A stretch of 64,000 nt of DNA from a virus (IMGVR_UViG_3300044645_002525:13139-77138), one strand, 5' to 3'. Positions 1 to 64,000 are shown, counted from the first letter of the stretch. Notes: a model not told the origin generated them from the letters alone. Numbers and translations: made by a program.

Positions 1-3000
1 CATTGCCAGTCCTAATGGCATCTTGCATCTTGGCCATCGCAGTCTTTGTTCTTTCCGCAGCTTCGGCAGCTTTGTTGCCAACATTCAAAAATGCTGTAGC
101 CACCGATCCAAGTAGTACAACGAGCAGGCCAATGCCAGTGGAAGCCAGTAATCCTTTCACTGCCACTCCAAATCCAATCGTCGCCACCTGCGCTCCAGTG
201 GCTTTTACTCCCACAAGTCCAAGCACGCCAGCCAGGATAGTAGCTCGCGCGGCAGCAATAGTGCTAATAGTTGCACCCGCTTTAACTACCGCGTTCATGG
301 TGGTCAAAGTGCCCATTGCCAGCATCGCTGCAGCGCGAGTGGCTGCGAAGGACAGGGCTAACACTCCAAGAGTGTTTACTACGCCAGTTAAATTAGTTCC
401 AAGGGTCGTAAAAATTGGCCCTAAAATGCTTCCAATTCCACTGGTGAAGTCGCTGACAGCTCTTGCAGCTTTCGTGACTTCCGTGACAAATTTTTCAATA
501 TCCTTGGCCTGGTTGGCAATCGCTGGATCCCTTGCCGCAGCATTTAGTTCACTAAGCTTTGCTCCAAGCGCTGCAATGCTTTGAGCATTTGCGTTGCTTG
601 CTTTCGCATCTTCTAATTGTTTTCTCACTCTATCTTGTTCGCCAAAAGCTACAGACGCCGCTTTACTGAGTTGGGATAAGGACGACGAAAGTGGCATCAA
701 GATGGCTTGAGCAGCAGCATTGGCCAATGGCGCAAAACTCTCAAGCGTACGAGTAAAATCACCCTGGACGGTATTTAGCAAGCCCTGTAACGACCGCCCA
801 GCAGCTTGCGCTCCGCTACCAAAGCGATTCATCAATTCATCGCTTACTTTTGCAAATGTATCTCTAAACTTGCTGCCAACAAATTCTCCATCTTCCATTG
901 CCTTACTGAATTCTTTTACTGACATTCCAGCCGCATCAGCAAAAAGCGCTAACGCGCCGGGTAGCACATCGCCCAACTGTCCCTTAAGCTCTTCACTCAT
1001 AATCTGACCTTTGCTTGCCATTTGCCCGAAGGCGTAAATGACGCGATCGGCTTTGTCCGGCGTCAGTTGCAAAGCGGCAGTGGCAGCGCTAATGCCAGTA
1101 AAAAGTTTTTCAATGGAGCCAGAATCAAAGTCTGCAGGCGCCATAGAGGCATAAAGCCTGGTAAAACCAGTGCGTGTAGTTTCAAGATTCAAACCAAATG
1201 CCCGCTGTACATTGTCAACATATAAAAGCTCTTTCGCGAAAGTGCCAGTATCTTGCGTGGCGGTTTGAAGGGCGTTGTTATATTGTTGCTGACTTTTTGC
1301 CGCATTAAGAATTTGCCCTGGCAGGCTCTGAACAAAAGCGAGCCCCTTATAGGCGGTGCCAAACAACAAGACTTGCTTAACAGCAAAACCAAACTCGCTC
1401 GCGATTTCTTTCAATCCGCCGACTAGAGGAATCTGAGATGCGCGAAACTGTTTCATTGATTGACTTGCCACATCTAATCCAGTCTTGAATTTTTCCATTT
1501 GGCTGCCAGCGCCAATAAACGTAGCTTCGCCTTGTCGCCCGCCAAGCATGCTCTCTCCTGGAAAGCCGCCAGGAGGGACATAGCCACCGCCTTGTCTGCT
1601 GGTAGATGTTACTGCGTTGAAACGCATTTGATTACGAGGAGTTGTCCCCCCAGCAGGCGGAAGCATCAATGGTGTAGGCGGAATAACTTCACCGGTGCGA
1701 ACTGCGTTAAAACGCATTTGACCCATAGGCGTAGTCCCGCCTGCAGAAGGCAGCATTAGAGGCGCTTGTCCTGTGGCGGCGCCAGGAAGCATTGGTCGTC
1801 CTTGCACGCCAAGATCCACCACGGAAAACGCGCTTCTCATCCTTTGCGAAATCTGCCCTTGAATTTTTGCGATGTGCAAATCAACTGCAGACTCCACTTG
1901 TCTCAACGCAGCATCGAACAAGTCCATCACTTGTGTTTCAACGCCAAACAAATAGCGTTCTGCAGCTTTTGCAAAGCGTTCGCGCATAGCAGGAATAAAT
2001 CCTGTCTCCATGGAAACAATGGCGCCAGGCCCCTCTTGTCCCCTCCCTCGAGTTTGAGAAACCAATGATTGAATTAAAGCTTCAAGACCAGTGGTAAGTC
2101 CGCCTTGCGTTGTTACGCTTGGCAGTAACCCTGCAGGAGCCTGCGCAGCTCCAATCAGTCCAGCGGCAGCACGACCAGCAGGAAGAGTTCTGCCAGTAGA
2201 AGATGGTCCAATGGGAATGCCCTGGCTAGGCGGTACAGTCGCCGGAAAATTAATACCGGGTAGGGCTCTTGACTGTGCAACTTGTTTGTTGATTACATCC
2301 GCACTCATGCCTCCCATCATGAGCGCCATACGAGCGAGACGGTCTAACATCCGTCGCATTTGATTGGTGGCAGACTTCTCTGCTAGTTGCATTGCTTTCA
2401 GCAGGCCAAGTTCAAAGCCTTTGCCCGCATCGTCGCCAATATCAAACATCTCTCTCGAAGGAGAGGCTATCTTCAGGGTCTTTTTCAAGCCGCCAAGTAG
2501 TGCGCCGCCGTATTCACCTGCAGCCTTGAACAAAGCGCCCTTTTTGTTTTCAAGCGCGGCAATAAAGCCAGCGCTTGCGTCTTCTGCTGCCTTGCTTAAG
2601 GCTTGCACCATTTTTGCTTTGTTATTAATGATTCCTTCATCAAACGCCAGTAGCGCATCTTTGCCAGCGGCCCCATAAATATTTTGAAGGGTTGCCTTAT
2701 CTAAGTCTTTTAGCTCCTGCAAGAAAGTACGAGAAGGTCCAGCAGTGGCGCCTTGCGCGGTAGTAGTAGCCGTGTCAAGCTCAGCTCTAATCTTTACAGT
2801 GATGTCCTTGAATTTTTCACCGACGGCAGTTTTAAATGCCGTCACATCTGCCTTTAAGATTGACGGCGTTGTGCTAATTTTTGCTCGTAGTGGATCTTTT
2901 TGGTTTAAATTTTTCTGCAGAGCTTTTAGCGGATCCGCGATGCCGGGTAATGCAAGCTTTGTGGCGATGGGAACGCCGCCCGCTGCATAGCTCTTCTTCA

Positions 3001-3427
3001 CCTGGTCGTCGACTTTCTTCGCTACGCCACGAATGAAGTCGTCAACATTTACGGGGTCGGCAAGTTGTGTTTTAACTTCAACGGAAGTAAGCTTGTCTTT
3101 GATACTCTTCCGAGTCTCGTCGATATTGCTTGTTACATTAACCGCCAAGTCAATCTTTTCATTCCCTAAGGCAATGAGATTCTTCTTAAATGTGCTTACT
3201 TTATCAACGAGAGTATCAAGAGTATTGCTCTCAATTTTTACCTTAAAAGTTTTGCGACTAAGGTAAGTATCGAGAAGCCGATACTGATCTGCAATGCTCT
3301 TCTTGTTGAACTGAATATTAAGCTGTAGCGACTGCCCGCCAAGCTGAGCGCCAATCGTGCTTAATTGCTGTCTAAAGAACGCTAGGTCAAGACTTACCTT
3401 CAGCTTCAATTCGGCGTCTTGAGCCAT
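1..3427 (-). CDS. Tail tape measure protein (runs off the left edge)
   Basis: Read manually from ATG at 3427 (MAQDAELKLKVSLDLAFFRQQL...). Ala-rich helical sequence with tape-measure motif KGQIMSEELKGQLGDVLPGALALFADAAGMSVKEFSKAMEDG. Absent from the ORF track because no stop lies in the window. Confidence 0.9.
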   Translation of the reverse strand, partial: MAQDAELKLKVSLDLAFFRQQLSTIGAQLGGQSLQLNIQFNKKSIADQYRLLDTYLSRKTFKVKIESNTLDTLVDKVSTFKKNLIALGNEKIDLAVNVTSNIDETRKSIKDKLTSVEVKTQLADPVNVDDFIRGVAKKVDDQVKKSYAAGGVPIATKLALPGIADPLKALQKNLNQKDPLRAKISTTPSILKADVTAFKTAVGEKFKDITVKIRAELDTATTTAQGATAGPSRTFLQELKDLDKATLQNIYGAAGKDALLAFDEGIINNKAKMVQALSKAAEDASAGFIAALENKKGALFKAAGEYGGALLGGLKKTLKIASPSREMFDIGDDAGKGFELGLLKAMQLAEKSATNQMRRMLDRLARMALMMGGMSADVINKQVAQSRALPGINFPATVPPSQGIPIGPSSTGRTLPAGRAAAGLIGAAQAPAGLLPSVTTQGGLTTGLEALIQSLVSQTRGRGQEGPGAIVSMETGFIPAMRERFAKAAERYLFGVETQVMDLFDAALRQVESAVDLHIAKIQGQISQRMRSAFSVVDLGVQGRPMLPGAATGQAPLMLPSAGGTTPMGQMRFNAVRTGEVIPPTPLMLPPAGGTTPRNQMRFNAVTSTSRQGGGYVPPGGFPGESMLGGRQGEATFIGAGSQMEKFKTGLDVASQSMKQFRASQIPLVGGLKEIASEFGFAVKQVLLFGTAYKGLAFVQSLPGQILNAAKSQQQYNNALQTATQDTGTFAKELLYVDNVQRAFGLNLETTRTGFTRLYASMAPADFDSGSIEKLFTGISAATAALQLTPDKADRVIYAFGQMASKGQIMSEELKGQLGDVLPGALALFADAAGMSVKEFSKAMEDGEFVGSKFRDTFAKVSDELMNRFGSGAQAAGRSLQGLLNTVQGDFTRTLESFAPLANAAAQAILMPLSSSLSQLSKAASVAFGEQDRVRKQLEDAKASNANAQSIAALGAKLSELNAAARDPAIANQAKDIEKFVTEVTKAARAVSDFTSGIGSILGPIFTTLGTNLTGVVNTLGVLALSFAATRAAAMLAMGTLTTMNAVVKAGATISTIAAARATILAGVLGLVGVKATGAQVATIGFGVAVKGLLASTGIGLLVVLLGSVATAFLNVGNKAAEAAERTKTAMAKMQDAIRTGN

Positions 3428-3461
3428 TTGCCTATATGCCTACGTTCTCTTCATTCTATAA

Positions 3462-3935
3462 TCATTGTTCCTGATTGCGCCCAGCAAAAGCCTTTAGCTC
3501 ATCAGCAAGTAACGCAATCACTCTTCCGTCCATCCTCCTCGTTTTCATCAAACGCTGAAGCACAATCAAACTGGCGTCTGTCACGCCATCTTCCTTCTTG
3601 AGCTGCTTCGTGTCGAACGGCAAGAAATCTTCAGGCTTCACCTTACTCTTCTTGCCCGCCATCATTCCTGCTGCCATAGTACCAAGCTTGGCTACGGCAA
3701 CACTACTGACGTTGTATTTTGCAACGTCATGCCTATCTAAATATTTCAGGGCACGTTTAACGTCATCGAGCCTCTGGAGGCCAAAATTATTGGCACTCCA
3801 TCGCTCGTCTTTAAAGTCAGAAGCTGAGAGCCTGAAATAGATTTCGTTCCAATCCGTCAGGCTCTTAAGCTGCTTTCTTGCTTGCGCTTCAAGCTTTTCT
3901 GCTACTGAGGACCATTCCTCTTCGTCGCTTTTTTT
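3462..3935 (-). CDS. Tail assembly chaperone, frameshift (gpGT-like) C-terminal part
   Basis: Open -1 frame starting at A-AAA-AAA (3929-3935) and continuous to the stop at 3462; lies just before the tape measure gene. Confidence 0.8.
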   Translation of the reverse strand, partial: KKSDEEEWSSVAEKLEAQARKQLKSLTDWNEIYFRLSASDFKDERWSANNFGLQRLDDVKRALKYLDRHDVAKYNVSSVAVAKLGTMAAGMMAGKKSKVKPEDFLPFDTKQLKKEDGVTDASLIVLQRLMKTRRMDGRVIALLADELKAFAGRNQEQ

Positions 3936-4435
3936 GCTTCTACGGCCTCCTGTGTCTCAGCATTCTGCTCTTCAGCAATAAATTCCACTACTTTCGCAAT
4001 GGCTTTGCGCGGCAGGTTTTTGGTGTCTTCAATTTCCCAATCACCAAGATCCTGCCATTCGTTATCAATGAAACCCTGCCCGCGAGAACGAATAAAAGCA
4101 GTGACCATACGAGCATTGGTGGCCTCCACCGACGAGCCGCTCGTGATCATACTCAGAGTCTCTTCAGTGAACTCAGAAAGCAGTTCAGCTTCAGTGATGG
4201 AACCACCGCCTTGCAGGAGCGCGAAAGCCTCATCAAGAGGAATTTCCCGCGATGCAGCAATACGCTTGGCAAGCTGAACGGCACGAATGGTAGCCTGGCT
4301 TTGCAGCTTGCTGATTTCCTCCTGTTCAATGGATTCGGCGACCAGCCAACTGCCATATTTCTTCAGGCGAATTTCAGGCAGCAGCTCAAAATAACCTTCA
4401 GTTTTGGTCTGAACCAGAAAGCTGTATTTGCTCAT
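3902..4435 (-). CDS. Tail assembly chaperone (gpG-like)
   Basis: Position between tail tube and tape measure genes; ends just after a slippery heptamer. Confidence 0.75.
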   Translation of the reverse strand: MSKYSFLVQTKTEGYFELLPEIRLKKYGSWLVAESIEQEEISKLQSQATIRAVQLAKRIAASREIPLDEAFALLQGGGSITEAELLSEFTEETLSMITSGSSVEATNARMVTAFIRSRGQGFIDNEWQDLGDWEIEDTKNLPRKAIAKVVEFIAEEQNAETQEAVEAKKATKRNGPQ

Positions 4436-4661
4436 GATCAAGAATGTTAAGCAATGCGTTGAACACCTTCACTCGCTCATGAGAAGAGCGAAATTCTGGT
4501 GGCACTTCAACCAACATTGAATGATTGTCGTTGCTAATTCTAATGGTGGTTTCTCGGCAAGAAACAAGGCAAAGGATACCAACTTCCAAGGCGGCGCCAT
4601 CAACTAAGCAATTAATGGCATGAACAGTGTTGTCTGCGCTCCATAAATAGTCAATCTTCAT
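4398..4661 (-). CDS. Hypothetical protein in tail module
   Basis: ORF overlapping its neighbours in the operon. Confidence 0.6.
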   Translation of the reverse strand: MKIDYLWSADNTVHAINCLVDGAALEVGILCLVSCRETTIRISNDNHSMLVEVPPEFRSSHERVKVFNALLNILDHEQIQLSGSDQN

Positions 4662-5119
4662 TTGCCCATTGCCGTGCGAATGCGGGCCAGAAGTTGTCGT
4701 TTTACCATGCTTTGTTCAAATCGGCTTGGAATGGCAATGTCTTGAGTCCACGGTCTTGCGTATGGCACGCTTGTTCCTCTTAGCGCATCATGAACATAAC
4801 GAGCATAAGGCTGACCACTGCTATTCGTAGCATCCCAGTTCCAGCTTGCTTCAGCGTTAGATGGTGACAGGGAGATGTCAAAGCTGTCCCTTCCGCTCTT
4901 GTAAAGCTCTCCTAAATCGTAAATGTCGCGCTGACCAGCAGGGATGAGCGTCCCGTTCTTTCTTTTGGTGTCCCTGCCATAGTCCCACTTCTCATCAAGA
5001 AACTCGTCTCGGAAATGATCATTCACATCAAAGCGAGTCCAAGTTTCAAAAGCCTTGGCAAGCTTATTGACAATATCTTCAGGATTGACGAGGTTGCCGC
5101 CAGTGATAATCGCTGCCAT
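4658..5119 (-). CDS. Putative tail completion/neck protein (HK97 gp10-like)
   Basis: RDIYDLGELYKS and YARYVHD...ARPW motifs; position in module. Confidence 0.6.
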   Translation of the reverse strand: MAAIITGGNLVNPEDIVNKLAKAFETWTRFDVNDHFRDEFLDEKWDYGRDTKRKNGTLIPAGQRDIYDLGELYKSGRDSFDISLSPSNAEASWNWDATNSSGQPYARYVHDALRGTSVPYARPWTQDIAIPSRFEQSMVKRQLLARIRTAMGK

Positions 5120-5529
5120 TAGATTGCTGGATACAACTGCTTGACGATGCGATCAGGAACAATAAACTTGCATTGCTCATAAGCAATGTCATCGCCAGGA
5201 AAGTACGATGGCGTGGAGTCAGGAAACCGTCTAACCATTCTTTCCATCGCATCACTCAATGTGGTACTGTTAGGCGTGAACTGCGCAAGCCTCACTTCCC
5301 ACAGTTGATTCACTTGCACCATGCCTACCATTGCGCGAGGGAGCCTATCTGGGAACTCTCGCATGGTCACTTCTAATCCTTTCACCTTCCATTCCTTTGG
5401 CACGCTTTGCCTTCCCACTACATACACGGCAGGAATCGTTGAGTTATTAGGCAGCGTATAAGTGCCAATCAAGTTGGGCGACGCAGAAAGAAGCGTAGTA
5501 ATCGTATCGCGAAGCTGAGAAATGTTCAT
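5119..5529 (-). CDS. Putative tail terminator protein
   Basis: Size (~136 aa) and position next to the tail tube gene; start taken at MNISQLR. Confidence 0.5.
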   Translation of the reverse strand: MNISQLRDTITTLLSASPNLIGTYTLPNNSTIPAVYVVGRQSVPKEWKVKGLEVTMREFPDRLPRAMVGMVQVNQLWEVRLAQFTPNSTTLSDAMERMVRRFPDSTPSYFPGDDIAYEQCKFIVPDRIVKQLYPAI

Positions 5530-5531
5530 TA

Positions 5532-5560
5532 AAAAGCCTGCCCCCATAGGAGACAGGCTA
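5532..5560 (-). terminator. Intrinsic terminator downstream of tail tube gene
   Basis: AGCCTG...CAGGCT stem followed by a T run on the minus strand. Confidence 0.5.
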
Positions 5561-5580
5561 GCGAAGATTCAATGAAAGAA

Positions 5581-6159
5581 TCAGGAATTAGGAGCAGTCG
5601 GGATGATGCTGCCAGTTTCCGAAGCATTCTGGTGGATACCAATGCGACCACGGCTGGTCAGATCGAAAGTCACTTCCACGAGGTTGTCAGCAGGATAGCT
5701 CTCGTTGTAGTTCATCACGCAAGCAACAAATGCCACGCGATCGTAATAGTAAGTGTTGCCCGAAGCGCCAAGCTGCTTGTTGATTTCCACATACACTTCG
5801 TGGTTCTTGTCGTAACGGCTAGCGCTTACCACTTGGAAAGCTTCATCAAAGCTGTTCGGCAGGAACACGGTACCATCAACATCCTTCTGGAAGTAGGAAG
5901 TGATAGAAGCAGTTGCTTGGCTGGTAGTAATCACGCTATCAGCGAAACCGCCGCCACCCAGCAGGTAGAATTCCTGGTTGCCATCGTTGAAGGCAACAGA
6001 AGCAGTGGTGGCTGCTTGCAGAGTGTAGAGAGTCGGAGCGCCGCTAACAGTGAAAGTAGCGCCGCTTTGAGTGATGATGGGACGAGAAGTGCCGCCAATG
6101 GAGCCAACGCGGACAATCACGTCCTGGCTCTTCACTAGCTCAGTGGGATGGTAGAGCAT
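5581..6159 (-). CDS. Major tail tube protein
   Basis: 192 aa, beta-rich, C-terminal YPADNLVEVTFDLTSRG pattern typical of tube proteins; position. Confidence 0.75.
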   Translation of the reverse strand: MLYHPTELVKSQDVIVRVGSIGGTSRPIITQSGATFTVSGAPTLYTLQAATTASVAFNDGNQEFYLLGGGGFADSVITTSQATASITSYFQKDVDGTVFLPNSFDEAFQVVSASRYDKNHEVYVEINKQLGASGNTYYYDRVAFVACVMNYNESYPADNLVEVTFDLTSRGRIGIHQNASETGSIIPTAPNS

Positions 6160-6186
6160 GAGAAATTCCTCAATGGAAGAAGAGAA

Positions 6187-6576
6187 TTAAGCGTTGTCCA
6201 CGCTTCCTTTGCCAATCAGTCTAAAAATTCCCCTGACTGGCGTGCCTAAGAACTGCCAATAGTGAATAGCAATTTGTTCATTCGGCAACAGTTCAAACCT
6301 TCCCTCCCTTCCGTTGATTGTGGCTTGAGCAGAATCGCCCACAGTAACGCCAGACAAAGTAAGAGGGCTGGTCATTCTGCCTTCCATATAGACGGCAGTC
6401 ATGTCAGCCCCAAGTAGTTGGTCGTAACGTGGATTGTTTTTCTGCTTCAACGTGGCGTAGAAAGTAACGCCCGTTGCCACTGGCACGTAATTACCAGTTT
6501 CATTGTCAAGCGCATAGCCCGAAGCCACACTAAACACCAAAGTGGCATTTGCAAGTGGCTCCAGGAAATTGCTCAC
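6187..6576 (-). CDS. Putative head closure protein
   Basis: Position after the adaptor gene; 129 aa beta-rich. Confidence 0.5.
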   Translation of the reverse strand: MSNFLEPLANATLVFSVASGYALDNETGNYVPVATGVTFYATLKQKNNPRYDQLLGADMTAVYMEGRMTSPLTLSGVTVGDSAQATINGREGRFELLPNEQIAIHYWQFLGTPVRGIFRLIGKGSVDNA

Positions 6577-6884
6577 ACGACAAACCCAACAGAAGAAAGA
6601 GGAAGATTGTTGGTCATTCGTTTAAACTCCTGACCGTATTGAGTGGCATCAAGCCCCTCGCCATATACTTTGCCGTCAGTGGCACCAATTTGAATGCCCA
6701 TTTGAGCAAGTTGAATGGCAATGATATGAGCAGCAAGGAACTTTACAGCCCTATCAGTTTGATCCCCGAACACATCGCTAGAAGCATCGTAAGCAGCTTC
6801 TGAAATGGCGCCATTGACGATGCCAGATGGATGTGGGCTGAATTCAGGAAAGCGCTCAAGAAAGCTTGCATAGGTGACTGCCAT
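6573..6884 (-). CDS. Head-tail adaptor (DUF4054-like)
   Basis: FLERFPEFS...LAAH...TQYGQEF motifs. Confidence 0.8.
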   Translation of the reverse strand: MAVTYASFLERFPEFSPHPSGIVNGAISEAAYDASSDVFGDQTDRAVKFLAAHIIAIQLAQMGIQIGATDGKVYGEGLDATQYGQEFKRMTNNLPLSSVGFVV

Positions 6885-6886
6885 AA

Positions 6887-7273
6887 TCAGGCCTTCCCAA
6901 TGCGAATAGCTTCAACGCGCTTTGCAATGGCATTCCTCACGCGGACGCGCCCTTCAATTTTCTTCCAATCGCCCAGACGATCTGGATCATGGATGAGTTC
7001 AATGGCACGAATGGCTTGCGTGAGGGGAAGTTCGCTAAGGCTTTGAACATTTTCAGGCAGGTCTTCTACCATCACTTGTTCTTTCATTTCTTCAATGGCG
7101 CCAATGGCAAGAAGCTTCTTGACCGTACCATTTTCCTTCGCTTCCTTCCATTTCTCATCAGGAATTTCCTGATTAAGACCAGGCGTCAGTTGAATGAGCC
7201 CGCTCTTGGTAATAATGCCAAACCCTGCATCACGAGGGGGATTTTCAAGTTCGGGACGATAAGCAATCAGCAT
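6887..7273 (-). CDS. Hypothetical protein downstream of major capsid gene
   Basis: Operonic ORF with helical C-terminus. Confidence 0.65.
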   Translation of the reverse strand: MLIAYRPELENPPRDAGFGIITKSGLIQLTPGLNQEIPDEKWKEAKENGTVKKLLAIGAIEEMKEQVMVEDLPENVQSLSELPLTQAIRAIELIHDPDRLGDWKKIEGRVRVRNAIAKRVEAIRIGKA

Positions 7274-7329
7274 TGTTCAAGAGAAACAATTGCTAATAGC
7301 TTAACGCCCCTCTTCTTGATTAACTATCC

Positions 7330-8238
7330 TCAGGCAGAGGCCTGCACGTAGATCATGCTCTTGGGATAGTACAGAGCAACGCCACCGACGCGGGCATGAG
7401 CAGGAACGATGAATTCCAGACCACGCTGCTGAGGCGGGAACAGCTCAAGAGGTTGAGGAATGTGCAGTTGCACTTTCTCAGGATCGCGCTTGTACACAAC
7501 CATACGGTCAGTATTCAGCACGCTGTTGTCGGCTTCCAACTGGTTGATGGGCTCAACGTTACGGATGTAGGGGTTGGTACGCAGGAAATATTCCAGCACA
7601 GTCACGTCCGAAGAATCGGAGTTGCGAGTGGTGCTGATTTTGTTGTAATCCGCGTAGGACAGCAGAATGGTATCGGGCTGTTCCTTCATCTTGGAGCCGT
7701 TGATAATGGCAGTCACGCCATAGTTCAGCAGCTCAAGCATTTCCTGGGCAGTGGTGCCAGTAGTGGTGAACCACTTATCGGCAGCAACCACGTCCACGGT
7801 GGAGTTGTTGAAGAAACCAGCGAGGCCCACAGAGCTTTCACCGAAGAAAGCAAGGCTTTCCACTTTCTCTTCATAGGCACGACGCACAGCAGCAGCACGA
7901 CGCTGCTCTAGGGCGATATTGGCCATTTGAGCAGCACGCAGTTCCTGCACGGTATAGCCAAAGCTGCCACCGAAGGAACGAATGTTGATGCTCTTCTCCA
8001 CTTGGCTGATGTCAGCACGGGGCAGATCATCAGCAGCGTCCGCAATCAGACGGAACTCACCAGTGGAGTCCATGATGCGATAGGTGAAGGTCTGGGCGCC
8101 AGGACCAGCTTCAGCAGTGACGGGCAGAACAGTGGGATATTTAATATCCGCATACTGCACTTCAAAAACTTGGGGGCGAATGTACTCAAGCTGACGCTCA
8201 AGGAACAGCCCCGCATCATCCATACGGAATTCAGACAT
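7330..8238 (-). CDS. Major capsid protein (DUF2184 / HK97 fold)
   Basis: FLERQLEYI, YTVQELRAAQ, AFFGE, GGVALYYP motifs; start at MSEFRMD with upstream GGAGG-like RBS (AGGAGG). Confidence 0.9.
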   Translation of the reverse strand: MSEFRMDDAGLFLERQLEYIRPQVFEVQYADIKYPTVLPVTAEAGPGAQTFTYRIMDSTGEFRLIADAADDLPRADISQVEKSINIRSFGGSFGYTVQELRAAQMANIALEQRRAAAVRRAYEEKVESLAFFGESSVGLAGFFNNSTVDVVAADKWFTTTGTTAQEMLELLNYGVTAIINGSKMKEQPDTILLSYADYNKISTTRNSDSSDVTVLEYFLRTNPYIRNVEPINQLEADNSVLNTDRMVVYKRDPEKVQLHIPQPLELFPPQQRGLEFIVPAHARVGGVALYYPKSMIYVQASA

Positions 8239-8254
8239 TGTTAAGAGCCTCCTA

Positions 8255-8815
8255 TCAAGAATCAGCAGAGAGGGTGAAGCTCGGACCATTCAGCTCCAGA
8301 ACAGCGAGGCCGCTGCCAGTGGTGGAGGTGAGGAAACGAGCGTTAGCGAGGCGCACAGTTTTGCCCGATGCAAAAGCATGGGAGAACTGACCAGCCTTGC
8401 CAGTGCCACTAGCGGAATACAGCACACGCACGGGCGATGCGGGAGTAACAGCGCCGGTCACGTAGACGGCCACTGCACCTTCGTTAGCCACGTTCATGGC
8501 TTGCTTATCCTTCACACCAGGACGGCTGTTGCTGTCGAGGGCGGTTTCATCAACGTAGGTGAGGACGTTGACGCCCAGCACAGTGTCAGAAGCGCCAGAA
8601 ATGGTAGTGGCGGAATTGGCGATGGTACCAGCAGTGTTGTACACAGCCAGATTGCCGAAGGGAACAACAGCGCCAGTCTCGTTGACGTAGGTGCCGATGG
8701 TGTTGTCGCGGATGTCAGACAGTTGACCTTCCAGCAGTGCAGCATGCGCGAGGCTGTAAGCCTGTTGCACGCCACCAGCGGAGGCGGTGCCCGAAGCAGA
8801 GAAAGTTACGGCCAT
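8255..8815 (-). CDS. Capsid decoration/cement protein
   Basis: Small A/G/T/V-rich protein (VPFG, GAVAV) between protease and capsid genes. Confidence 0.7.
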   Translation of the reverse strand: MAVTFSASGTASAGGVQQAYSLAHAALLEGQLSDIRDNTIGTYVNETGAVVPFGNLAVYNTAGTIANSATTISGASDTVLGVNVLTYVDETALDSNSRPGVKDKQAMNVANEGAVAVYVTGAVTPASPVRVLYSASGTGKAGQFSHAFASGKTVRLANARFLTSTTGSGLAVLELNGPSFTLSADS

Positions 8816-8817
8816 AA

Positions 8818-10011
8818 TTACTTAGCCTCCTTGGAGATGGAAAGGGGCTTCTTCCAAGCATTCTGCAGCATGTCCATGTAGGACGAAGGAGCAGAAACGG
8901 GAGAAGCAATGGAAGCTACGGCTTTGCGCAGCTCATCAGTGGTGGCAGAATCTTTGCGACCCTCAGCGAGAGTGTCAAACATTGCTTGCACGTAGTCGTC
9001 GCTCTTCTCAGAAAGATCAAGCTCGTCACCACGCACTGCCTTGATGGAATCAACCATCACTTCGCGGGCAGTTTTGCCAGCGAAAGCATAAGCTGCATCA
9101 AGAACAGGCTTAGCCTTCTCGATGAGAGCAACACGCTCTTCCACCATGGAATCAAGATTGATTTCCTTGGCAGCAGCGAGTTCAGCGGAAAGCTCTTCCA
9201 CTTGTTCAGCCAGAGCATCAGCGCGACCCTCAGCGGAATCACACTTGCCCTTCATTTCTTTTTCCATGGCGTCCATTTCGGACTTAAGCTTTTCAGCTTG
9301 TGCCATGGCATCTTCATATTGACGCTTCATATCGGCGTAGCTACCTTTCGCGTCTTCACGCTCGGCAGCGATAGCAGCAGCAAGAGCTGCATCAGCCTCA
9401 TACGAAACGCCGTCAAACGCAATGTTGGCGGTCATTTTTACTCCTGTAGAGGATAGAAGGTCTTCGACAGCGGCATCCGCTGAATCAAGCATGAGACGCA
9501 CTTGCGCCCCACCTCTAGCCCTGTTGACAATAGCAACGTGATTGCCACGAATGTTCCGCTGAATGCCATCGTAATGTTGGCCATCAGAAGTAATTCCTGG
9601 TTCGGGGCTATAGTCCACCCTGTAGCCGCACGATACTTCACGCACGTCTCCGCGCATGATTGAGTCGATTGTCTCTTTGTCCGTGACAGTCAGAGTGCTT
9701 TCAACAAAGCCATCGGAGTAGGAGACGTCCGCGCTGGTAAAACCAACTGCGTAGTCTTTTGTGTTCAATGCGTCAAGAAGCACCGGAGGATGCTCTTTTG
9801 TGACACATTTTTCCCGAAAACTATCTAGCGCCTCAATGGCGGCTACTTCCTCTTCGGGCCTGTACTCCAAGCGGACGCCTCCGTTCGCATCCGTATAAGA
9901 CTGAATACCAGTGCGTGCTATCCGCGCTTTGACACGCAAATAGCCCTCATCCGTGAACGTGTAGTTCTGGATGGTGGAAACGTCGTAGCGGAAGCCGTTT
10001 AAGGTGTCCAT
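8818..10011 (-). CDS. Prohead protease/scaffold (DUF2213)
   Basis: EGYLRV.ARIARTGIQ.Y, T.EHP, EVSCGY, NHVAIV.RARGG motifs; coiled-coil C-terminal half. Confidence 0.9.
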   Translation of the reverse strand: MDTLNGFRYDVSTIQNYTFTDEGYLRVKARIARTGIQSYTDANGGVRLEYRPEEEVAAIEALDSFREKCVTKEHPPVLLDALNTKDYAVGFTSADVSYSDGFVESTLTVTDKETIDSIMRGDVREVSCGYRVDYSPEPGITSDGQHYDGIQRNIRGNHVAIVNRARGGAQVRLMLDSADAAVEDLLSSTGVKMTANIAFDGVSYEADAALAAAIAAEREDAKGSYADMKRQYEDAMAQAEKLKSEMDAMEKEMKGKCDSAEGRADALAEQVEELSAELAAAKEINLDSMVEERVALIEKAKPVLDAAYAFAGKTAREVMVDSIKAVRGDELDLSEKSDDYVQAMFDTLAEGRKDSATTDELRKAVASIASPVSAPSSYMDMLQNAWKKPLSISKEAK

Positions 10012-10068
10012 ATATTAACTTTACCAACAAACATCGTTTATGATTTGTACAGTTATTCAGGACTGACT

Positions 10069-10602
10069 ATGGAGAGGCGCTGGCATTACGTCTACTACTC
10101 GTACGAGGAGTGGGGCCGAGGCTATATTGGCAAGCGCTCATCCAAGGTTCCGCCAAGCCAAGATCCATACATGGGCAGCTTTAAGGACAAGACTTTTAAG
10201 CCTACAAATAAAATTGTTCTCGGTGTTTTTGATACGGCAGAAGAGGCGTTAAGACACGAAGTAATACTTCATGATTTTTACGAAGTAGGCAAAAATCCGC
10301 ATTTTGCAAATCAAGCCAAGCAGACTTCATCTCGCTTTTGCTGGCATGGTGATTTGACAAAAGTGCTTACGCCAGCCGAAGAGCAGCAGCGCCGTTCAAA
10401 AATCTCGAAGAGTCAAAGGGCTGGATCGAAAGGTTTCTTCTATAAGCTTGTGTCCCCCAGTGGCAGTATTCATGTGACAATCAATTTAAGGCAATTTTGC
10501 AGAGACCATAAATTAACGCATCAAAATATAGACAAAGTTGCAAAAGGTGAACGCCGCCACCACAAGGGGTGGACGGCTAAACGGATGGAGCTAAAACGAT
10601 GA
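10069..10602 (+). CDS. GIY-YIG family homing endonuclease
   Basis: HYVYYSYEEWGRGYIGKRS...YMGS; C-terminal NLRQFCRDHKL...HHKGW DNA-binding module. Confidence 0.8.
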   Translation: MERRWHYVYYSYEEWGRGYIGKRSSKVPPSQDPYMGSFKDKTFKPTNKIVLGVFDTAEEALRHEVILHDFYEVGKNPHFANQAKQTSSRFCWHGDLTKVLTPAEEQQRRSKISKSQRAGSKGFFYKLVSPSGSIHVTINLRQFCRDHKLTHQNIDKVAKGERRHHKGWTAKRMELKR

Positions 10603-10883
10603 TGCTGCTCAAGAAAAGTGATGTGGATGTGCTTAAGATGCCTCATCAGCAAGCTCGTCTCCTGATTGCTTCTCGCATTAAAGAAGCCCGCCTTAATAGC
10701 GGGCTTTCTCAGAAAGACGTAGCTCAAGCTTTGCATACAAGTCAAAGCTCTTATTCACGAATGGAACGCGCTGAACTGGCTCCGGATTGCGTGCAAATTC
10801 GCACTCTCAGTGGTCTCTATGGAATAAGCGTATTGTGGCTGATGGGCTATCCCTCGTTCATTCTCAACACGCGAAGGGATTAA
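10599..10883 (+). CDS. XRE-family HTH transcriptional regulator
   Basis: RIKEARLNSGLSQKDVAQALHTSQSSYSRMER...SVLWLMG. Confidence 0.85.
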   Translation: MMLLKKSDVDVLKMPHQQARLLIASRIKEARLNSGLSQKDVAQALHTSQSSYSRMERAELAPDCVQIRTLSGLYGISVLWLMGYPSFILNTRRD

Positions 10884-11191
10884 TCCTCGTCCTCGTCATC
10901 ATCACGAAGGTCGCGAAGTTGATCTTCAATGCCCTCCATAATGTATGACTTCGCCATTGCCTCAATTTCAAACGTAAGAAACTTAGTCGGATCGAAATGA
11001 GGGTCGGGCTTTTCGTAGACGCTCATCACATAGATGTGAGTTTCATCGAGACGACCATTCTTGAAGCATTGCTTCTCCACTAGTTCCCATCGCGAAGTAT
11101 TGCGGTGTTCGTTAGCAGAAAGAATGGCCAAAGCCTGCATCACGCCAATACCTTCATCTTCTTGTTCGATGACGCGTACGTATTCGCTCAT
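10880..11191 (-). CDS. Hypothetical protein, acidic C-terminus
   Basis: ORF overlapping neighbours by 4 nt. Confidence 0.65.
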   Translation of the reverse strand: MSEYVRVIEQEDEGIGVMQALAILSANEHRNTSRWELVEKQCFKNGRLDETHIYVMSVYEKPDPHFDPTKFLTFEIEAMAKSYIMEGIEDQLRDLRDDDEDED

Positions 11192-11547
11192 TGGCCTGTA
11201 TTACGACTTTCTACCATCTTAATGATGCGTTTAGCCCATGCCCTCCCGGCATCTCCTCCCCATAGCAGCCAAGCAATATATCCAGCATCGTTCTCTCCAC
11301 CGCTTTTATTCTTCTCATGCCGAGAGAAGAATGCAGACATACGCTTGATTGTGGCATAGCTAATCTTGCTGCCACCAGCCAAATCACCAGCCCTGGCAAC
11401 GCCGCTACCAATACCTTGTTTGCCTGCCTCCTGCGTTGTTAAGCCGCCCTTGCCGTGCTTCTTGCGCAGTTCCAACCCTCGACGGGCAGCACTTCGCACG
11501 GCGGCGGGAGGGGAGAAACTCTCAGCATCTCCCCTCAGCGCTTTTTT
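11188..11547 (-). CDS. Head-module basic domain (RRGLELRKK...IAWLLWGGDAG), probably expressed by -1 frameshift from the upstream ORF
   Basis: Coding-like frame without its own ATG, open back to A-AAA-AAG at 11541-11547. Confidence 0.7.
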   Translation of the reverse strand, partial: KKALRGDAESFSPPAAVRSAARRGLELRKKHGKGGLTTQEAGKQGIGSGVARAGDLAGGSKISYATIKRMSAFFSRHEKNKSGGENDAGYIAWLLWGGDAGRAWAKRIIKMVESRNTGQ

Positions 11548-11789
11548 CCGCAGCTCCCATCCATTTCCTCTTCTTCTTCCTCTTCGCCAATCATCTCCTT
11601 AAAGAAGCCCATATAGTATTCGTCGCTCATGTCTTCTTTTGGCTTGCGCGTCATGCCAGCTTCAGACAAGGCAATTGCTAGTGCTTGCTTCGGACTCTTC
11701 ACGGCTTCGCCACTGCTGCTCTTCAGCTTGCCGCTTTTGTATTCGCGCATCACCTTGGCAATTTTTGCCTGCTTTTCCTTCTTGGTCAT
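11535..11789 (-). CDS. Small basic protein (DUF6496-like)
   Basis: KIAKVMREYKSGKLKSSSG..VKSPKQALAIALSEA motif. Confidence 0.75.
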   Translation of the reverse strand: MTKKEKQAKIAKVMREYKSGKLKSSSGEAVKSPKQALAIALSEAGMTRKPKEDMSDEYYMGFFKEMIGEEEEEEEMDGSCGKKR

Positions 11790-11816
11790 AGCGCTAAATG
11801 CTTTCCTTAAGCATAA

Positions 11817-12533
11817 TCAATGGATGAATCCTATCGGAGCAGTGGCAATGTTCATGCCAGGGAAAAGCTTGTCACGATACAAAACCATGCCAGTGATGAG
11901 ACGCTCGGCAATAAAGGCCAACGCTCGCTTGTCATAGCCTCCAATACGAAGAAACTGCTCTTCGTGCTTATGCCAAATGGGAGCAAGCGCGACAAACAGA
12001 GCGCTCATGAATTGCTTGTATTGCACGTTGCCTCCTCGTGCCATATTGCAGCCAATAAAGCTATTTTGCTTCCAAATGGCATCAATTTCTTCGCGAGAGA
12101 AAATCCAACTCCCGGAATCGGCAAGTTCTCTAGTGATGACAGGAGCGTCAAAAGCTGAATGTCCACCATAAAACTGCTGCTCCAGCGTGCAATTGAACAG
12201 TGCAGGCTCGGGAAAATACAACGTATTTTCGTCGTACCATTGATCATTTGGCTCTAGCCAATTACGCCTGTATTGCGCATTGCCAATGTTTTTCTCATTC
12301 GCATTGAGAATCATCCAAGAAATACAAGACAGCTCTCCCCATCGGCTATTAAGCCGCGAAAGGGAAGCATTCTCATCATCAAACACATAGCCCTGTAAGC
12401 GGAGCGCTTCACGCTCCTCGCTCGACAAAGTATATGCTCCTCCCATAATGGGAACAATGGAAGAGCGGGCTTCATAGCGCACTTTCTCACCAGGAATGCA
12501 CACGGCATAGATGGTGCAATCAGACGGCTGCAT
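11817..12533 (-). CDS. DUF4422-like putative glycosyltransferase
   Basis: GELSCISW, IGNAQYRR, CNM, AFIAERL motifs. Confidence 0.65.
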   Translation of the reverse strand: MQPSDCTIYAVCIPGEKVRYEARSSIVPIMGGAYTLSSEEREALRLQGYVFDDENASLSRLNSRWGELSCISWMILNANEKNIGNAQYRRNWLEPNDQWYDENTLYFPEPALFNCTLEQQFYGGHSAFDAPVITRELADSGSWIFSREEIDAIWKQNSFIGCNMARGGNVQYKQFMSALFVALAPIWHKHEEQFLRIGGYDKRALAFIAERLITGMVLYRDKLFPGMNIATAPIGFIH

Positions 12534-13236
12534 ACACTTTCCTCGCGGACCAAAGCTCGTTGTAATTGTTCACACCTTTAGCGCCAAGACCAGTCAAGTC
12601 CCCGCCTCCTGCAGGCTTGCTCCAAGCCATGATCGTACCATCAGGCAAGACAAACCCTCTGTTCTTTTGACCATACGTGGGAGTGAGTTCCAGATAGTCG
12701 CCATAGACAAAATTGGCTTGACTTCCGTTAATAGCAAGCGCCTTGCCCAACAATGTTGGACCAGTGGGGCACAGTGGCGTGATGCCATAGTATTGCTCTT
12801 TGCAATTTGCCACAATCATTTCAATGGCAGTCTGCAAAGCTTGGTTATCAGGCTTGGAATAGAGCACAGTCGTAGCACACGCCCAACTGGTATAACTAAA
12901 GCGTTGAATATCGCGAAAGGCCAAGAATTCAATGCGGTCGCCAAGATCCACTGCATTAAAAGCCCTCACGCCAACATCAAAATACCAGCCACCAAGTTTG
13001 TTTAACAAGCAAAACCGCCCAAGATCTGCTTTGTAAGAAAATGGCACCAAGCAATCATATGCCCACACCACTTCTTCACCATAGTTCTCTGCAATAAAAG
13101 CACGCAGTGAAGCATCGCTGTAAATGACATGCTCCGCACTAGGGAAGCACGCATCAATGGTGCCAGTGGCGTGCTTAAGAAATGGGCTCAGCTCTTCCGT
13201 TGGATCAGTGGAAAGAAAGATTTGTGAAATCTGCAT
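12520..13236 (-). CDS. Glycosyltransferase, GT32/OCH1-like
   Basis: KADLGRFCLLNKLGGWYFDVG and TGPTLL motifs. Confidence 0.85.
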   Translation of the reverse strand: MQISQIFLSTDPTEELSPFLKHATGTIDACFPSAEHVIYSDASLRAFIAENYGEEVVWAYDCLVPFSYKADLGRFCLLNKLGGWYFDVGVRAFNAVDLGDRIEFLAFRDIQRFSYTSWACATTVLYSKPDNQALQTAIEMIVANCKEQYYGITPLCPTGPTLLGKALAINGSQANFVYGDYLELTPTYGQKNRGFVLPDGTIMAWSKPAGGGDLTGLGAKGVNNYNELWSARKVYAAV

Positions 13237-13241
13237 GGCGA

Positions 13242-14465
13242 TCAGGCGATTTTTGCGGGAGTGCCAAAGCCTTTAAATTCAGGCTCCGCAGGCTTGACAG
13301 CTAGTGTTTCATTCACTGCATCCTTGAGCTGCTGCTGAATATAGGGCCAAGTAAAGGGCTCTTCGTGGAGACGGTTATAGCACCATTGACCATGCTGCTT
13401 CAAAATGTCGCGATTCTCATAGTAATAAGTGAGGATATCGGCGGCGCACTCAGGGTCTGGCAATAATCGCTCAAGCCCATAGTTTCTGTCGGTTTCACTG
13501 GCATTGCATTCAATGCGAGGCATCTCATCAAAGATTTCAGCCAAGCTCGTATGATCAGGAACCACTTGCGCCACACCAGTGGCACCATGCTCTGAGTTGA
13601 CCAAGCCCCATCCTTCGCCAATGCAAGTGTTAATGCCAATATCAGCAGCGTTATACACTTGATTGAGTTGTTCAATGGGGAGGCAATTGCCCACTGAATA
13701 GTGCGGGCTTGTCAAAATAAGCTTGCCAGTGGCATCAAACCCTTCGTCACGTGCCACTCGCTTGAAGAGATCAATGATTGGCCAGCCAAGATCTTTTGCT
13801 CCCATGTTCAACCAAAGGCGAGCATCATCTTTGTCCTTGGCAAACTTGATAAAGGCTTTAATCGTCAGGTCAATGCGCTTTCTGGGTTGATTTCTGTTTC
13901 CGTTAAAGACAACAAACACATCGTCCGGTACTCCCAAGATCTTTCGACACTCCTTCTTGTCCATCGGGAAGAATTTGGTGAAGTCAGTGCCGTGACCGAT
14001 AATGCGAATGGGCTTTGTATAACCCATGATCTCTAGTTCTTTTTTAGCAAATTTGGTGTAAGTGGCCAAGCCGTCCCATTCCATCATTGGGGGAGTGAGA
14101 TTTGGGAACAATCCATACGAATCAATAGGAGTGTACACAAACCATTTGAAGCCAAGCTTCTCCCTAAGTGGCTTGGCATTTTCCCATAGACTCAATGCAA
14201 TCCAGATGTCGTTTGTAATCCATACCAGATCCGGCTTTATTGCTTGAATTACGCTCGCAATACGATGAGACCCAAAAGGATCATTCCCATGCGCCATTGC
14301 TGGATACATTTTGCAATGCTGCTGCATAGGAGAAGGGTCTCCGTGCCAGTTGGTGCATAACGCATGTACTTCATATTCCTCCGCGAGCGCTGGAATTAGG
14401 TATTCGGCAACTCGCCCAAATCCCGTTTGTACTCCGACATCACCTGCGTAGAGAATCTTTTTCAT
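13242..14465 (-). CDS. Glycosyltransferase family 4 (GT-B)
   Basis: TGFGRV, NRNQPRKRID, YNAADIGINTCIGEGWGL motifs. Confidence 0.9.
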   Translation of the reverse strand: MKKILYAGDVGVQTGFGRVAEYLIPALAEEYEVHALCTNWHGDPSPMQQHCKMYPAMAHGNDPFGSHRIASVIQAIKPDLVWITNDIWIALSLWENAKPLREKLGFKWFVYTPIDSYGLFPNLTPPMMEWDGLATYTKFAKKELEIMGYTKPIRIIGHGTDFTKFFPMDKKECRKILGVPDDVFVVFNGNRNQPRKRIDLTIKAFIKFAKDKDDARLWLNMGAKDLGWPIIDLFKRVARDEGFDATGKLILTSPHYSVGNCLPIEQLNQVYNAADIGINTCIGEGWGLVNSEHGATGVAQVVPDHTSLAEIFDEMPRIECNASETDRNYGLERLLPDPECAADILTYYYENRDILKQHGQWCYNRLHEEPFTWPYIQQQLKDAVNETLAVKPAEPEFKGFGTPAKIA

Positions 14466-14489
14466 AGGAATCACAAGACTCCCGCAATC

Positions 14490-15002
14490 TTAGTCCGTTT
14501 TTTCTTTGTAGTAAAAAGCCAGGTCTTGATCGCATCTAACAGCCTTCAATAATGCGTCCATAGCGGCTTCTCTGCTTGGAAATCTACCAAGTCTTTTACT
14601 GCGAATATATGCCCTCCAAGGATTTTTGATTGACGAAGGATCGAAAGAGACTCCCCTTGCACCACTCGTGTTGTCCGATCTCATCTTGACGTTTAACGTG
14701 TTCTGCTGCCTAGTGCATGCTCTTAAGTTGCAAGGGCGATTATCAGACGGGTTTCCATTTTTATGGTCTATTTCAAGGTCGCCAGGATCCATCCCATTTG
14801 ACAGAGCCCAAACGATTCGATGAATACCATAGCTATGCCCATCGATACTCACCACTCTGTAGCCCTTGTTCCATCGTCCTGCCACTTGACCTGGACGCAC
14901 CCTGTTACTGGTGGGTCTTTTCCAGATCAAGATTCCATCTTTTCTCAACGCAAGAAGATGTCGAATCCGACAAAGCGGAGGAAGTGGTTTACAGTGCAGC
15001 AT
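14490..15002 (-). CDS. HNH homing endonuclease with AP2-like C-terminus
   Basis: HRIVWAL...IDHKNGNPSDNRPCNLR...NTSGARGV. Confidence 0.9.
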   Translation of the reverse strand: MLHCKPLPPLCRIRHLLALRKDGILIWKRPTSNRVRPGQVAGRWNKGYRVVSIDGHSYGIHRIVWALSNGMDPGDLEIDHKNGNPSDNRPCNLRACTRQQNTLNVKMRSDNTSGARGVSFDPSSIKNPWRAYIRSKRLGRFPSREAAMDALLKAVRCDQDLAFYYKEKTD

Positions 15003-15071
15003 CGGCTCATTCTGGGTGAGTTGATCGCGGACTAGGAGCGGCAAACTCGCTAGTCCACCTCATTGTAACGC

Positions 15072-15785
15072 ATGACACGCAGCGCAATAATGGCACTTCC
15101 AGAAGGCTCAATTCGCTTTTGTATTAGTACGTGCAAGAAGTTTGCTCCACATACTATTCCCGTGATAATTCCCAGCTTGCTTGCTGCTGGACTAAAGCCA
15201 GAGGAGATTTTGATTGTCAATGGTGGGCAAACCGTCAGGGCTTTCACCAGCTACAAAGACGTGCCAATGCTGCTGACGCAGCAAAATTCCTTTGAATACA
15301 CGCCGCTCATTGAGATTGTTGAGCATTCAATGGAGAGTCCCTATTGGTTTCTCCTGCACGACACTTGCATTGCAGGCCCCACGTTTAGACAGCTCGCTTA
15401 CGAACCGCCAGTGGAGGTGCCAGAGAAAGTGGCAATGAAGCACACGCCTTCCATGAGCATCGGCCTTTACCGCTACGACTACCTTATGCGCCACAAGGAG
15501 CGTTTGATGGCCATCAAAAACTTGGATAGCTCGCCAGAAGCTCTGCAGCAATGGAAGCAATGGGGAGTGCCAAACGAGGACTACATGCTTTGGAAGCTCC
15601 AGGACGTGCCTTGCCACATCTATCATCCAGACAAGCATGGCCCGGACGAATGGAACTATCAAGGGCACGCAGATCCCTATGGCACTGGTATGCAGCGTCG
15701 TATCGAATACTTCCCTCAGCTAGAACTGGCCAAAGCCAAAAGCAATTGGCAAGGCGTACAGCCCCACCTTTGTATTGACATCTGA
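15072..15785 (+). CDS. Putative glycosyltransferase (GT-A-like)
   Basis: ILIVNGG, NSFEYTPL, WFLLHDTC pattern; context among glycosyltransferases. Confidence 0.5.
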   Translation: MTRSAIMALPEGSIRFCISTCKKFAPHTIPVIIPSLLAAGLKPEEILIVNGGQTVRAFTSYKDVPMLLTQQNSFEYTPLIEIVEHSMESPYWFLLHDTCIAGPTFRQLAYEPPVEVPEKVAMKHTPSMSIGLYRYDYLMRHKERLMAIKNLDSSPEALQQWKQWGVPNEDYMLWKLQDVPCHIYHPDKHGPDEWNYQGHADPYGTGMQRRIEYFPQLELAKAKSNWQGVQPHLCIDI

Positions 15786-16738
15786 TGAAGCGCATTGCAA
15801 TTATTGGTGGCGGCTGGGTGGGATGCCATTTGGCAATGGCTTTTCGCGATGAGGCGGAGGTGACGCTATACGAAAAGAACCATACGCTCATTTCAGAAGC
15901 GTCTTTCATCAACCAAAATCGGCTGCACTACGGCTACCACTACGCCAGGAATGCCGCCACTCGTCGATTGTGCGCTACCACTTTTGTGCGCTTCATGGAG
16001 GATTATGGCGATCTCGTTCATGATGTAGAGAATAATTACTACGCAGTGTCGGAAGATGAAAGTCTTCTTGATGCTGAAACCATTTCAATTATTTTCGGGA
16101 ATGGTCCGCATACCCAGTTAGATCCACAGATCTTTAGTCACACATCGCTTTTATTGGACACCTCCGAGAAGCGTATTGATGCCATCGGAGCCAATCTGTA
16201 TTTTCAATGGTGCCTAGAGTCGCTGGTCAAAAAGGAAAAGATTCAGCGATGCAATCTGCAAGCGCTAAAGCAGGATTACGACTTTGTTTTTGATTGCACC
16301 AACAACTCTCTCCTGGAGCCATTGTCTTCTCATTTCTTTGAAGCAGTGGCAATGTTCATCTATCGCCCCAAAAAGCCTCTTCCTTTTGGCGCTCTCACTT
16401 ACATTGACGGCGAACTATTTTCCATCTATCCATACAACGACAAATGCTTCTCGCTGAGTCACGTGAAGCATGGAATTATGCCTAGCAATTCGCTTGATAA
16501 TGCGGACGATGCAAGACGCAATATTGAGCAGCACGTAGAGCGCTACTGGACTGACTTTGCTGATAGCTTTGACTATTTATTCCCAACGCTTTCTATCAAA
16601 GCAAAAACCAAAGACAGCAGCGCCAATCGCACTCCGCTAATGCGCCAAGAAGACAATTTGTTTTCCTTCTTCACTGGCAAAATCCAGGGCATCTATGCCA
16701 TTGAGCAAATGGCAAGGCAAATTATCGCTCAGCCATAA
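15785..16738 (+). CDS. FAD-dependent oxidoreductase
   Basis: IAIIGGGWVG dinucleotide motif, ASFINQNRLHYGYHY, GKI near the C-terminus. Confidence 0.85.
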   Translation: MKRIAIIGGGWVGCHLAMAFRDEAEVTLYEKNHTLISEASFINQNRLHYGYHYARNAATRRLCATTFVRFMEDYGDLVHDVENNYYAVSEDESLLDAETISIIFGNGPHTQLDPQIFSHTSLLLDTSEKRIDAIGANLYFQWCLESLVKKEKIQRCNLQALKQDYDFVFDCTNNSLLEPLSSHFFEAVAMFIYRPKKPLPFGALTYIDGELFSIYPYNDKCFSLSHVKHGIMPSNSLDNADDARRNIEQHVERYWTDFADSFDYLFPTLSIKAKTKDSSANRTPLMRQEDNLFSFFTGKIQGIYAIEQMARQIIAQP

Positions 16739-17469
16739 AGCTGTCTAAACAAAGGATATTCACGATGATGCTTAGAGGCATTGGTTAGTTCGCGAGTGAT
16801 GCCATATTGATATGAACTTGCATTGAGAAGAAGCTTGATTTGTTTATGCTCATATTGATTAAGGATGGGACCATTGTCAGTGTCACTGATATGCACATGA
16901 GCAATGAAGCGGAAATAATGCTTGATAATTTTTGTGGGGCTATCTCCCTGAAGCCAAGCATTATTGGTGTCGAGCATCGTCTTTACATTGCGCAGATTAT
17001 AGAAATCAATGTGATTGACAATTTCTTCAACTGTATAAAAATACTTTCCACCGAATGCCTTGGCGATGGGTTCAATGCAAAGGATGGCGTCATTTGCTGC
17101 CAGAATTGAATCTATACGCTTGAGTGCTTCCATCAGGCTTGAGGGGCTTCCTCTGCGCAATGCAGGACTACCAAGAACAAAGCGCTTGATGCCCATCAGC
17201 GAACCAAGCTTCACCACTCGCAGCAAATGCTCTTGAGTGGCAGCAGTGTCTTCAAAGCTTTGCACTGCACTGTGGTAGAACAATGCCTGGGCCGAATATG
17301 CCCATAGTCCATAGTCTTCCCTGTAGCGCTTGGCAATATCGCCAAAGTCTTCGTTCCTGGCAAAGATGCGGGATGGCACTAATTCAATGAAATTGAAAGC
17401 GCCAGCATTGGCGCTCAAGATTTCATGCTCTTCCTCGTCCTTCCAGCCAATAGCACTAATTCCAAGCAC
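16729..17469 (-). CDS. Sugar phosphate isomerase/epimerase (TIM barrel)
   Basis: GISAIGW, VLGSP..R, CIEP, MLDTNN, HVHISD motifs. Confidence 0.8.
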   Translation of the reverse strand: MLGISAIGWKDEEEHEILSANAGAFNFIELVPSRIFARNEDFGDIAKRYREDYGLWAYSAQALFYHSAVQSFEDTAATQEHLLRVVKLGSLMGIKRFVLGSPALRRGSPSSLMEALKRIDSILAANDAILCIEPIAKAFGGKYFYTVEEIVNHIDFYNLRNVKTMLDTNNAWLQGDSPTKIIKHYFRFIAHVHISDTDNGPILNQYEHKQIKLLLNASSYQYGITRELTNASKHHREYPLFRQLYG

Positions 17470-18181
17470 TGATAAATTCCTCCATCTTCTTCAGAGTGGT
17501 TTCTTTGCTGGAAAAATATGGACCATAATTGTATTCAATGCGTGGCCCGCAATCAACGATTGTTTTTGCCCATGGGAACCACTTCTCAATAATTTCCAAT
17601 GTCTCAATGGGTTCCGAAAACCATTGATGCGTTCCTCCTTTTTGACACGCCTCAGTGTGAAGCCATAAGTCCCTTAAGTCGTACCATTGATAACAAGAAT
17701 TGGCATTGATCTTTTCGATGTTTTTGCCATTAAGAAGGTCAAATAAAACATTCTTTTTGATGCGCCGATGAAACAACGCGGGAAGACGAATGATGGTAAT
17801 TATGGACTCGGGGAAAGTGGCCTTAATTAGCAGCTCAAAAATGTATCGCGTGGAACCATAGTTAATGCCATGGATTTCCGGAAAGTTTTCCACATACTTA
17901 TAAGTTTGACTATAAACGTCGACAGTGGAATAGAGAACAATTTCCCTTGGTCTCCACAGCCTCATCTTTGTCAAAACGTGATACATATTATCGAAATCTG
18001 CCATCGGCGCTTGATTCGCCTTCCACTTCTCTGCTGGCAAGCAAGCCAAATAAAGCCTGTCGATATCCTGCTTTAATGATGGCGCTAAATGAATATTTTC
18101 GGAATTAAAAAGGTAGCCAAAGTCGTGATGCTCGCGCAGCACTCTTCCGATTAATCCTGTGCTTCCAACCAATACATCCAT
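17456..18181 (-). CDS. NAD-dependent epimerase/dehydratase-like protein
   Basis: VGSTGLIG, STVDVY, YG..R..FE, IIRLPALF, KKNVLFDLL motifs. Confidence 0.8.
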   Translation of the reverse strand: MDVLVGSTGLIGRVLREHHDFGYLFNSENIHLAPSLKQDIDRLYLACLPAEKWKANQAPMADFDNMYHVLTKMRLWRPREIVLYSTVDVYSQTYKYVENFPEIHGINYGSTRYIFELLIKATFPESIITIIRLPALFHRRIKKNVLFDLLNGKNIEKINANSCYQWYDLRDLWLHTEACQKGGTHQWFSEPIETLEIIEKWFPWAKTIVDCGPRIEYNYGPYFSSKETTLKKMEEFISAWN

Positions 18182-18183
18182 GC

Positions 18184-18867
18184 TCAAACCGCCACGACGG
18201 GCGCTTGTTGACGAAGGTATTGTACTCTGCACTTGCAATTGCTCATGCAAGCACAACGTTGCCCTGGCATGGGAAGGCTCCCAATGGAAACAGTGCCCCT
18301 CGATGCGTAACGCAAGCAATCGTCACAATGCTTCGCTTGAGGGTCAAGAATGCGTCGCATCAAGCTATAGCCTTGTTTTTCTTGGCGAATTGTAGCTCCT
18401 TCCCAATAAGTGCCCCTGAGAGCTGCAGCATAAAGGCCGACCCTACTAATAGCCATGGGAGTAGAAATGCTCCCAGCCAGAAGATCGCGAGCAAAACCCT
18501 CCAGATAACGGTATTCCGCACGAAGGCGTTGACCGATGCGGCCCCAATCCGAAGCCTGCATATTGTCCCTGCCACCATTGCCAATAATTGCTGCTTGTAC
18601 ATGTGCAAGCTTAAGCGCTTCCCTCACGCTTTCCTGCCATTGAACCAGCGTAATATCGCCGTTGCTAAGCATGTTTGTAAGACGACGTAGCAAAGTGCCA
18701 AGCTTGTTAATTCGACCATCAACCAAAGCTTCAACGGCAGACTGACTAAGGAAGCGTCCGTTACTTCCGCGATAACGGCCAGTAACGGGGTCGTAGCGCC
18801 ATGATGATTCATCAAGACGCAGTTCAAGAGCGGCAGCGAACGTTGATAGATCATTCAGGCCTTGCAT
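18184..18867 (-). CDS. Minor head protein (Mu gpF-like)
   Basis: C-terminal HCDDC...PGQRCACMSNCKC; follows the portal gene. Confidence 0.7.
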   Translation of the reverse strand: MQGLNDLSTFAAALELRLDESSWRYDPVTGRYRGSNGRFLSQSAVEALVDGRINKLGTLLRRLTNMLSNGDITLVQWQESVREALKLAHVQAAIIGNGGRDNMQASDWGRIGQRLRAEYRYLEGFARDLLAGSISTPMAISRVGLYAAALRGTYWEGATIRQEKQGYSLMRRILDPQAKHCDDCLRYASRGTVSIGSLPMPGQRCACMSNCKCRVQYLRQQAPVVAV

Positions 18868-20935
18868 CTTCAGCCTCCAGAATATCCTTGAAACGCTCAG
18901 GAGCTTCCTCCTTCCATTGATTCAATGCAGCGTCAATGTCTTCTGGACTAATCAGCGATGCTTCGTCCACGTCAGAAAGGATGAGACCTTCCACTTTCAT
19001 GGGCTCAAGCGCATCCACTTTGCTGCTCACATTCTTAGCAGGGCCTTTACGTTCTGGATCAGGATCGGCTTTGCGCTTGCGAGCCACAATTGTTTGACGC
19101 TCTTCTTTGCTCATGGCTTGCGCCTTGGCTTGCGGCAGGCATTTAGGCTTGCCTTCTTTTTCCTCGCGAGCACCACATGGACCAAGGATTTCGCCATTAG
19201 CGCCAATCCTCACCCATTTCTCCTTAAACCACTTATCAAGATCATCGGCATGAAGCTCCTGTTCGTCGCTCTTGAAAGCTCCGCTCAGTGAGCCATGCTT
19301 CTTCTTGTACATTTGCTTGTACTGTTGTACGACGTAACCACTGGCGTAAGCAGAAGGCCACACTTTAAATTTAGATTTGGCGGCACTCACCGCCCGCGAA
19401 TGCAGATCTTTGTCAGTGAAAGTTACGTCACCACGAACTTTCTCTAGATCACGAGGCAGAAACAGACCAGCAACGTCTTGCACTTCACGGTTTCCGTCCA
19501 TGGGAAGCGTGCCATTTTCTTCGTTCATTGGATCACGACCGCCAGGAGGCACCGCCATTTTCCCGTCACCCCCTTTCTGAGTGGAACCACCCCCAATTTG
19601 AGTGGGAAGTTCCCGCACTACGGACGGATCAAGCGTAAGCTCCATGCTCCACTCAGAACCGCCGTAGCGGGCATCTGCCACCTCCTTGGGACTCAGCACA
19701 CCTAGCTGGATGTAACGGCCGTCTACAGCCGCCACGCGCGCCCGTACGTCAGCCATTTCGCGCTCATTAAGCTCGAACAATGGATTGAAGGAGATGCGCC
19801 ATGATTCGGGCAGTTCTCCTTTCGTCGGACCTTCTTTACTGAGCATGATGTATTCAAGCAGCTTCTTCATCGGCCGCTTGAAATTGACGCTTTGATAATC
19901 AGCAAGCATCTTGGCAAAGTCACGCTCTTCGCTGCGACCAGTGGAACCAAGACCACTCGGGCTTTCGCCAAACAAAACAGTGTGAGGAATCTTGCTGGCG
20001 CCAATAATATCAACGCGCAGCTTTTCTAAGATTTCTCCAATGCCACCAAAGTTGCGACTAATAAATTCAAGCTCTTCTTTCTCCGCATCAATCGCGTAGC
20101 CGCGATAGATGCTTTTGCTCATATCATTCACCTGCAGGCGATCACGAATGGAACTTTCCTTGCCAGCAGCAAGCATCGCTGCCAAGCCCCTCACTTTATG
20201 AACAAAAATATCAAACTCAGTGAGAAGCGTGGCCGCTGAATTCAATCCCGTCCAATAATGCCTGAAGCTGTCATAAACAGTCTGCAAGCTGCTCATGCCC
20301 CATCCATAGTTCCTTTGCCGAATGCGATAAGGAAGCCAATCCCCGTCAAAGCGAAGAATCCTATCCTTGTGAATGTAGGACAATTGTGGCTGGTTAATTA
20401 AATCTCCAGAGATGATCTGATAATAAGTGGCTTTTGAATAGTCGTAGAGGTTTTCTTCGTTGATAACGGGCGCAATTTGCCATCGGTCCAAGCATTCAAT
20501 GTCTTCGATGCGACGGATATTCCGTTTATCGACAGGCATGTAAGCGGGACGCCCATCGTCAATAAAAAGAAGTAGACAAGCACCCCCATAAAGGCGGGCG
20601 TTCTTTGCTGCGAGGTTGAGATGTTCGAGGATGTAGAGGTCTTCAATTACTTGCTCAATGCCTTGCACTTCTTCAGCCCTAACGCCATCGCCACCAAACA
20701 ATACTTTGAAGCCTTTTCGAGTGGCCTGGTCAGCATAAATATCAACAATGCGACGAGGAAGCCATTCACCATAAAGATTTTCTAGTTCTTCTTGTGCCAG
20801 AAATACTGTGGCTGTAGTTTTAGTGTATTGGCTTTTGTCGCGACCAGTGCCCATGCCAATGAGCACGTTTGTGAGTCCATCAGCCCTCACTCCGCCACTG
20901 CCAACGTGGCCGAGATCAATTGCTTCGCCTTCCAT
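18851..20935 (-). CDS. Portal protein (DUF1073) with C-terminal extension
   Basis: ARLYGGA, HKDRILRFDG, WGMS, IPHTVLFGESPSG motifs. Confidence 0.9.
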   Translation of the reverse strand: MEGEAIDLGHVGSGGVRADGLTNVLIGMGTGRDKSQYTKTTATVFLAQEELENLYGEWLPRRIVDIYADQATRKGFKVLFGGDGVRAEEVQGIEQVIEDLYILEHLNLAAKNARLYGGACLLLFIDDGRPAYMPVDKRNIRRIEDIECLDRWQIAPVINEENLYDYSKATYYQIISGDLINQPQLSYIHKDRILRFDGDWLPYRIRQRNYGWGMSSLQTVYDSFRHYWTGLNSAATLLTEFDIFVHKVRGLAAMLAAGKESSIRDRLQVNDMSKSIYRGYAIDAEKEELEFISRNFGGIGEILEKLRVDIIGASKIPHTVLFGESPSGLGSTGRSEERDFAKMLADYQSVNFKRPMKKLLEYIMLSKEGPTKGELPESWRISFNPLFELNEREMADVRARVAAVDGRYIQLGVLSPKEVADARYGGSEWSMELTLDPSVVRELPTQIGGGSTQKGGDGKMAVPPGGRDPMNEENGTLPMDGNREVQDVAGLFLPRDLEKVRGDVTFTDKDLHSRAVSAAKSKFKVWPSAYASGYVVQQYKQMYKKKHGSLSGAFKSDEQELHADDLDKWFKEKWVRIGANGEILGPCGAREEKEGKPKCLPQAKAQAMSKEERQTIVARKRKADPDPERKGPAKNVSSKVDALEPMKVEGLILSDVDEASLISPEDIDAALNQWKEEAPERFKDILEAEDARPE

Positions 20936-21001
20936 AAGCTTCCTTTATGGCCATGATGTGTTGCTTTTATTCTAGAAGCTGGCTACATTGGCACGTAGCT
21001 C

Positions 21002-21517
21002 ATGCACACTATGGCTAGCTTTGGTATTGTTTTCCATTTCAGCGAAGAAGACAAGGAGCTTGTACGGACGGAAGCCATGCGCAGGCAGCGTTTCAATGAG
21101 AGAAAAGGCCTGAAAGGGCGCAATGGAGGCCCGAAAGAGGGAGAGAAAGCTCTTTTCGCTCACAAGCTTGGTGCCGCTGGTGAACTAGCAGTGGCAGATT
21201 ATCTCCAGTTACGGGAGTTTCTCTATCAAGAAACAGAAGCAATTCGCGGATCCTTTGATCTGCCTCCCAATATTGACGTGAAAACACGCTCTCGTCATAA
21301 CTATGATCTCATCTGCCAACTAGACGAGAAGCCCGGGAAAACTTTAGTGCTGGTTACAATTCAAAACAAAATCACTCTTCTCCATGGTTGGATAAAGAGT
21401 GAAGATGCAATGCAGGAACAATGGAAGAAAGATCCCGCTCATGGCAGACCAGCTTATTTTGTCCCTTCTTCTGAATTGCATCCTCTTGTAGACTTGCGCC
21501 ATGCTGAAATGTTCTGA
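21002..21517 (+). CDS. Hypothetical protein, possible PD-(D/E)XK nuclease
   Basis: GAAGELAVA...D....IDVKT pattern; overlaps the terminase start. Confidence 0.5.
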   Translation: MHTMASFGIVFHFSEEDKELVRTEAMRRQRFNERKGLKGRNGGPKEGEKALFAHKLGAAGELAVADYLQLREFLYQETEAIRGSFDLPPNIDVKTRSRHNYDLICQLDEKPGKTLVLVTIQNKITLLHGWIKSEDAMQEQWKKDPAHGRPAYFVPSSELHPLVDLRHAEMF

Positions 21518-22868
21518 CTTCTCCAAGCACGCCCTAAAGCTGGATCTCTATCCTCGGCAGGCGAAGATTCTTGATAATTTCTTCCAGCCAGATAAGAGCC
21601 ATGCAGTGTGGGCGCTTGGGCGAAGATCAGGCAAAACTGTCATGGCCGCAGTGGCGTGCGTCTATATGTGCTTCGTCTTGGAAGATGAATACCGCAGGCG
21701 CGTCAGGAAAGGCGAGAAATGGTACATCGTGACCGTCGCCAACTCTCAAGACCAGGCTCGTATTGCTCTCAATAACATTCGTCAGCTCATTCTTGATAGT
21801 CCCTTCGCTCAGGAAATCGTCCGCGAAACTGCTGACATTATTGAGCTAAGCAACAATTGCGTATTCAAAGCTATCCCCACATCAGGGCGTGCTGCCCGTG
21901 GTCTTGCTTGTGCAGGCGCAGTGTTTGACGAGCTTGCCTTCGCCACTGAAGGCGATGCAAACAGTGGTGGACGTGGCATCTACGATGCTCTCTCGCCTGC
22001 TATTGCTCAGTTCGGAGGGAAAGGACGCATCCTTGAGCTTTCTTCGCCATGGTTGACAGACGGTATTTTCTACCAGCATTTCAAAGAAGCAAGCTCAGGA
22101 AGATTTCCTTTCATGCAAGCAGTGAATCTCCCAACGTGGGAGATGAACCCAAGCATTTCGCAAGAGTTTCTTGACACAGAGAGACAGCGTGATCCTGAGA
22201 AGTTTAAAGTTGAATATGGGGCGCAATTCGCGAGCAATCTTTCAGCCCTTGTTGCAAGCGATGTTGTTGATGCCTGTATTGATGACCGTCGAGCGGCTTT
22301 ACCGCCACGTCCCGAATTCCAAGGAGCTTATGTGCTTGCCCTTGACCCCGCCCGTGGTGGCGTTGGCCGTGACGACTACACTGCTTGTATTGTGCATTAC
22401 GAGAATGGCACGCTAGTCGTTGATAAGTTTCATTCCTTCGTGGCTGACTTTGAAATTAATGGACGAATGGAAGTGAATATTAATGCAGTGGAAGATTGGA
22501 TTAAAGAGCAACATCGCCTGTATGTTTTCGACACTATTGTGATGGACCAGTTCAATAGCGCTGGCACCATTCAAAGCTTGGCAAGCGATTTGCCCATCAC
22601 GGAACTAACTTGGACTGTTAGCTCCAAGATGAAAGCATTCAGTAAGATGCGAGAATTGTTCAATGCAGGACAAATCAATTTATATCGTCATGAGAAAGCA
22701 ATTATGCAGCTCAAAAACCTCACTGTTATCTACAAACCAAGTGGACAATGGAGTGTGACTGGCGGTAAGGCTTCTGGAATTGATGACTTAGCGTTTGCAA
22801 TGGCAGGTGCCATTCTTGCTGCAAGCAAAGATGATGACATTGGTTGGATTGAAAGCCTTATCTCCTAG
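21501..22868 (+). CDS. Terminase large subunit
   Basis: GRRSGKT Walker A, VFDE Walker B, LSSP, LALDPA nuclease motif, DDLAFA. Confidence 0.93.
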   Translation: MLKCSDFSKHALKLDLYPRQAKILDNFFQPDKSHAVWALGRRSGKTVMAAVACVYMCFVLEDEYRRRVRKGEKWYIVTVANSQDQARIALNNIRQLILDSPFAQEIVRETADIIELSNNCVFKAIPTSGRAARGLACAGAVFDELAFATEGDANSGGRGIYDALSPAIAQFGGKGRILELSSPWLTDGIFYQHFKEASSGRFPFMQAVNLPTWEMNPSISQEFLDTERQRDPEKFKVEYGAQFASNLSALVASDVVDACIDDRRAALPPRPEFQGAYVLALDPARGGVGRDDYTACIVHYENGTLVVDKFHSFVADFEINGRMEVNINAVEDWIKEQHRLYVFDTIVMDQFNSAGTIQSLASDLPITELTWTVSSKMKAFSKMRELFNAGQINLYRHEKAIMQLKNLTVIYKPSGQWSVTGGKASGIDDLAFAMAGAILAASKDDDIGWIESLIS

Positions 22869-22899
22869 TATGATTTTCAAGCAATAGTTCTGCTATGGA

Positions 22900-23166
22900 A
22901 TGAAGAGCAACGATTTAACTATGCAGGAGGCAAAGTTTCTCGTGTCCCTGCTTGAATGCGGCAGTTCAAACAGACAAACTGCTTTGCAGCTTCTTGCTGC
23001 TGAACATCTTTATGTGCCCACTCTCCTGCCAAAGCTTCAGGCGCACATCAAACGCATCAAGCAAATTGCCTTGCTTGAGCAGGCTGTTCACGATGGAGAA
23101 GACAGCTTTGACGACTACTGCCGCGCTCATCCTCAAGATCAATCCTGTAGAGAATATGACGTTTGA
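22900..23166 (+). CDS. CP12-like protein (C-terminal CP12 motif only)
   Basis: Ends SFDDYCRAHPQDQSCREYDV, i.e. C-x8-C-x2-Y-D, as in the CP12 C-terminal loop. Confidence 0.65.
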   Translation: MKSNDLTMQEAKFLVSLLECGSSNRQTALQLLAAEHLYVPTLLPKLQAHIKRIKQIALLEQAVHDGEDSFDDYCRAHPQDQSCREYDV

Positions 23167-23351
23167 ACCCACGAAACCATGCTATGCTTTTGAAGCTTTC
23201 GCGAAGCACGCTGGCCAGCGTTAGTTCAACAAGGAACAATGGTTTCAGGCGCCATTGTTCTGTACCAGGGGAAGAGGGGAGCAGGCCCACCTGCTCTGAA
23301 ATGCTGTACAAGGCGGATTGAAGCCCCGCTCAGCGCCCTCAACTTCACCCT

Positions 23352-23424
23352 GCCCGAATAGTCCAGCGGAAGAGACAAGCGACTTAAAATCGCTCCAGCG
23401 CAGGTTCGAATCCTGCTTCGGGCA
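23352..23424 (+). tRNA. tRNA-Leu(UAA), short variable loop, CCA not encoded
   Basis: Acceptor GCCCGAA/TTCGGGC, anticodon arm AGCGA-CTTAAAA-TCGCT, T arm GCAGG-TTCGAAT-CCTGC. Confidence 0.9.
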
Positions 23425-23440
23425 CTTTGCTACACTGATG

Positions 23441-23490
23441 GTACGTTCACCCCGCAAGGGGCGCATGACTAGCTGGTACGGAACGGGACC
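23441..23490 (+). promoter_or_regulatory. Glutamine-II (Downstream-peptide) riboswitch
   Basis: CGTTCAC-CCC gcaa GGG-GCGCA...CGGAACGGG consensus directly upstream of a DUF4278 gene; TGCTACACT extended -10 just upstream. Confidence 0.8.
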
Positions 23491-23509
23491 AGCATCATCG
23501 GGAACCATC

Positions 23510-23629
23510 ATGAACCCTCTCGCTTTGATTAAAGAGCAGCTTGAGAAAGCAGCTCGTCTGCGTGAAGCACAAATGGCTTCGCTCGTCTATCGCGGCGTTG
23601 CTTACGTGCCTAAGCCTCATTGGTTCTGA
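23510..23629 (+). CDS. DUF4278-family small protein
   Basis: 39 aa MNPLALIK...LVYRGVAY with the L.YRG..Y signature. Confidence 0.8.
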   Translation: MNPLALIKEQLEKAARLREAQMASLVYRGVAYVPKPHWF

Positions 23630-23631
23630 GC

Positions 23632-23841
23632 TTATTGCTGAAGACAAGAGCCCGCTACGGCGGGCTTTTCTTTTGGCCAATGGACAACGGCATTGGCAAT
23701 GATGAAGCAATTGGTAATGAGATAGGAAGCAAAAATCAATGTGCGGATGAGCGCCACCTTGTCTGCCTCGTGATCATGCTTGCTCGCCTTTTCGCCCAGG
23801 GCCAAGCACCATAGTTTCCATGCCCCTTTCCTCCTGCTCAT
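23632..23841 (-). CDS. Conserved small membrane protein
   Basis: W..ALGEKAS...D.VALIRT...ITNCFII pattern that I recall from cyanophages. Confidence 0.65.
   Translation of the reverse strand: MSRRKGAWKLWCLALGEKASKHDHEADKVALIRTLIFASYLITNCFIIANAVVHWPKEKPAVAGSCLQQ
23648..23675 (+). terminator. Intrinsic terminator
   Basis: AGCCCGC-tacg-GCGGGCT followed by TTTCTTTT. Confidence 0.7.
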
Positions 23842-24019
23842 AAATCCAAGCCTTCAGCTCTCTGACATACTGTCTAATGATGGCAGCTTTTTCAAGATGC
23901 CATTGGTCCATGGTGAGAAAATATTGGGCATTATGCCAATCAATGGCTCGTAACGATTGATAAATGATGGGATTGAGCGGCTCACGCAAGGGCGTGTTGA
24001 ACGTTCTGCGCTCGGTCAT
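23774..24019 (-). CDS. Conserved hypothetical protein
   Basis: FNTPLREPLNP.I...LRAID.H...WH motif. Confidence 0.6.
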   Translation of the reverse strand: MTERRTFNTPLREPLNPIIYQSLRAIDWHNAQYFLTMDQWHLEKAAIIRQYVRELKAWIYEQEERGMETMVLGPGRKGEQA

Positions 24020-24539
24020 CGGAGGAGAAGAATTGCATCGCCTCATCCCAATGGACGGGCGCAAAGTTGTGTTGTTCTACACAACAATTAAAATAGCGCC
24101 TATCTAAGCTTCCATCAGGCATTCTTACGTTATGAGAATGTAAATGTCCGTGAATATTTCCTTTAAATCGCTGTTCAAATAGTTCTGGATGGAGAGGAAT
24201 ATGGCTCAGCATAAATTCATGGTGATAAAAACATCCACGAATGTCGTCGAAATATTGCGCGTAGTCTTGCAGCTTGAAAATATCGTGATTGCCGCGCACT
24301 AGCACTTTCCTTCCATTGAGCCGCTCTAGCATCTTCAGTCCGCGACGGGCAATCGCCACGTCGCCCAATACGTAAATGCGATCCTTGGGCTTCACTCGCT
24401 TGTTCCATTGTTCCGCCATGAAAGCATCGCCCTCTTCCGAATTCTGAAATGGACGCACTTTCTCTCCGTCTGGACGTAGAAAACTATACATTTTCTCGTG
24501 ACAGAAGTGGTTGTCCGATGTGAGCCAGCAGTTGATCAC
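23982..24539 (-). CDS. Calcineurin-like metallophosphoesterase
   Basis: SDNHF, LGDV, GNHD, SHIP, HGHLH motifs. Confidence 0.9.
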   Translation of the reverse strand: MINCWLTSDNHFCHEKMYSFLRPDGEKVRPFQNSEEGDAFMAEQWNKRVKPKDRIYVLGDVAIARRGLKMLERLNGRKVLVRGNHDIFKLQDYAQYFDDIRGCFYHHEFMLSHIPLHPELFEQRFKGNIHGHLHSHNVRMPDGSLDRRYFNCCVEQHNFAPVHWDEAMQFFSSDDRAQNVQHALA

Positions 24540-24913
24540 GTGTGCTCTCCAGTTCCGATAAATTTCATGGCTTCATATTGAGGAGCATACGTTAGCAAGT
24601 ACTCAAAATATTTTCCATCTAATGATTGAAGCTGCCAAGCCATTTCTCCAGCGTGCCACTGAACAACGCGCCATTGCATTGTTTTGAGCTTCATTCTTCC
24701 CCTCTCTTTTACCTTTGTCTCAAATTCCCAAATGTCGCCAACTTTTAGACAGTCAGGGCGATTACATATTTTTGCAGTCTTGTCCGTCTCTTGCTGTATC
24801 CAGCCCCATGCAGAAGCCTTGACGGCAACTTGATGAACAATATCTACAACGTCAGAGCCGCCACAGCCGTCCATCCACCTCAACACCAATTCACGACTTG
24901 GAGCAGGAATCAT
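24536..24913 (-). CDS. Hypothetical protein
   Basis: Operonic ORF. Confidence 0.55.
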   Translation of the reverse strand: MIPAPSRELVLRWMDGCGGSDVVDIVHQVAVKASAWGWIQQETDKTAKICNRPDCLKVGDIWEFETKVKERGRMKLKTMQWRVVQWHAGEMAWQLQSLDGKYFEYLLTYAPQYEAMKFIGTGEHT

Positions 24914-25116
24914 TAGTTGAATTCCTCCACCACTTTTGTTTTTACCACGCCTTTTCTATCCGCCTCTTGCAACTCAAGACCACGCTTAAAAGCTTCCGCA
25001 AACGTACCAAATAATCCAGCGTATTCCCACCAAAACCACACCCTTTTCTCTACAGCAAAAATGGGCTCACTTGGATCTGCAAAAGAAGGCTTCTCAACAA
25101 TGCGATAGCGAGCCAT
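24913..25116 (-). CDS. Hypothetical protein
   Basis: YRIVEK...FAVEKRVWFWWEY small phage protein pattern. Confidence 0.55.
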   Translation of the reverse strand: MARYRIVEKPSFADPSEPIFAVEKRVWFWWEYAGLFGTFAEAFKRGLELQEADRKGVVKTKVVEEFN

Positions 25117-25120
25117 GAAA

Positions 25121-25189
25121 ACCACTTCTGGGAATCGAACCACAGGATTCTAGGCTATGTGCCTAGCGTGTACCACACACTTAAGCGGC
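25121..25189 (-). ncRNA. Degenerate tRNA-like element (CAT at anticodon position)
   Basis: Minus strand: GCCGCTT/AAGTGGT acceptor, GTGT/ACAC D stem, CTAGG-CACATAG-CCTAG arm, GG-TTCGATT-CC T loop with bulged stem. Confidence 0.6.
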
Positions 25190-25424
25190 AGCAGCCCCCT
25201 GTTTGAGCATCATCTCTAAAAACCAATTTGTTGGCGCCAACAAAATGGTCTCCGTCTGAGAGCTAAGCTTGGGGGCGAATTACGCAAACCAGGAAAGGCA
25301 CCCCGAACCAACGTCGGACCTCAGAACTGGCTGCTCTCCACTGACAGAGCAATGGAGGGGAGAGAACGGTACGCCCTTGGCACATGCCAAGCTTGCACCG
25401 TCTCGAAACTATAGCAGCAAAATC

Positions 25425-25629
25425 ATGGAGGGGAGAAGATGGAATCGAACCACCATTGCCGAAGGACGGAATCGAACCGCCTCTGACGCCGTCGCGCCCA
25501 CCAAGCCAAGGTGCTCTCCCAGATGGCCTAAGCGTGAAGCGATTAACAAGAGCTAATCGCTTCAGAGGCTTAGGCTCTATCTGCCCGATGCGGCGCCCGG
25601 AAATTTCCAGACCATGCAGAGCGGGAACT
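25425..25629 (-). ncRNA. Structured ncRNA candidate ending in a tRNA-like domain with two T-arms and CCA
   Basis: TGCTATATT extended -10 upstream; long hairpin 25526-25575; GGCGG-TTCGATT-CCGTC and GGTGG-TTCGATT-CCATC; ends TTCTCCCCTCCA. Confidence 0.55.
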
Positions 25630-25643
25630 TGCTCAATATAGCA

Positions 25644-26375
25644 CTAAGCCTTGCCGTAGGCAGGCAAATTTAGCGCATTCGTCTCAAAAAAAGCTGGAAC
25701 CGTACTGGCCCTAGTCTCATTTAGCTCAGGAGCCCTTCCATTGATAAACAACGCATCACTCTGGCGAAGCCAAAAATCTTTGTCCAGATATTTGTTGGAC
25801 GACGTGCCAAGTCTGTCATAAATCCAAAGTGCAGTCATCTTGCGCAGTTTGTTCAAGCTTTCGCCATACTTCTCTCCAGCCTCTTCGCAGATTTTGGTGT
25901 GGCAAAAGGCGTGGCAAATCTCGTCGCGAGAAATGTCCGTTGCCACAGTGCGCAGCCCTTTGTCTCCATTGAAACGAAAGAACGGAAGAATAGTGAAGAA
26001 CAGGCTCCGCTCAAGCACAGCCACTTTTGCCATGGGATGGGCAGGGTGATCAATCCATGCTTGGCGAATTTTGAAAGCTTCCTTCTCCGCCTTCTCATCC
26101 GTTCCATGGGCAGCAGCAACATAATTCAAAGCCTCATCATGACGCTCCTCATCCTTGATGTTGCTATAGATGCTTTCCACGAGACCAGGAGAATTAGGAA
26201 GCTCGCGCTCAAGCCCCTCCAGCAACATGTCCTTAACGGGGAGCTCAAGATGACGAATGGCCAATGCACGGAAAATGGTCTCTTCCGAGCCATTGACAAA
26301 CTCCCCCTTGGTGACAGGCACTGCCTGCCAAGGACGCTTACGAGCAACTGCCGAGAAATAATCTTGAACTGCCAT
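25644..26375 (-). CDS. nrdB: Ribonucleotide reductase small (beta) subunit, compact cyanophage class I type
   Basis: Ferritin-like DEERH and DEICH motifs; adjacent to the alpha subunit. Confidence 0.8.
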   Translation of the reverse strand: MAVQDYFSAVARKRPWQAVPVTKGEFVNGSEETIFRALAIRHLELPVKDMLLEGLERELPNSPGLVESIYSNIKDEERHDEALNYVAAAHGTDEKAEKEAFKIRQAWIDHPAHPMAKVAVLERSLFFTILPFFRFNGDKGLRTVATDISRDEICHAFCHTKICEEAGEKYGESLNKLRKMTALWIYDRLGTSSNKYLDKDFWLRQSDALFINGRAPELNETRASTVPAFFETNALNLPAYGKA

Positions 26376-26443
26376 TTTGATTACAAACGATGGTGAAAAG
26401 AGACAACAAAGGGCAGCAAAAGCTGCCCGTTAATCAATCGGGA

Positions 26444-27874
26444 CTACTCAGCGCAAGAGCTACAGAAGCCCCCATCCAATGAACAACTTTCGCTCTCCTC
26501 AAGGGAGAAGAAGCTGCTCAGGCTCTCCCCTAATTCTACTCCAACATCGTCTTTAGCTTGAGTGCCAGCTTGCACTTGAAGAGCGTAATAAACAGAAGTT
26601 TGAGGACTATCAAGCCATTCCTTGATAAAGGCTTCGTCGCAAGAAACCATGTCAGACCACCAGTTCATGGAATAACCATGGAACAAGCCGGTGCGATGGA
26701 GAAGAGTGCAAATGCCATCGGCTACTTTGCGAAAATCGACCCAGCCCACTTCTTCTGCAATTTCCACCGGCCCATATTCAAAACGCTCTACGCCCATTGT
26801 TTCGCTGTCGCGATCAACAAGACGATCAATGGGAGGGGCAATTTCCGGGGCAGTGGTAAAGCCGCGAGTGTCTAGGTAGCGATAGGAGCATGATGCAGTG
26901 GGGGCAATACAGAATGCCCGTTCCATGCCATGTTCGCGAGCAATATCAGCAGCAGCGTCAATCCCCTGATACAGAGCGTAGACGGCTTTCCCGGCCACGG
27001 TATCTTTCCAATGGTGCGCCCAAGGATGGGGGTCGTTCATCAGGAACGCATCAAGGGCTTCGCCAAATTCTTTATAGCTAATTCCATGGATGGAAAGAAA
27101 ATTAGCCAAGCCAAGAATGCCGAGGCCCACTTGTTTGTCAATGGAAGGGGGAAGATATTCACCAGTGTCCCCCACTCCAGTGCCGGGATGCAGCTCACAA
27201 AGCTGCCTCATTCCCTCCGCAAAAGCTCCCGCAACGCTGTCCAACGTACATGCGCCCAAATTAACGTGCTGAAGAAGGCAAGTGCCACGATGCGGAAGAT
27301 ACACTTCAAGGCAAACGTTTGGCCGTAGCCGCTTTTCATTATTGTCGTAGCGGATTTTGTTGAGCCAGAGATCGCCAGAAGAGATGGCACGAAGACAGGC
27401 ATTAATCAGTTCGGGAGACGACGCAGAAAGAAAATTATCATCAACGTTCAAACAGCGCTTAGCCCAGGGAAGTTCACTGCGGGAAGTGGAAACAAATTCA
27501 ATGGCATCAGGATGCGTGTAGTCAAGATGTAGCGTGACGGCGCCATTGCGAAACTTTCCGCCGCGACGAAGAATTTCATTGAGCTTGCTGTAAATTTTTG
27601 CAAAGCTTACTGGACCGCTGGCAATGAGCCCTTTGCCATTGTCTTCGCCTTTGGGACGCAGTTCAGAAAGATGCACTGCAGCGCCAGCAGCATTACGAAG
27701 GGCATGGCTCACGAAGCGCCATGAAGCCTCAATGCCATCCGGCCCTTCCATTGAATCATCCACTACAAACGTGGTACAGCTAACGGCAAGCCTGCTTTCA
27801 GGATCATCAAGCCAATCTTGCACACGTCCTGTTCGGGCAATCGGCTCACATTTTGCCTTTTCCTTCAGCTTCAT
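26444..27874 (-). CDS. nrdA: Ribonucleotide reductase large (alpha) subunit, compact cyanophage type
   Basis: ARTGRVQ, VSCT, NVCLE active-site motif, IAPTASCS, C-terminal CSSC. Confidence 0.9.
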   Translation of the reverse strand: MKLKEKAKCEPIARTGRVQDWLDDPESRLAVSCTTFVVDDSMEGPDGIEASWRFVSHALRNAAGAAVHLSELRPKGEDNGKGLIASGPVSFAKIYSKLNEILRRGGKFRNGAVTLHLDYTHPDAIEFVSTSRSELPWAKRCLNVDDNFLSASSPELINACLRAISSGDLWLNKIRYDNNEKRLRPNVCLEVYLPHRGTCLLQHVNLGACTLDSVAGAFAEGMRQLCELHPGTGVGDTGEYLPPSIDKQVGLGILGLANFLSIHGISYKEFGEALDAFLMNDPHPWAHHWKDTVAGKAVYALYQGIDAAADIAREHGMERAFCIAPTASCSYRYLDTRGFTTAPEIAPPIDRLVDRDSETMGVERFEYGPVEIAEEVGWVDFRKVADGICTLLHRTGLFHGYSMNWWSDMVSCDEAFIKEWLDSPQTSVYYALQVQAGTQAKDDVGVELGESLSSFFSLEESESCSLDGGFCSSCAE

Positions 27875-27960
27875 AAGACGACAAAAGGGGACCATGGTCC
27901 CCCGAGAATCAACCAAGGCAGGCTAGCGCAGGAAGCCTTCGGGAAAGAGGAAGAAAGCCT

Positions 27961-28152
27961 TTAATCGCAAAGCCCCTCGGAGTCTTCCATGGAAAGCAAA
28001 TCGTTCACGAACAAACGAGCCTCGTTCATGGTGCGGAAATAATGAGGCTTCCCATCAATAGCGGCAAACCATTGGAACTCCGGCTTACTAAAGCAAGGCC
28101 ACAATTTATAAGGGCCAATATTAAATGGCTGACGATCAGGAAGGCCCCACAT
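27961..28152 (-). CDS. Hypothetical protein
   Basis: 63 aa ORF in strand context. Confidence 0.5.
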   Translation of the reverse strand: MWGLPDRQPFNIGPYKLWPCFSKPEFQWFAAIDGKPHYFRTMNEARLFVNDLLSMEDSEGLCD

Positions 28153-28228
28153 AGAAGCTTTGCAAAGATCATCTCACGCTAGTTCTTTTCCATGGAAAGA
28201 AAAGCAACATTTAATACAAGCTTTCTTT

Positions 28229-28924
28229 TTAATCAAGCCTTAAGCTTCGCGCACTCTTGCGTTTCTTCGTATTTTCTTTCTCTGCTGCAATCAGTTCACT
28301 TTCGCCTTTTGGAAGCAAAGCAAATGTTTTGCCAGGCTTTTTGGCAATCATTCCTTCCTCCTCCAGCGCAATCAGTTGGTTATAAACAGTTTTGGCTTGA
28401 TAGGCGTCACGATTGGCTTCGTGGTGAATAATGGCATTGGAAGTGGCAAAATAATCACAAGCCTCAATGTCTCCAATGGCCCACAGCACAAACGTTCGAG
28501 CATTCTTGACATAGCGAGGCAGGCGTTTCTCTTGATGCAGCTTTTCAAGAGACTGAGCCAGCCCTGGCCGCATGGGCGTCCATTGAATGCGACCTTCATG
28601 CCTGTTGCCAAATTTAATCTTTGCCTCAAGCGTTTGACAAGGCGCTTCGTTCTCAAGATATTTTTTGATTGCCATGGAAAGATGAAACCATTCGCCAGCG
28701 TGACGAGAATTGTCAAAGCGCTCGTGCAAATCCTTCTCATCGTCCCGATTGGCCTCAAAAGCTTTCACGACGATCAGCGTGTCTGGCGATGACGTGAGGA
28801 ACGATGCAAAGCGTTCTCCTGGCGAGGCGGAGAAGCCGATTTTCACGTGATAGGGCATGCTCGCCCATTGAACGAAATACACCCAGCCTTCTGTTTTGCG
28901 CTTCTTTTCCTTTGGCTGGACCAT
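28229..28924 (-). CDS. GIY-YIG (T5orf172/Mug113-like) domain protein with C-terminal winged helix
   Basis: VYFVQ...VKIGFS..P.ER, EKDLHERF...GEWF. Confidence 0.8.
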   Translation of the reverse strand: MVQPKEKKRKTEGWVYFVQWASMPYHVKIGFSASPGERFASFLTSSPDTLIVVKAFEANRDDEKDLHERFDNSRHAGEWFHLSMAIKKYLENEAPCQTLEAKIKFGNRHEGRIQWTPMRPGLAQSLEKLHQEKRLPRYVKNARTFVLWAIGDIEACDYFATSNAIIHHEANRDAYQAKTVYNQLIALEEEGMIAKKPGKTFALLPKGESELIAAEKENTKKRKSARSLRLD

Positions 28925-29536
28925 GGCTTTGCTGCTGAGAACCCTCATCATACCAAGATCGGGACAACAGGGACAAAACAGCTCCCAACAGCGTGAGTTA
29001 CGATAGACGTAAGCGAAGCTGCGGCCTCATGCGGGCTAGATGCAGCTTCCTGGCTAGACGACGCTCCTTCAGTCAGTGCCTCAAGCGAGCGTAGCCCCCC
29101 AAAGGGGCGGAGCGTCTACTGACAAAAGGCCAAACTAGCCGCGAAAAGCTAAACAAGCTGAGCCCCCAAGGGCGAGGCATCTAGACAAGCGGCGAAAATA
29201 AAAGGCCCGTACTAAAAAGCTGTCCCAGACTTATGTGATGGGTCGCTGAAATTGTGGTCGCTGCTGGGGAAGGGCTAAAAAGACAGTGGCAATACACAAA
29301 AGCTAGAGCAGCGGCCTTAGGGCCGCCTTTCACAGAAGGAAAACGATGGAGAAGAGAGGGTGCGAATTGTCTTGTGCTGGCTTTTTGTTCGTCATTACGG
29401 CGCTTGGGCGCCTCCATTGGTCTAGCTAATCGTCTGAGATCTCTAGAAATGCCTCAAGCTGCGTCCTTCGGACTTGCTTTCGGCATAGTACTACTAGGTT
29501 TTCGCTCGTTAATATTTTGCTAGCAATAACCCCACT

Positions 29537-30076
29537 ATGCTTCCCTCAGAAAAACAGTGCTCTGCATGCAAGAAATTGCTGCCAGCGGAAATGTTTGCTA
29601 AGGATTGCTCCAAAACAACCGGTCTTCGGTCCGCATGTCGGTCTTGTGAATCCAGTCGATATTATGTAAATAACACAAGAGAAAAACGGCAATCTTATAG
29701 AAGGGCTAATCCAGTAAAAACAATTACAGCTTGGTTGACAAAAGGAGCCATCGCTAGAGCAAAAGAAAAAAATATTCCTTGCGATATTGATCTTGATTAC
29801 ATCCGTTCAATGGTCGGCAAAAATGCTGAATTCGCATCCCATTGCCCAGCTTTTGGAACAACTCTTGACTGGTCGTGCGGAAACAGCTCGAAAAAAGGAC
29901 CTCGCCCCAACAGTCCTTCCATAGATCGCATTGCCCCAGAGCGTGGCTATGTCAAAGGCAACATTAAAATTATCAGCTTCAGGGCTAATCAAATTAAAAG
30001 CGACGCATCTCCTTCAGAGTTAAAACTTGTCGCTGCTTATTGCTCCAAAGCAATAGTCGATAGCTTGGAATTTTAG
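29537..30076 (+). CDS. HNH-type endonuclease with N-terminal zinc finger
   Basis: CSACKK...CRSC; SPSIDRIAPERGYVKGNIKIISFRANQIK. Confidence 0.85.
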   Translation: MLPSEKQCSACKKLLPAEMFAKDCSKTTGLRSACRSCESSRYYVNNTREKRQSYRRANPVKTITAWLTKGAIARAKEKNIPCDIDLDYIRSMVGKNAEFASHCPAFGTTLDWSCGNSSKKGPRPNSPSIDRIAPERGYVKGNIKIISFRANQIKSDASPSELKLVAAYCSKAIVDSLEF

Positions 30077-30451
30077 GAAGAAATTCCTGAACCATGCTCA
30101 GGCGCTAGGTATAAATACTTAGAGGCAAAAATCCGGATCATTTTTAGTCGCACTTTTGAGAGGATATACCGCGGCCCCCTATTTTACTTTTGCCGGGTTA
30201 CCGCACCACAGCCCTTTGCGCTGTATCCGTTGATACCGTTTCACGCTACGTTACAAAAGCAAGTTTAATCCCGAGCTGTAATATCGGGATTTAATACTGA
30301 CAGTTACAGTGTAATTGTGAGGGATACTCCCAACACTATGCAAGACAAAAGGCCCCACCTAGTGGCAGGGCCTTGCAATCCGACCAGCCTAAGGCCCTTT
30401 AAGGGCCTTGGTAGCTGGCCTGATTGTTGGGCCGCTGTGGGCCCTTGTGGT

Positions 30452-30661
30452 CTAGTTTGGCAGAGTAGGGAGGCTCACTAGCTCGCCGATATTGTGGCCT
30501 TTTTGTCTTGCTAACGCTGACATTTCAGAGTCGCTGAGATTTTCTAAAAGCTCCCAGTTGTCTGCAGTAAAAACCTCATCGCTTACCAAGTAGCAAGTGG
30601 ATGCGCTGAGAACGGTACCGGTGCTGGCGTCAATCAGTAGGTAGTTTGAAAGGTCGGGCAT
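30452..30661 (-). CDS. Hypothetical protein
   Basis: 69 aa ORF. Confidence 0.5.
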   Translation of the reverse strand: MPDLSNYLLIDASTGTVLSASTCYLVSDEVFTADNWELLENLSDSEMSALARQKGHNIGELVSLPTLPN

Positions 30662-30723
30662 TTGCTTAAAAGCGAAAAGATTGCAAAAGGATGGGAAGAA
30701 AGCTTTTCACGGGTCTGTGGCCG

Positions 30724-30906
30724 CTAGAAATGCCCGTAGCGGGCTTCCAAGGCTTGCAAGGCGCTTCCATATGGGGAAGCTATGCCAGTAGCTGTGAGCC
30801 GTCCCATGGGCGCTTCCAGCGCTTCCATCGGGTGAGAATTCTGCCAAGCTTCCAGTGCTACCAGTACTGCCAAGGCTTGCTCGTTTGAGAGGGTAAGGCG
30901 GATCAC
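30724..30906 (-). CDS. Hypothetical protein
   Basis: 60 aa ORF overlapping the upstream stop codon. Confidence 0.5.
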   Translation of the reverse strand: MIRLTLSNEQALAVLVALEAWQNSHPMEALEAPMGRLTATGIASPYGSALQALEARYGHF

Positions 30907-31532
30907 TTGCCGGCCTCCATGGTGCCCACATCACGTCGTATCCGTTGCCAAACAGACCAAGTGATGGCCTGAATTTGCGCAGGACTGTAGGAAGTGCCCA
31001 TAACGCCGTTGATCGTTTGGGCTGCTTGCCCATACGCCGCAGCTATAGTTTCGTAGAGTTTGGGAGATATTTTGGGCGTCTTTGTAGTAGGTACGTAACT
31101 GCCTAGCCAGATGGCGTAGGCATGTCCGTCAACACAGACGCCAGCATCGCCCAGAATGCAATTGTAAAAGGCTCGCACCTTAAGCCCACCCAGAGCTTCC
31201 AAGGGATGCAGCCCACCTAGGATTGCAAGCGCTTTGTTTTTGTTGCCGTGAAAAGTACTCACTTTAATCTGGCGAGCATCGGTGAGCGTACCGGCTGAGA
31301 AGGCGCGGCAAAGCCGTTCGGCGTCTGCCATATTGCGCGGCCACCGATTGTTAGGCGACAAAGCAGCCGTAACGCCAGCCACGGTCGAGACTGACAGGCC
31401 CGCTGATTGGGCCACGTCCGAACAAAAGGCCAAGGCATCCGCGTACCAACGAGCGCCTTTTAAGCGCTCCGCTGTTGTGGCAGCAAAGAACACGGCCAGG
31501 ATGTTGCCGTGAGAGAGAGAGAGAGTTTGCAT
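30903..31532 (-). CDS. DUF7178-like protein, possible HhH DNA-glycosylase fold
   Basis: WY, AALSP...W..N, KVRAFY, VCVDGHA, PAQIQAITW motifs. Confidence 0.65.
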   Translation of the reverse strand: MQTLSLSHGNILAVFFAATTAERLKGARWYADALAFCSDVAQSAGLSVSTVAGVTAALSPNNRWPRNMADAERLCRAFSAGTLTDARQIKVSTFHGNKNKALAILGGLHPLEALGGLKVRAFYNCILGDAGVCVDGHAYAIWLGSYVPTTKTPKISPKLYETIAAAYGQAAQTINGVMGTSYSPAQIQAITWSVWQRIRRDVGTMEAGK

Positions 31533-31569
31533 TGTGAGAGTTTGGAGAATTTGGAGAATTTGGAAGGAA

Positions 31570-32229
<660 letters not shown>

Positions 32230-32539
32230 GGAATCAAGTCATTAGGACTTGCCCATATAAAGGGAATTCCGCGGCAGGGTAAAGCCCTGATTAGGAGCGC
32301 CGATAGGAAGGCGCGATAAAGGCCACGCATAAGCGGATACGCTTATCAGTGCCTGGAATCGCTCGAAATGACAAGCTGCGCTGATCAATGCCGCTTTGCT
32401 GGCTCCCATAGGAAGAACGCGCGCGCACGTATCACGGCATCGGCCCATCAGGAGATGCTCGCAACAATCCGCAACAATCGACGCCCATACCATCGGACGG
32501 GCTCGATTCGTCAGTTGCATTACGTCTTGAAATACGTGC

Positions 32540-33310
32540 AAACAGCAGCGAACAGTAGGCAACAGCTAGCGGCGAACAGTAGGCAGCAGATAGCAGCGAA
32601 CAATAGACAACAGCTAGCAGCGAACAGTAGGCAGCAGATAATGCCGCGCAGTAGGAGACAAACAGCGGCAAACAGTAGGAGAGGCTCAGCGCTGCAATCC
32701 TGGCAAGCGGTGCTGTCAGCTACTGGCGCGCGCAGTAGGCATAAGCCACTGCTGCGCAATCCGCCGCCCATAGGCTCGCAAACTATCGGCAAGGGTGAGC
32801 ATCACTCAGCGCGATTCAGTGAGCATCACTCAGCGCGATTCAGCGAGCATCACTCAAGGCCGCCACGGGTAAGGGTGAAGAACTGGCGCGAGAGGGTAAG
32901 GGTGAAGAGCTGGCGCGAGAGGGTAAGGGTGAAGAACTGGCGGCCACGAGTAGGCATCACAAACCAGCGCGCGCCAGTAGGTATCACAAACCCCGGCGCA
33001 CCAGTAGGCATCACTCAAGGCCCGCACCAGTAGGCATCACTCAAGGCCCGCACGTGTAAGGGTCACCTAAGGCCGTCACAGTTAGAGTAGAGAATTCGGC
33101 CATGCGGCTTGACGCATAGCCCCATAATGCCTCCAGGCGCATAGCCCCATAATGCCTCTAGACGCATACAACGGCAGCGTTATGATGTGATGATGAGATG
33201 AAGCAATGCAAAAGAAGCGTAATACGGACCCAGCCTGCCCTGATACGGACCCAGCCTTTTCCAAAATACGGACCCAGCCTGCCCTGATACAGAGCCAGCC
33301 TTGCTTGACA
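32540..33310. repeat. Mosaic of six short tandem repeat families (about 22-27 bp units)
   Basis: GCGAACAGTAGGCAACAGCTAGC x4; GAGCATCACTCAGCGCGATTCAG x2-3; GGGTAAGGGTGAAGAACTGGCGCGAGA x3; AGTAGGCATCAC... x4; GCATAGCCCCATAATGCCTC x2; ATACGGACCCAGCCT x3. Confidence 0.9.
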
Positions 33311-33331
33311 CAAGACTGGCCTTGCGTGTTT

Positions 33332-34078
33332 TCAAATTTGGTAGCACCAGGAATCATAAGGGAGGGGCTTTTTCCGAAAATGCCTCATTTCTATGACAAC
33401 ACCACTCGGGGCAACTTGTTCCACTTTGCTATAAGCAATAACTGTATTTTTACCAGCCATCAATTTGTCATAAAATTTTTGCAAAGTGATAGAGTTCGAT
33501 ATTTTCATCATTGGCACAACTAAATCGAGGTCTTGATGCTTCCAGTTGCAATACATGCGCAATTTTTCAATGCAATTCTTACTCACTCCATATTCTTGGG
33601 AAATCTTATAGGCAGATTCTCCGTCGACAAGCCGCAAGCGAATAGATCTCACTTGTTCAGAATTGAGCTTAGAGCTGGCCGAGGTATCTCCTATTTGCGT
33701 GTTTAGCCCATTTTGCCAGGCATGACGAGTGTTGTCATCGCATGTAATCCATTCAAGATTATTTTTGTGATTATTTAGTTTATTTCCGTCTTTGTGGTTG
33801 ATGCAATACTGTCCGCGATTGGTCCCGATTTCGCCGGCAGGAGGATCAAGCCAAACGGCTGCAACGAGCTTATGAATATAACGAGGCATTCCAGTCTTCC
33901 TGCCTGGAATCATCATCAGGCTTTGAAGATATTTTTTCTGGCCATCGAGATGCTGCGTCAAAATGCGATTCTTGAAACAGCTCCAAACCTGCCCCTGCTC
34001 ATTAATGAAATACTTGCCTGCGTAGCCTGGGATCTCCTTGAACCCTTCGGGCACGCCGCTATGATTGCTTGTAGCCAT
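33332..34078 (-). CDS. NUMOD4-HNH homing endonuclease
   Basis: FKEIPGYAGKYFINEQGQV; HKLVA; INHKDGNKLNNHKNNLEW. Confidence 0.9.
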   Translation of the reverse strand: MATSNHSGVPEGFKEIPGYAGKYFINEQGQVWSCFKNRILTQHLDGQKKYLQSLMMIPGRKTGMPRYIHKLVAAVWLDPPAGEIGTNRGQYCINHKDGNKLNNHKNNLEWITCDDNTRHAWQNGLNTQIGDTSASSKLNSEQVRSIRLRLVDGESAYKISQEYGVSKNCIEKLRMYCNWKHQDLDLVVPMMKISNSITLQKFYDKLMAGKNTVIAYSKVEQVAPSGVVIEMRHFRKKPLPYDSWCYQI

Positions 34079-34189
34079 GGCCAAACCCTCTTTGGTAGTG
34101 GTTAGAGACGTTGCGGGACTGGCATCCCGCATCGTCTCGCCATGCTAACAAGAAAGCTTGTTACACAAGCTTACGGTGTGCAACACCGT

Positions 34190-34645
34190 TTATTCTTCTT
34201 TCCAACAGTTCAAAACAGTTCTCCCCTGTTCATCAAAGCGAAAGATGGCCCATTGGTAGTAGAGCGTGCCAAGGCCAATGGCTTGTTGTTCGCTGATGCC
34301 AGTAACAGCCCAACTCAGCTCTTTCCAGCTCCCGTCAGGAGCCATCCCCACCACTTCCTCCATTAGGAACATCTGTTGATGTTCCCTTCCTGAACTCTGT
34401 TCAGGCATTGAAGCCTTTGAAAGCTGCTGCAGGCGCTTTTGGAGGGAACGATGGAGGGCAAGATTGGCAGCGTCGTCTAAAGGCTCTGAGAAGGGGCAGC
34501 AGGCGGTGATGACAAACGTGGGGAAGCATGATGGTTGCCAGGACTTGCCTTGAGCATTAACGATGATGGTGGAAGCGAAAGCTTGAGCAAGCACGGGAGA
34601 AAGTGTCAAGAGAAAGGGGCCTGGAGGCCCCAATATAAAAAGCAA
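34190..34645 (-). CDS. DUF3293-like protein
   Basis: VITA..PFS...N....L, G..PDGSWKE.SW, Q.AIF; start uncertain. Confidence 0.7.
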   Translation of the reverse strand: MLFILGPPGPFLLTLSPVLAQAFASTIIVNAQGKSWQPSCFPTFVITACCPFSEPLDDAANLALHRSLQKRLQQLSKASMPEQSSGREHQQMFLMEEVVGMAPDGSWKELSWAVTGISEQQAIGLGTLYYQWAIFRFDEQGRTVLNCWKEE

Positions 34646-34660
34646 GAAGCGCTTATTAGT

Positions 34661-35011
34661 TCATGAGAATTCTCCAATGATATAGTCATAAGTGCCTTCG
34701 CCATGACCAATGCAATGCCAATGATCAATATCGTGTCGACGAAAAGAGCCACTGCGTTTAGTGACAGTTTTAATAAAATCAACCAAGCTAATTTGCTCGT
34801 CATATTCATTTTTTATGCACCATTCTTCACAGAGCTTGTCTCCAATTAGTTGTTGAATGTCCTGCCAATTACAAACATTCTCTTCTGGCGTCACGTGCAA
34901 GCTAAAGCACCAGCCCCATGAGCTTTTGCCAAGGTGAATGGGAGGTTCTTCTTCTTTGCCGCAATGAAAGCATTTTGGAGCGTGAAGATAATAATTTGTT
35001 CCCATGGTCAA
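34661..35011 (-). CDS. Conserved phage hypothetical protein
   Basis: MGTNYY...HLGKSSWGWCF...GEFS pattern. Confidence 0.7.
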   Translation of the reverse strand: MTMGTNYYLHAPKCFHCGKEEEPPIHLGKSSWGWCFSLHVTPEENVCNWQDIQQLIGDKLCEEWCIKNEYDEQISLVDFIKTVTKRSGSFRRHDIDHWHCIGHGEGTYDYIIGEFS

Positions 35012-35196
35012 TCTTCTCCAATAATGCGAAAATCAGGATCGTTGTCCTTTTTAATCCATCGACATTGATTTAGTTCAGGAAACACGACGAAAAGCTTATC
35101 ATGATGATCCTGCTCAACAATGCCCATGGTGAGCTTGGTGCCAATTCGGCTTTTGCCTTTCTTGCTGATGGCGAGAATGTTAATAGCGTTTTGCAT
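35008..35196 (-). CDS. Hypothetical protein
   Basis: 62 aa, W.KKDNDPDF. Confidence 0.6.
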   Translation of the reverse strand: MQNAINILAISKKGKSRIGTKLTMGIVEQDHHDKLFVVFPELNQCRWIKKDNDPDFRIIGED

Positions 35197-35243
35197 GGTT
35201 TCAAGGAGGGGAGGGCGGGGCGCTTTAGGCGCCCCTTGTCAGT

Positions 35244-35498
35244 TCAAATAGCCTCGGAAGCCCAACGCTTGACTGTGTGCATGATGTCGTCGCTGGTTTT
35301 ATTGAAGAGGCGGCTGAGGGTTTCCATCTTGCGGCCCATCATCATCTGACCGTCTTCGTGCTTAGCAATACAGGCCACGCCTTGGACAAAAAAGCCAGAA
35401 CCGGGCTTGCCTTCATTGATGAACTTAGCGATGAGAGAAATGAGCTGCTCTTCATCGTGCCTGATGACGAGGCCGCCAACGTTAACAAGGAATTCCAT
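35244..35498 (-). CDS. Hypothetical protein
   Basis: Follows the promoter cassette at 35542-35593. Confidence 0.6.
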   Translation of the reverse strand: MEFLVNVGGLVIRHDEEQLISLIAKFINEGKPGSGFFVQGVACIAKHEDGQMMMGRKMETLSRLFNKTSDDIMHTVKRWASEAI

Positions 35499-35541
35499 GG
35501 TGGGAAAGCAAAGGGCTGTCGGGATCTCGCCCAACAAGAGA

Positions 35542-35593
35542 ACAATACAGCAAAAGAGCCCCGTTTCCGGGGCTTGTAACAATGCTTAACAAT
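35542..35593 (-). promoter_or_regulatory. Terminator/promoter cassette with HLR1-like direct repeat
   Basis: -10 TATTGT (35542-35547), GC hairpin, GTAACAAT-GC-TTAACAAT at 35576-35593. Confidence 0.65.
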
Positions 35594-35892
35594 TAAGCCA
35601 GTCGCTCCTGGAGCCTGTTCCACATCCATTGCTCCCGAGTGGAGGGGCGCAGCAACTCATAGCATTCTCCGTCAACGATGCTGTCGCCAGCGCTATCTAC
35701 GTGCCCTTCAACATGGAGCTGCCAGATGCCTCTGCAGGCGCCATCAGGCCCGTAGACAGCCACTACGTCCTCTCTATCCTCCATTGCTTGGCGAACGTGG
35801 AAAATGAGCTGTTGGAGCGTAGCCGCCTGATAGGAGCCTTTGGTGGGAGGGAAATAGTAGCCGTTGTCTTGGTACGTCTTGATGGTCACCAC
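35593..35892 (-). CDS. Hypothetical protein
   Basis: 99 aa ORF. Confidence 0.55.
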   Translation of the reverse strand: MVTIKTYQDNGYYFPPTKGSYQAATLQQLIFHVRQAMEDREDVVAVYGPDGACRGIWQLHVEGHVDSAGDSIVDGECYELLRPSTREQWMWNRLQERLA

Positions 35893-36031
35893 TGTGGGGA
35901 AAGCGAAGGAACGGAAAGGAGCCAGCCAGGAAGAAGCTCTTGAGCAGAAAGGATGGCCGTAGCTTGATCCCTGGCCAGTAGTTGAAGCGTACGGCGTTGC
36001 CCTTGTTTATGAGCAACGATGGTGAAGGGAA

Positions 36032-36253
36032 TCATTCTGGCAGTTGCTCCTCTTCAAGCTCTTGTTCATGGACAAGTTGCCTGAGTTGGTCTATTGCCGC
36101 TTGAATGACATAGCCTCTGGTGATAGAGCTTTCATCTAGCAGTTCTTCTAGCGCTCTAATTTCATCACAGAGTTCTTCCGTGGAAGAGAATGTGCATGCA
36201 GCGTAAGGCACGCCATATTCATCTTCTGAGACGAAGCTAACGGGAAAAGTCAT
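36032..36253 (-). CDS. Hypothetical acidic protein
   Basis: Operonic ORF. Confidence 0.55.
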   Translation of the reverse strand: MTFPVSFVSEDEYGVPYAACTFSSTEELCDEIRALEELLDESSITRGYVIQAAIDQLRQLVHEQELEEEQLPE

Positions 36254-36486
36254 GATTCAGGAGAAATGATGGTCCAAGAAAGGTAGTCTTCAGAAGGGCG
36301 TTCTATGCGAATGAAGCCGCGCTCTTCTAATTTTGCCATTGCTTTCAAATGGTCAGCAAGTCTGCTGCCTTGCAATGGTGATTTTGGTACGCTGCATGGC
36401 ACATTGCCATACTTTTTCTTGTGAGCTAAATAATGCAAATAGATGTTGCGTTGATTAATGGAAAGAGCAAATTGTGAGTTGTTCAC
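36250..36486 (-). CDS. Hypothetical protein, winged-helix-like
   Basis: LKAMAKLEERGFIRI. Confidence 0.55.
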   Translation of the reverse strand: MNNSQFALSINQRNIYLHYLAHKKKYGNVPCSVPKSPLQGSRLADHLKAMAKLEERGFIRIERPSEDYLSWTIISPES

Positions 36487-36812
36487 AAATGCTCCTCGAT
36501 TAAATCTGCTAGCTCTTCAAAGCTTGCTCCTTCATCATTCCAGCTACTAACGTAATGGCCAGCAAGGTAAGGATTGGGCGCATCTAGCCCTGCCCATTGC
36601 TGAACGGAAAGAGGAAGAATGCCTCCTTCAGTTTCAAAGCTGTAGCAACCACCAACGTCATGGTGCCATTTCTGGTTTGTCTCTTGAATGTAGAGATTGG
36701 TGAGCACTCCTAGGCAGCAGAATTTGCCATTGTTGCAGAGGCTTTCACGACCTTGTTGATACTCTCCAGAGCGAAGAGCTTGAATCCAGGATTGCTTGAT
36801 GGAGGCGTTCAT
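36483..36812 (-). CDS. Conserved phage hypothetical protein
   Basis: WIQALRSGEYQQG...CCLGVL...ND.G.SFEELAD.IE. Confidence 0.75.
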   Translation of the reverse strand: MNASIKQSWIQALRSGEYQQGRESLCNNGKFCCLGVLTNLYIQETNQKWHHDVGGCYSFETEGGILPLSVQQWAGLDAPNPYLAGHYVSSWNDEGASFEELADLIEEHL

Positions 36813-36814
36813 GA

Positions 36815-37054
36815 TCAGCCGTTAATGCAAGAGTTGAAGAATTGTTCTGCTTCCCACTTGTGATCAAAGAGACCGTAGGAAGTGGTGTGAAGCTGGAATT
36901 CAGTTATGCGCTCCCATCCATAGGCTTCCCACTTTATGGAGCCATCAGCGCACAGATAAGATTGCACGCCATAGCCACTGTGCTGGGCTTGACGGTCAGC
37001 TTCAAGCTTGGCCAAATACGGATCTTCTCTGTGGCCTTCGTAAGGACGGTGCAT
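36815..37054 (-). CDS. Hypothetical protein
   Basis: Follows the promoter cassette at 37076-37128. Confidence 0.55.
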   Translation of the reverse strand: MHRPYEGHREDPYLAKLEADRQAQHSGYGVQSYLCADGSIKWEAYGWERITEFQLHTTSYGLFDHKWEAEQFFNSCING

Positions 37055-37075
37055 GGCTTGATTGCGAACAAAGGA

Positions 37076-37128
37076 ACAATAGAAGAGAAGCGGGGCGTTT
37101 CCGCCCCTTTGTTGCAATGCTTAACAGA
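37076..37128 (-). promoter_or_regulatory. Terminator/promoter cassette with HLR1-like direct repeat
   Basis: -10 TATTGT (37076-37081), GGGGCG-tttc-CGCCCC hairpin, GTTGCAAT-GC-TTAACAGA from 37111. Confidence 0.6.
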
Positions 37129-37501
37129 AGGCCGTGCGACCGTTGGAATAGGCCCACCATTGCTTGGTGCCTTCGCTGGCTTCCTGCTCCCATGCTGCCC
37201 ACTTCTCAGGCACAGGCTCGGAAACAATGCGAGTGCCAGCAGGCACCTTGATGGGGCCAGAGAGCGTGCCGATGGTCCATTGATCCATCACGGGACCATT
37301 GATATACCAGCTCTGGCAAACGTGGAGCAGGCCAATCAACTCAAGCTCGCGAGGATTGGCGGCACCGGCTCTTTGCTGAGTGGGGAAAGGCTCGTGCCAG
37401 TTGGGCACGGTGATAGTGATTTTGATTCGCTCAAGCCCTTCGAACTTAGTCCAGTAGCCAGGACCGGTGAGCTGCTCAACGGAGTGGTTGATGATTGCCA
37501 T
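37121..37501 (-). CDS. Hypothetical protein
   Basis: Follows the promoter cassette at 37544-37595. Confidence 0.6.
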   Translation of the reverse strand: MAIINHSVEQLTGPGYWTKFEGLERIKITITVPNWHEPFPTQQRAGAANPRELELIGLLHVCQSWYINGPVMDQWTIGTLSGPIKVPAGTRIVSEPVPEKWAAWEQEASEGTKQWWAYSNGRTAFC

Positions 37502-37543
37502 GGTTGGTTCCTTAACGAGGGGGCGTCGCCGCCCATGCAGAGA

Positions 37544-37595
37544 ACAATACAGCACCATGCCCCGCTCAACGAGGCTTGTTACAAACCTTCATAAA
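37544..37595 (-). promoter_or_regulatory. Promoter cassette with HLR1-like direct repeat
   Basis: -10 TATTGT (37544-37549), weak hairpin, GTTACAAA-CC-TTCATAAA from 37578. Confidence 0.6.
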
Positions 37596-37791
37596 GGCAT
37601 TCCAAACGAAAAGGCCGGAGGCGGCCCATACGGAGCTTGTCTTCGCTGACGAATTGCTGACTATTGGTTTTGGTGTTTTTGATTTTATGCAGGCCAGTTT
37701 CAGGGTATATCTTCACCACTGTGTATTCGCCTCTCCATTGTTTGAAGCCTGAATCGTAGAGATCGACGAGGGTTCCAATGGGGAAAGGCAT
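37579..37791 (-). CDS. Hypothetical protein (SH3-like size and pattern)
   Basis: 70 aa ORF. Confidence 0.55.
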   Translation of the reverse strand: MPFPIGTLVDLYDSGFKQWRGEYTVVKIYPETGLHKIKNTKTNSQQFVSEDKLRMGRLRPFRLECLYEGL

Positions 37792-37824
37792 GAAAAAGGG
37801 GCCTAATGGCCCCTAGTCTAGAAA

Positions 37825-38085
37825 TCAGCGTTGCTGGTCACAAATGCCAGCGAGCATTTCGCCAACGTAAATACTGGCATCACGAAGCTTGTCTAGGGCT
37901 TCATCACGCTCAGCGCGAGCCTTGTAATAAGCGCCAGGGTCCTGCGGATAGTAATCGCGCCCATTGAGAGTGGCTGCAGCAAGTGCTTCCATTGCCTTTT
38001 CGATGGCATCGTAAGCAGCGGCGTATTCATCTCGCAGTGTGGTGAAGCCGGTGCCGTTGAGGTGGATGGTGGGGATGGTTGCCAT
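37825..38085 (-). CDS. Conserved phage hypothetical protein
   Basis: PTIHLNGT...L..EY...NGRDYYPQ. Confidence 0.7.
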   Translation of the reverse strand: MATIPTIHLNGTGFTTLRDEYAAAYDAIEKAMEALAAATLNGRDYYPQDPGAYYKARAERDEALDKLRDASIYVGEMLAGICDQQR

Positions 38086-38116
38086 TTGGAGAGGCATCGC
38101 TGCCGAACACTTAGGA

Positions 38117-38168
38117 ACAATACAGAAGAAAGGCCCCGGAAACGGGGCCTGTTACAAAGCTTTACAGA
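38117..38168 (-). promoter_or_regulatory. Terminator/promoter cassette with near-consensus HLR1 direct repeat
   Basis: -10 TATTGT (38117-38122), AGGCCCCG-gaaa-CGGGGCCT hairpin, GTTACAAA-GC-TTTACAGA at 38151-38168. Confidence 0.7.
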
Positions 38169-38169
38169 G

Positions 38170-38541
38170 CTAGTTGGTGACGTTGGCGCAGAGAGCAGCC
38201 ACCATATTTGCTTCTCCTGGTTTTGCTCCTTTTGCCACTGGACTACGCCAGCCCTGCCATTGTTTGTCTTGGAGCACGTTCACCTTCAGAAGCGGGCAAC
38301 TAACGGCAATTGACACTGGCGTGTGGGCGCTTTCATCTTTGCATTGGCGCGTGGTGGTCCTCACGCCATCAGAAGAAAGCTTCCAAGAGCCCCAGGCGTA
38401 GTGGCAGTCGCCGAATTTGCGCTCAGTGGCGGTTTGCCCTTCTTTGATGATGCGCTCCAGGAGCGCTTCTTCCTTGGAGAGAGCTTGTTGCTGCACGGGA
38501 GGCAGTTCGGGCAGTGCAGTTGCGAGAAGGAGGGAAAGCAT
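38170..38541 (-). CDS. Putative secreted protein
   Basis: Hydrophobic N-terminus and four Cys residues. Confidence 0.55.
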   Translation of the reverse strand: MLSLLLATALPELPPVQQQALSKEEALLERIIKEGQTATERKFGDCHYAWGSWKLSSDGVRTTTRQCKDESAHTPVSIAVSCPLLKVNVLQDKQWQGWRSPVAKGAKPGEANMVAALCANVTN

Positions 38542-38552
38542 GGTTTTGGAGA

Positions 38553-38744
38553 TCAGGAGGAAAGGGCGCGCTTAATAAAGCTTTCAACGTTTCTCAAAAA
38601 GCGCTTATCTAAAGTGCTTTTGCTTGTACAAAATATCTTGCCAGAAGGATGCTTGAAGACATAGTGCTTTTTCTCACGCTGGAGAATAAAGCCATACTTT
38701 GCGGCCAAGGCCATTACTGCTCTTCTATTATCTTTTGTTGCCAT
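38553..38744 (-). CDS. HicA-like small protein
   Basis: GF...R.KKHYVFKHPSG....S.S..D.R pattern. Confidence 0.5.
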   Translation of the reverse strand: MATKDNRRAVMALAAKYGFILQREKKHYVFKHPSGKIFCTSKSTLDKRFLRNVESFIKRALSS

Positions 38745-38950
38745 TAGAGCAGTTTCCAGATGTCATCTTGCAAAGCATTTGCAAGCGTCAAGAGCAAGTC
38801 TTTCTTTTCTTTATGAGCGGGCTTATTAGCGCGGGAAAGAATAAAAGAGCGAGCAGAAGAGCGATCATCGGCGCTGTAATCTTGCCACTTGTGGCGAACG
38901 TTGTTGGAAACCATTTTTGCAATGGCTTGTTGAGTGCGAGAGAGGGGCAT
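38744..38950 (-). CDS. Hypothetical protein
   Basis: 68 aa operonic ORF. Confidence 0.55.
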   Translation of the reverse strand: MPLSRTQQAIAKMVSNNVRHKWQDYSADDRSSARSFILSRANKPAHKEKKDLLLTLANALQDDIWKLL

Positions 38951-38954
38951 TGTT

Positions 38955-39233
38955 TCAGAAGACGAGGGTTTGTCCGTTAGCTTTAATGCTTGTCACGCGC
39001 TCACAATCAAACGAACGCCAAGCACCTTCCCCTTCTTTACGAGCAATGGAGAAATCACGACAACGGACAATGTTGGGCTTCTTCACTGCCGTGCCTGTTC
39101 CTTTGATTTCCTTGGTATCCCAAGGATTAAAGCAAAGCTTGCGCACGGAACCATTAGCCTTGATGAATTCCACTGAAACAATGCTGTGACCAGCATTGAA
39201 GATGAACTGTTTAATGCGGGAGGTTTTGTCCAT
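38955..39233 (-). CDS. SH3/WYL-like small phage protein
   Basis: VEFIKANGSVR...WRSFD..RV.SI. Confidence 0.65.
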   Translation of the reverse strand: MDKTSRIKQFIFNAGHSIVSVEFIKANGSVRKLCFNPWDTKEIKGTGTAVKKPNIVRCRDFSIARKEGEGAWRSFDCERVTSIKANGQTLVF

Positions 39234-39322
39234 GAGGAACCTGTCGCCAGGGGGGTATGGAGGGAAGAAAGAAAGGCTCCCGCTTAGGAAGCCTCGTCCG
39301 TCATCCAGGGAGAGTGTAGAGG

Positions 39323-39511
39323 CTACTGAGCTGAGTTGTCAAGCTTGGCCACGGGAAAGCCATTAGCAATGCGGCAGTAGCGCTCAGGATGGTGCTGGAG
39401 GCATTTGTCAAGCCCTGCCTTGTTAGGCATTGCTTCAGGGCCTGCGACAATGGCAAAAATGCCAAGTCCAAACACCAAGCTCACCACGAGAAATGAAGCT
39501 GCGTCTTTCAT
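39323..39511 (-). CDS. Small membrane protein
   Basis: N-terminal transmembrane segment. Confidence 0.55.
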   Translation of the reverse strand: MKDAASFLVVSLVFGLGIFAIVAGPEAMPNKAGLDKCLQHHPERYCRIANGFPVAKLDNSAQ

Positions 39512-39858
39512 AGTCTTGAGATGCAGATGGACGCTTCGCCTTGAGAAGGGGAAGCAATACGAGCGAAGCTGCCGTAGGACAAGTCCAAGATGCGGCCTCC
39601 GTAGTATGGACCGCGATCAACGACTGTCACTGTCACTGACTTTCCATTGTTACGGTTCTTCACACGCAGTCGCGTGCCAAATGGAAGCCATGGATGGGCA
39701 GCAGTCATGGAATAGGCATTGAACGTGGAACCACTGGCCGTGCGTTGACCGTGATAGCCATCCGAGACGCCATAGTGCGAGGCGTAGCCACATTCGAGAG
39801 CTGCTTGCGCCGGGATGGGACAGAGCAGCAGAAGGGAAAGAAAAAGACGTTTCATCAA
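39508..39858 (-). CDS. rlpA: RlpA-like double-psi beta-barrel lytic transglycosylase with signal peptide
   Basis: ASHYG, TASG, TAAH..LPFGT, V.V.DRGPY, LDLS motifs. Confidence 0.9.
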   Translation of the reverse strand: MMKRLFLSLLLLCPIPAQAALECGYASHYGVSDGYHGQRTASGSTFNAYSMTAAHPWLPFGTRLRVKNRNNGKSVTVTVVDRGPYYGGRILDLSYGSFARIASPSQGEASICISRL

Positions 39859-39968
39859 TTAGTACGAAAGAACTAGCGAGGGCCATGCCGTCTCCGACAA
39901 GGCAATGCCCATTGTGCCATGAAACGAGCAGCTAGTGCCGAGCTGTTGCAAGGTGTTATGATTCTGAA

Positions 39969-40172
39969 GCACTCGGTCCTGGCGGCTTAATTGCTGCTCT
40001 TGTCTTCGGGCGAGCCGTGAGGGTGGACGCCTCTGGTGATGCGGGCGAAGATCGAATGATCTAGCCAAGGAGTTTTGCATGGTCTCCTGCGAGGCGCATC
40101 ATCTCCCTTGTATCTTCAGGGAAAGGGGCATCGGAGGGTGCGAAGAGAGGGGGCCTTATGGCCCCTTTTCTT
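39969..40172 (+). ncRNA. 6S RNA-like ncRNA (cyanobacterial SsaA-like)
   Basis: TGTTATGAT extended -10 at 39954-39962; closing stems GCACTC/GGGTGC and CCTG/CAGG; inner stem GGTGATGCG/CGCATCATC with branched apical region; terminator GGGGCC-ttat-GGCCCC-TTTT; no credible ORF. Confidence 0.65.
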
Positions 40173-40203
40173 TTGCCTATGCTTAAAGGGCTAGGAGATT
40201 GTT

Positions 40204-40371
40204 ATGAAGCTTTCTGCGGAGCAAGAAAGAGAAAGACTTAAGCGATGGATGGCAAGTGGGGAAGTTTACGACCCTCGTAACGAAGATGATTTTGATACTT
40301 GGAACGTAGGAATGGAGCCTCTTCCTGGTGATCGCTCTTGGGCAAAGAAAAAGCCCCTTACGGGGCTTTAG
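40204..40371 (+). CDS. Small hypothetical protein (55 aa)
   Basis: AGGAG RBS; MKLSAEQERERLKRW...; read manually. Confidence 0.55.
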   Translation: MKLSAEQERERLKRWMASGEVYDPRNEDDFDTWNVGMEPLPGDRSWAKKKPLTGL

Positions 40372-40412
40372 CAGGAATCCTGATAAATGGCGTTTATCAG
40401 AAATCCTGATAA

Positions 40413-40595
40413 TTAAGCTTCAAGCTCATCAGCGATGGCAAGAACGTGCGGGATGTACACCCAGTGACCTTCGCTGTCATCTGGCACGCAATGTTTAGCA
40501 ACAGCACGCAGGGCAGCAGCAAGACATCCTTTTCCCGTGTGGCTAGTGCGGAAAGCATCTAATACGGCTTGAGTGGTGGGTGAGAATTCAGACAT
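40413..40595 (-). CDS. Small conserved hypothetical protein
   Basis: QAVLDA...LAAALRA...LAIADELE. Confidence 0.65.
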   Translation of the reverse strand: MSEFSPTTQAVLDAFRTSHTGKGCLAAALRAVAKHCVPDDSEGHWVYIPHVLAIADELEA

Positions 40596-40609
40596 ACGAG
40601 TTGATCGGA

Positions 40610-40786
40610 CTAGGAGGCTTTGATCAGCTCAGCAAAGCGGCGCAGCTTATCCATCTGGCCTTGCTCGTAGCCACCCCACTCGTCGCTGACATCTCTGGTG
40701 GGATCCCACGGGGCTATCAAACTCCAGCAAGATGGAAAGCAAAGACCGGCTTCGCGTGCCGCTTGGATAATCTGTTGGTCGGTCAT
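40610..40786 (-). pseudogene. Small ORF apparently split by a frameshift
   Basis: MTDQQIIQAAREAGL in one frame, ...DKLRRFAELIKAS in another. Confidence 0.35.
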
Positions 40787-40798
40787 TAGTGATGTTGA

Positions 40799-41119
40799 CT
40801 AAGAGGGCAGGAATTCGAGAACGCGGAGCAGTGTCGCAGCATCTCCATCATTGATGCAATCACCTTCGACAAGGCATTCGATGATCTCTTGCGCTTCATC
40901 CTTCAAGCTCGTCGGCTTGGGGCGACGGGCATTGATCAGTTCAAAATCAATACCAATGTGGGCGGTGCCTTTAAGCCACTCACAGCACGCCTCCAGCTCC
41001 TGATCAGCTCCAGCTTGGAACGCTTCATAGAGCACAACATCGACGTTTTGCTCTTCGTCAATAATGAGGCTTTCCCACTTTCTGAGTAAATGATCGGGCG
41101 GGTAGATGTTGTTAGTCAT
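40799..41119 (-). CDS. Conserved hypothetical protein
   Basis: GADQELEACCEWL...ARRPKP.SLK. Confidence 0.7.
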   Translation of the reverse strand: MTNNIYPPDHLLRKWESLIIDEEQNVDVVLYEAFQAGADQELEACCEWLKGTAHIGIDFELINARRPKPTSLKDEAQEIIECLVEGDCINDGDAATLLRVLEFLPS

Positions 41120-41465
41120 CAGGAAGAGAAGTGTGTAGAAATTGGCAACTTGGCTAGATGGAAGTGACGAGACGATAGCGCCTGAGGATTTCCTCCTGTT
41201 CCTTTTCTCGCCAGTATTGAAGCCTGCGCTCAAGCTTTGCCGTGGCAAGCTGCATTACGCTTCGCTTGTCATGATCCCAATCAAGCAATGGATCAGAAGC
41301 TTTGGCCAAAGAGTTGTTCGTAGGCATGAGAGAAAGCGCGAAATTTCCTAAGATGATGATCCCGATCTTGCGCCAACAATTCCGCGAGATCTTTAATGAG
41401 CTGATCGCCATTGTCATTATCAAAGTATTCAAAAATAGCGTCTGTAAGTGTGTCTTTGGGCGTGC

Positions 41466-41843
41466 TCACAGCTTGCCTCCCTTAATGGCGTTGTTGTAGT
41501 TCATCAGATATTCTTCAAAATCAGCGCCAGTGGGAGCTTCTTTACAAAGCTCTTCATGATTCTCCTTGAGCATGTCAAGGCTCACCACGAAAGCACAGCG
41601 AATGCGATCAAGAGCCAATTGCTGCACAAGGTTAGGCTCCTCATCAATAGCCTTTTCAATGGTGCAAATGTATTCCTGCAGATCTGCCATGGCAAAGGAG
41701 CGCGTTACCACGGGCTTACCGAAGTGCATGGCAAGCTCTCCATCCTTAAAAGCAGACACGGGATGATTGGGCAGAAGATGATTAAAGGCAACAGTCACGA
41801 TGGAAAAGCGGAGGGCTAGCGACGTTCTCCGTCGCATGTGCAT
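41466..41843 (-). CDS. Hypothetical protein
   Basis: ORF; start uncertain. Confidence 0.5.
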   Translation of the reverse strand: MHMRRRTSLALRFSIVTVAFNHLLPNHPVSAFKDGELAMHFGKPVVTRSFAMADLQEYICTIEKAIDEEPNLVQQLALDRIRCAFVVSLDMLKENHEELCKEAPTGADFEEYLMNYNNAIKGGKL

Positions 41844-41900
41844 AGTGTGCCAGTAAAAAGGCCCCCATCAAGGGGGCCGTCGTCGTCCTGTAACATTTGT

Positions 41901-42323
41901 TTACAAAGCTTGCTTTGCTGGTTTTCGCAAGGCCTGCGTGGCAATGCTGAGATTTTTGGTGATGGGCAATGGCTTGTCTCGCCACTTAATAGCAATGGCA
42001 TGGCAAGTGCCCACTGGCATTAGCTCAGCGTGCCTGTAAGCCCTGTCCAGGAGAATTTGATACGCCTGGCGCTTTGGCTTGCTCATTGGCCCCTCAGGCT
42101 CTTCAATGTTAGTGCGAGCAAAATCAGCCAATTCAGTGATGTCGTCTAGCTCGTTGGTAGCAATAACAAAATGCCTGCCACGTTGTTGCACTTTGCGCCA
42201 TGCAGGATGAATGGGAGGATTTTCCATGGCAAGAGCCTGTGCTTCTTCCTGAAGCTGAGGCGGAATGCAAATGTGAACCATGCGAGGGAGAGAATGCTCT
42301 AGCAAAGAGAGCTGGTAGTCCAT
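41901..42323 (-). CDS. Hypothetical protein
   Basis: About 140 aa ORF. Confidence 0.6.
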   Translation of the reverse strand: MDYQLSLLEHSLPRMVHICIPPQLQEEAQALAMENPPIHPAWRKVQQRGRHFVIATNELDDITELADFARTNIEEPEGPMSKPKRQAYQILLDRAYRHAELMPVGTCHAIAIKWRDKPLPITKNLSIATQALRKPAKQAL

Positions 42324-42662
42324 GGTTAGGCGAAACGAAATTGTCCGAAGTGGAAGGAGTGGGAACCAATGGTGAGGGAGCATTCACCAAAGCCGTCATA
42401 CATTGTGCCAAGAAGAAAGCTATTCCTCCATTGGAAACAGAATTTTCCTAGGCGAAGATGACCAGTGGCATCAGTGCAATGGAAAGAAGCAGTCACAGCT
42501 TTGGATCTTCAGGAAGGGGAGGGATTTCCTCAATCATTGCAATTCTTACGTCAGGACGCATTGCAAGCATAAAATGTTCAGCTTGTTTTGCTGAAATCGC
42601 CCCGAGGGCGATTTTCTTTCCTTCATAAGTGGTGATTAAATAAGTGCGACAAGAAGCTGCCA

Positions 42663-43088
42663 TCACCGAAGTTCCTCCTCAAGTTCTTCCAAAATGTGCT
42701 GACTGAGCGTTTGCTCAAGCATGGGCTTCCATCCGCCGTCGCCTCCAATGCTATTGATTTCAGCGAGGAGATGGAGAGCATCGGCAATGCGTGTGGCATC
42801 CATCAAACAGCTACAGGCCATGCTGGGCTCCTCGCTAATCAACTCTTCAAACATGCCAATGTGCAGTTCAAACCATTTTCCTAGTGCGAACAGGGCAATC
42901 TGACGGTAGGTTTCATCACCATACTTTTGAAGCATGGTTTCAATGGAAGCGGCAAGCTTTGGCGGAATGCCTACTGTGCCATGGTCCTGAAGCCCAGGAG
43001 AAATGGCCTTGCTGATGGCTTCTCGCTTGCCTTCCTTGGCTGCGATGGCTTGACGCAGGAACTGATCGACGGAATCAAACTGGTTCAA
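42663..43088 (-). CDS. Hypothetical protein
   Basis: 141 aa helical ORF. Confidence 0.6.
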   Translation of the reverse strand: MNQFDSVDQFLRQAIAAKEGKREAISKAISPGLQDHGTVGIPPKLAASIETMLQKYGDETYRQIALFALGKWFELHIGMFEELISEEPSMACSCLMDATRIADALHLLAEINSIGGDGGWKPMLEQTLSQHILEELEEELR

Positions 43089-43134
43089 TGCAAGGGAAGC
43101 ATTTCGCTAATGATGGCCCCTCATGGGGCCATTG

Positions 43135-43890
43135 TCAATAATCGTCTGCATTAATTGTTTGTAAAGGCATGGTCTCAGGAAGTGGCTCGTTTTCCGGCTC
43201 AGCATCAAAGCTGATGGTCTCAGCAGACGCAAGAAGAGAATTGCCCCTGCGTTCTTCAGTAGCCTTGGCTTCCTTTTCCTTTTCAATGGTGGAGGAAAGG
43301 TCTTTTAGGAATGTCCTGTAGGACGTGTCTTGGTTCTCTACGGGCTTGATTTCGTTGAGGCCAAGGAGCTTTGCTTGCTCCACCAAGGAATTTTTGGCCA
43401 CGTTGAGAAAGGACGCATCGCCAGCGCTTTCTTCTATCTTCACCATTTCCTTGCTGCCATCGTCACCGCCGTCCATGATGGTGACTGTCTTCTTGCGTTT
43501 ACTGGTTTCAAAGCTTGCTAATGCAAGCTCCTTGAGATCCATCTGCTCCTTCAGGAGACGCGCCCTGTGCGTGTCTTGATTCTTGAGAATCTCTTGCGTG
43601 TATAGGTCTCTGTTGAAATGCCTGTCTCCATTGACTGTTTCTTTGCTTAGCTTTAGTACATTGGCAATCTGACGATTGCTCATCTTTGCTGCTAATAATT
43701 CTTGCACCATCCATCGCCTTACGCCAAGCATCTCTTTGGTATAAACACCCGCTCCATGTTTGCCGCCATGTGACTTATGTTCTCGGATGGCTTCATACTG
43801 AGAAATGGGCACGCCTGCTTTTGTCAAAGCTTTTCGTGCATAAGCCTCTTCTTCTTCAGGCGTGGCAAATTCAATTTCCGGACGAGGCAT
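43135..43890 (-). CDS. HTH protein, candidate terminase small subunit
   Basis: RR..V.ELL...MSNRQIANVLKLSKETVNGD HTH, then GD..FL...AKLLGL. Confidence 0.55.
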   Translation of the reverse strand: MPRPEIEFATPEEEEAYARKALTKAGVPISQYEAIREHKSHGGKHGAGVYTKEMLGVRRWMVQELLAAKMSNRQIANVLKLSKETVNGDRHFNRDLYTQEILKNQDTHRARLLKEQMDLKELALASFETSKRKKTVTIMDGGDDGSKEMVKIEESAGDASFLNVAKNSLVEQAKLLGLNEIKPVENQDTSYRTFLKDLSSTIEKEKEAKATEERRGNSLLASAETISFDAEPENEPLPETMPLQTINADDY

Positions 43891-43896
43891 TGTTTA

Positions 43897-44088
43897 CTAT
43901 TTTGCTCCTCGCATTGTATCGCCCTTTCCATGGAGGGTACGAACAAACAATTCAGTGAAACGTTCCATGCGTGAGGCCACTACAGTGGCCGGACCATCAT
44001 CAATTGCTTTCTTCAATACGCAAAGCTCTTCCCATTCAGCAGTAGATAAATCTTCATCGTTAGCAGACAATGGCGAAATAATGTTCAT
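43897..44088 (-). CDS. Hypothetical protein
   Basis: EWEEL..LKKAI...P.TV...MERFTEL. Confidence 0.55.
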   Translation of the reverse strand: MNIISPLSANDEDLSTAEWEELCVLKKAIDDGPATVVASRMERFTELFVRTLHGKGDTMRGAK

Positions 44089-44338
44089 AGCTAAGCAAAG
44101 GGGCGCACCAAGCGCCCCGTTTCCCCACAATCAATGATACTGCCAGAAGGCTTTTTCTAACAAATCATCAAGCTCATTAAGCTTTTTAGGGCAATATTTT
44201 CGGACGAATTCCTCCATCTCCTTATGAAGGCTATCAACGATTTCTGCATAGGCAGCATCTAGCCCGCGACTGTCCATTTCTTGCTCAGCTTCACGCTCGT
44301 AAGCAAGAGCCATGCAATCCTTGGGATTGGTGCAAAAT

Positions 44339-44575
44339 TCACGCATCTGCTTGCTCCGCTGTGGCAAAACCACTGTCAATCAATTGCTGAATTTCATGCA
44401 GACTAGAACGCCAATGACGCTCTCCATTGTTATCACGGGCTCCATAGAGAGTTCGGGCCGCTGGTTGCGGCCCTTTGCTTGGCTTTGAAAAACCGTGATG
44501 CACGATAGGCAGAATTTCGGCCCCATTGTGCTCCAACAAAGGAAGCTTATCTACTGGACTAGGTGGAAGAAGCAT
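44339..44575 (-). CDS. Hypothetical protein
   Basis: 78 aa ORF. Confidence 0.5.
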   Translation of the reverse strand: MLLPPSPVDKLPLLEHNGAEILPIVHHGFSKPSKGPQPAARTLYGARDNNGERHWRSSLHEIQQLIDSGFATAEQADA

Positions 44576-45344
44576 TGCGCTGGAAGATTCCTTTGCAATG
44601 TTAAGCGTGTTTTGTTCAGTTGAAGGTTTCCTTTGCCTTTTGTCTGAACGTTACGCCCTTGGGGGCTCCACTCTGGCTAGAGCGGCATTGCGGAGGTTTG
44701 AGGCATCGTTTGGCTTTGATCGTTGTTGATAGGTGATCTTGGCCTTATGAATGAACGCTCCGCCCTTGGGGGCTACGCTTGCTCTGGCTGGCCATGCCCG
44801 TGAGTTAAGGAGCCATCGCTGATGGGCTTAGCGACACGTGTCTAGTCCAGTGGTGAGGGTAAAGGGAGTTAGAGGCAAAATCAAGCAGGCTTGTGCAGCT
44901 TCTTTCCCTGGCACAAGGCAGACGAGAATGGCGCTAACCGGCAGCATGATGGCACTGCCTCTCCTTTTCTCCATGGACAAGGAAGCCATCACTGAGTGGC
45001 TGATCAAGCACAAGTACAGCGATCGCCGCCTCATTCCACAGCTCCATTGCCCGCTCTGTCGCCCACTGAACTATGAACGACGAATTCAAGGACTACAAAA
45101 TCGTCAAGCTGCCACGCAATGGTCCGAAGCCTGGTCAGAGCACTAACGCTTGGCTTTATGGCAAAGGCAAAGAAGAAGAAGAATTCCGGAAATTAATAGA
45201 CGCTCAAAGCTTCAAAGGCAAGCACAAGTAGGTAAAACAAAGGGGCCTAGTGGCCCCTTTCTTCTTGGTCTATACTGAAGAAAGCTGCCCGCTACGGTAG
45301 GCAGCGGGGAGGCTATGTTAGAGCCTCCCTCCTATTGTGAAGCG

Positions 45345-47399
45345 TCAGAAGAAGTCGTGATCCTCTTCCCTTTCGGGAAGATTTTCATTTGTCACCATGG
45401 AAACAGGCTCTTGTGGTGGAGCTTCTTCCCGAGCGGGAATTTCAAAATCTGCTTCTTTTTCACTTTCAGTGAAATTTGGTTCTTCCTGAAAATCAAGCTC
45501 AGGCTCAACATAGTCCCACGAATGGTAAAGACGCTCGCGTTCTCCATTGGGACCAACAACAAAGCTACTGCTAATCAAACCCTGCCGCCTTGCCACTTCC
45601 AGCATTTTGCCAGTGGAGCTGGTTTCAAAGCTTCCAGACAATGCTGCCACTTGCTGTTTAGAGAAGCGTTCATTTTGACGCATCTCAACTACATTCACCA
45701 CTTGATTCAGCTCTTCTAGGGATCCGCCTTGTGGTCCTGCATAATGCCAGCCATAAGTGAGGTTGTCTCGCTTGAGCACATGCTTACCAGTGAGGCCACT
45801 CCTACTCTTCATCCATTCGAGCGTAAATTCATTTGGATCGTAGCTTTCAGAACGAGTGAGCTTTACCACTTCACTAACGTTATCAACGAAGCTAGTGGAA
45901 TCACGCAGTCCTCCATTTTTGTTGAGATGGTGGAGGATGAGAATGGAACAGCGATAAGTGTTGGCAAGATCACGCAGGCCATAAATCACATCGCCTGCAT
46001 TGCTCTTTACCATATCCACGTCCATACCAGCAAGGCAGGCAGTGAGGCTATCAATCACGATAAACAGAGGACGTTCCTTTCTCACGTAGTCCTCAAGCTG
46101 TTTCATATGGGCGAAGCGCCAAGTCTCCCAGAATTCAATGGTGCCAGGCTCCAGTGGAGTGTCTTGATAGCCAATAACGGAAAGCTTTTCGCTTGTGTCG
46201 ATGAGAGGTTCGTCGCTTTGGCAAACTAAAGTTTTGCCTTTCATGCAACGGCGCCCGCTCCATTTTGTGCCAAGACCAATATGAAGAGCCCAGTTGTAAG
46301 CCACCGTCGATTTGCCAGTGCCGCCTCCAGCAGCAAGCAGCGTCACGCTTCCCAAGGGAATGATGCCAGCAATCAGCCATTCACGGGCTTTATCGGCATT
46401 AGCAATGGAAAGAGCGTCAATACTTTCAAGCTCTTCCCTTCCATAGATGCGATCTTTAGCTTCTGCAATAATCTTGTCAACATTCTGCTGGCTCATCTTT
46501 ACGCCACGCTGCTCTAGCCAATTGCTGGTTTCATAAGCAATGCGAGAGTCATTGGCATAGAGGCCAACAAAGTTTTCAATGGTGGAAATAATCTCCTCAT
46601 ATGCAGGCTTGCCATCTTGCCCTTGATGCCTGCTTTTTGAAACAATGGAGGAAAGAAGGTCGTCTTTAGTGGCACCTTCTTCAATGTAGTCGCCTAAGTC
46701 ATAGCCATTGCCAGGGGGAAGATTGTCCCATTCCCATGAACGAGGATCTGCATAAAGCCAGCTTGCTCCAGGATTATCACTGGCAATTTCTGCCATGAAT
46801 GCAACGCCTTGCTCGTCGCGATCAGGACAAAGTACAAGCTTTCTATTGCGGAATAAGCTTGTGTAGTCACCATTTGTACGGTATTGTTTGCTGCCTCCAA
46901 GGAAAGTAATACAAGGAAGATCAAGCGCCCAAACTGATTCGCAGGTGAGTTCTCCTTCAACAATAAAAATGGGAAGACCAGTTTCTTCACTCTTCGCCAC
47001 TGCTTCTTCGTAGCGATAGGGCAACACATTGGCCTTGATTTCCTTGAGCTTGGTTTTATGTCCGTTCTCGCTTTTGTCAATAGTAGGAAAGTCTTGCCAA
47101 ATTTTTTTGGAGCCCGAAGTGTCGTCACGATGGACGATAACCACTTCCTTTCCATGGTTATTTTTGTAGACAAACGTATAGTTGCCCGCATCACGAGGCG
47201 GCTTCTCCCATCTGGTGAGAGGGGCTAGGGCATCACGAATTTCGGCCCGGTGCGCAGGGCTGGTGTCATGCCAGCAGTTGTATGCCTCTGTGTTTTTGTT
47301 GATTGTGAAATCGTTACCGCCGCATGCAGGACAGTGGTATTTCCCTGGCTCATTGCTTGGCTCCAGTTGCTCAAGGTGGTCAAGGATGGAAAAGGCCAT
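45345..47399 (-). CDS. DNA primase-helicase (Zn finger, TOPRIM-like, RecA-type AAA)
   Basis: CPACGG, IVEGE, PDRDEQG, AGGGTGKS Walker A, IVIDSL, ILHHLNK. Confidence 0.9.
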   Translation of the reverse strand: MAFSILDHLEQLEPSNEPGKYHCPACGGNDFTINKNTEAYNCWHDTSPAHRAEIRDALAPLTRWEKPPRDAGNYTFVYKNNHGKEVVIVHRDDTSGSKKIWQDFPTIDKSENGHKTKLKEIKANVLPYRYEEAVAKSEETGLPIFIVEGELTCESVWALDLPCITFLGGSKQYRTNGDYTSLFRNRKLVLCPDRDEQGVAFMAEIASDNPGASWLYADPRSWEWDNLPPGNGYDLGDYIEEGATKDDLLSSIVSKSRHQGQDGKPAYEEIISTIENFVGLYANDSRIAYETSNWLEQRGVKMSQQNVDKIIAEAKDRIYGREELESIDALSIANADKAREWLIAGIIPLGSVTLLAAGGGTGKSTVAYNWALHIGLGTKWSGRRCMKGKTLVCQSDEPLIDTSEKLSVIGYQDTPLEPGTIEFWETWRFAHMKQLEDYVRKERPLFIVIDSLTACLAGMDVDMVKSNAGDVIYGLRDLANTYRCSILILHHLNKNGGLRDSTSFVDNVSEVVKLTRSESYDPNEFTLEWMKSRSGLTGKHVLKRDNLTYGWHYAGPQGGSLEELNQVVNVVEMRQNERFSKQQVAALSGSFETSSTGKMLEVARRQGLISSSFVVGPNGERERLYHSWDYVEPELDFQEEPNFTESEKEADFEIPAREEAPPQEPVSMVTNENLPEREEDHDFF

Positions 47400-47608
47400 G
47401 GGGAGGAGTGAGATGAGGGTGTTCTAGCAGCAAAATCCCGCTCCCGCAGGGCATTAACAATTCTTAATGCTGCTTTTGGCTTTTTGAGCATTGACGGGCT
47501 GGCTATGACGGCTATGCTGGCCATGTCCCTCGCAAGGCAAAACCATGGAGCTTTGGCTGGCCGCCATTATCGGCTTCAGCATTGGCTATCTTCTCGGCCC
47601 TTTGTTTT

Positions 47609-47851
47609 ATGACCGTTGACCACGGCGAGCCCAAGAAAAGCCGCCACTTCACTCTCACTGACACCGCCTACGCTCATCTCAAGGATATTGCCCATGAAGC
47701 ACGATTGAGCCTTAGTGAGACAGTGGAGCGTCTTATTCGCACCACTTCTCCATGGGAGGGGAACACAGTTCTTTGTGACGGTGCTTTCTCTTTAGTTGAA
47801 GACCATTCCATCGTTTCCGAAATTGAGGACTATGAAGGTTTCAGAGCTTAA
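47609..47851 (+). CDS. Ribbon-helix-helix DNA-binding protein
   Basis: RHFTLTDTAYAHLKDIA...LSLSETVERLIR. Confidence 0.65.
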   Translation: MTVDHGEPKKSRHFTLTDTAYAHLKDIAHEARLSLSETVERLIRTTSPWEGNTVLCDGAFSLVEDHSIVSEIEDYEGFRA

Positions 47852-48104
47852 GCTCGCTTGTGAAGACTTCCTTCTTGAGTATGCCGACACAGAAGTGAAG
47901 CTGCTTTGGGAAGAGGGCGTACTCACGGAAAACTACGATCCTGATTGCTTGGAAGAGCCTACTGATGTGAGAGCCATCAATGACTGGCCGCTTCCTGGCG
48001 ACAGCTTGATTGTTAAGAGCGAAATGCCTTCCAAGATGTTTGTCATTATGTACGGCGAATATCAAGCGGCCTTCGGCTACAAAGCAGTGGCGCACTTGGG
48101 ATGA
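47832..48104 (+). CDS. Hypothetical protein
   Basis: Operonic ORF. Confidence 0.55.
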   Translation: MKVSELKLACEDFLLEYADTEVKLLWEEGVLTENYDPDCLEEPTDVRAINDWPLPGDSLIVKSEMPSKMFVIMYGEYQAAFGYKAVAHLG

Positions 48105-48292
48105 TGGAAACGCCTAATCTCACCACGTCTGAGCTTTATGCTCGCATGAAGCAAATGGACCATGATGTGCTTCATTGTCTTGATTGCTTTCTTTCCGATA
48201 CTGGTGTGGCCGTGGTTGGCCTGAATCTTTCGTTTGACGAAGAAAGCGAAGAGTATCTTCTTGATTGGCATTTCGCTTTTCTTGAAGAATGA
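48101..48292 (+). CDS. Hypothetical protein
   Basis: Operonic ORF. Confidence 0.55.
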   Translation: MMETPNLTTSELYARMKQMDHDVLHCLDCFLSDTGVAVVGLNLSFDEESEEYLLDWHFAFLEE

Positions 48293-49227
48293 ACCACACC
48301 TTTCTCACTTATTCCCCCTCCGACTTTTCCAGCATGGAAGATCCCGCAAAACAAGCAATGATCGAACGCTCTCTGGGCATGTTTACGCCGCTTGAAATCA
48401 GCGCCGAAGCTTTCCGCGCTGCTTACGACACTCCAGACATTGGCCCTCACATCGAGAAGGACTACAAAGGTCTTTCCTATCTGTCTTGGCCGTTTGCCTT
48501 CCGCTACCTGAAGGAACATTTCCCGACGCTGTTCGTAGCGTTTGAAGAGAAGACCATTGGCTGGCCTGTATTTGGCGAGCCTGGTGCCTTCATCCTTCGT
48601 CCCTATCTGACAGATGGCGTAAGGCGCACTCCTGCGCTGGTGTTTCCCGTGATGGACAGGAAGCACAATTCCATTCAGCAGCTCGACGGTCGTGCAATCA
48701 GCGACAACATCCAACGTGCCAGTGTCAAAGCCATTGCTACGTTCACGGGCCTTGGTCTTCGGCTCTATGCCGGAGAGGACATCCCTAAGGAAGAAGCGCC
48801 AAAGCTGCAGCAGGACACGCTCAAGACGCCTGCACGCACGAAGACTGCCCCTAAGGAAAGCGCTGCTGCTGCTGGAAGCGAGGGGCCTGTTGCCACCGCC
48901 GATACAGGGTCCGCTGAACCTTTCGATGCAAAAGCAGTTCTTACAGCAGTGTGCAAAGCCAATCCTTTGAACTATGCCGACGAAAAAGCTGCTATGGCTG
49001 CAGGCAAAGCTGCTCTTGAAAGCATTGGACTTGCTCGCGCCACGGAAGTCAAAACCTGGCAAGCCTTCGGAAACGTCGTCGCAGCAATGATGACGCTATG
49101 GGCAAAGGAGCAGGAGATCATCATCAGCAAAGCTGAGATGACAGAAGAAATCAACATTGTCCGTGGTCTTGCTACCACTGACGAAGTGATTGAAGGCATG
49201 AAAGCTTTCGTCGCAAAAAAGCAGTAG
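48289..49227 (+). CDS. Single-strand annealing protein (Sak / DUF1071)
   Basis: LSYLSW..A, PVMD, QRA.VKAIA..TGLGL.LYAGED. Confidence 0.85.
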   Translation: MNHTFLTYSPSDFSSMEDPAKQAMIERSLGMFTPLEISAEAFRAAYDTPDIGPHIEKDYKGLSYLSWPFAFRYLKEHFPTLFVAFEEKTIGWPVFGEPGAFILRPYLTDGVRRTPALVFPVMDRKHNSIQQLDGRAISDNIQRASVKAIATFTGLGLRLYAGEDIPKEEAPKLQQDTLKTPARTKTAPKESAAAAGSEGPVATADTGSAEPFDAKAVLTAVCKANPLNYADEKAAMAAGKAALESIGLARATEVKTWQAFGNVVAAMMTLWAKEQEIIISKAEMTEEINIVRGLATTDEVIEGMKAFVAKKQ

Positions 49228-49415
49228 ATCTAGCAGCGGCCCGTCTGGCACGGGCCTTTGCTGGAACCATTTGCCTTGATGCTGATGACCTTCCCGTTAC
49301 TGAGCTTCCTCCCGCCTTATTTGGCGAATGATCCCCTTGGTCTGTTCCTTCTCGTTACCTTCCTATGCCTGATCATTGCTCTGTCGATTCTGGCTATCCT
49401 TTCGCTGATGGTCCC

Positions 49416-49628
49416 ATGAGCCGTTTCACTTTTACTTACGAAGAAGGCGAAACGAAGGTTTCCTATTCGTTCCACAATATCTACTGCCCTGAGATTGTCG
49501 AGCATTTCAAGCAGTTTGTTTTGGCTTGTGGCTTCTTTGAAACTTCAATAATGGCTGCAATGGCAACCATGGTTGAAGAATACGAAACGATGGAAGAAAA
49601 GCGTGCGCAATCACCGTTCTCTGATTGA
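49416..49628 (+). CDS. Hypothetical protein
   Basis: IVEHFKQFVLACGF motif. Confidence 0.6.
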   Translation: MSRFTFTYEEGETKVSYSFHNIYCPEIVEHFKQFVLACGFFETSIMAAMATMVEEYETMEEKRAQSPFSD

Positions 49629-49923
49629 TGCTTGCCATGAAGCATTCTGGAGCTTTCCTGACGACACTCTTAGCAGTGATCGTCGCATTGCTGCTCTTCT
49701 TGAGACCATTGCTAATCATCCTTTGGCTGACAAGCAATTTCTTCGTCAAACTGCTCGAACTATTCTCATGGCTGACATTGCGATGTGCATGGGGGGTGAA
49801 TGCCCTGTCAAGGAAAATTGCTGGCGTTACATGGCGCCTGCTAGTCGTTGGCAAAGCTATTTCGCTACGCCTCCAGCGGATGAAGAAGGTTGCGACTATT
49901 TCTGGGACATGAACGAGGAATGA
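49573..49923 (+). CDS. Hypothetical protein with Cys-rich C-terminus
   Basis: DIAMC.GGECP.KENC.RY; start uncertain. Confidence 0.55.
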   Translation: MKNTKRWKKSVRNHRSLIDACHEAFWSFPDDTLSSDRRIAALLETIANHPLADKQFLRQTARTILMADIAMCMGGECPVKENCWRYMAPASRWQSYFATPPADEEGCDYFWDMNEE

Positions 49924-50150
49924 AAACCAACAAAGAGACAGTCCTTGCTTCTGACGCGCTTTCTCCTGATGGGCGAATGATGGCCAAAATCTTAATGGAG
50001 AAAGATGGAGTGAGCATTGAACGCTTGTTCAATCTTTTGGCAGAATTTAAAAGCAATATTGAGCAACTTGAGCGCTATTCGCAGCAAATGGATTCTGCTA
50101 TTGACCAAGCACAATACGACATTGATTGTCACATCAGGAATCATGATTAA
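49920..50150 (+). CDS. Hypothetical coiled-coil protein
   Basis: Operonic ORF. Confidence 0.5.
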   Translation: MKTNKETVLASDALSPDGRMMAKILMEKDGVSIERLFNLLAEFKSNIEQLERYSQQMDSAIDQAQYDIDCHIRNHD

Positions 50151-50188
50151 AAGTGGCCTGTTACGATCTACGCCTTGCCTCCCTCCAA

Positions 50189-50953
50189 ATGCCAGCATTT
50201 CCCCGCTACGAGCCCAACCGACTCCAAATTCAGAAAAAGCGTTACTATTTGCTGAACGATTTTCCAAATGTTCCAGAAGGGTTTGTTTTGCCTTCTGTGA
50301 CGACTATTGCGAGCGCGTGTTCTCCGCCTGGCAAGATTGCAGCGCTAATGAACTGGCGCAAGAAGGTGGGAAATGAAGAAGCTAATCGTCGCACTCGTAA
50401 TGCTGTGGATCGAGGCAATTGGCTTCACGGTGTTCTAGAAGACTTCTGGAATGGTGAAGACATTCAAGCGCATCTTGATTCTCATGAAAATTACGTGCCC
50501 TATTTTGAGAGCATTGTTGGTTTTCTTGAGCGTGTTGATAGTCCATTGCTAGTTGAAAGTGCCATTGCCTGGTACGATCCTGCACAAGAGATTGGTTATT
50601 CAGGCACCTTTGATATGCTTGCCAAAATGAACAGCGGTGCGTATGCACTGCTTGATTGGAAGACAAGCTACAAAGAAAAGCCTGATACACAACTAGCCGA
50701 CTATCGCATGCAGCTTGGTGCTTATGTGCAGGCTATTGAGCAGATGTATGACATCGAAGTGAATGAAGCGCATTGCGCCATCGCCATTCATGATCCTGAT
50801 ACTGGCCATTCCCAAGAAGCGCAAATCGTGAGTCTCTCAGCAGGGGAGCTTGCGATGCAAGCAGGCATCATGGTGCAGAAGGTGCAGCAGTTCTTCTTTG
50901 AGCACTACCCAGGCGGACGCCCCTTAATGATTTCTATGGACCGTGGGGCTTGA
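50189..50953 (+). CDS. PD-(D/E)XK exonuclease
   Basis: PSVTTI, RG..LH, E, GTFD, DWKTS, QL.AY motifs. Confidence 0.9.
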   Translation: MPAFPRYEPNRLQIQKKRYYLLNDFPNVPEGFVLPSVTTIASACSPPGKIAALMNWRKKVGNEEANRRTRNAVDRGNWLHGVLEDFWNGEDIQAHLDSHENYVPYFESIVGFLERVDSPLLVESAIAWYDPAQEIGYSGTFDMLAKMNSGAYALLDWKTSYKEKPDTQLADYRMQLGAYVQAIEQMYDIEVNEAHCAIAIHDPDTGHSQEAQIVSLSAGELAMQAGIMVQKVQQFFFEHYPGGRPLMISMDRGA

Positions 50954-51024
50954 CTCCTCTGTCCATAGCGCTATGCTTCTGATGCCCCTTCCAGGGCCTA
51001 CTACACTCCTCTGAGGACCACTCA

Positions 51025-51294
51025 ATGCCCGCTGGCAACTCTCCCGCTTTCTCTGGCACTGTCGATCTCACTCCCGACATCCTCAATGCCATGAAGAAAG
51101 CTGGCACCAATCCCCAAGGCAACTACTCCCTGCGTTTTGCCCTGTGGGACAACGACAAGCGCGACAAGGACACTGCTCCTCATTTCAAAGGACAAGTGAC
51201 CGTCAATAAGCTTGACAACTCTCCCAAGGCCTATGCGTCGATGTGGGACAATGGCAATAAGACCAAGCAAAGCTTCTCTGACGATCCGTTCTGA
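51025..51294 (+). CDS. Putative single-stranded DNA-binding protein
   Basis: APHFKGQV..., acidic DDPF tail; follows SSAP and exonuclease. Confidence 0.65.
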   Translation: MPAGNSPAFSGTVDLTPDILNAMKKAGTNPQGNYSLRFALWDNDKRDKDTAPHFKGQVTVNKLDNSPKAYASMWDNGNKTKQSFSDDPF

Positions 51295-51351
51295 AGACTT
51301 TCGTTATTGTTCACTGGGGCGCTAATGCGCCCTTTTCTTTTCTTCAAAACC

Positions 51352-51936
51352 ATGCTTCTTAATGACAAGGAAATCAGCATTCTTGCTGAAAATGATATTA
51401 TTTTTCCTTTCGTCGGGGAGAAAACCAGAGAGCTTGACAATGGCACGAAAGCCCTCTCATACGGACTGAGCCATGCCGGATATGACCTCCGCCTTTCTCC
51501 GAAGGGCTTTATGGTCATCAACAACAACAGCCCCGTGGAGGCCCTGGACGTTAAGAGCTTCAACAAGGATCTGATGTATGAGGCTTCTCCCATTGAAGAA
51601 AACGGCTCTACGTTCTTCGTGCTGCCGCCGTTCTCCTACGCTCTTGGCGTGAGTGTGGAATTGCTGACAATGCCGTCTAACATCATGGGGATCACGGACG
51701 GCAAAAGCACGTATGCAAGGCAAGGGACCATTCTTAACGTCTGCCCGATTGAGCCTGGCTGGAGTGGTCACCTTACTATCTCTATTGTCAATCCTCTGGC
51801 TTTCCCCGTGCGCGTGTACGCCCTCGAAGGCATTGTCCAAGTCATGTTCCTGCGTCTCAATTCAGACTCAGCTCAAGACTATGGCAACGGAAAATATCAG
51901 AATCAAGGACTTGTCCCAGCCACTCCTAGGGTCTAA
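51352..51936 (+). CDS. dcd: dCTP deaminase
   Basis: SYGLS..GYDLRL, GKSTYAR.G, EPGW.G, KYQNQ. Confidence 0.9.
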   Translation: MLLNDKEISILAENDIIFPFVGEKTRELDNGTKALSYGLSHAGYDLRLSPKGFMVINNNSPVEALDVKSFNKDLMYEASPIEENGSTFFVLPPFSYALGVSVELLTMPSNIMGITDGKSTYARQGTILNVCPIEPGWSGHLTISIVNPLAFPVRVYALEGIVQVMFLRLNSDSAQDYGNGKYQNQGLVPATPRV

Positions 51937-51980
51937 GCGCAAAGGCCCTTAATAGGGCCTTTCCTTCACTTCGCGAGATT

Positions 51981-52838
51981 ATGTCGCCGCTTTCTTTTCC
52001 TTTTCAGTCCGACTCTCTGTTTATTCTTGGAGAATTTACCAACCTTGCCAATAACAAGGAGGTCGTCTATCCTTTCTTGATAGTAAAAAAAGGAAGACCA
52101 ACTTACGACGGGCTCTATCACCAGTATCTCATGGAGCCGGGAATGGCGATAAAGAAAAAAGACAGTCCAATGGCATACTGCGAGCTATGCGCGATACCGA
52201 ATAAAAACGATCACGACTTTTGGGGCTGCATTGAAACTTGCTTTTTGTTCTTGGGGGAAGATTGGCACAAGAATGTTTTACGCGCGTGCTTGAGCAAAGA
52301 AATCTTCCTGAACAACAGAAAATCTATATCAGATGGAGATGAATTCTACACCTGTATTTCGCTAAAACAAGACATGGCAGAATCCTACATGGCATTGCTT
52401 TCGCGTACACTGGAGAGCTTAGAGCAATCAAGAAAATCGCTATATTTTCCGGCTATAGATCGTATAGTGTTTGGCCTGCATGAATACAACAATGCTCAAC
52501 GCGGAAGAATTCGACAACGACTGCAAGAATTCAAAGAACAACAGCCAATATGCGAATCAGGCAGTGACAAAAAGGCCAGCCGCGGCTTGGCTAAGGGCAA
52601 TAGGAGAAAAACTTTATCCTTAAAAACTAGAAGGATCATCCTTGAGCGCGATAAATATAGGTGCGTCGATTGCGGGCGAAGTCCACAAAATGATCCAAGT
52701 TGCGTTTTGCACATTGATCACCGCATACCAATCTCTAAAGGTGGAAGCAATAACGAGGACAACCTTCAAACGCTATGTGACTGGTGTAATTTAGGAAAAG
52801 GCGTTGACATGGACTGGAAGTTGGGCCAAGCGTGCTAG
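51981..52838 (+). CDS. Protein with C-terminal HNH endonuclease
   Basis: ILERDKYRCVDCG...LHIDHRIPISKGGSN..DNLQTLCDWCNLGK. Confidence 0.85.
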   Translation: MSPLSFPFQSDSLFILGEFTNLANNKEVVYPFLIVKKGRPTYDGLYHQYLMEPGMAIKKKDSPMAYCELCAIPNKNDHDFWGCIETCFLFLGEDWHKNVLRACLSKEIFLNNRKSISDGDEFYTCISLKQDMAESYMALLSRTLESLEQSRKSLYFPAIDRIVFGLHEYNNAQRGRIRQRLQEFKEQQPICESGSDKKASRGLAKGNRRKTLSLKTRRIILERDKYRCVDCGRSPQNDPSCVLHIDHRIPISKGGSNNEDNLQTLCDWCNLGKGVDMDWKLGQAC

Positions 52839-52850
52839 TATTTGGTTTCT

Positions 52851-52910
52851 GCCAAGGCACGGTTAGCCAAGGCGGGGCTCGGAGCGGCAGGCTTCGGTCC
52901 GGCAAGGGCG
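52851..52910 (+). repeat. Degenerate 5-bp periodic G(G/C)NNN repeat
   Basis: gccaa ggcac ggtta gccaa ggcgg ggctc ggagc ggcag gcttc ggtcc ggcaa gggcg. Confidence 0.65.
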
Positions 52911-52925
52911 TGAGGAGCGCATTCA

Positions 52926-53288
52926 ATGAGCCTGTTAGAAGACCAATTCCTTGGCCTCTGGCAGGTTCGCTATCCCGACCTTCCGCTGGTTCGGGAATAC
53001 AGCGACATTCCCACTTGGGAAACGGACTTTCAAGAACGCTACGCTAAAAGCAAGCGATCAAAGCGTTATCGAGCAGACTTTGCTCACATTCCCTCGCGGT
53101 CAATTGTCGAAATCCAAGGGGGAACCTTTAACGGCGGCAGGCACGTTCGAGCTAGCGGCTACGAAAGGGACTGCAGAAAATTCAACTTGGCAACAATGGG
53201 AGGCTGGAAAGTGTTCCTTCTTACCACCCAAACGGCCAAGGAAATTTTTTGGCTTGAGCGGATTGCTGCTTCATTGCGAACTGCGTAA
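52926..53288 (+). CDS. PD-(D/E)XK endonuclease (DUF559/Vsr-like)
   Basis: RYRADFA...VEIQGG...GRH...RDC.KFN.A...GW.V. Confidence 0.8.
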   Translation: MSLLEDQFLGLWQVRYPDLPLVREYSDIPTWETDFQERYAKSKRSKRYRADFAHIPSRSIVEIQGGTFNGGRHVRASGYERDCRKFNLATMGGWKVFLLTTQTAKEIFWLERIAASLRTA

Positions 53289-53595
53289 CGGCTTCAGCAG
53301 CTTCACCAAGCAGCTCATCAGCGGCTTTCAAATCACGCTCTTGAAGCTGCATAGCTTGACGCAGTTCAAGATTCTCTTTCACCAGCGACGTGACGGCCTC
53401 TTGCATATTGCTCCAGCCCTCCATCATCGTGCAAGCCACTTCTCGCAGCTTGTCAACGTCATTGCATTCGCTCAGTGCCTTTTTATTAGCAACGAGAGCA
53501 AAGTCTCGTTCCATGCTCCGCTCAAAAGGCCCCATAATGCCAATACAATCTTGACCATTGTATTTTAGGCCCACTGGGATAGAGAAAGTGCTCAT
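53221..53595 (-). CDS. Helical protein, weak NblA-like core
   Basis: RSMERDF...DKLREVA..M...W....EAVTSLVK helix-loop-helix pattern. Confidence 0.4.
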   Translation of the reverse strand: MSTFSIPVGLKYNGQDCIGIMGPFERSMERDFALVANKKALSECNDVDKLREVACTMMEGWSNMQEAVTSLVKENLELRQAMQLQERDLKAADELLGEAAEAVTQFAMKQQSAQAKKFPWPFGW

Positions 53596-53625
53596 TGTCC
53601 TTGCATTGTTTCGTTTAGCCTAGCC

Positions 53626-53952
53626 ATGCAGCAGTTTGGCAAACGGTTTGTTTATCGGGTGGACGATGGGAAGAATGCCGTACAATGCGGAACGGGCTAC
53701 CGTCCTTACAAGCTCCCTCGCACGCCTCGCAACCATGAATGGCTTCCAGGACAGGACGTGGTGTACGTACAACGTACAGCAGCAGGGTGGATGCCCTCTT
53801 CCATTGTTGGCACCATTGAAAGCTTTGATGCAAGCGGACGAGCCAAGAAGGCACGAGTACGCTGGCATTCGGCTACGGACATTGCTCCTACAATCAGTTT
53901 GCAACGACTTCGGCCCCTCTCGCTGATCACCAGTGCTTACCAAAACAACTGA
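53626..53952 (+). CDS. Hypothetical protein
   Basis: 108 aa operonic ORF. Confidence 0.55.
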   Translation: MQQFGKRFVYRVDDGKNAVQCGTGYRPYKLPRTPRNHEWLPGQDVVYVQRTAAGWMPSSIVGTIESFDASGRAKKARVRWHSATDIAPTISLQRLRPLSLITSAYQNN

Positions 53953-54139
53953 CGACTTGCTTAAAGATTTCTCCAAACTTGCAGGAGAAATTCTTGCCAT
54001 TTTCACTGTCATGTGCTTGCGAGCATGGCTGCTAAGCACTTGCGTGGGTCTACTGGCTCCAAGTTTTACGCTTGGCTTTTGGCAGTGGTTCCTAATTGCC
54101 ATCACTTTTCGCATTCTCATCGCTACTGACAAAACTTGA
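53933..54139 (+). CDS. Small membrane protein
   Basis: Two hydrophobic segments. Confidence 0.55.
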   Translation: MLTKTTDDLLKDFSKLAGEILAIFTVMCLRAWLLSTCVGLLAPSFTLGFWQWFLIAITFRILIATDKT

Positions 54140-54141
54140 TA

Positions 54142-54846
54142 ATGAATCAGATGGATCCGCTGATGGATGGCATCAGCTTCGTGCGTCTCATTGATTGGAT
54201 GGGCAGCTCGCTTGATATTGTTTGCGATGCTCGTCAGAGCTTTGACCAAACGAGCAGCGAATGGTCCGAAAAGGACCAGAAGCTTCTTAATTATCTTGTC
54301 AAGCATCAGCACACTAGTCCATTTCGTGGCGTGGTCACAAAATGGCAAGTGAAAGCTCCGCTGTATGTTTGCCGGCAATGGTGGAAGCATGTGATTGGTG
54401 GCACGTTCGCCAACGACACGCTTGGCTGGAACGAGAAAAGCTTTCGCTACTGCGAAGCTGACGACGAAGCCTATTACATGCCTCGTGAATTCCGCCAGCA
54501 AAGCCCCAGCAACAAGCAGGCCTCTAGTGGGCCTCTAGAGCCCAGCATGAACCAAGTGGCGATGATCGAATACGCCAAGGCTCTAGAGCAAACCAAGCAG
54601 GCTTACAAGGCGCTGCTGACGTTAGGAGTGAGCAAAGAGCAGGCACGGGGTATCCTGCCGATGTCCACCTACACGTCCTTCACCTGGACCTGTAGCTTGC
54701 AAGCTTTGTTGCATTTCATTTCATTGCGAGACAAGGCCGATAGCCAAGGCGAAATTCAGGCCTATGCTCAATCTTTGAGCACGCTCGCCCGTCCATTATT
54801 TAAAGAAGCCTTCGAGGCTTTCGATCTTCACCAATCTTCGTTCTAA
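54142..54846 (+). CDS. thyX: Flavin-dependent thymidylate synthase
   Basis: HTSPF, RQWWKH, WNEKSFRY, EQARGILP, SQGEI. Confidence 0.92.
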   Translation: MNQMDPLMDGISFVRLIDWMGSSLDIVCDARQSFDQTSSEWSEKDQKLLNYLVKHQHTSPFRGVVTKWQVKAPLYVCRQWWKHVIGGTFANDTLGWNEKSFRYCEADDEAYYMPREFRQQSPSNKQASSGPLEPSMNQVAMIEYAKALEQTKQAYKALLTLGVSKEQARGILPMSTYTSFTWTCSLQALLHFISLRDKADSQGEIQAYAQSLSTLARPLFKEAFEAFDLHQSSF

Positions 54847-54848
54847 CT

Positions 54849-55196
54849 ATGCACGACCCAGTGAAAAATCCCCGTCATTATGCCAAGAACGGTGGCATTG
54901 AATGTATTGAGGCCATCGAAGCCTCAATGGACAAAGACGACTTTAGGGGTTTCCTAAAGGGAAATATCATTAAATATGTTTGGCGCTATGAAGACAAGAA
55001 CGGCTTGGAAGATTTGAAGAAAGCAAGCTGGTATCTCGATCTTCTCATCTTCACCATGGAGAACGAGCCACAACAAGAAGCTGTTGAAGCTCTTGAGAAC
55101 GCTTCTCAACAATGCGAAGGAGGGTTTTGTCCCATGCCAGGCATTCGCTACGATCTTCCCGGCAGGCAAGTCACCTTCGCCCCAGTAGAAGACTAA
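54849..55196 (+). CDS. DUF3310 protein
   Basis: [18 protein letters not shown]...[23 protein letters not shown]. Confidence 0.9.
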
Positions 55197-55675
55197 GCAG
55201 CATTGCAACAAAGCCCCCATAAGGGGGCTTTTTCATGCTCAATTGTTTGATGCAGCGGCAGGATGAGCCCTTTCTTCTCGCACCATGCTTCTAATTCCTT
55301 CTGGTCAGTGTGAGCGCTGATAAAGCTATTGCAATACACCCATGCCATCAAAATCTCCTCGCGCTTTTCAGTCCAGAAAGGCTGCACGCGCCACCATTCC
55401 AACAGTGGCAAGTCTCCTTTCCGCAAATTGCAGCTCTTACATGCTGGAATCATGTTCCAACGCGAGAAATGCGGACCGCCTTTGCTCTTTGGAACAATGT
55501 GATCAATCGTAAGCTTTTCTTTCCATTCTCCGCAATATGCACAAGCGCATTGCCCGAATGGTCCTCTCAAGAAATAGTCCTCAAAAATGCTCTTGCGGAA
55601 CCTGCGTTTTGCGTCACCAGGGCGAAGTTCAATGAGAGAATAAAGCAGCTCATCAGGACCATTCGCTCTTGGCAT
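55193..55675 (-). CDS. HNH endonuclease (McrA-like)
   Basis: CAYCG...[13 protein letters not shown]...[10 protein letters not shown]. Confidence 0.85.
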
Positions 55676-55760
55676 GGCACTATTTAGTTGTCTTGTCCAT
55701 AGTTTAACGTTAATTAACAGCTCGCGTTCTTCTATAGAATGAAGGTATTGATCGTTGGCT

Positions 55761-55970
55761 ATGGACAGTTTCAAGGACGGCCTTGCAAATTTCGTAGCCA
55801 CGGTTACGGCTGGCATGCTTCTATCAACTGGAGCTATGCTCATTGCGGTGGGCACTCAACAAGCAAGAGTGGCAGTGCAAATTGAAACCGTCACTGAAAA
55901 GCTCTCCACTCTCACAGACAAGATGAGCGAGATGGAAAATAGAGTCCGTAATCTAGAGATTGAACGCTAG
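55761..55970 (+). CDS. Small membrane-anchored coiled-coil protein in lysis region
   Basis: TM helix followed by RVRNLE coiled coil. Confidence 0.6.
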
Positions 55971-56000
55971 GCTATTTATATCCCCATTGCATCTCTCATC

Positions 56001-56144
56001 ATGAGCGGCATTGAATGGTTCGTAATTGGTGGCATTCTTGTTGCTGCCGCCGACCAAATCATCGAACGCACTCCCTACAAGGAAAACAATATCATCCAGC
56101 TTCTGCTGACTGGCCTCAAGGCAATTTTTCGCGTTAAGGACTGA
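56001..56144 (+). CDS. Putative holin-like small protein (47 aa)
   Basis: MSGIEWFVIGGILVAAADQIIERTPYKENNIIQLLL...; read manually; directly before the endolysin. Confidence 0.55.
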   Translation: MSGIEWFVIGGILVAAADQIIERTPYKENNIIQLLLTGLKAIFRVKD

Positions 56145-56147
56145 GCC

Positions 56148-57092
56148 ATGTGGCCTTCTAATCGGGCTTTCTGGGACGAATGCTTCCAGACGGCCCGTAA
56201 ATATGGTGCTCGCTATCCAGAGCTGGTAGCAGCACAATGCTGCTTGGAAAGTGGTTTCGGGAAGCACACGTCTGGCAAACATAACTACATCGGTGCCAAA
56301 GGCGAAGGCACCACTACCACCACTCAGGAATTTTACGATGGTCAGTGGGTGACTATCAAAGCTGGTTTTATTGATTTTCCTAGCCTTGCTGCTTGCATTG
56401 AATACTTAGTCACGCGCTGGTATAAAGACTATCGTCAATTCAAGGGCATTAATCATGCCCCTAATCGTTACGCTGCTGCTCGCATGCTCAAGGAGCAAAG
56501 CTATGCCACTGATCCAGCGTATCCAGCAAAACTGTCTAATCTCATGAAAGAATATGCTCCCGAGAGCACTGTTGTTACTATGATCGGCCCCAAGAAACGT
56601 CCGCAAGATTTTGGCTTCAAGAAAGGCGATTCGCATTTGATTGTGAATGATGCTGTGGAAACCATGAAAGCTTTCTCTTTTGAAGGCAAGCTGCTGTGGG
56701 AAATCCCTTGTCTTGCTCGCGGACAATACAGTGATTTTGAATGGAGGATCACAAATTCTGACACTCCTCCTGGTCTTTATAAAATTGGCGCCATTTACAA
56801 GGACTATGAGAAAGTAGGAGATAAGCCTGCTTATGATCGCACGCTCATGGCTTATGGCTGGTACAGTTTTGACATGATTGAACTAGAGAATCAAGAAGCT
56901 GGCAATGGTAGAGCCGGAATTATGATCCATGGTGGGTCCAGCGCCCTTGGATGGCCTGGAGCTTGGGCACCAAATCAAGCGCTTATGCCAACTATGGGGT
57001 GTTGTAGGTGCAAAAATATTGATTTGCGAGATAAGATTTTACCTCTTGCCGAAAAGGGAACTGTGTATGTAAGCGTTTTTCAAGACGGCTAA
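56148..57092 (+). CDS. Endolysin: GH73 glucosaminidase plus L,D-transpeptidase-like domain
   Basis: AAQCCLESGFG, NYIG.K, YATDP.Y; C-terminal TPPG.Y, IMIHGG...TMGC.R. Confidence 0.85.
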   Translation: MWPSNRAFWDECFQTARKYGARYPELVAAQCCLESGFGKHTSGKHNYIGAKGEGTTTTTQEFYDGQWVTIKAGFIDFPSLAACIEYLVTRWYKDYRQFKGINHAPNRYAAARMLKEQSYATDPAYPAKLSNLMKEYAPESTVVTMIGPKKRPQDFGFKKGDSHLIVNDAVETMKAFSFEGKLLWEIPCLARGQYSDFEWRITNSDTPPGLYKIGAIYKDYEKVGDKPAYDRTLMAYGWYSFDMIELENQEAGNGRAGIMIHGGSSALGWPGAWAPNQALMPTMGCCRCKNIDLRDKILPLAEKGTVYVSVFQDG

Positions 57093-57652
57093 ATATGATT
57101 CCAGCGTTCTCGCCGAATGATCTTTCCAATTGCTTGTATATCGACTCCATACTCTTCCGCAAGCTGCCTGCTATTTGACTTGGTTTTTGAGTAGCGAATA
57201 TATTTTTCCCTTATTTCTAGCACTTGCGTTTCAGTAAGCCTAGCTTGGTGATTTTTTGATCCCCACAAGATAGTTCCATGTCTGTATTTATCATTCGTAT
57301 TTTCCTTCGGCGTACCCCAGCGCAGGTTGTCAATTTTGTTGTTCAATGAATCGCCATCACAATGGCAGCATTCCATTCCCGCAGGACGCGCACAATCAAA
57401 AGACTCCAACACTAAATGTGCCACGTACCTCGTGCGGTTTTTGCTGCCATCAAGAAGTGGCAATCCCACTATTGCATATTGCCCATATTTGTTCTTTCTA
57501 ATAGAAATGGACAAAATTTTACCTTTAAACCTCTTGAGCAATCCATTTTTGTCCCGCAAGGCTCGGTCAAGACTCCTGACGCGCCCTTGATCGCTCACCT
57601 CGTAAACTCCCTCGTATCCAGCGATGGGCCGCCATTCTTCTATGATTGACAT
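57089..57652 (-). CDS. NUMOD4-HNH homing endonuclease
   Basis: EEWRPIAGYEGVYEVSDQGRVRS; CHCDGDSLNNKIDNLRWGT. Confidence 0.92.
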   Translation of the reverse strand: MSIIEEWRPIAGYEGVYEVSDQGRVRSLDRALRDKNGLLKRFKGKILSISIRKNKYGQYAIVGLPLLDGSKNRTRYVAHLVLESFDCARPAGMECCHCDGDSLNNKIDNLRWGTPKENTNDKYRHGTILWGSKNHQARLTETQVLEIREKYIRYSKTKSNSRQLAEEYGVDIQAIGKIIRRERWNHI

Positions 57653-57745
57653 GATGCCTAGTCTCCTTAGGTGTCCGTGGGCAGGGAATTGCAGTTCCGC
57701 TGCCTTTTCATCTTATCTCAAAAATTCGCCATTCGCAAATAGCAA

Positions 57746-58150
57746 ATGAACTGGCAGTCTTGGTTTAATGCACTCTGCTACGAACTAGGCTTGTGGGCCG
57801 TTGTGAAACGGCCTTCCCTTGCTTTTAAACCATGGTTCAAAATGCTCATGGCTCATTGCAGGCCTGACTGGGCAGAGTGGAAAACCAAGGAGGTGATGCA
57901 GAAAGTAGACCAGCAAGCAAAGACGTTGGTCAGGCAATGGGAGCAAGAGGAAAAGGAAACAAAAGCAAACGCTCTGGCCGAACAAGCCCACAAGCTTTTC
58001 CCTGATGCCATCGTCACGCCTCTTCCTAATGCCATTGTCCCGTCAGTGCTCATTGAAACAGCCCCACCAGCAGATGCCAGCGAGGCTGTGAAGGCACTAG
58101 GAGGGGAACTGCGAATCACCTATCGCTTGCCAGACCAAGGAGAGTCCTGA
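57746..58150 (+). CDS. Hypothetical protein
   Basis: 134 aa ORF. Confidence 0.6.
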   Translation: MNWQSWFNALCYELGLWAVVKRPSLAFKPWFKMLMAHCRPDWAEWKTKEVMQKVDQQAKTLVRQWEQEEKETKANALAEQAHKLFPDAIVTPLPNAIVPSVLIETAPPADASEAVKALGGELRITYRLPDQGES

Positions 58151-58340
58151 GGCGCTTCCATTTAGCAAGCTCCTTCTCGTGGTAGTCCTCCCACGAAGCA
58201 ATGGTTTCACTAAGAGCCTTGCAGGCTATAGCCGGATCATCGTCCGTTAGCAGCTCTGCAAGAATGTCGGAGAGACCCTCGGTCTGCTGCTTGTACCATT
58301 CGCCCTCTGCAATAAAAGGGAAGGCCATGGGAAGGGGCAT
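58116..58340 (-). CDS. Hypothetical protein
   Basis: 74 aa helical ORF. Confidence 0.55.
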   Translation of the reverse strand: MPLPMAFPFIAEGEWYKQQTEGLSDILAELLTDDDPAIACKALSETIASWEDYHEKELAKWKRLRTLLGLASDR

Positions 58341-58354
58341 ATTGCCCCCATAGC

Positions 58355-59578
58355 TTAAGTGATTTCCACCCAGCCGATCATGCCAAGTGCTTTAGCGCTG
58401 ACTGCACTGTCGACGGTCAAGATGAGAGTGTCGCTTTCGCCAGAGGCATTTTGTCCTAAGGCAAGACGAATGGCCACGGCAATGTCGTAATTATTCGCAC
58501 TGCCTTGGCTTACAAAGCCTGCATCGACCACTGTGCCGCCGGTAGCAGTGCCACTAGTTGTCACTTCCACATTGCCCCTTTGATTGTCAGCAGCACTCCA
58601 CACCACTCCACTAAGCGTTGGATTTAAACGCAAACGCCACAACACCACATCACTAGAAGCAGTGGCAGTCGAAATCCTCACAGGCAGAATGACATTACCA
58701 GTGCGGCCACTTGCCATGCGGATACCAGCAGTGATGCGCTCTCCAGATGTGTTTGGAACAGTGTTTAAATCGTGATTCACTGAATACACGGCACCATCTG
58801 GCTCGTATCCCCCCTCGCTAAGAATGCTGCTACAAATTTGCTTCATAGTGCGTCCTGAAGCTTGAGCAGAAGCATTGTGAATGCGATAGGACAATGGCAA
58901 AATAGCCGTTGTCATATATGCGCTAGTTAATGTGTTGTAATGATTGAATTCATGGCAATAAATGATCTCGCCGTTGATTACAAAACCAGCCCTCACTCGC
59001 CCTACGCCAAGCCATTCAAGATCGGCGGTGAAAATCTGAGCCTTAGAGAAGTCGAGCGAATCAAGAGTGTTAATGTTCCACGCTGATTGATCAACCACGT
59101 TTTCAACAACTGCGCCAGATGTGAAGCTTCTGATGACCATTTGCAACGTAGTGCCACTTGCCCTAATCATCACTCCATTCTGATCATCAAAGAAGCCCAC
59201 TTCTTGAATGAGACCAGAGACGGGCGTGGTGCCAGCAAAGCTTTGCATGATCATCATGCTCTTTCCTGGTTGGTACGGGAAGTATTGCTTAGTTCTGCGC
59301 AGCACCGTATCTCCAGACGCAGTGGTGGTCGTCAAAGCGGTGCTGCTTTCGTTTGTTAAATACGTGACCACGCCTCCATTGGAAATGCGATCAAACCATT
59401 GGTCAGCACGCTTGCTGTAACGCATTGTGCTATCAAAAAGCGTATAGGGAGCGCTAGTGCGAGCACGTCCAAAAGCATCCACTGCGCCACTGTCAGGACC
59501 GGTCTTTAAAATCTGCCCGCGATAATCAGCTTGAATGTGAGTTTCAAACTGTTCGCCCCCAGCAATTATTTGTCCCAT
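58355..59578 (-). CDS. Putative virion structural protein (beta-rich)
   Basis: DAFGR.RTS..TLFDS, YQPGKS, DLEWLGVGRVR motifs; position near tail fibre genes. Confidence 0.65.
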   Translation of the reverse strand: MGQIIAGGEQFETHIQADYRGQILKTGPDSGAVDAFGRARTSAPYTLFDSTMRYSKRADQWFDRISNGGVVTYLTNESSTALTTTTASGDTVLRRTKQYFPYQPGKSMMIMQSFAGTTPVSGLIQEVGFFDDQNGVMIRASGTTLQMVIRSFTSGAVVENVVDQSAWNINTLDSLDFSKAQIFTADLEWLGVGRVRAGFVINGEIIYCHEFNHYNTLTSAYMTTAILPLSYRIHNASAQASGRTMKQICSSILSEGGYEPDGAVYSVNHDLNTVPNTSGERITAGIRMASGRTGNVILPVRISTATASSDVVLWRLRLNPTLSGVVWSAADNQRGNVEVTTSGTATGGTVVDAGFVSQGSANNYDIAVAIRLALGQNASGESDTLILTVDSAVSAKALGMIGWVEIT

Positions 59579-59638
59579 AGAAAAGAATGCTTTCCTTCAT
59601 TGTACTAGCAAAAGAAAAGAGGCCTTTCGGCCTCTTGA

Positions 59639-59770
59639 TTATTTGCCTTGTCCTCTTAGAAGCTTTCGCCCGTGAGAAGCTTTGCTATTCGCTCCATTGC
59701 CTTGGCGCGTGCGCTTGCTTTTGTTTGGCTGATGAAGCTTTTGCCCGTTAATGGTTTTGTTTGATGCCAT
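59639..59770 (-). CDS. Small basic protein (43 aa)
   Basis: MASNKT...KRTRQGNG...RGQGK; read manually. Confidence 0.6.
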   Translation of the reverse strand: MASNKTINGQKLHQPNKSKRTRQGNGANSKASHGRKLLRGQGK

Positions 59771-60081
59771 CAGCTCCAGGGCACTCCAGTGCCAGTGGTG
59801 GGAGTGCGCTGTTGTTCGATTTGTGCGGCGAGGGCAGCTTCAATTTCTGCCACTTTCTCATCGCCAAACTTGTCTTTCACCCAGCCAGTGACAATTTCGG
59901 GCGTGAGCTGAGCATAGGGGATGGCATCGTCTTCGTCGGGGGCTTCAAGACCAAGACTGCCATAGGCCGAGCTGGCATAAGTGCCATCATCGGCAGAAAT
60001 TGTATAGTGAACCGTGTAGACGATTCCATCAGCAAGTTGGCGCTCAAGATTAGCGACGCCCCATTGGTAAGTGATTGCCAT
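59770..60081 (-). CDS. Tail fibre-associated small protein
   Basis: W.V.NLER...DG.V.TVHY...IPY..LT.E.V.GW...GVPW. Confidence 0.7.
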   Translation of the reverse strand: MAITYQWGVANLERQLADGIVYTVHYTISADDGTYASSAYGSLGLEAPDEDDAIPYAQLTPEIVTGWVKDKFGDEKVAEIEAALAAQIEQQRTPTTGTGVPWS

Positions 60082-60180
60082 GATTAAAAAGAATGGTCTT
60101 TGCTAGTTTAACAATGGAAAAGAAAGCGGCTTCTTCGGGAAACCGCCAAGCAGAGAAGAGTCAAAGCCTTCTGGCTCTGG

Positions 60181-60444
60181 CTAAAGAATTGACAAGCCGC
60201 CCTTGTGATCCAGCCCCACTGTAAGAAAAACAGTGCGAGTCGTCTTAATGTCGCCCATGCTTTTCTTGAACTCTTCAGTTTCTTTTTCGGGATACTTTGG
60301 TTCGTACTGCATGGTTTCCGGGTTCAAACGATTGCACTCGGCATCACCAAGGTGGTAGGTGTTGAGTGCTGCTTGTGCTTCTTTGATCTGCTCAGAGTCA
60401 AGACAAAACGACACTGGCACCTTAAAGGTTGCAATTAAATTCAT
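60181..60444 (-). CDS. Hypothetical protein
   Basis: 87 aa ORF. Confidence 0.5.
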   Translation of the reverse strand: MNLIATFKVPVSFCLDSEQIKEAQAALNTYHLGDAECNRLNPETMQYEPKYPEKETEEFKKSMGDIKTTRTVFLTVGLDHKGGLSIL

Positions 60445-60580
60445 GGTTACTAGAGCAAGTGACTTGTCGCCTATAATAAAATTTCACCCAGTGGCGTCAC
60501 GATGCTGCTGCACCCTCAGGTTTAGGTCTGGGGGCAATTTAATGCTTTCCCAGACCCAGAGGAGAAGGGGGTGACGACGC

Positions 60581-61081
60581 TTAGCTTCGTGCAAACTCGC
60601 CGTGCAATTCCTTGCGCAGCTTATCAACGGCAGCGATGGCGTCTTCCTTGTTATCAAAATAACCGCCTGAATAGACCTTGTAATCAAGCGTGATACATGC
60701 GTGCCACTTGTTCTTCTTCCAAGTTACGCCTTTGACGCCTGACTTGCTATCAAAACGCACGCGGCGGTTCATGCAATTCTGTGAATGAGTTGCAGCCCGC
60801 AAGTTTTCGATGCGGTTGTCGAGCACGTCGCCGTTGATGTGGTCAATAAAATCCACGGGGACATTGCCGTGCATTGTCCAAACTATGCGATGGACAGCGT
60901 ACAGCTTGTACATGTATTTGATCCGGCGGTAGCCATCGCGGTTGATGGCACCAGCCGGTCGCCCAATCTGACGACTCCTTCCGCGCTGCTTCCAGAAAAG
61001 TTCTCCATCCCTGTATTCAAACAGGATGTTGGCTTCCTCGCACGACAAGTCGTTGTTGCGAGGGTAGGATTGATTCGTCAT
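60581..61081 (-). CDS. HNH homing endonuclease with AP2 domain
   Basis: HRIVW..H...IDHINGD..DNRIENLR...SGVKGV.W...HGEFA. Confidence 0.92.
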   Translation of the reverse strand: MTNQSYPRNNDLSCEEANILFEYRDGELFWKQRGRSRQIGRPAGAINRDGYRRIKYMYKLYAVHRIVWTMHGNVPVDFIDHINGDVLDNRIENLRAATHSQNCMNRRVRFDSKSGVKGVTWKKNKWHACITLDYKVYSGGYFDNKEDAIAAVDKLRKELHGEFARS

Positions 61082-61144
61082 CGTTGTTAGGAACGTTGGC
61101 CAGGGGTGGGAGCCGCAAACTCGCCACCCCACAATCTTAACTAC

Positions 61145-63298
61145 TTAGATGCCTGCCGCAGTTAGACGAGCCTCAAGACTTTCGATTTTGGCAACAGCTT
61201 CCTGCAGTGCCTTGACTAAGCGTGCTTCCGTTTTACTCCAGCCAGTAACGGATAAGTACTGGTTTTCATCGGTACCAGCGGAAACAGCATCCGGATAGAT
61301 TTTTTGAAGCTCTTGCGCAATGAATCCGATTTGATGACCGCCCCCCTCGCTTTCAACGTAATCAAACTCAACTGGGCGCAAAGAACAGAGTTTCTCTAGC
61401 TGGCTTGGCAGATTTTGAATGTTTTCTTTTAGTCGAACATCGGAAGTAGAAGCAAATGCAGCTTGATTTGCGCCGTTTGCAACAATGCGCCCAGACGCTG
61501 CAGCTCCATCATTGATATTAAACTGTACAAAATACTGAGAAGAAGTTGTATTGTTGTCAAACTTGGTTATGTTTAGCTGTGAAACAGAAACGTCTCCTGC
61601 TCCACCGGGTAGAAGCGTTAATGCTTGTCCGCCACCGCTCGATGCTTTTATGGCGGTTCTAACACCTAAACTTGGCGAAACGCCAATGCCAACTTGACCG
61701 GCAGAGTCAATCCTCATCCGCTCCGTCGGAGAACTCGCCCCATCCGCAGTAGTGGAGAACACTAGGCGGCCTGGATGACTAGATCCAGCAGTCCAAGTCC
61801 CTCCATCCCTTTGTGCCTGTATCCACGCAGCACTTACATGCATGGCATCGCCAAACATGATATAGCCGAGGTCTTCTGTTGAAGTTGGTCCACTTGTGGT
61901 TGTGCAACAACGCAACACACCAGGGCCAGACGTGCCGCTGTATCCCTGGAGGAGGAGTGTTGTATTGCTAGACGTACTGGACGTACCAACTAAGAGCCTG
62001 CCGGAGTTATCAATGCGAACCTTTTCGCTTGAATTATTTGTGTACCAGATGTGTTCGCCTACGTATCCTTGCGTGGCCGCCCCAGTTATCTTGTATGCGT
62101 TTTGAGCCGTATTAAAGGCGTCACTTCCTCTTGCTACTCCAAAGTCCCCATTGATAGAACTTACACTCCAGTTTTTGTAGTCCGTTGCAGCGTTCGTATC
62201 GGTAAGCCACAACAGGCCGCCGTTGTTTGGAAAAGCATTTGCAGATGAGCCGGCAAGTCGCAATACGCCCCTAGCGTCAGTAGTGCCAATCCCTACACGG
62301 CCTGAGGGAAATACCGTGTCATAGCCGCTTCTGGGTACGATCTGAAAGTGTCCAGTACTTGGATTAGAGCTAATGGTCGCATCTGTTCCATGTGATCCAT
62401 CGTGCCCAAAATAAATAGTGGGCGTGGATCCGCCTGTGCCATACAAGTAAATGCCATCGGTAGCTTCAGTTCCAACATTAACTACAAGCTTATTGCTAAC
62501 GCTACTAGTCCCTATGCCTACGAGCCCTGCCGAGGTGATGCGCAGGCGTTCGCTGCCATTGGTATAGAACGTTTGAAAGCCGCCCCAAGTAGCAAAACCT
62601 GATTCAGTTCTCAGTTCGCCAGAGCTTGGCTGAAATCCCATCCCGCTGTAATCAATGTTGTCGCCGGCAATGCCAAATCGAATACCACGGAAGTTTGCGT
62701 TGAATGCGGATGTCGTTGAAACTTTGATTTCTGGAGACGTGCTATTGGCTGAAGTCCCAGAAAACTCAACAATAGTATTAGTTCCGGTTGCGGCTGCACC
62801 GTTTGTGGTTATTTTCCCACTTGCATCAATAAACAACCTCCCAGCCCCACCAGTGCTGATGGCTACTTGGTCTGCGCCGGGGGAGTACAGTCCAGTATTT
62901 GCGTCCCCGCTAAAAAATAGTCCTGGCGTGGAAGCGCTGCCCGCAATGATACCCAAAGCGCCAGTCATCGTGTCGCCAGTTGTGTTTACGAACTCGCCAG
63001 CTTCACTACGCCATGCACCGCCGTCCCAAATCTTAAAGACATAAGTGCCGCCACTAGTATCAAGCCATTGCTCGCCAAGGCTATTACCAGCAGTACCGCC
63101 GCTTGCAGGGCTGACATTCGGAGCCGTTGCCCCTACATGCACAGGCCCTACTTTTACTAAATTACCATTCGTATCCTTGAAGAAAGCGCCAGGACTGCCA
63201 CTTGCATAGTTAATGGCAACTTGCCCATCAACCATGGAAGCAGGATTAGGACGCTTGTTAAGCGTCGATGAACGCAGATGCTGAAGAACACCAGCCAT
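61145..63298 (-). CDS. Tail fibre protein with C-terminal intramolecular chaperone (peptidase S74)
   Basis: Repeated ER.RI.S.G.VGIGT units; SDVRLKENI, GFIAQE, LVKALQE. Confidence 0.9.
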   Translation of the reverse strand: MAGVLQHLRSSTLNKRPNPASMVDGQVAINYASGSPGAFFKDTNGNLVKVGPVHVGATAPNVSPASGGTAGNSLGEQWLDTSGGTYVFKIWDGGAWRSEAGEFVNTTGDTMTGALGIIAGSASTPGLFFSGDANTGLYSPGADQVAISTGGAGRLFIDASGKITTNGAAATGTNTIVEFSGTSANSTSPEIKVSTTSAFNANFRGIRFGIAGDNIDYSGMGFQPSSGELRTESGFATWGGFQTFYTNGSERLRITSAGLVGIGTSSVSNKLVVNVGTEATDGIYLYGTGGSTPTIYFGHDGSHGTDATISSNPSTGHFQIVPRSGYDTVFPSGRVGIGTTDARGVLRLAGSSANAFPNNGGLLWLTDTNAATDYKNWSVSSINGDFGVARGSDAFNTAQNAYKITGAATQGYVGEHIWYTNNSSEKVRIDNSGRLLVGTSSTSSNTTLLLQGYSGTSGPGVLRCCTTTSGPTSTEDLGYIMFGDAMHVSAAWIQAQRDGGTWTAGSSHPGRLVFSTTADGASSPTERMRIDSAGQVGIGVSPSLGVRTAIKASSGGGQALTLLPGGAGDVSVSQLNITKFDNNTTSSQYFVQFNINDGAAASGRIVANGANQAAFASTSDVRLKENIQNLPSQLEKLCSLRPVEFDYVESEGGGHQIGFIAQELQKIYPDAVSAGTDENQYLSVTGWSKTEARLVKALQEAVAKIESLEARLTAAGI

Positions 63299-63370
63299 GA
63301 TTAAAGCCTTTCGGAATTACAGAAGACTAATTAGTCTTTTGCAATTCTAAAAGGCTTTCTTTTCTAGTGA

Positions 63371-64000
63371 TTAGAACGTTCCTTCGTCAACAATGGCATC
63401 AATGGTGCCAGCGGAGAAGTTGCCACTACTATCGCGGGCAACAATAGCGTTGGCAGTGTTAGCGCTAGTGGCAGTGGTAGCACTGTTGCTAACTTTTCCT
63501 GCGGTGGAAATAGTCGAAAGTTTAGTGTCAGCAATGCTGCCAGCAAGCATCGTATTGGTAACAGTGCCAGTGTCGCCAGTGGTGATGATGGTGCCAGTTG
63601 TGTCTGGAAGCGTAACCACTTTGTCAGAAGTGGCATCAGCAGCAGCAAGTTGAATTTCAAACGTGTTGTCAGTGGAGCCTTCAAACAACAGCGTGCCAGC
63701 ACTGCCAATGACCACTTCACCAGTGATAGTGCCACCAGCCTTGGGTAATGCAGCATTGGCCAAGTCAAACGCACTCTTCACTGCAGTGGCAGTAGCGGCA
63801 AGCGTAGAACTTGTAGTGGACGTGCTATCAGTAAGAATGACAGTACCACGCACGCTTGTCGTAGCGTCAGGAATGGAAATAACTGGCGTAGTAGAACCAC
63901 TAACAACAGTGAGAGGAGCGTTCACACTTACTGACAGAACAGTGCCACTTGCAGGCGTCGCCCACCTCACACCAGTGCCAAGTGCCGAATCAGCCGTCAG
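63371..64000 (-). CDS. Tail fibre/baseplate-associated structural protein (5' end outside window)
   Basis: A/T/S/G-rich; DATTS..G...L...AATATAVK.A.DLA tail-fibre repeat. Confidence 0.75.
   Translation of the reverse strand: MTADSALGTGVRWATPASGTVLSVSVNAPLTVVSGSTTPVISIPDATTSVRGTVILTDSTSTTSSTLAATATAVKSAFDLANAALPKAGGTITGEVVIGSAGTLLFEGSTDNTFEIQLAAADATSDKVVTLPDTTGTIITTGDTGTVTNTMLAGSIADTKLSTISTAGKVSNSATTATSANTANAIVARDSSGNFSAGTIDAIVDEGTF

What the first reader, a model, noticed from the sequence alone, without database searches (positions are those of the whole stretch)
11188..11789. Second programmed -1 frameshift, dnaX/IS-style, in a head-module gene
Seen on the minus strand: GAT-GGGAG-CTGCGG-AAAAAAG-CGCT-GAGGGGAGA-tgctgagagtt-TCTCCCCTC. 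That is an SD-like GGGAG, the A-AAA-AAG heptamer (11541-11547) in the correct phase just before the stop, and a perfect 9-bp hairpin (11508-11536). The -1 frame (KKALRGDAESFSPPAAVRSAARRGLELRKK...) is the downstream domain, which has no ATG of its own. Established: this three-part signal is the classic bacterial -1 frameshift architecture. Inference: a short DUF6496-like protein and a longer fusion are made at a set ratio, with an RGD motif right after the junction. I do not know of this being described for this gene family. The 4-nt spacer is shorter than typical.
Basis: partly seen in the sequence, partly recalled or inferred. Interest (0 to 1): 0.75.

Follow-up and report, generated by a model that had tools for sequence, protein, structure and literature searches.

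The report
Conserved -1 frameshift in cyanophage head-region gene
A lake-water cyanobacterial virus and over a hundred of its relatives most likely make a small protein and, from the same message, a longer two-domain fusion by a ribosome slipping back one base; the mechanism is textbook, but this gene family has not been reported to use it.

Summary
On the minus strand an 84-aa DUF6496 gene (11789-11535) ends GGA AAA AAG CGC TGA. A_AAA_AAG (11547-11541) is in phase, and a 9-bp hairpin (11536-11508) starts 4 nt later. The -1 frame runs open to 11188.

Comparison supports a programmed -1 ribosomal frameshift:
- **Frame.** Of 144 unique homologous genes (S-CBS4-like cyanosiphoviruses), 113 are split, all in the -1 relation and none in +1.
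- **Heptamer.** All carry A_AAA_AAG (84), G_GGA_AAG (24) or C_CCA_AAG (5) at the same site. These are three heptamers reported as highly shift-prone in E. coli.
- **Fused relatives.** Thirty relatives are true in-frame fusions without heptamer or stop.
- **Hairpin.** It is much more stable than synonymous recodings of the same peptide in split genes (median z -3.4) but not in fused genes (z 0.0). One stem pair covaries.
- **No separate start.** The GTG at 11499 is GTA or GTT in 74% of split genes, and 43 of 113 have no start codon at all. The predicted fold begins upstream of it.
- **No sequencing error.** Two DNA assemblies reproduce the six A's.

The upstream GGGAG is not conserved, and the RGD is largely a by-product of the stem. 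The function of both domains is unknown; both occur fused to prohead proteases. This is a new, well-supported example of a known mechanism. No protein data exist.

The parts
11535..11789 (-). ORF-A, zero frame: 84-aa short product. It has a DUF6496 domain, then an acidic Glu-rich linker, and ends ...MDGSCGKKR. The stop TGA is at 11537-11535.
   Evidence: Pfam PF20106 E 5.4e-9, 36.7 bits against a cut-off of 24
11541..11547 (-). Slippery heptamer A_AAA_AAG in X_XXY_YYZ phase (codons GGA AAA AAG).
   Evidence: At the same site in 113 unique split relatives: A_AAA_AAG 84, G_GGA_AAG 24, C_CCA_AAG 5. All three are reported as highly shift-prone in E. coli (PMC5009743).
11535..11537 (-). Zero-frame stop codon TGA, one codon after the heptamer. 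Its last two bases form the base of the hairpin.
   Evidence: A stop lies 3 nt (95 loci) or 0 nt (13 loci) after the heptamer in relatives.
11508..11536 (-). Stimulatory hairpin: 9-bp stem GAGGGGAGA/TCTCCCCTC with an 11-nt loop, 4 nt after the heptamer. No U-tract follows, so it is not a terminator.
   Evidence: 93% of cells are paired in 92 sequences, and pair 21-37 covaries: AU 40, CG 34, UG 8, GU 2. Median dG is -16.7 in split against -6.2 kcal/mol in fused genes. Synonymous-recoding z is -3.4 against 0.0.
11188..11547 (-). The -1 frame continuation: 119 codons counting the two slip-site Lys, with the stop at 11190-11188. It encodes an unnamed ~105-aa all-alpha domain. The predicted frameshift product is residues 1-83 of ORF-A plus ALRGDAESF..., about 200 aa.
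   Evidence: phrog_2859; 3735 representative clusters; AF2 pLDDT 89.9; strand at residues 10-11, first helix from 15
11497..11499 (-). GTG that ORF finders take as the start of a separate 103-aa gene. It is an internal valine codon, not a conserved start.
   Evidence: GTG 29, GTA 55, GTT 29 in 113 split relatives. 43 of them have no ATG, GTG or TTG at all in the relevant stretch. Codon-position entropy shows -1-frame coding upstream of it.
11554..11558 (-). It is probably incidental, being part of the purine-rich linker coding sequence.
   Evidence: No fixed spacing in relatives. 49 of 113 have no GGAG or GAGG 6-14 nt upstream of the heptamer.

Best explanation
This is a programmed -1 ribosomal frameshift site in a head-region gene of an S-CBS4-like freshwater cyanosiphovirus.

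Most ribosomes translate the DUF6496 gene, read GGA AAA AAG CGC and stop at TGA, giving an 84-aa protein. A fraction pause with the Lys tRNAs on A_AAA_AAG, because the 8-9 bp GC-rich hairpin that begins 4-5 nt downstream resists unwinding. Those ribosomes slip one base back (AAA AAG to AAA AAA) and continue in the -1 frame through ALRGDAESFSPP... into a ~105-aa helical domain. The result is a ~200-aa fusion: DUF6496, a disordered acidic linker, then the C-terminal domain.

Shown by comparison:
- the signal, its phase and its spacing are conserved;
- the hairpin is selected specifically in genes that need the shift;
- there is no independent start for the second half;
- the fusion exists as an ordinary gene in relatives.

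Inferred:
- the shift is ribosomal and happens at a useful rate;
- both products are made;
- the ratio matters.

The role of the proteins is unknown. Both modules occur fused to XkdF-type prohead proteases, and the C-terminal one also to portal proteins. I therefore infer proteins that act in or are packed into the procapsid.
For: Window anatomy.

Closest isolate: Synechococcus phage S-CBS4 gp018/gp019 has the same split. It reads AGA AAA AAG GGC TAA followed by GGGGCGA..TCGCCCC, and the amino-acid match begins before the gp018 stop.

Frame and heptamer: of 144 unique genes, 113 are split, all in the -1 relation and none in +1. The heptamers, in phase, are A_AAA_AAG 84, G_GGA_AAG 24 and C_CCA_AAG 5. 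The zero-frame stop lies 0 or 3 nt after them. Downstream-domain nucleotide identity among split genes goes down to 52%.

Fused relatives: 30 are in-frame without heptamer or stop.

Hairpin: median dG is -16.7 in split against -6.2 kcal/mol in fused genes, p 3e-16. Against synonymous recodings of the same peptide, median z is -3.41 in split genes (103 of 113 in the top 5%) and 0.02 in fused genes (2 of 30). One stem pair covaries and 93% of cells pair, against 58-72% for slid controls.

No conserved start codon.

Third-position variation shows -1-frame coding upstream of the GTG. Homology and the AF2 fold begin at residues 5-12 of the -1 peptide, which is upstream of the GTG at residue 17.

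The six A's are reproduced in contigs of two DNA runs.

The three heptamers are reported as highly shift-prone in E. coli (PMC5009743).
Against: - No direct evidence that either product, or the junction, is made. The RNA contigs found do not reach the site.
- The hairpin lies inside coding sequence, so part of its conservation is due to the protein. The synonymous-recoding control argues against this being the whole story.
- The IMG/VR contigs are related populations, not independent lineages.
- Frameshift efficiency on these heptamers in cyanobacterial ribosomes, and the host's Lys-tRNA set, are unknown.
- The spacer of 4-5 nt is at the short end of what is usual.
- A few database relatives carry a 7-A in-frame version (L163; proteins P0008, P0100, P0279). 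The run can therefore vary, or be mis-assembled.
Confidence: 0.88

Rival explanations
1. These are two independent genes. The downstream domain is translated from its own start (GTG 11499), as annotated for S-CBS4 gp019, and the heptamer and hairpin are incidental.
For: ORF finders and the S-CBS4 record call it that way. 29 of 113 relatives do have GTG there.
Against: - The codon is GTA or GTT in 84 of 113 split relatives.
- 43 of 113 have no ATG, GTG or TTG from the upstream stop of that frame to codon 25 of the domain, and none has an ATG.
- Sequence homology in 3735 clusters and the AF2 fold begin 5-12 residues into the -1 peptide, upstream of the GTG.
- Coding periodicity continues upstream of the GTG.
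- 30 relatives are in-frame fusions.
Confidence: 0.03
2. Transcriptional slippage. RNA polymerase adds an A in the A6 run, and the fusion is translated normally from the edited mRNA.
For: The window and 84 relatives have a run of six or more A's. Slippage on A-runs is known in bacteria and in Thermus dnaX (PMC5009743). It may contribute a little.
Against: - 29 unique relatives use G_GGA_AAG or C_CCA_AAG, with only three A's, at the same site.
- The heptamer phase is conserved, which slippage does not require.
- A hairpin selected at a fixed 4-6 nt spacing is a ribosomal stimulator.
- Six A's is short for efficient slippage (my own knowledge).
Confidence: 0.04
3. Homopolymer sequencing or assembly error. 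The real gene has seven A's and is a plain in-frame fusion.
For: One IMG/VR contig (L163/L065) and a few database proteins (P0008, P0100, P0279) read as the 7-A fusion.
Against: - Contigs of two DNA runs, at depth 30 and depth 5, span the run with no indel.
- 84 unique assemblies keep the A_AAA_AAG heptamer, and 29 others are split with non-homopolymer heptamers.
- A zero-frame stop and a specially stabilised hairpin accompany the split and are absent from true fusions.
Confidence: 0.01
4. A decaying or recently broken fusion gene. Only the short protein matters in split lineages.
For: Fused and split forms are interspersed on a short-region tree.
Against: - The downstream domain is under strong purifying selection in split genes. 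Entropy at codon positions 1, 2 and 3 is 0.32, 0.21 and 1.24.
- It has no internal stops in 113 unique genes.
- All breaks are at the same site, in the same direction and on a shift-prone heptamer.
Confidence: 0.02

Closest known systems
E. coli dnaX tau/gamma -1 frameshift
   Same: A_AAA_AAG heptamer, a simple 3' stem-loop a few nucleotides downstream, and a stop codon close behind the site. Two products share an N-terminus.
   Different: In E. coli dnaX the shift truncates the protein (gamma); here it extends it. The conserved upstream Shine-Dalgarno stimulator of dnaX has no conserved counterpart here. The gene is unrelated.
Tail assembly chaperone frameshift of tailed phages (lambda G/GT)
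   Same: A phage morphogenesis gene in which a small protein and a C-terminally extended fusion are made by a -1 shift near the end of the first ORF. G_GGA_AAG, lambda's heptamer, is used by 24 relatives here. The site is conserved across very divergent sequences.
   Different: The location is between the portal/glycosyltransferase genes and the protease/capsid genes, not between tail tube and tape measure. The proteins are unrelated (DUF6496 plus an unnamed domain). A selected hairpin is present, whereas lambda needs none (my own knowledge). In-frame fused versions of this gene are common, something I do not recall for G/GT.
IS3-family (IS911) OrfA/OrfAB frameshift
   Same: A_AAA_AAG followed by a structure, with the zero-frame stop close by. 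The fusion is the longer, functionally distinct product.
   Different: The IS911 stimulator is a three-way junction with an upstream SD (PMC5009743). That is a transposase context, not a phage structural module.
T7 gene 10A/10B capsid frameshift
   Same: A head-related phage gene in which a -1 shift near the end adds a C-terminal extension to a minority of molecules.
   Different: T7 extends the major capsid protein by a short tail using a different shift site. Here a whole folded domain is appended to a small non-capsid protein.
Synechococcus phage S-CBS4 gp018/gp019 (NC_016766)
   Same: Orthologous pair with the same heptamer, phase, stop and hairpin, including a compensatory stem change. 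It is 78% identical in the downstream domain.
   Different: It is annotated as two separate hypothetical proteins, with no frameshift recorded. Its upstream protein has a longer basic tail (…RCKGYLSSLRKRRKKG).

Membership tests
Bacterial-type -1 programmed ribosomal frameshift site | X_XXY_YYZ heptamer in the zero-frame phase within the overlap of the two frames | tested here: met
   A_AAA_AAG at 11547-11541 in phase. An in-phase X_XXA_AAG heptamer was found by script in 109 of 111 loci first classed as split. The four mis-anchored ones (L208, L221, L224, L140) show the heptamer on inspection.
Bacterial-type -1 programmed ribosomal frameshift site | The -1 ORF encodes a conserved polypeptide that lacks its own initiation site | tested here: met
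   No conserved start. Homology, coding periodicity and the predicted fold all extend upstream of the only candidate GTG.
Bacterial-type -1 programmed ribosomal frameshift site | 3' stimulatory RNA structure at a fixed short distance | tested here: met
   An 8-9 bp stem lies 4-6 nt after the heptamer in all split loci. There is covariation. Stability exceeds synonymous recodings only in split genes and is much lower in fused genes.
Bacterial-type -1 programmed ribosomal frameshift site | Conservation of the arrangement in diverged relatives, with fused or alternative-heptamer versions | tested here: met
   113 split genes, all -1, with three interchangeable heptamers; 30 fused genes. Identity goes down to 52% nt.
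Bacterial-type -1 programmed ribosomal frameshift site | Both products and the trans-frame junction detected experimentally | not testable with these tools
   No proteomic or ribosome-profiling data are to hand. The RNA contigs do not cover the site.
dnaX-type three-part signal (SD + heptamer + stem-loop) | Upstream Shine-Dalgarno-like stimulator at a conserved distance (about 10 nt) | tested here: not met
   The window's GGGAG is 6 nt upstream. Relatives show no preferred spacing, and 49 of 113 have none at 6-14 nt.
Phage tail assembly chaperone G/GT | Position between the major tail and tape-measure genes; chaperone families | tested here: not met
   The gene lies between the glycosyltransferase genes (portal side in S-CBS4) and the protease/capsid genes. 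The Pfam hit is DUF6496.
Pfam DUF6496 (PF20106) | Match to the family model above the gathering score | tested here: met
   ORF-A residues 4-44, 36.7 bits against a cut-off of 24.
Modules of phage polyvalent / prohead-protease-fused proteins | The same domain is found in many architectures with XkdF protease, portal, ParB, 2H phosphoesterase, InPase or LPD domains | tested here: met
   The downstream domain has 3735 representative clusters at variable positions. Partner families. BFVD matches to prohead protease, XkdF and portal proteins. Limnohabitans phage DC31 has the domain plus Peptidase_S78_2. DUF6496 is also found with S78_2. This shows the company it keeps, not its function.

The most novel reading that the evidence does not exclude
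The frameshift cassette may be an evolutionary switch that these phages repeatedly gain and lose at a domain boundary. On a short-region tree there are about 11 fused/split changes and interchange among three heptamers. A switch of this kind would let a lineage tune how much free DUF6496 protein is made against the DUF6496-domain fusion. Both would be procapsid-internal cargo that is co-packaged, and perhaps delivered into the host, in a fixed stoichiometry. If so, this is a recoding-based dosage control for capsid-packed proteins, a role not described for phage head genes.
Probability: 0.2. Interest if true: 0.65.

Novelty: new member of a known kind. Interest (0 to 1): 0.5.

Why it matters
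- **Annotation.** S-CBS4 gp018/gp019 and hundreds of metagenomic cyanophage genes are called as two genes or given spurious starts. They should be one recoded gene with two products.
- **A natural experiment on frameshift signals.** Three interchangeable heptamers occupy one site. A hairpin is kept only where the shift is needed and decays to background in fused alleles.
- **A lead for function.** The site marks a pair of widespread, unnamed phage modules that travel with prohead proteases and portals, and whose stoichiometry seems to matter.
- **Recoding in cyanobacteria.** Frameshifting on X_XXA_AAG sites in this translation system has, to my knowledge, been little studied.

Tried and rejected
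- **Function from solved structures.** Foldseek against the PDB gave a best E of 0.59. VIA-align against 48,161 chains gave a best Z of 4.5. Neither finds a relative, which does not show that the fold is new.
- **Function from family libraries.** Pfam at E up to 10 and NCBIfam gave nothing for the downstream domain. PHROGs gave only phrog_2859, of unknown function. The protein atlas gave unnamed viral clusters and a weak DUF6321 lead that I did not pursue.
- **RNA evidence.** The four RNA runs hold only small parts. The two that I laid cover 11100-11295 and not the slip site, so they say nothing about expression or A-insertion.
- **Literature.** Searches for DUF6496, S-CBS4 and cyanophage frameshifts found no description of this site. 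The library is incomplete.
- **RGD as a functional motif.** Rejected: fused relatives have RDD, RGD or KED, and in split genes GGN is needed for the GGGG arm of the stem.
- **Hairpin as a terminator.** Rejected: no U-tract follows it.
- **Tree.** It rests on 330 nt and phages recombine, so the number of fused/split changes is indicative only.

Full report
**The observation**

On the minus strand the window reads ...ATG GAT GGG AGC TGC GGA AAA AAG CGC TGA GGGGAGA TGCTGAGAGTT TCTCCCC TCC CGC CGC CGT GCG....

- ORF-A runs from ATG 11789 to TGA 11537-11535. It is 84 aa and matches Pfam DUF6496 at 36.7 bits against a cut-off of 24.
- A_AAA_AAG occupies 11547-11541. Its first A is the third base of GGA, which is the X_XXY_YYZ phase.
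- The stem GAGGGGAGA/TCTCCCCTC (11536-11528 and 11516-11508) encloses an 11-nt loop. No U-tract follows.
- The -1 frame is open across the site and continues to the stop at 11190-11188.
- The 81-nt context folds into this hairpin at -30.5 kcal/mol. That is only mildly better than shuffles (z -1.9), so the single sequence is suggestive but not decisive.

**What the genome is**

The window lies in a 77,138-bp IMG/VR virus record with direct terminal repeats. Lake-water metagenomes hold it. The nearest cultured relative is Synechococcus siphovirus S-CBS4.

The gene order in S-CBS4 is portal, glycosyltransferases, gp018, gp019, gp020, a repressor on the other strand, head maturation protease and major head protein. 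The corresponding part of the window has the same order downstream of the glycosyltransferases. The protease at 10011-8818 matches DUF2213 and phrog_530.

S-CBS4 gp018 ends AGA AAA AAG GGC TAA. GGGGCGA...TCGCCCC follows, and the amino-acid match to the window's -1 peptide starts before the gp018 stop. The record annotates two separate hypothetical proteins.

**Comparative test of the frameshift**

Three scans of IMG/VR gave 225 loci. Together with S-CBS4 and the window they reduce to 144 unique genes.

- **Split genes.** After four mis-anchored loci were corrected by inspection, 113 are split. In all 113 the downstream domain is in the -1 frame relative to DUF6496, and none is in +1.
- **Heptamers.** Every split gene has an X_XXA_AAG heptamer at exactly the same distance from the domain: A_AAA_AAG 84, G_GGA_AAG 24, C_CCA_AAG 5. 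The script confirmed the phase in 109 loci.
- **Stop codon.** The zero-frame stop follows after 3 nt (95 loci) or immediately (13 loci).
- **Known shiftiness.** The Atkins et al. review names these three heptamers as highly shift-prone in E. coli (PMC5009743).
- **Divergence.** Among split genes the downstream domain goes down to 52% nucleotide identity, with a median of 77%.

**Fused relatives**

Many close homologues of 177-207 aa carry DUF6496 and the downstream domain in one frame. Their sequences run ...EEEEED-RGDAESFSPP..., without the CGKK junction.

At the DNA level, 30 unique genes are such fusions, with no heptamer and no stop. One contig (L163/L065) is fused through seven A's. A few database proteins (P0008, P0100, P0279) have the sequence expected of the frameshift product.

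The fusion is therefore a bona fide protein. In split lineages it can only be made by changing frame.

**The hairpin**

The stem lies inside the codons for RGDAESFSPP, so coding constraint had to be separated from RNA constraint. Three results do this.

1. A 32-nt segment folds at a median of -16.7 kcal/mol in split genes and -6.2 in fused genes that encode nearly the same peptide (Mann-Whitney p 3e-16).
2. I compared each gene with 200 synonymous recodings of its own peptide. Split genes have a median z of -3.41, and 103 of 113 are in the most stable 5%. Fused genes have a median z of 0.02, with 2 of 30 in that range.
3. In 92 distinct junctions, 93% of cells pair, against 58-72% for slid registers. 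Pair 21-37 is AU 40, CG 34, UG 8, GU 2, GC 1 and unpaired 7. A rare G-to-A change at column 20 is compensated (L208).

These sequences are related, so the shuffle counts are not probabilities. The split-versus-fused contrast does not suffer from that problem.

**No independent start**

- The window's GTG (11499) is GTG in 29, GTA in 55 and GTT in 29 split genes.
- No split gene has an ATG between the upstream stop of the -1 frame and codon 25 of the domain, and 43 have no ATG, GTG or TTG at all.
- Variation is concentrated at third positions of the -1 frame both before and after that codon.
- Against 1.8 billion representatives the domain match begins at residues 5-12 of the -1 peptide.
- In the AlphaFold model (pLDDT 89.9) residues 10-11 form a strand bridge and helix 1 starts at residue 15. 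The GTG is residue 17.

**Not an assembly error, and probably not transcriptional slippage**

Contigs from two DNA runs, at depth 30 and depth 5, cross the A-run without an indel. The first may be the source sample. Only contigs were available, not raw reads.

The 29 genes with G_GGA_AAG or C_CCA_AAG have three A's. They exclude both homopolymer error and polymerase slippage as the general mechanism. A small slippage contribution on A6 cannot be excluded, because the RNA contigs stop at 11295.

**What is not supported**

- The GGGAG at 11558-11554 is 6 nt from the heptamer. In relatives, GGAG and GAGG motifs occur at all spacings, because the linker codes for Glu-rich sequence, and 49 of 113 have none at 6-14 nt. 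The signal therefore has two conserved parts, not three.
- RGD is RDD, RGD or KED in fused genes. It is largely imposed by the GGGG arm in split genes.

**The proteins**

The predicted products are an 84-aa short form and a fusion of about 200 aa (residues 1-83 plus ALRGD...).

A model of a relative whose sequence matches the predicted frameshift product (P0008) shows DUF6496 as helix, short hairpin, helix, followed by a third helix. The junction (residues 69-88) is disordered, and the C-terminal helical domain follows. The shift site thus sits in a linker between two folded modules.

The C-terminal domain is widespread: 3735 clusters at 50% identity, placed N-terminal, internal or C-terminal in proteins of 115 to more than 1500 aa. 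Its partners include:

- 2H phosphoesterase, LigT and Acb1-like domains;
- DUF5824;
- XkdF-type prohead protease;
- InPase, ddrB-ParB and LPD29;
- portal and capsid proteins.

DUF6496 is also found fused to the XkdF protease. In Vibrio and Limnohabitans phages the domain-bearing gene sits between the minor head protein and the scaffold/capsid genes.

No solved structure resembles it and no family library names it. I infer, without proof, a procapsid-associated or packaged role.

**Comparison with known systems and novelty**

Mechanistically this is the ordinary bacterial -1 frameshift. It shares the dnaX heptamer and stem-loop but extends rather than truncates the protein, and it lacks a conserved SD. 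It follows the logic of lambda G/GT or IS911 OrfAB: a small protein plus a C-terminally extended fusion.

It is not a tail chaperone, by position and by family. I found no paper that mentions DUF6496, or a frameshift in this gene of S-CBS4 or other cyanophages. The S-CBS4 record annotates two genes.

My verdict is a new, strongly supported member of a known kind. Confidence in the frameshift is about 0.88, interest is moderate, and the function is open.

That note added no evidence.

Noticed in passing
window 11188-11191 (minus strand): The stop of the -1 frame domain overlaps the ATG of the next gene (ATGA; ORF 11191-10880, 103 aa, no family). This suggests translational coupling. S-CBS4 has the same pattern at gp019/gp020.
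   Followed up: no
L163 / L065 (IMGVR_UViG_3300013131_000066); proteins P0008, P0100, P0279: A minority of relatives read as in-frame fusions through seven A's, or have exactly the sequence expected of the frameshift product. These are either real A6/A7 alleles or homopolymer assembly errors. P0008 is recorded on 7 contigs.
   Followed up: partly
window 11188-11520 (minus strand); proteins P0122-P0271: The downstream ~105-aa helical domain has 3735 representative clusters but no Pfam or NCBIfam model and no solved relative. It is a candidate for a new named domain family. It is typically attached to prohead proteases, portals, 2H phosphoesterases (including Acb1-like) and ParB-like modules.
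   Followed up: partly
window 10045-10883 (plus strand): Two plus-strand ORFs sit between minus-strand head genes: one of 185 aa at 10045-10602 and one of 94 aa at 10599-10883. The 94-aa ORF corresponds to the S-CBS4 'transcriptional repressor' gp021. The 185-aa ORF was not examined.
   Followed up: no
window 11817-14474 (minus strand): Three ORFs lie directly upstream of the frameshift gene, on the side where S-CBS4 has its portal gene. ORF 12533-11817 matches the DUF4422 glycosyltransferase-like family. The other two are the 238-aa ORF 13236-12520 and the 410-aa ORF 14474-13242. S-CBS4 has glycosyl- and galactosyltransferases at this position. Another note of this scan covers the cluster.
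   Followed up: no
window 23352-23425 (plus strand): tRNA-Leu (anticodon TAA) is the only tRNA found in the window. There is no phage tRNA-Lys that could bear on AAG decoding.
   Followed up: no
L002 1329-2123 (Limnohabitans phage DC31): A 264-aa protein joins the same domain (N-terminal) to a Peptidase_S78_2 (XkdF) prohead protease. The record annotates it as hypothetical.
   Followed up: partly
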